A DNA stretch of 2,691 bases from a virus (Duplodnaviria; Heunggongvirae; Uroviricota; Caudoviricetes). Location of the stretch: the IMG/VR virus record IMGVR_UViG_2872185964_000012, one strand, 5' to 3'. The translations under genes were made by a program, and so were the position numbers. The notes under the pieces were generated by a model. That model did no database searches. It was not told where the DNA came from and worked only from the letters and a program-made list of their open reading frames with translations. Positions 1 through 2,691 of the stretch are shown in pieces. Position 1 is the stretch's first letter. Each line of letters opens with the position of its first letter.

Positions 1-12
1 CTGTACTCCAAT

Positions 13-31
13 GACTAGTCTAAAAACTAGT
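13..31. repeat. Palindrome GACTAGTC (13-20) overlapping a direct repeat of the palindromic hexamer ACTAGT (14-19 and 26-31)
   Basis: Read directly from the sequence. Together with feature 40-59 this gives three dyad elements within 60 bp. Confidence 0.3.
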
Positions 32-39
32 ATTAAGAC

Positions 40-59
40 TATCACTTATTTAAGTGATA
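40..59. repeat. 20-bp inverted repeat TATCACTTA-TT-TAAGTGATA (9-bp arms, 2-bp spacer); candidate protein-binding site, function unknown
   Basis: Read directly: 40-48 TATCACTTA is the reverse complement of 51-59 TAAGTGATA. It lies in a 30% GC stretch upstream of the degenerate tfa. Confidence 0.4.
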
Positions 60-92
60 CTGGTTGTCTGGAGATTCTGGGGGCCAGTCTAG

Positions 93-635
93 TTGCATTT
101 AAAAAATATTACTGCGGGTAATCCGAAAACTGCGGAACAATACCAGATGACAAAAAAATATGATATTACCTAGCTTTTTTCGGAGGACGACAAAAACTGG
201 TATGAAGAACTGAAGAATTTCGCCAGCGACACAATTAAAATAGCTTACACCGGAGACGGGCGCGTGGTGTGGGTCGGTAAGGATGTGACAGGCATTGAAC
301 CCCGTAACGCCAGTGTTATTGAAGTTCCTGATATTACCGCCAACCGCCGCATTACCGCGCCGGGTTACTGGTTTTACCGCAATGATGAATTTGTCTTTGA
401 CTACAGACTCAAAGCGGAAGATGAGCGTGATGCCCTTCTGGCTCAGGTCAGAGCCCGGACAGGGGAATGGGAAGAAGACCTGCTGCTGGGGTTAATCAGC
501 GACGAAGATAAAGAAAAGCTGAAAGCCTGTCGTATTTACGCGAAATCGCTGCAGGCGATGGATTTCAGCACCATCACAGATAAAGCCACATATAACGCCA
601 TCAACTGGCCGGAGCGTCCCGATGCCGCAGCTTAA
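93..635 (+). pseudogene. tfa: Tail fibre assembly protein (Tfa, P2 G / Mu U / e14 TfaE-like), 5' end degenerate; only the C-terminal 123 codons (264-635) form an intact ORF
   Basis: Frame-3 translation from TTG 93 reads [42 protein letters not shown]...VIEVPDITANRR... This matches the conserved Tfa N-terminal signature as I recall it (MQHLKNI..NPKTKEQY..DGKNWYEE..VVEVPDIT.NRR). The codon before TTG is TAG (90-92) where homologues have ATG. An in-frame amber TAG sits at 171-173, at a position I recall as Trp in homologues. The frame is uninterrupted from 174 to the TAA at 633-635; the ORF track starts it at GTG 264. A G5 run (79-83) lies 9 nt upstream of TTG 93. Confidence 0.6.
611..614 (+). 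promoter_or_regulatory. Shine-Dalgarno (GGAG) for the side tail fibre gene
   Basis: GGAG at 611-614 lies 7 nt upstream of ATG 622, inside the 3' end of the upstream tfa (14-nt gene overlap). Confidence 0.5.
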
Positions 636-2025
636 AGGTGTGATTAAAACGCCCACGGGAGAACCGCTGGACGGCGCAACCATTACACTAACCTCCATAC
701 ACAACCGTGCAGGGATTCTGAAAAGTGTTTTCAGCCATGTCACCACACAGAACGGGAATATGACTTCCCCGTTCTGCCGGGTGTGTACAGCGTTCGCCTG
801 ACACAAAGCACACGGCGCCTTTCAGAAATCGGTGTCATCCGCGTTTATGAAGATTCAACGGACGGTTCGCTGAATGATTTTCTGGGCGCAACTAATATTG
901 ACCTGCGTCCGGAATCCCTGAAGAAATTCGAAGAGCTGGCGCAACAGGCGCAGCAGAGTGCCGGGAGCGCAGCCGGAAACGCACGGCAGACGGCGCAGGA
1001 TGTGACGGCAGCCGCAACGGCCCGTGATGATGCACAACGTTTTGCGGAGAAAGCCCGACAGGATGCAACCGTCACAGCTGAGAACAGAAAGGCCACTGCG
1101 GAAGATGTGACAAGCACAGGAGCAAATGCAGCCGCAGCCGGACAGAGCGCACAGGATGCCGCAGGTTATGCCCGCGCAGCAGAACAGGCCAAAAATGACA
1201 TTGATGCTGCGCTGACCGGCACTCTGAAAATGGCTAACCATCTGTCAGAAATCGCAGCAGCAGGCGAAAAGGCACAACAGAAGTCCCGGATAATCTGGGG
1301 CTGAAAAGTGCGGCCACGATGGAAGCACAGAGCGACATTTACGACCGGACAAAAGGCCGTCTGGCGATACCCGGCGCATTCGGCTTTGGGTGTGCTTTTC
1401 TGCCTGAAGATGTTATCCGTTTTGACACTAAGAGTGATTTCCTGGCCTGGGTAAGGAATGCGCTGCCAGGTGAATATTCCGTTGCTGGCCCTACGACATC
1501 ATCATACCCGACACACGGTTTGAAGGGGTGCTCAGCATCCGGTGGACTGATGCACGCCCTGAGACAACAGAACCGCGGTACAGAGCCAAATCCCTTACTT
1601 TTTACGGCATTAACGGCCCCATTTATCACACCCGCTACTGCTACTGGCCCATATCCAGACTGACTGGCTGGGTGAAAATAAATATAACCACAGAAGATAT
1701 TATTTACAGAATCGTGGCGAGCTCTGTCCGCAACAGATGGGGAGACCCTGACATTGGCGGGCTGATTATTGCTGCGTACCAGGGAGAAGCTGACGGTGAT
1801 AAAGTCATCAGACTTGTCAGGAGGCAGTCATACAGAGGCTCACGACTGGGACCGGTGGGGATCTCAGTGCCCAGTACTCCCACCGGAACGTATATAGCAT
1901 CCCCACAATTTTTCATTACGGGATGTTCAGAGCATTCATTACCGGGGTCATATTGCGCCCTGTCCGGGGTGCCGGATGCACATGTCTCTGGCGCAATGCC
2001 CGGGCTTTTTATTCGCACATCGTGA
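622..2025 (+). pseudogene. stf: Side tail fibre protein (lambda Stf-like), reading frame interrupted three times as sequenced (true pseudogene or single-base homopolymer miscalls)
   Basis: ATG 622 with GGAG RBS. Frame 1 (622-801) gives MPQLKGVIKTPTGEPLDGATITLTS..., resembling the lambda Stf N-terminus (MAVKISGVLKDGTGKPVQNCTIQLKA from memory). Frame 3 (open from 648; ORF 783-1304) gives ...YSVRL...IRVYEDSTDGSLNDFLGA..., matching lambda Stf ...YSVIL...ITVYEDSQPGTLNDFLGA, followed by an Ala/Gln/Thr-rich shaft. Frame 2 (open from 1238; ORF 1319-1663) gives PDNLGLKSAATMEAQSDIYDRTKGRLAIPGAFGFG... Frame 1 (open from 1474; ORF 1528-2025) continues to TGA 2023-2025. Each switch is a -1 shift, and each overlap interval (648-801, 1238-1304, 1474-1663) contains short G or C runs, e.g. 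GGG 754-756, CCC 1285-1287, CCC 1489-1491. Confidence 0.75.
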
Positions 2026-2041
2026 GGAATGCACCGTGTAA

Positions 2042-2599
2042 ATTAAAAAAATCATTAATCCCCGTTATACCGAAAGTGGCGCAGTAGACTGTGACGTTTT
2101 TTTTGACGACAGGGACCAGGCAGTCCCCTACACAGCCACCGCTGATGATGTCGCTCCGACGGGTCAGCAAATCTGGCAGGAACTGCAAAGCGGCAAATGG
2201 GGTGAGATAGCCCCATTCACTGTGACACCAGAAATGCTGGAAGCGGCCAGAGAGGCCAGACGTCAGGAAATTGAAGCATGGCGCGCAGAACAGGAGGCGA
2301 AGCCGTTCACGTTTGAATGGAACGGTCGTATCTGGAATGCTGGTCCCGACTCACTGGGCCGCCTGTCCCCGGTAGTCATGCTGGCAAAATCTGTCACAGC
2401 ACAAACACATATGGCGTGGAGCGATGCCGATAATCAGCAGGTGAAACTGTCGATGCCGGAACTGGAAGAACTGGCGGCAGCAATGGTGCAGGCGCAGGTC
2501 GATCGCAACGATGAGATTTATCGCCGTCAGCGTGAAATGAAAGAGGAGCTGAGCGGTCTGGATGATTTGGCTTCAATTCGGGCGTTTGACGTTGAGTAA
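2042..2599 (+). CDS. tfa: Tail fibre assembly protein (Tfa), second copy of a different family; start codon uncertain (ATT 2042, or GTG 2222 as in the ORF track)
   Basis: Frame 2 is open from just after TAA 2039-2041 to TAA 2597-2599 and reads IKKIINPRYTESGAVDCDVFFDDRDQAVPYTATADDVAPTGQQIWQELQSGKWGEIAPFTVTPEMLEAA...LSMPELEELAAAMVQAQVDRNDEIYRRQREMKEELSGLDDLASIRAFDVE. The position immediately 3' of the fibre gene, the size (~185 aa) and the composition fit a fibre chaperone. There is no ATG, GTG or TTG in frame between 2042 and 2221. GAGG at 2024-2027 is a possible SD. Confidence 0.7.
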   Translation: MKKIINPRYTESGAVDCDVFFDDRDQAVPYTATADDVAPTGQQIWQELQSGKWGEIAPFTVTPEMLEAAREARRQEIEAWRAEQEAKPFTFEWNGRIWNAGPDSLGRLSPVVMLAKSVTAQTHMAWSDADNQQVKLSMPELEELAAAMVQAQVDRNDEIYRRQREMKEELSGLDDLASIRAFDVE

Positions 2600-2691
2600 T
2601 GAATAAGCCGCAACTGGCGGAATCACAGAAGACCGCTTTGCTTACCGAAGCGGAGTCTGTCATCCGGCCGCGGGGCGTGCTGTCAGGCTGA
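2599..2691 (+). CDS. Hypothetical small ORF (30 codons visible), translationally coupled to tfa; product unknown
   Basis: ATG 2599-2601 overlaps the tfa stop (TAATG). It translates to MNKPQLAESQKTALLTEAESVIRPRGVLSG and ends with TGA at 2689-2691, exactly at the window edge. It is below the ORF-track length cutoff. No family recognised. Confidence 0.25.
   Translation: MNKPQLAESQKTALLTEAESVIRPRGVLSG

Follow-up and report, generated by a model that had tools for sequence, protein, structure and literature searches.

The left end of an intact IS2 in the tail fibre assembly gene of a prophage remnant, and an amber codon behind it

What is the unusual DNA at the beginning of this Caudoviricetes sequence? 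The window, that is the whole stretch of 2,691 nucleotides analysed here, starts with a GC content of 30.0% (positions 1-60), 36.7% (1-120) and 36.0% (1-175), against 53.5% in 176-2691. CTAG occurs at positions 15, 27, 89 and 170 and nowhere else in all 2691 bases: four were observed in 1-175 against 0.56 expected from the base composition (Poisson P(≥4) = 0.003), and none in the 2516 bases of 176-2691 against about 9.5 expected in the same way. The segment also carries the palindrome GACTAGTC at 13-20, ACTAGT twice (14-19 and 26-31) and the 20-bp dyad TATCACTTA-TT-TAAGTGATA at 40-59. All these features had been described in an earlier note made from the sequence alone, and our recomputation returned every one of them at the same positions; the observations are correct and non-random. 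The note regarded 1-175 as one foreign segment. It is evident that the segment consists of two unrelated pieces, an IS2 end (1-91) and the 5' coding part of a tail fibre assembly gene, tfa (92-175), and that the foreign DNA stops at 91. We consider it almost certain that 1-91 is the left end of an intact IS2 inserted in a prophage tfa with duplication of GTTGC, and that this tfa has been inactivated twice.

A megablast search with 1-175 on its own, as the earlier note had proposed, found 19,966 places, spread over 4,594 of the 5,426 complete E. coli genomes searched and lying both on chromosomes and on plasmids, and the matches to 1-91 were mostly 95-99% identical. Among the matches listed, all covered either only 1 to about 91 or 97 (the IS2-type repeat) or only 92-175 (separate tfa matches), except for one two-piece match. 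Multi-copy matches that end at about 91-97 are the signature of an insertion sequence, and annotated copies of the 1-91 stretch directly adjoin a CDS named 'IS3-like element IS2 family transposase'. Some matches reached position 96 because the IRL-side flank of the IS2 in E. coli EC21Z-078 happens to start with GTTGC.

By an exact look-up of the 123-aa ORF at 264-635, the window was placed at positions 5738-8428 of a locus, L004, of the 4.71-Mb chromosome CP026872.1 in assembly GCA_002950295.1, and the complete IS2 occupies L004 4498-5828, exactly 1331 bp. Its coordinates are obtained as 92 minus the window position (Table 1). The orfA ATG immediately precedes window position 1, which is the first base past the start codon, and the reverse complement of 1-91 is TAGACTGGCCCCCAGAATCTCCAGACAACCAGTATCACTTAAATAAGTGATAGTCTTAATACTAGTTTTTAGACTAGTCATTGGAGTACAG. 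The element encodes orfA (121 aa, HTH_Tnp_1, PF01527) and orfB (301 aa, rve, PF00665 and PF13683), with a single A6G slippery site, AAAAAAG, at IS2 nt 409 within the orfA/orfB overlap. In IS2, a -1 frameshift at A6G links the two overlapping ORFs, the first coding for an HTH and the second for a DDE/rve core. The IRR in L004 opens TGGATTTGCCCC and reads TGGATTTGCCCCTATATTTCCAGACATCTGTTATCACTTAA. The IRL of IS2 is 42 bp long with a TA-3' terminus (PMC3299598, PMC3219604), and 40 of the 42 positions here are equal to the published IRL oligonucleotide TAGACTGGCCCCCTGAATCTCCAGACAACCAATATCACTTAA (PMC3219604). The two differences are T14A and A32G, the latter occurring also in other natural IS2 copies. 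Length and inverted repeats, the two ORFs with A6G, the 5-bp duplication and the left-end sites, namely every sequence-level property of IS2 that was tested, were all present.

The breakpoint was located at 91|92 by comparison with the related prophages of E. coli VL40 and O121. L004 has ...TATTTAACAATGTTGC|TGGATTTG... at the left border of IS2 and ...CCAGTCTA|GTTGCATTT... at the right one, with GTTGCATTTAAAAAAT on the tfa side. The intact relatives read ...TATTTAACAATGTTGCATTTAAAAAAT..., in which the fibre stop TAA is followed by the tfa ATG, and they carry GTTGC once, in TAACAATGTTGCATTT. When IS2 and one GTTGC are removed, tfa is perfectly contiguous. The matching GTTGC flanks therefore place the insertion within codons 2-3 of tfa, with duplication of GTTGC. 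IS2 makes a 5-bp target duplication. The 5-bp spacing of the catalytic centres (PMC3299598) agrees with a duplication of this length. By ordinary transposition, an intact minus-strand IS2 (IS3 family) has entered tfa at these codons. As a control, a second IS2, independent of ours and present in the O121 relative (L002), has ATGAC on both sides, and this second insertion indicates that the tail-fibre module has been struck by IS2 more than once. The O121 copy is located at L002 3843-5173, in the neighbouring tail-fibre N-terminal-domain gene, in the same orientation.

IS2 might instead mark an IS-mediated rearrangement, either IS2-IS2 recombination or an adjacent deletion. The prophage is heavily truncated, its upstream fibre gene being reduced to 171 bp next to the gyrA 3' flank, and some IS2 copies have no duplication, for example that of EC21Z-078. 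However, GTTGC is equal on both sides and tfa closes up without IS2 and one GTTGC, and the truncation on the gyrA side, 171 bp away from IS2, is a separate event. Because the 5-bp flanks match, we rejected a rearrangement as very improbable. As for the EC21Z-078 copy (L003 761-2096), its 5-bp flanks are unequal (TAAAT versus GTTGC), and it is therefore not a simple insertion.

The simple insertion in tfa cannot itself be an assembly artefact. The junction ...CCAGTCTA|GTTGCATTT... was absent from the 5,426 complete E. coli genomes and the two other collections scanned, with 0 matches in an exact search of genome_contigs, and it could be a lineage marker. The idea of the earlier note that the segment holds a junction with acquired DNA thus stands for the IS2/tfa junction, with the breakpoint at 91/92 and not near 175.

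Table 1. Positions of the IS2 left-end parts and of the tfa pseudogene in the window
Feature	Window position	Strand	Remarks
IS2 left end, outermost 91 bp	1-91	minus	IS2 nt 91 to 1
orfA 5' leader	1-35	minus	SpeI sites 14-19 and 26-31; GACTAGTC 13-20
orfA Shine-Dalgarno GGAG	6-9	minus	in orfA leader
Putative extended -10 promoter P_IRL, TGaTAGTCT	36-44	minus	IS2 nt 48-56; position per PMC3299598
Dyad TATCACTTAAATAAGTGATA, 20 bp	40-59	no strand	IS2 nt 33-52
IRL, 42 bp	50-91	minus	TA-3' tip at window 90-91
Right copy of target duplication GTTGC	92-96	plus	5 bp
tfa (tail fibre assembly protein, Caudo_TAP) pseudogene	92-635	plus	homology to relatives
Amber TAG, codon 28	171-173	plus	in frame with tfa; TGG (Trp) in both relatives

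The three palindromes all correspond to standard parts of IS2. The dyad covers the inner end of the IRL and, at window 46-52, the OrfA repressor docking site 5'-TAAATAA-3'; this site and protection of IS2 residues 39-48 have been reported (PMC3299598). The TGAT at IS2 residues 48-51 opens a weak promoter of the extended -10 type, P_IRL, from which the IS2 proteins are expressed (PMC3299598). IS2 nt 33-56 of our copy are the same as the published sequence without any difference. The roles of the dyad and the promoter are those predicted from the literature (PMC3299598, PMC3219604) and not from this copy, and the hexamer given for P_IRL is our own tentative reading. A scan of 1-300 for consensus sigma-70 -35/-10 sites returned no site; as P_IRL is of the extended -10 type and has no -35 box, this result is what one expects of it. 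P_IRL points leftward, out of the window and away from tfa, to orfA/orfAB; it would transcribe the transposase genes in this direction, and GACTAGTC and the ACTAGT repeat lie in the untranslated orfA leader. A SpeI site is on record on the downstream side of this promoter (PMC3219604), and the leader matches other IS2 copies except for one base. The inner end of the IRR has the same sequence as one of the two dyad arms, TATCACTTAA; the palindrome is therefore a conserved inner repeat element plus its inverted copy. This architecture would fit a dimeric OrfA site, and OrfA bound at the dyad would repress the adjacent weak P_IRL (function per PMC3299598). The suggestion in the earlier note of a regulator or recombinase binding site was broadly right, with the dyad as the IRL inner end and OrfA docking site by P_IRL (PMC3299598). 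An Rfam scan of 1-400 gave only a sub-threshold chance match (GNAS-AS1_3, 18.3 bits versus a gathering score of 42).

The same note had likened the dyad to the cI/Cro operators of lambdoid phages. Operators of this kind are 17 bp long, have TATCACCG-type half-sites and form tandem sets between divergent repressor genes. The TATCAC half-site does resemble lambda operator half-sites and the dyad itself is present, and it might be such an operator, or another phage regulator site, controlling the tail-fibre genes. However, the dyad lies inside IS2 and is found in thousands of IS2 copies unrelated to phages. It is a single 20-bp site without the TATCACCG extension: a pattern search of the window for TATCACCG gave nothing at 40-59 and only unrelated single half-sites near 1794. 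Moreover, no repressor gene stands beside it, the neighbours being the IS2 transposase genes and tfa, and the site has been assigned to IS2 OrfA and transposase (PMC3299598). We rejected the lambdoid operator as having practically no chance of being correct. A crossover site of the Hin/Gin/Pin type was also considered. Such sites are 26-bp hix/gix-type sequences with a AAACCnnGGTTT-like core beside an invertase gene. This candidate was discarded, as the window has no match to the core pattern and no invertase is found among the L004 neighbours. In the upstream DNA, where the note had proposed to look for a repressor, recombinase or fibre gene, there are the IS2 transposase genes and a fibre 3' remnant, with no repressor gene adjacent and no invertase gene among the L004 neighbours.

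The four CTAGs go back to three unrelated origins. Those at 15 and 27 are within the SpeI sites of the IS2 leader and are common to other IS2 copies. The one at 89-92 is the IS2 terminus ...CTA abutting the G of the duplicated target, a product of chance at this boundary. The last, at 170-173, comes from a G-to-A change at 172, by which TGG (Trp28) became the amber TAG. The case illustrates that where CTAGs and palindromes cluster in enterobacterial DNA, they are often the mark of IS ends.

From the duplicated target onward, the DNA belongs to tfa. The earlier note held that homology of the Tfa 5' end breaks down at the segment, whereas we could follow it without a break from 635 down to codon 2 at position 92. 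The gene is co-linear with its annotated counterparts, the tail fibre assembly genes of VL40 (L001 3999-4544) and O121 (L002 2999-3544), in both of which a 'phage tail fiber protein' gene is followed, after 2 bases, by a 546-bp 'tail fiber assembly protein' gene. The repaired 181-aa Tfa matched PF02413 (Caudo_TAP) with E = 8.6e-27 and 94.3 bits (cut-off 22.1). This match and the position, after the fibre gene in the relatives and after a fibre 3' remnant in L004, place it in the Tfa family. The GC content of 92-175 is 33% here versus 40% in VL40, and that of the whole tfa is 48-49% in both; the low value in 92-175 is inherent in the 5' coding region of tfa. IS2 has moved the start codon and the ribosome-binding site of tfa 1.3 kb upstream. 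At the other end of the gene, tfa (stop 633-635) shares its last 14 bases with the tail-fibre N-terminal-domain ORF, whose ATG is at 622. The same 14-base overlap exists in the relatives, and thus the two genes appear to be translationally coupled in one operon.

A comparison of the window with VL40 revealed that 34 of 44 substitutions fall in two patches, 131-244 in the tfa 5' part (n=18) and 1097-1156 in the Ala/Gln-rich part of the fibre gene (n=16), and that outside them the window is nearly identical to VL40. Part of the patch 131-244 agrees with the O121 allele instead of VL40. To judge from these alignments, the patches look like mosaic exchange between tfa and fibre paralogues. In addition, megablast of 92-300 against the complete E. 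coli genomes gave a best identity of 94.3%, which means that no complete E. coli genome has this tfa allele, and an exact search of metagenome_contigs and genome_contigs for the allele with TAG or TGG gave 0 matches. The mosaicism of tail-fibre modules, the 18-mismatch patch and the lack of any E. coli genome above 94.3% over 92-300 could speak for another suggestion of the earlier note, that 1-175 represents the AT-rich 3' terminus of an upstream fibre gene that was swapped in, or for a phage-phage recombination junction. However, the upstream fibre gene has its 3' end outside the window, on the far side of the 1331-bp IS2 (L004 4327-4488), with its stop TAA 2 nt before the tfa ATG. Moreover, 92-175 aligns codon for codon with the tfa of the relatives, and the mosaic patch falls inside the coding part of tfa, away from the change in composition at 91/92. 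Either form of this explanation can hardly be right.

The second lesion of tfa is the amber codon, which does disrupt the gene as the earlier note had stated. It is a point mutation separate from, and unrelated to, the foreign DNA. Position 172 is A in the window versus G in VL40, and this G-to-A change converts the Dcm site CCTGG to CCTAG. Dcm sites are hot spots of 5-methylcytosine deamination, and when the methylated inner C of the complementary strand is deaminated (CCAGG to CTAGG), CCTAG results. We infer that the amber is the change expected from Dcm 5-methylcytosine deamination, if it is not a consensus error. Two independent lesions would then inactivate tfa, the separation from its start codon by IS2 and the nonsense change of Trp28.

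The amber is known from one assembly only. In this assembly, the window has four 1-bp deletions versus VL40, all in G/C homopolymers (753, 1287, 1488 and 2671), which yield apparent frameshifts in the tail-fibre gene and the last small ORF, and gyrA is called as two ORFs (L004 1583-4209). The homopolymer deletions and the split gyrA imply that some of the apparent lesions may be consensus errors, and the tail-fibre frameshifts may be assembly errors rather than real pseudogenisation. The amber could be explained in the same manner, as an error of the consensus without any real mutation. Its position is within a Dcm motif, and on some long-read platforms methylation motifs lead to systematic errors in basecalling. 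No independent sequence with TAG at 172 was found in the complete E. coli genomes, genome_contigs or metagenome_contigs. On the other hand, polished assemblies contain far fewer substitution errors than homopolymer indels, and we regard a consensus error at 172 as unlikely, though far from negligible. The 123-aa ORF past the amber (264-635) is recorded in 31 blocks of the assembly collection; the contigs shown begin past 172 and therefore carry no information on the amber. A look-up of a 114-aa ORF at 1319-1663 found it not on record.

The surroundings of the doubly damaged tfa are those of a prophage remnant. The VL40 fibre gene can be aligned from L004 4327 onward, and only 171 bp of it have been kept (4327-4497, 164/171 identical). 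At the left truncation (L004 4210-4497), this fibre remnant comes directly after the gyrA 3' flank and a terminator-like hairpin, and the baseplate and tail genes are missing from the L004 prophage. Downstream of tfa there are, as in the relatives, a tail-fibre N-terminal-domain gene, a DUF4376 gene and an ipaH-type (NEL) effector gene. The last of these, an E3 ligase gene, is convergent and located just past the DUF4376 gene, at L004 8514-9380, L001 6691-8406 and L002 6926-8752. The ipaH-type gene of the source is called at only 288 aa and may be truncated. With its ipaH gene and its IS load, the locus points to Shigella or enteroinvasive E. coli as the host. One may imagine that the Dcm amber and IS2 reflect selection to silence the tail-fibre module while ipaH is kept, or that T14A/A32G alters the transposition or the promoter of IS2, but we consider such ideas improbable. 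What is seen is a prophage remnant in decay, linked to ipaH, with an IS inserted in it, and this is already known biology and nothing new. Its value lies mainly in annotation, namely the exact IS2 boundaries and a doubly inactivated tfa pseudogene.

Finally, the locus can be compared with three known systems. With the lambda OR/OL operators of cI/Cro, the dyad shares the hexamer TATCAC and dyad symmetry, but it is a single site of another length and centre, inside a transposable element and without adjacent repressor/cro genes, and the likeness is coincidental. The region 92-635 resembles the lambda-type Tfa (PF02413) genes of myovirus-like prophages of E. coli/Shigella, with which it is co-linear and, like them, follows a tail fibre gene; it differs in being a pseudogene, with IS2 in codons 2-3, an amber at codon 28 and the divergent patch 131-244. 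The third system is IS2 (IS3 family, IS2 group), whose ends are imperfect inverted repeats, a 42-bp IRL opening TAGACTGG... and a 41-bp IRR opening TGGATTTG... (PMC3219604, PMC3299598). Our element shares these ends, the length of 1331 bp, the order of orfA, A6G slippery site and orfB, and the 5-bp target duplication. Its dyad, TAAATAA, TGAT extended -10 and SpeI-bearing leader are at the published positions (PMC3299598, PMC3219604), and it departs from published or common IS2 by the substitutions T14A and A32G in the IRL and A87T in the leader.

Follow-up and report, generated by a model that had tools for sequence, protein, structure and literature searches.

The DNA analyzed here (2,691 bp, hereafter "the window," numbered from its first base) is an exact substring of a 20-kb piece of the Shigella boydii chromosome CP026872.1 (4.71 Mb; assembly GCA_002950295.1), occupying positions 9738 to 12428 of that piece (locus L004). 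It opens with one end of an IS2 element and continues with the body of a tail fiber assembly gene (tfa), a second tail fiber gene, a gene encoding a DUF4376 protein, and a short open reading frame (ORF) that runs off the end of the window. The prophage that houses the tfa gene is an ipaH-associated, degraded myovirus remnant in S. boydii. Its nearest IS-free relatives are carried by three EIEC-like E. coli chromosomes, which share 95 to 98% identity with window positions 92 to 2691. Intact relatives display the gene order baseplate genes, fiber, tfa (181 amino acids [aa]; Caudo_TAP), fiber 2 (468 aa; phage_tail_N), DUF4376 (207 aa as annotated), and ipaH, with the ipaH effector gene on the strand opposite to that of the tail module. 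Across complete E. coli genomes, no match to window positions 92 to 300 exceeded 94.3% identity, and hence no sister allele was found there. The nearest deposited phage is phiP27, which is related only distantly. A surprisingly close match, given a Pasteurellaceae host, was also observed in "Actinobacillus phage vB_Apl-pPE4" (PP818812.1, positions 42833 to 43333), whose tail fiber assembly gene is 88% identical at the DNA level to window positions 92 to 592.

The gene body at positions 93 to 635 (plus strand) encodes a Caudo_TAP protein homologous to phage Mu gpU, comprises 181 codons when intact, and lacks its ATG and ribosome-binding site here. The residues past an in-frame amber codon match the family profile (PF02413, Caudo_TAP; E = 5.5e-27), and the reconstructed protein aligns from residue 1 with a solved member of the family, the Mu tail fiber assembly protein U (PDB 5YVQ; E = 8.3e-37), such that profile and structure agree on a Caudo_TAP protein of the Mu gpU type. 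Intact 181-aa homologues are 81 to 90% identical, and 105 of the 120 best homologues are exactly 181 aa long. Nearly all of these 120 sequences (117) begin with MLHLKNI, and a start of the form M(L/Q/M)HLKNI is shared with P2-type Tfa and Mu gpU, which bears out an earlier proposal that Tfa homologues begin with an ATG followed by (Q)HLKNI and shows that the family conserves this N terminus. The initial annotation had also named two patterns that would speak against decay, namely, homologues that naturally carry the codons seen in this copy and homologues that start downstream; among the best 120 homologues, neither pattern applies. One candidate for a natural truncation, a 162-aa S. flexneri "Tfa" present in 524 contigs, was rejected, since the DNA of strain 2457T has an intact ATGTTGCAT...TGG. 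Two other S. flexneri strains differ from 2457T by 1 nucleotide (nt) in an A-run of tfa: at approximately position 5955 of loci L013 and L014 (CP058589 and CP102215), the run AAAAAA (codons 5 and 6) is one base shorter. The shortened run frameshifts the first 19 codons, and gene callers consequently start at Met20, giving the 162-aa form; the missing base could reflect genuine decay or be one more homopolymer error. The shorter database forms of Tfa are contig-edge partial sequences, start-calling choices, or A-run indels.

In contrast to its intact relatives, the S. boydii copy contains no uninterrupted ORF of approximately 175 to 181 codons with a start of its own: the ATG is absent, and codon 28 is TAG. 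At the 5′ end, positions 90 to 107 read TAG TTG CAT TTA AAA AAT, where intact relatives read ATG TTG CAT TTA AAA AAT ... ACC TGG CTT. The cause of the first difference lies immediately upstream. Window positions 1 to 91 (minus strand) are the left end of IS2 (IRL side), position 91 being the last base of the element. This segment matches an IS2 end found in 4,464 of 5,426 E. coli genomes and stands in the same register as the annotated IS2 end at locus L002, ...GGGGGCCAGTCTA. The complete element spans positions 8498 to 9828 of L004 (exactly 1,331 bp; two mismatches relative to the L002 copy) and carries orfA (121 aa) and orfB (301 aa), both of which are open, lie on the minus strand pointing away from tfa, and contain HTH_Tnp_1 and rve domains. 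These two transposase ORFs overlap as in IS2 of the IS3 family, for which programmed frameshifting is a family trait and would be expected here by analogy, and the 1,331-bp length coincides with the terminal sequences TGGATTTGCC... and ...GGCCAGTCTA. A 5-bp direct duplication also flanks the element, GTTGC on both sides in L004, just as ATGAC lies on both sides of the L002 copy. In L004 the flanks read ...TAACAATGTTGC / IS2 / GTTGCATTTAAA, and the junctions read ...TATTTAACAATGTTGC / TGGATTTGCC...(IS2)...GGCCAGTCTA / GTTGCATTTAAAAAAT. The left inverted repeat has a one-base variant 16 nt from the terminus (window position 76), reading GATTCTGGGGG compared to GATTCAGGGGG in the L002 copy.

The right-hand copy of the target-site duplication (GTTGC, positions 92 to 96, plus strand) corresponds to nucleotides 3 to 7 of tfa as it read before the insertion (ATGTTGC), and base 92 is the first base at which the window is homologous to the IS-free relatives. 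IS2 is inserted after nucleotide 7 of tfa, duplicating GTTGC. The apparent stop codon at positions 90 to 92 is composed of the terminal TA of IS2 and G92 of the old ATG, while the original stop codon of fiber 1, a 2-nt spacer, and the tfa ATG all survive beyond the element, 1.3 kb upstream. The start codon was therefore not lost by substitution, as had been proposed when only the downstream flank was considered, but displaced by the insertion. Likewise, the view that the lesions are substitutions rather than indels holds for the TAG at positions 171 to 173 but fails for positions 90 to 92, which form the junction of a 1,331-bp element. This junction had no match in an exact-pattern scan of species-representative genomes, and a 36-aa ORF spanning it is encoded by no gene on record. 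Our literature search on IS2 ends and target duplications returned only work on IS26. Five IS families, IS2 among them, have expanded in all Shigella species, and these expansions have been tied to widespread pseudogenization (PMC7373316).

The second lesion within the gene is an in-frame amber codon at positions 171 to 173 (plus strand), arising from TGG by a G-to-A transition in the middle base. Counting from TTG 93, it is codon 27, equivalent to Trp28 of the intact protein. This residue is present without exception in the close homologues (120/120) and is also conserved in P2-type Tfa (39% identity) and phage Mu gpU (PDB 5YVQ). TGG is found at this position in VL40, O121, RMDEC465, and four S. 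flexneri loci. Alignment to intact relatives thus upholds the TGG-to-TAG change that the initial annotation placed at codon 27. When compared to intact orthologues, the gene therefore carries disabling lesions at positions that the family conserves, as expected of a pseudogene.

The gene neighborhood is disrupted as well. In intact relatives tfa lies directly downstream of its client fiber gene; here it does not. To the left of IS2, the fiber 1 gene is reduced to its last 162 bp (L004 positions 8327 to 8488, matching L001 positions 3835 to 3996), and the baseplate genes and most of fiber 1 are missing from L004. Homology to the universal E. coli gyrA flank ends at L004 position 8320, and the phage remnant joins the gyrA 3′ flank approximately 111 bp past the gyrA stop codon without an intervening IS. 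The suspicion that this is the decayed chaperone of a replaced or truncated upstream fiber cassette gained support from this arrangement: upstream there are only IS2, a 162-bp fiber stub, and the gyrA 3′ flank, and the 3′ 162 bp is all that was found of a partner fiber gene. Because GTTGC is preserved on both sides, IS2 arrived by simple transposition, and this event was not what deleted the fiber gene. An IS2-mediated adjacent deletion was rejected as the explanation for fiber loss on the same grounds, and also because the fiber and gyrA sequences meet 171 bp left of the inserted IS2, at a joint that contains no IS.

The gyrA 3′ flank and the fiber stub meet at L004 positions 8321 to 8326, where no IS is present. 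On the other side of the remnant are ipaH and then genes for a lactonase, a LysR-family regulator, and a PrpF-family protein, which we take to be the pgl-ybhD-ybhH region, far from gyrA in E. coli K-12. If this mapping is correct, the remnant marks a large chromosomal rearrangement. The gyrA gene itself (L004 positions 5583 to 8209) was called as two ORFs (267 and 590 aa), most likely an assembly indel and not a genuine disruption.

Downstream, a second tail fiber gene of the phage_tail_N type (positions 622 to 2025, plus strand) overlaps the tfa stop codon and contains apparent frameshifts at positions 753, 1287, and 1488. All three are single-base deletions in G/C runs that are missing from every short-read contig covering them (among L005 to L011), and correcting them yields an uninterrupted ORF of 468 codons. 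The three frameshifts are probably long-read consensus errors in CP026872.1, the gene being intact in reality. A further single-base deletion in a G/C homopolymer run, relative to E. coli relatives, was observed at window position 2671. The DUF4376 gene that follows (PF14301; positions 2036 to 2599, plus strand) is the putative partner of fiber 2 and carries an early nonsense change, GAA to TAA, at positions 2039 to 2041, which is also present in short-read contigs L005 to L008. This TAA is codon 22 according to the RefSeq-style annotation in VL40, or codon 2 if translation starts at GTG 2036, which is preceded by a GAGGA motif (positions 2024 to 2028). As judged from these codons, the presumed partner of fiber 2 is predicted to be knocked out too, which supports decay of the cassette.

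Taken together, these observations make it highly likely that positions 92 to 635 represent a nonfunctional tfa pseudogene of the Mu gpU type, with two lesions of its own and a deleted client gene. Three independent lesions, given here in no order of time, underlie this reading. IS2 moved into tfa after nucleotide 7, leaving the Shine-Dalgarno sequence and ATG 1,331 bp from the gene body; as a by-product, the terminal TA of IS2 and the duplicated G form a chance in-frame TAG. A G-to-A change, seen in the CP026872.1 assembly, turned the invariant Trp28 codon from TGG into TAG. The client fiber gene is deleted save for its last 162 bp, the stub being fused, with no IS between them, to the 3′ flank of gyrA, and nothing is left of the tail module upstream. 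Given these three lesions, no functional chaperone would be made, and the tfa remnant would persist only as decaying DNA beside the retained ipaH effector gene. We infer that this decay proceeded under relaxed selection, against a well-documented background of IS expansion and pseudogenization in Shigella.

The decay reading has to be weighed against residual expression from within the gene. A residual ORF of 123 codons (positions 264 to 635, plus strand) begins at a GTG that encodes Val59 of the intact protein, and gene callers label it "tail fiber assembly protein [Shigella boydii]." It could give an N-terminally truncated 123-aa chaperone whose C-terminal helical domain would act on a client such as the downstream fiber, although we regard this as quite improbable. 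The ORF is open to the natural stop codon, a GGAG (positions 252 to 255) lies 8 nt upstream of the GTG, the product keeps most of the Caudo_TAP match (E = 3.2e-23), and the fragment is translatable in principle from a read-through transcript. In an AlphaFold2 model of the closest intact homologue, the C-terminal helices (residues 105 to 155) are predicted with confidence, with the N-terminal domain modeled poorly (pLDDT 35 to 60). The downstream fiber, a conceivable client, is probably intact after error correction, and its own DUF4376 partner has an early stop. However, intact homologues have the same GGAG and GTG bases as part of their conserved T-G-D-G-R-V codons, and a start at 264 occurs in none of the best 120 homologues nor in the other cluster members examined. 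The fragment would also be without residues 1 to 58 of the N-terminal domain, and the N-terminal domain of Mu Tfa has been reported to bind the fiber (PMC9608196). Furthermore, the client fiber gene of this Tfa is gone, and fiber 2 in intact relatives is followed by its own DUF4376 gene rather than by tfa.

No sigma-70-like promoter was detected in window positions 1 to 700, where an antisense IS2 lies upstream of the gene; the 20-kb locus contains no tRNA genes; and no Rfam match that would point to an RNA element was obtained on either strand. Neither of the two routes to a product left open by the initial annotation, truncation at GTG 264 or amber suppression, gained support from these searches. 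A more specific form of the idea, in which the 123-residue fragment, containing the conserved helical trimerization region, would be a minimal stand-alone chaperone expressed by read-through for the downstream fiber, appears remote.

We also considered that the amber codon might be an artifact of base calling or consensus building in the long-read assembly, with IS2 as the sole real 5′ lesion. The TAG allele is found in one long-read assembly only (CP026872.1), which has at least three homopolymer deletions in the 2.7-kb window that are missing from short-read assemblies and in which gyrA, an essential gene, is likewise broken into two ORFs. The allele was not recovered a second time in exact- and degenerate-pattern scans of species-representative genomes, in JGI metagenomes, or in E. 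coli searches. Seven short-read contigs from related isolates (L005 to L011) begin at window positions 235 to 261, past position 172, presumably because the conserved 5′ region of tfa is repeated in those genomes. Against an error, however, every known error of the assembly is the loss of one base from a G/C run, whereas the TAG is a substitution in a nonhomopolymer context (CCTGGCTT), and the assembly differs from the seven short-read contigs by only 0 to 1 substitution per 1.2 to 2.1 kb. In addition, short reads bear out TAA 2039, the window's second nonsense substitution. Since the errors of this assembly are homopolymer deletions with few substitutions, and since TAA 2039 was confirmed, we take the amber codon to be very probably real in the CP026872.1 strain and consider a sequencing error very improbable.

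That a suppressor tRNA reads the amber codon to give a near-full-length chaperone initiated at TTG 93 is scarcely credible: TTG is a usable bacterial start codon and is preceded, at a distance of 9 nt, by GGGGG (positions 79 to 83, within the IS2 end), but suppression alone would leave tfa without its ATG and ribosome-binding site, the 20-kb locus lacks a tRNA gene as well as a client fiber gene, no promoter-like site was detected, and nothing points to a natural amber suppressor in this strain.

Accepting the pseudogene reading, the intact form of this gene resembles known systems closely. It is homologous from residue 1 to phage Mu U (TfaMu, 5YVQ) and P2/Mu-type Tfa, with 39% identity to the Tfa of Yersinia phage P37, and shares with them the M(L/Q/M)HLKNI start and the WL(F/W)SEDxKNWYEE block. 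The position of tfa directly 3′ of the fiber gene in intact relatives is likewise that of Mu/P2-type Tfa. Unlike these proteins, the S. boydii copy is predicted to be unable to make protein, its start having been severed by IS2, Trp28 replaced by an amber codon, and its client deleted. The cryptic prophages of E. coli K-12 similarly retain tail fiber and chaperone remnants inactivated by truncation, IS elements, or point mutations. The remnant described here differs from those in being a different prophage (ipaH associated, with a phiP27/Mu-like tail module) in a different host lineage, S. boydii, with lesions specific to that lineage. The insertion is also like the gene disruptions by IS2 known from EIEC and Shigella genomes (Hawkey et al. 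2020, PMC7373316), consisting of a full-length 1,331-bp element, a 5-bp duplication, and an interrupted coding sequence; the only oddity relative to those cases is that the site lies 7 nt into the ORF, such that the end of IS2 passes for a start codon changed by mutation.

The biology is thus already known, namely, ordinary prophage gene decay in Shigella driven by IS elements and point mutations, and its weight is small, adding one further case. The locus nevertheless illustrates three cautions for annotation. First, an IS terminus beside a coding sequence can mimic a point-mutated start codon when the downstream flank alone is visible. Second, long-read homopolymer errors can make an intact neighboring gene appear frameshifted. 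Third, a residual ORF of 123 codons may still be annotated as a tail fiber assembly protein.

At the end of the window, between DUF4376 and ipaH, a short ORF (MNKPQLAESQKTALLTEAESVIRP...; positions 2599 to 2691) runs on in L004 to approximately position 12520 and corresponds to L001 positions 6514 to 6690. It resembles the C-terminal half of a Mu/P2-type Tfa and, by this resemblance, looks like a third Tfa fragment. The VL40 prophage, intact in other respects, has the same ORF.

Follow-up and report, generated by a model that had tools for sequence, protein, structure and literature searches.

The window, i.e., the whole stretch of 2,691 nucleotides that was analysed, is 100% identical to L004 5738-8428 of CP026872.1 (GCA_002950295.1), a Shigella chromosome of 4,711,198 bp. 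To judge from the names that identical proteins bear, the source is a Shigella, probably S. boydii or S. dysenteriae. The first 91 positions of the window (minus strand) are the end of an IS2 copy, a member of the IS3 family, the transposase of which is encoded on the minus strand upstream. There follow, on the plus strand, the remnant of a tfa gene (92-635; Caudo_TAP, PF02413), an Stf-like tail-fibre gene (622-2025; 'prophage tail fibre N-terminal domain-containing protein', with PF08400, PF13620, and PHROG 2636), and a DUF4376 gene (1976-2599; PF14301). A megablast comparison of the window with complete E. coli genomes returned collinear relatives at 94.8-98.2% identity, in which the gene order is tail fibre assembly, 'prophage tail fiber N-terminal domain-containing protein' (1407 or 1404 nt), DUF4376, and a convergent ipaH.

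According to the list of open reading frames and a map of stop codons, the fibre gene passes from frame 1 (622-801) to frame 3 (783-1304), then to frame 2 (1319-1663), and back to frame 1 (1528-2025). Pairwise alignment with the E. coli VL40 gene, which is intact at 1407 nt (L001 3531-4937), showed each junction to be exactly one base short and the gene to be otherwise free of indels. At the shift from frame 1 to frame 3, a G is lost after position 753, leaving GGG (754-756) where all relatives have GGGG. The shift from frame 3 to frame 2 follows the loss of a G after 1287, in a GG (1288-1289) that makes CCCGG of the relatives' CCCGGG. The return from frame 2 to frame 1 is due to a C lost after 1488, with CCC (1489-1491) in place of CCCC. 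Putting the three bases back yields a protein of 468 aa. The original prediction, made from the letters of the window, had proposed a single Stf-like gene in four segments, broken by three -1 shifts in the same direction that could each be explained by one base lost from a G/C run. The collinear alignment to intact genes agrees on the first point, the single missing base per junction in the VL40 alignment on the second, and the position of all three sites within G/C runs on the third. Its proposed check, inserting one base per junction and comparing the result with intact homologues, indeed restored a continuous alignment over 468 aa. The candidate runs that it named were right for the first and third junctions, where the first-listed run (GGG 754-756 and CCC 1489-1491) is the affected one. 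For the second junction, none of its three candidates was correct, the true site being GG 1288-1289, which adjoins the listed CCC 1285-1287.

A fourth shortened run lies outside the fibre gene, at 2672-2675, where the window has GGGG and relatives have GGGGG. Owing to this drop, the small ORF starting at 2599 encodes 30 aa here and 59 aa in assemblies without it; the end of the window coincides with the false stop codon so created. L015 and L023 share this drop; in L020 the run has one extra G. Among the sibling long-contig assemblies, one (L015) also has the deletion at 1287. In the source, two of the deletions fall within a palindromic CCCGGG(G) context (window 1285-1289 and L004 ~2218-2223), and the recurrence at 1287 in L015 hints at a context-specific systematic error at such sequences.

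The repaired protein is an ordinary Stf-like member of the PF08400 family, and the gene itself offers nothing biologically new. Residues 4-129 match PF08400 in Pfam (E=1.9e-29, 102.8 bits against a gathering cut-off of 26.6), PF13620 is matched as well, and residues 176-467 match the tail-fibre family PHROG 2636 (E=5e-199). A PDB sequence search found solved structures for the N-terminal part only (residues 3-187; the collar spike 7kjk and the tail fibre 9e7m), and no solved relative by sequence for the C-terminal half covered by PHROG 2636 (~230-468).

Comparison with near-identical assemblies bears most directly on the origin of the breaks. Nine contigs of independent drafts, under different GCA accessions (L005-L013), match the window over 1.2-2.1 kb with no substitution or a single one, and share its tfa allele. 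At every stf site that they cover, all nine have the longer run; five span all three sites and four span the first two. In L005-L008 the whole ORF is present and encodes 468 aa identical to P0046, which is also exactly the translation of the repaired window, and this protein is on record as a 'MULTISPECIES ... [Shigella]' tail-fibre protein on 61 contigs. The closest draft (L010) differs from the window by three indels and no substitution in 1386 bp, which is the opposite of the ratio seen in normal divergence and favours an artefact. Every homologue reads through in a single frame over 467-468 aa. When the 114-aa frame-2 and 165-aa frame-1 fragments were looked up by exact match, none was on record, these having evidently not been called by the gene caller; the 59-aa and 173-aa frameshift fragments were therefore used for the counts instead, and each was found on one contig only, that of the source chromosome.

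The same type of lesion is found elsewhere in the source assembly. About 4 kb upstream, the shortening of a GGGG run to GGG at L004 ~2221 breaks gyrA into pieces of 267 and 590 aa. Since gyrA is essential, the lesion disrupts a gene that cannot be inactive, which again favours an artefact. The 590-aa fragment occurs on 45 contigs of the protein collection, with the E. coli entry STG22768.1 among the matches listed, and this suggests that the error recurs in other assemblies too. Further single-base deletions in G/C runs were located at window 2671 (the fourth run described above) and at L004 8458, 9413 (inside ipaH), and 10816. Altogether, the source assembly shows eight single-base deletions and no insertion over the roughly 11 kb compared, all of them in G/C runs that are 3-7 bases long in the references; no deletion was found in the A/T runs of this stretch, though these are commoner and include A7 and T8.

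Complete-chromosome contexts were reached by way of the truncated DUF4376 product. Sibling long-contig assemblies covering this locus (CP026866, CP026867, CP026842, and PTES01000002) have almost no substitutions, and L015, L018, L023, and L024 show in each case a different, in part recurrent, set of indels in homopolymers, which fragments stf, ipaH, a lactonase gene, and IS2 in differing ways. L024, for instance, lacks a C at the equivalent of window position 1901, giving 473 aa. Such a patchwork, differing from sibling to sibling, does not fit inheritance and is what would be expected of consensus noise. The first ~360 columns of the four-way MAFFT alignment, in which L018 has a different structure within the IS, are unreliable, and only later columns were used. 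L015 and L018 have one G fewer in the GGGGG run of the IS2 end (window 79-83). At L004 8514-9413, ipaH is called in the source as a 288-aa NEL fragment; the full 603-aa ORF is present only in L018, which has CCCCCC, and the source, L015, and L024 have CCCCC. The shorter run may be another recurrent undercall, in this case in a virulence gene.

Other damage at the locus is genuine. The annotated IS2 of L003 can be aligned over its full length with L004 4497-5828, the last base of which is window position 91, so that the IS2 end abuts tfa and destroys its start codon. Codon-by-codon comparison with VL40 identified two nonsense mutations in the flanking genes. In tfa, which has lost its ATG to IS2, a G to A change at 172 creates W28* (TAG, 171-173). 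In the DUF4376 gene, which in VL40 encodes 207 aa and overlaps the end of stf by 50 nt, a G to T change at 2039 turns GAA into TAA (E22*, 2039-2041). GTG 2036 could be the true DUF4376 start instead of ATG 1976, in which case the E22 stop would fall at codon 2. For tfa W28*, the 123-aa product was traced to 31 contigs of independent Shigella assemblies; the truncated DUF4376 products are widespread in S. sonnei, S. flexneri, and S. boydii, with 83 contigs for the 121-aa form and 27 for the 125-aa form. When lesions are judged heritable by whether independently obtained sequences of the lineage reproduce them, tfa W28* and DUF4376 E22* recur, whereas the stf frameshifts do not. The IS2 truncation and the two nonsense mutations are real lesions. 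W28* marks the sub-lineage of the source; L015, L018, and L024 have TGG.

What is left of the prophage is a remnant of ~2.6 kb, tfa'-stf-DUF4376', beside ipaH. The source chromosome has rve/HTH_Tnp_1 and then gyrA upstream; the baseplate and first-fibre genes that precede the module in VL40 and RMDEC465 are absent, IS2 and gyrA lying directly upstream of the remnant, and the fibre gene of this chromosome does not lie in a complete tail or baseplate module that could use it. From this gene content, the repaired stf ORF would be intact but orphaned, contributing to no working virion and having no present function. The original prediction had left open a working receptor-binding fibre of roughly 468 aa. 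The length was right, but with the upstream part lost to IS2 and nonsense mutations in both neighbours, even a restored fibre would not be expected to work.

Taken together, we consider it highly probable (roughly 93%), from sequence comparison, that the three frame breaks are consensus errors of the CP026872.1 assembly, with one base dropped per short G/C run. Systematic homopolymer undercalling was one of the two alternatives offered by the original prediction, and it is borne out by the in-frame, near-identical assemblies, by the wide distribution of the repaired protein, and by the matching lesion in gyrA. An unpolished consensus of the long-read type would have dropped one base from each of three short G/C runs, and the gene in the organism would be a continuous Stf-like ORF of 468 codons. 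IS2 would have replaced the upstream part of the prophage, leaving the fibre ORF as a relic beside the ipaH effector gene. A literature search for accession CP026872 found no paper, and we therefore infer both the sequencing platform and the identity of the strain; the source would be a long-read assembly and the drafts short-read assemblies. The bias to G/C runs would fit older PacBio consensus sequences.

The other alternative, that of a true pseudogene in which the strain really lost one base per run by replication slippage as a cryptic prophage decayed, draws on the real degradation just described, the IS2 insertion, tfa W28*, and DUF4376 E22* being common to many assemblies. No plausible function is left in stf, so that selection would not purge frameshifts, and real slippage mutations likewise favour homopolymers. 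The deletion at 1287, common to the source and L015, could in principle be inherited rather than a recurrent error. However, the stf lesions taken as a set occur in only one assembly of a group of near-identical isolates, they amount to three indels against no substitutions relative to the nearest draft, and sibling assemblies show differing, random sets of such indels. The same assembly carries lesions of this type in the essential gyrA and in other flanking genes, and all eight events are deletions in G/C runs; a true pseudogene would require a separate explanation for gyrA and for the other lesions nearby. We regard this reading as improbable. Somewhat less probable still is that the deletions are real and stem from a tendency of the strain to shorten G/C runs by one base, as might be produced by, e.g., a defect in mismatch repair or polymerase proofreading that scatters -1 frameshifts over the whole genome.

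Two further readings have next to no likelihood. That the breaks are put to biological use, through programmed ribosomal or transcriptional frameshifting or through slipped-strand phase variation that switches fibre expression, has nothing specific in its favour beyond the position of the shifts in homopolymers and the occasional variability of tail-fibre genes. Every relative is in a single frame, without a conserved shift site, and the tracts are only 3-5 nt long, far shorter than those of known contingency loci. Three successive shifts would all need to be bypassed, and the phage that would employ the fibre is gone; the in-frame homologues and the short tracts rule out this possibility. Equally slight is the chance that the segments are unrelated fragments instead of one interrupted gene, for which no support was found: the 1404-nt span is collinear with intact genes of 1407 and 1404 nt at 94.8-98.2% identity, with only three 1-nt gaps relative to VL40, and both PF08400 (4-129) and PHROG 2636 (176-467) fall within the repaired protein. 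The collinear alignment rules out this candidate.

If the breaks are consensus errors, as we consider highly probable, the locus matters only as a warning about data quality. In the stretch examined, the source and sibling assemblies have approximately one false G/C-run deletion per 1-2 kb; for the source, this local rate, if it applied throughout, would amount to some 10^3 such deletions in the genome as an order of magnitude. Many apparent pseudogenes in these assemblies, including the split gyrA and ipaH, would then be artefacts, and anyone counting pseudogenes in these records, or phage and virulence genes that seem 'inactivated', would arrive at too high a figure.

As regards known systems, the fibre gene resembles lambda-type stf genes in that the N-terminal 130 aa match PF08400 and the gene lies in a tail-fibre module beside Caudo_TAP and DUF4376 genes; parts of the region are ~81% identical in nucleotide sequence to the tail-fibre region of phiP27. 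It differs from lambda Stf in length, with 468 aa against 774 aa, and in its downstream partner, which is the DUF4376 protein instead of Tfa. Intact relatives carry the gene in a baseplate module of myovirus type (baseplate J, DUF2612), as its second fibre gene. The locus belongs with the well-known ipaH islands of Shigella and EIEC, prophage remnants with ipaH effector genes: in every relative examined, a convergent ipaH (NEL/LRR_TTSS) comes immediately after the fibre module, and in Shigella IS elements flank the module. Compared with other such islands, the present copy is in no way unusual, having been cut by IS2 to tfa'-stf-DUF4376'-ipaH, next to gyrA.

The split of stf itself is almost certainly not a real feature of the genome but a textbook long-read homopolymer artefact. 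Errors in long-read assemblies have been described as mostly homopolymer indels, mainly false deletions, which fragment genes (PMC12007338). The breaks reported here resemble those errors in being single-base false deletions in short homopolymers that turn genes into adjacent ORFs in shifted frames, in affecting essential genes, and in forming sets that differ between assemblies of near-identical genomes. They are unlike them in base composition: A/T runs were the most affected in that study, which concerned nanopore data (PMC12007338), whereas here only G/C runs of 3-7 bases are affected and long A/T runs (A7, T8) are correct.
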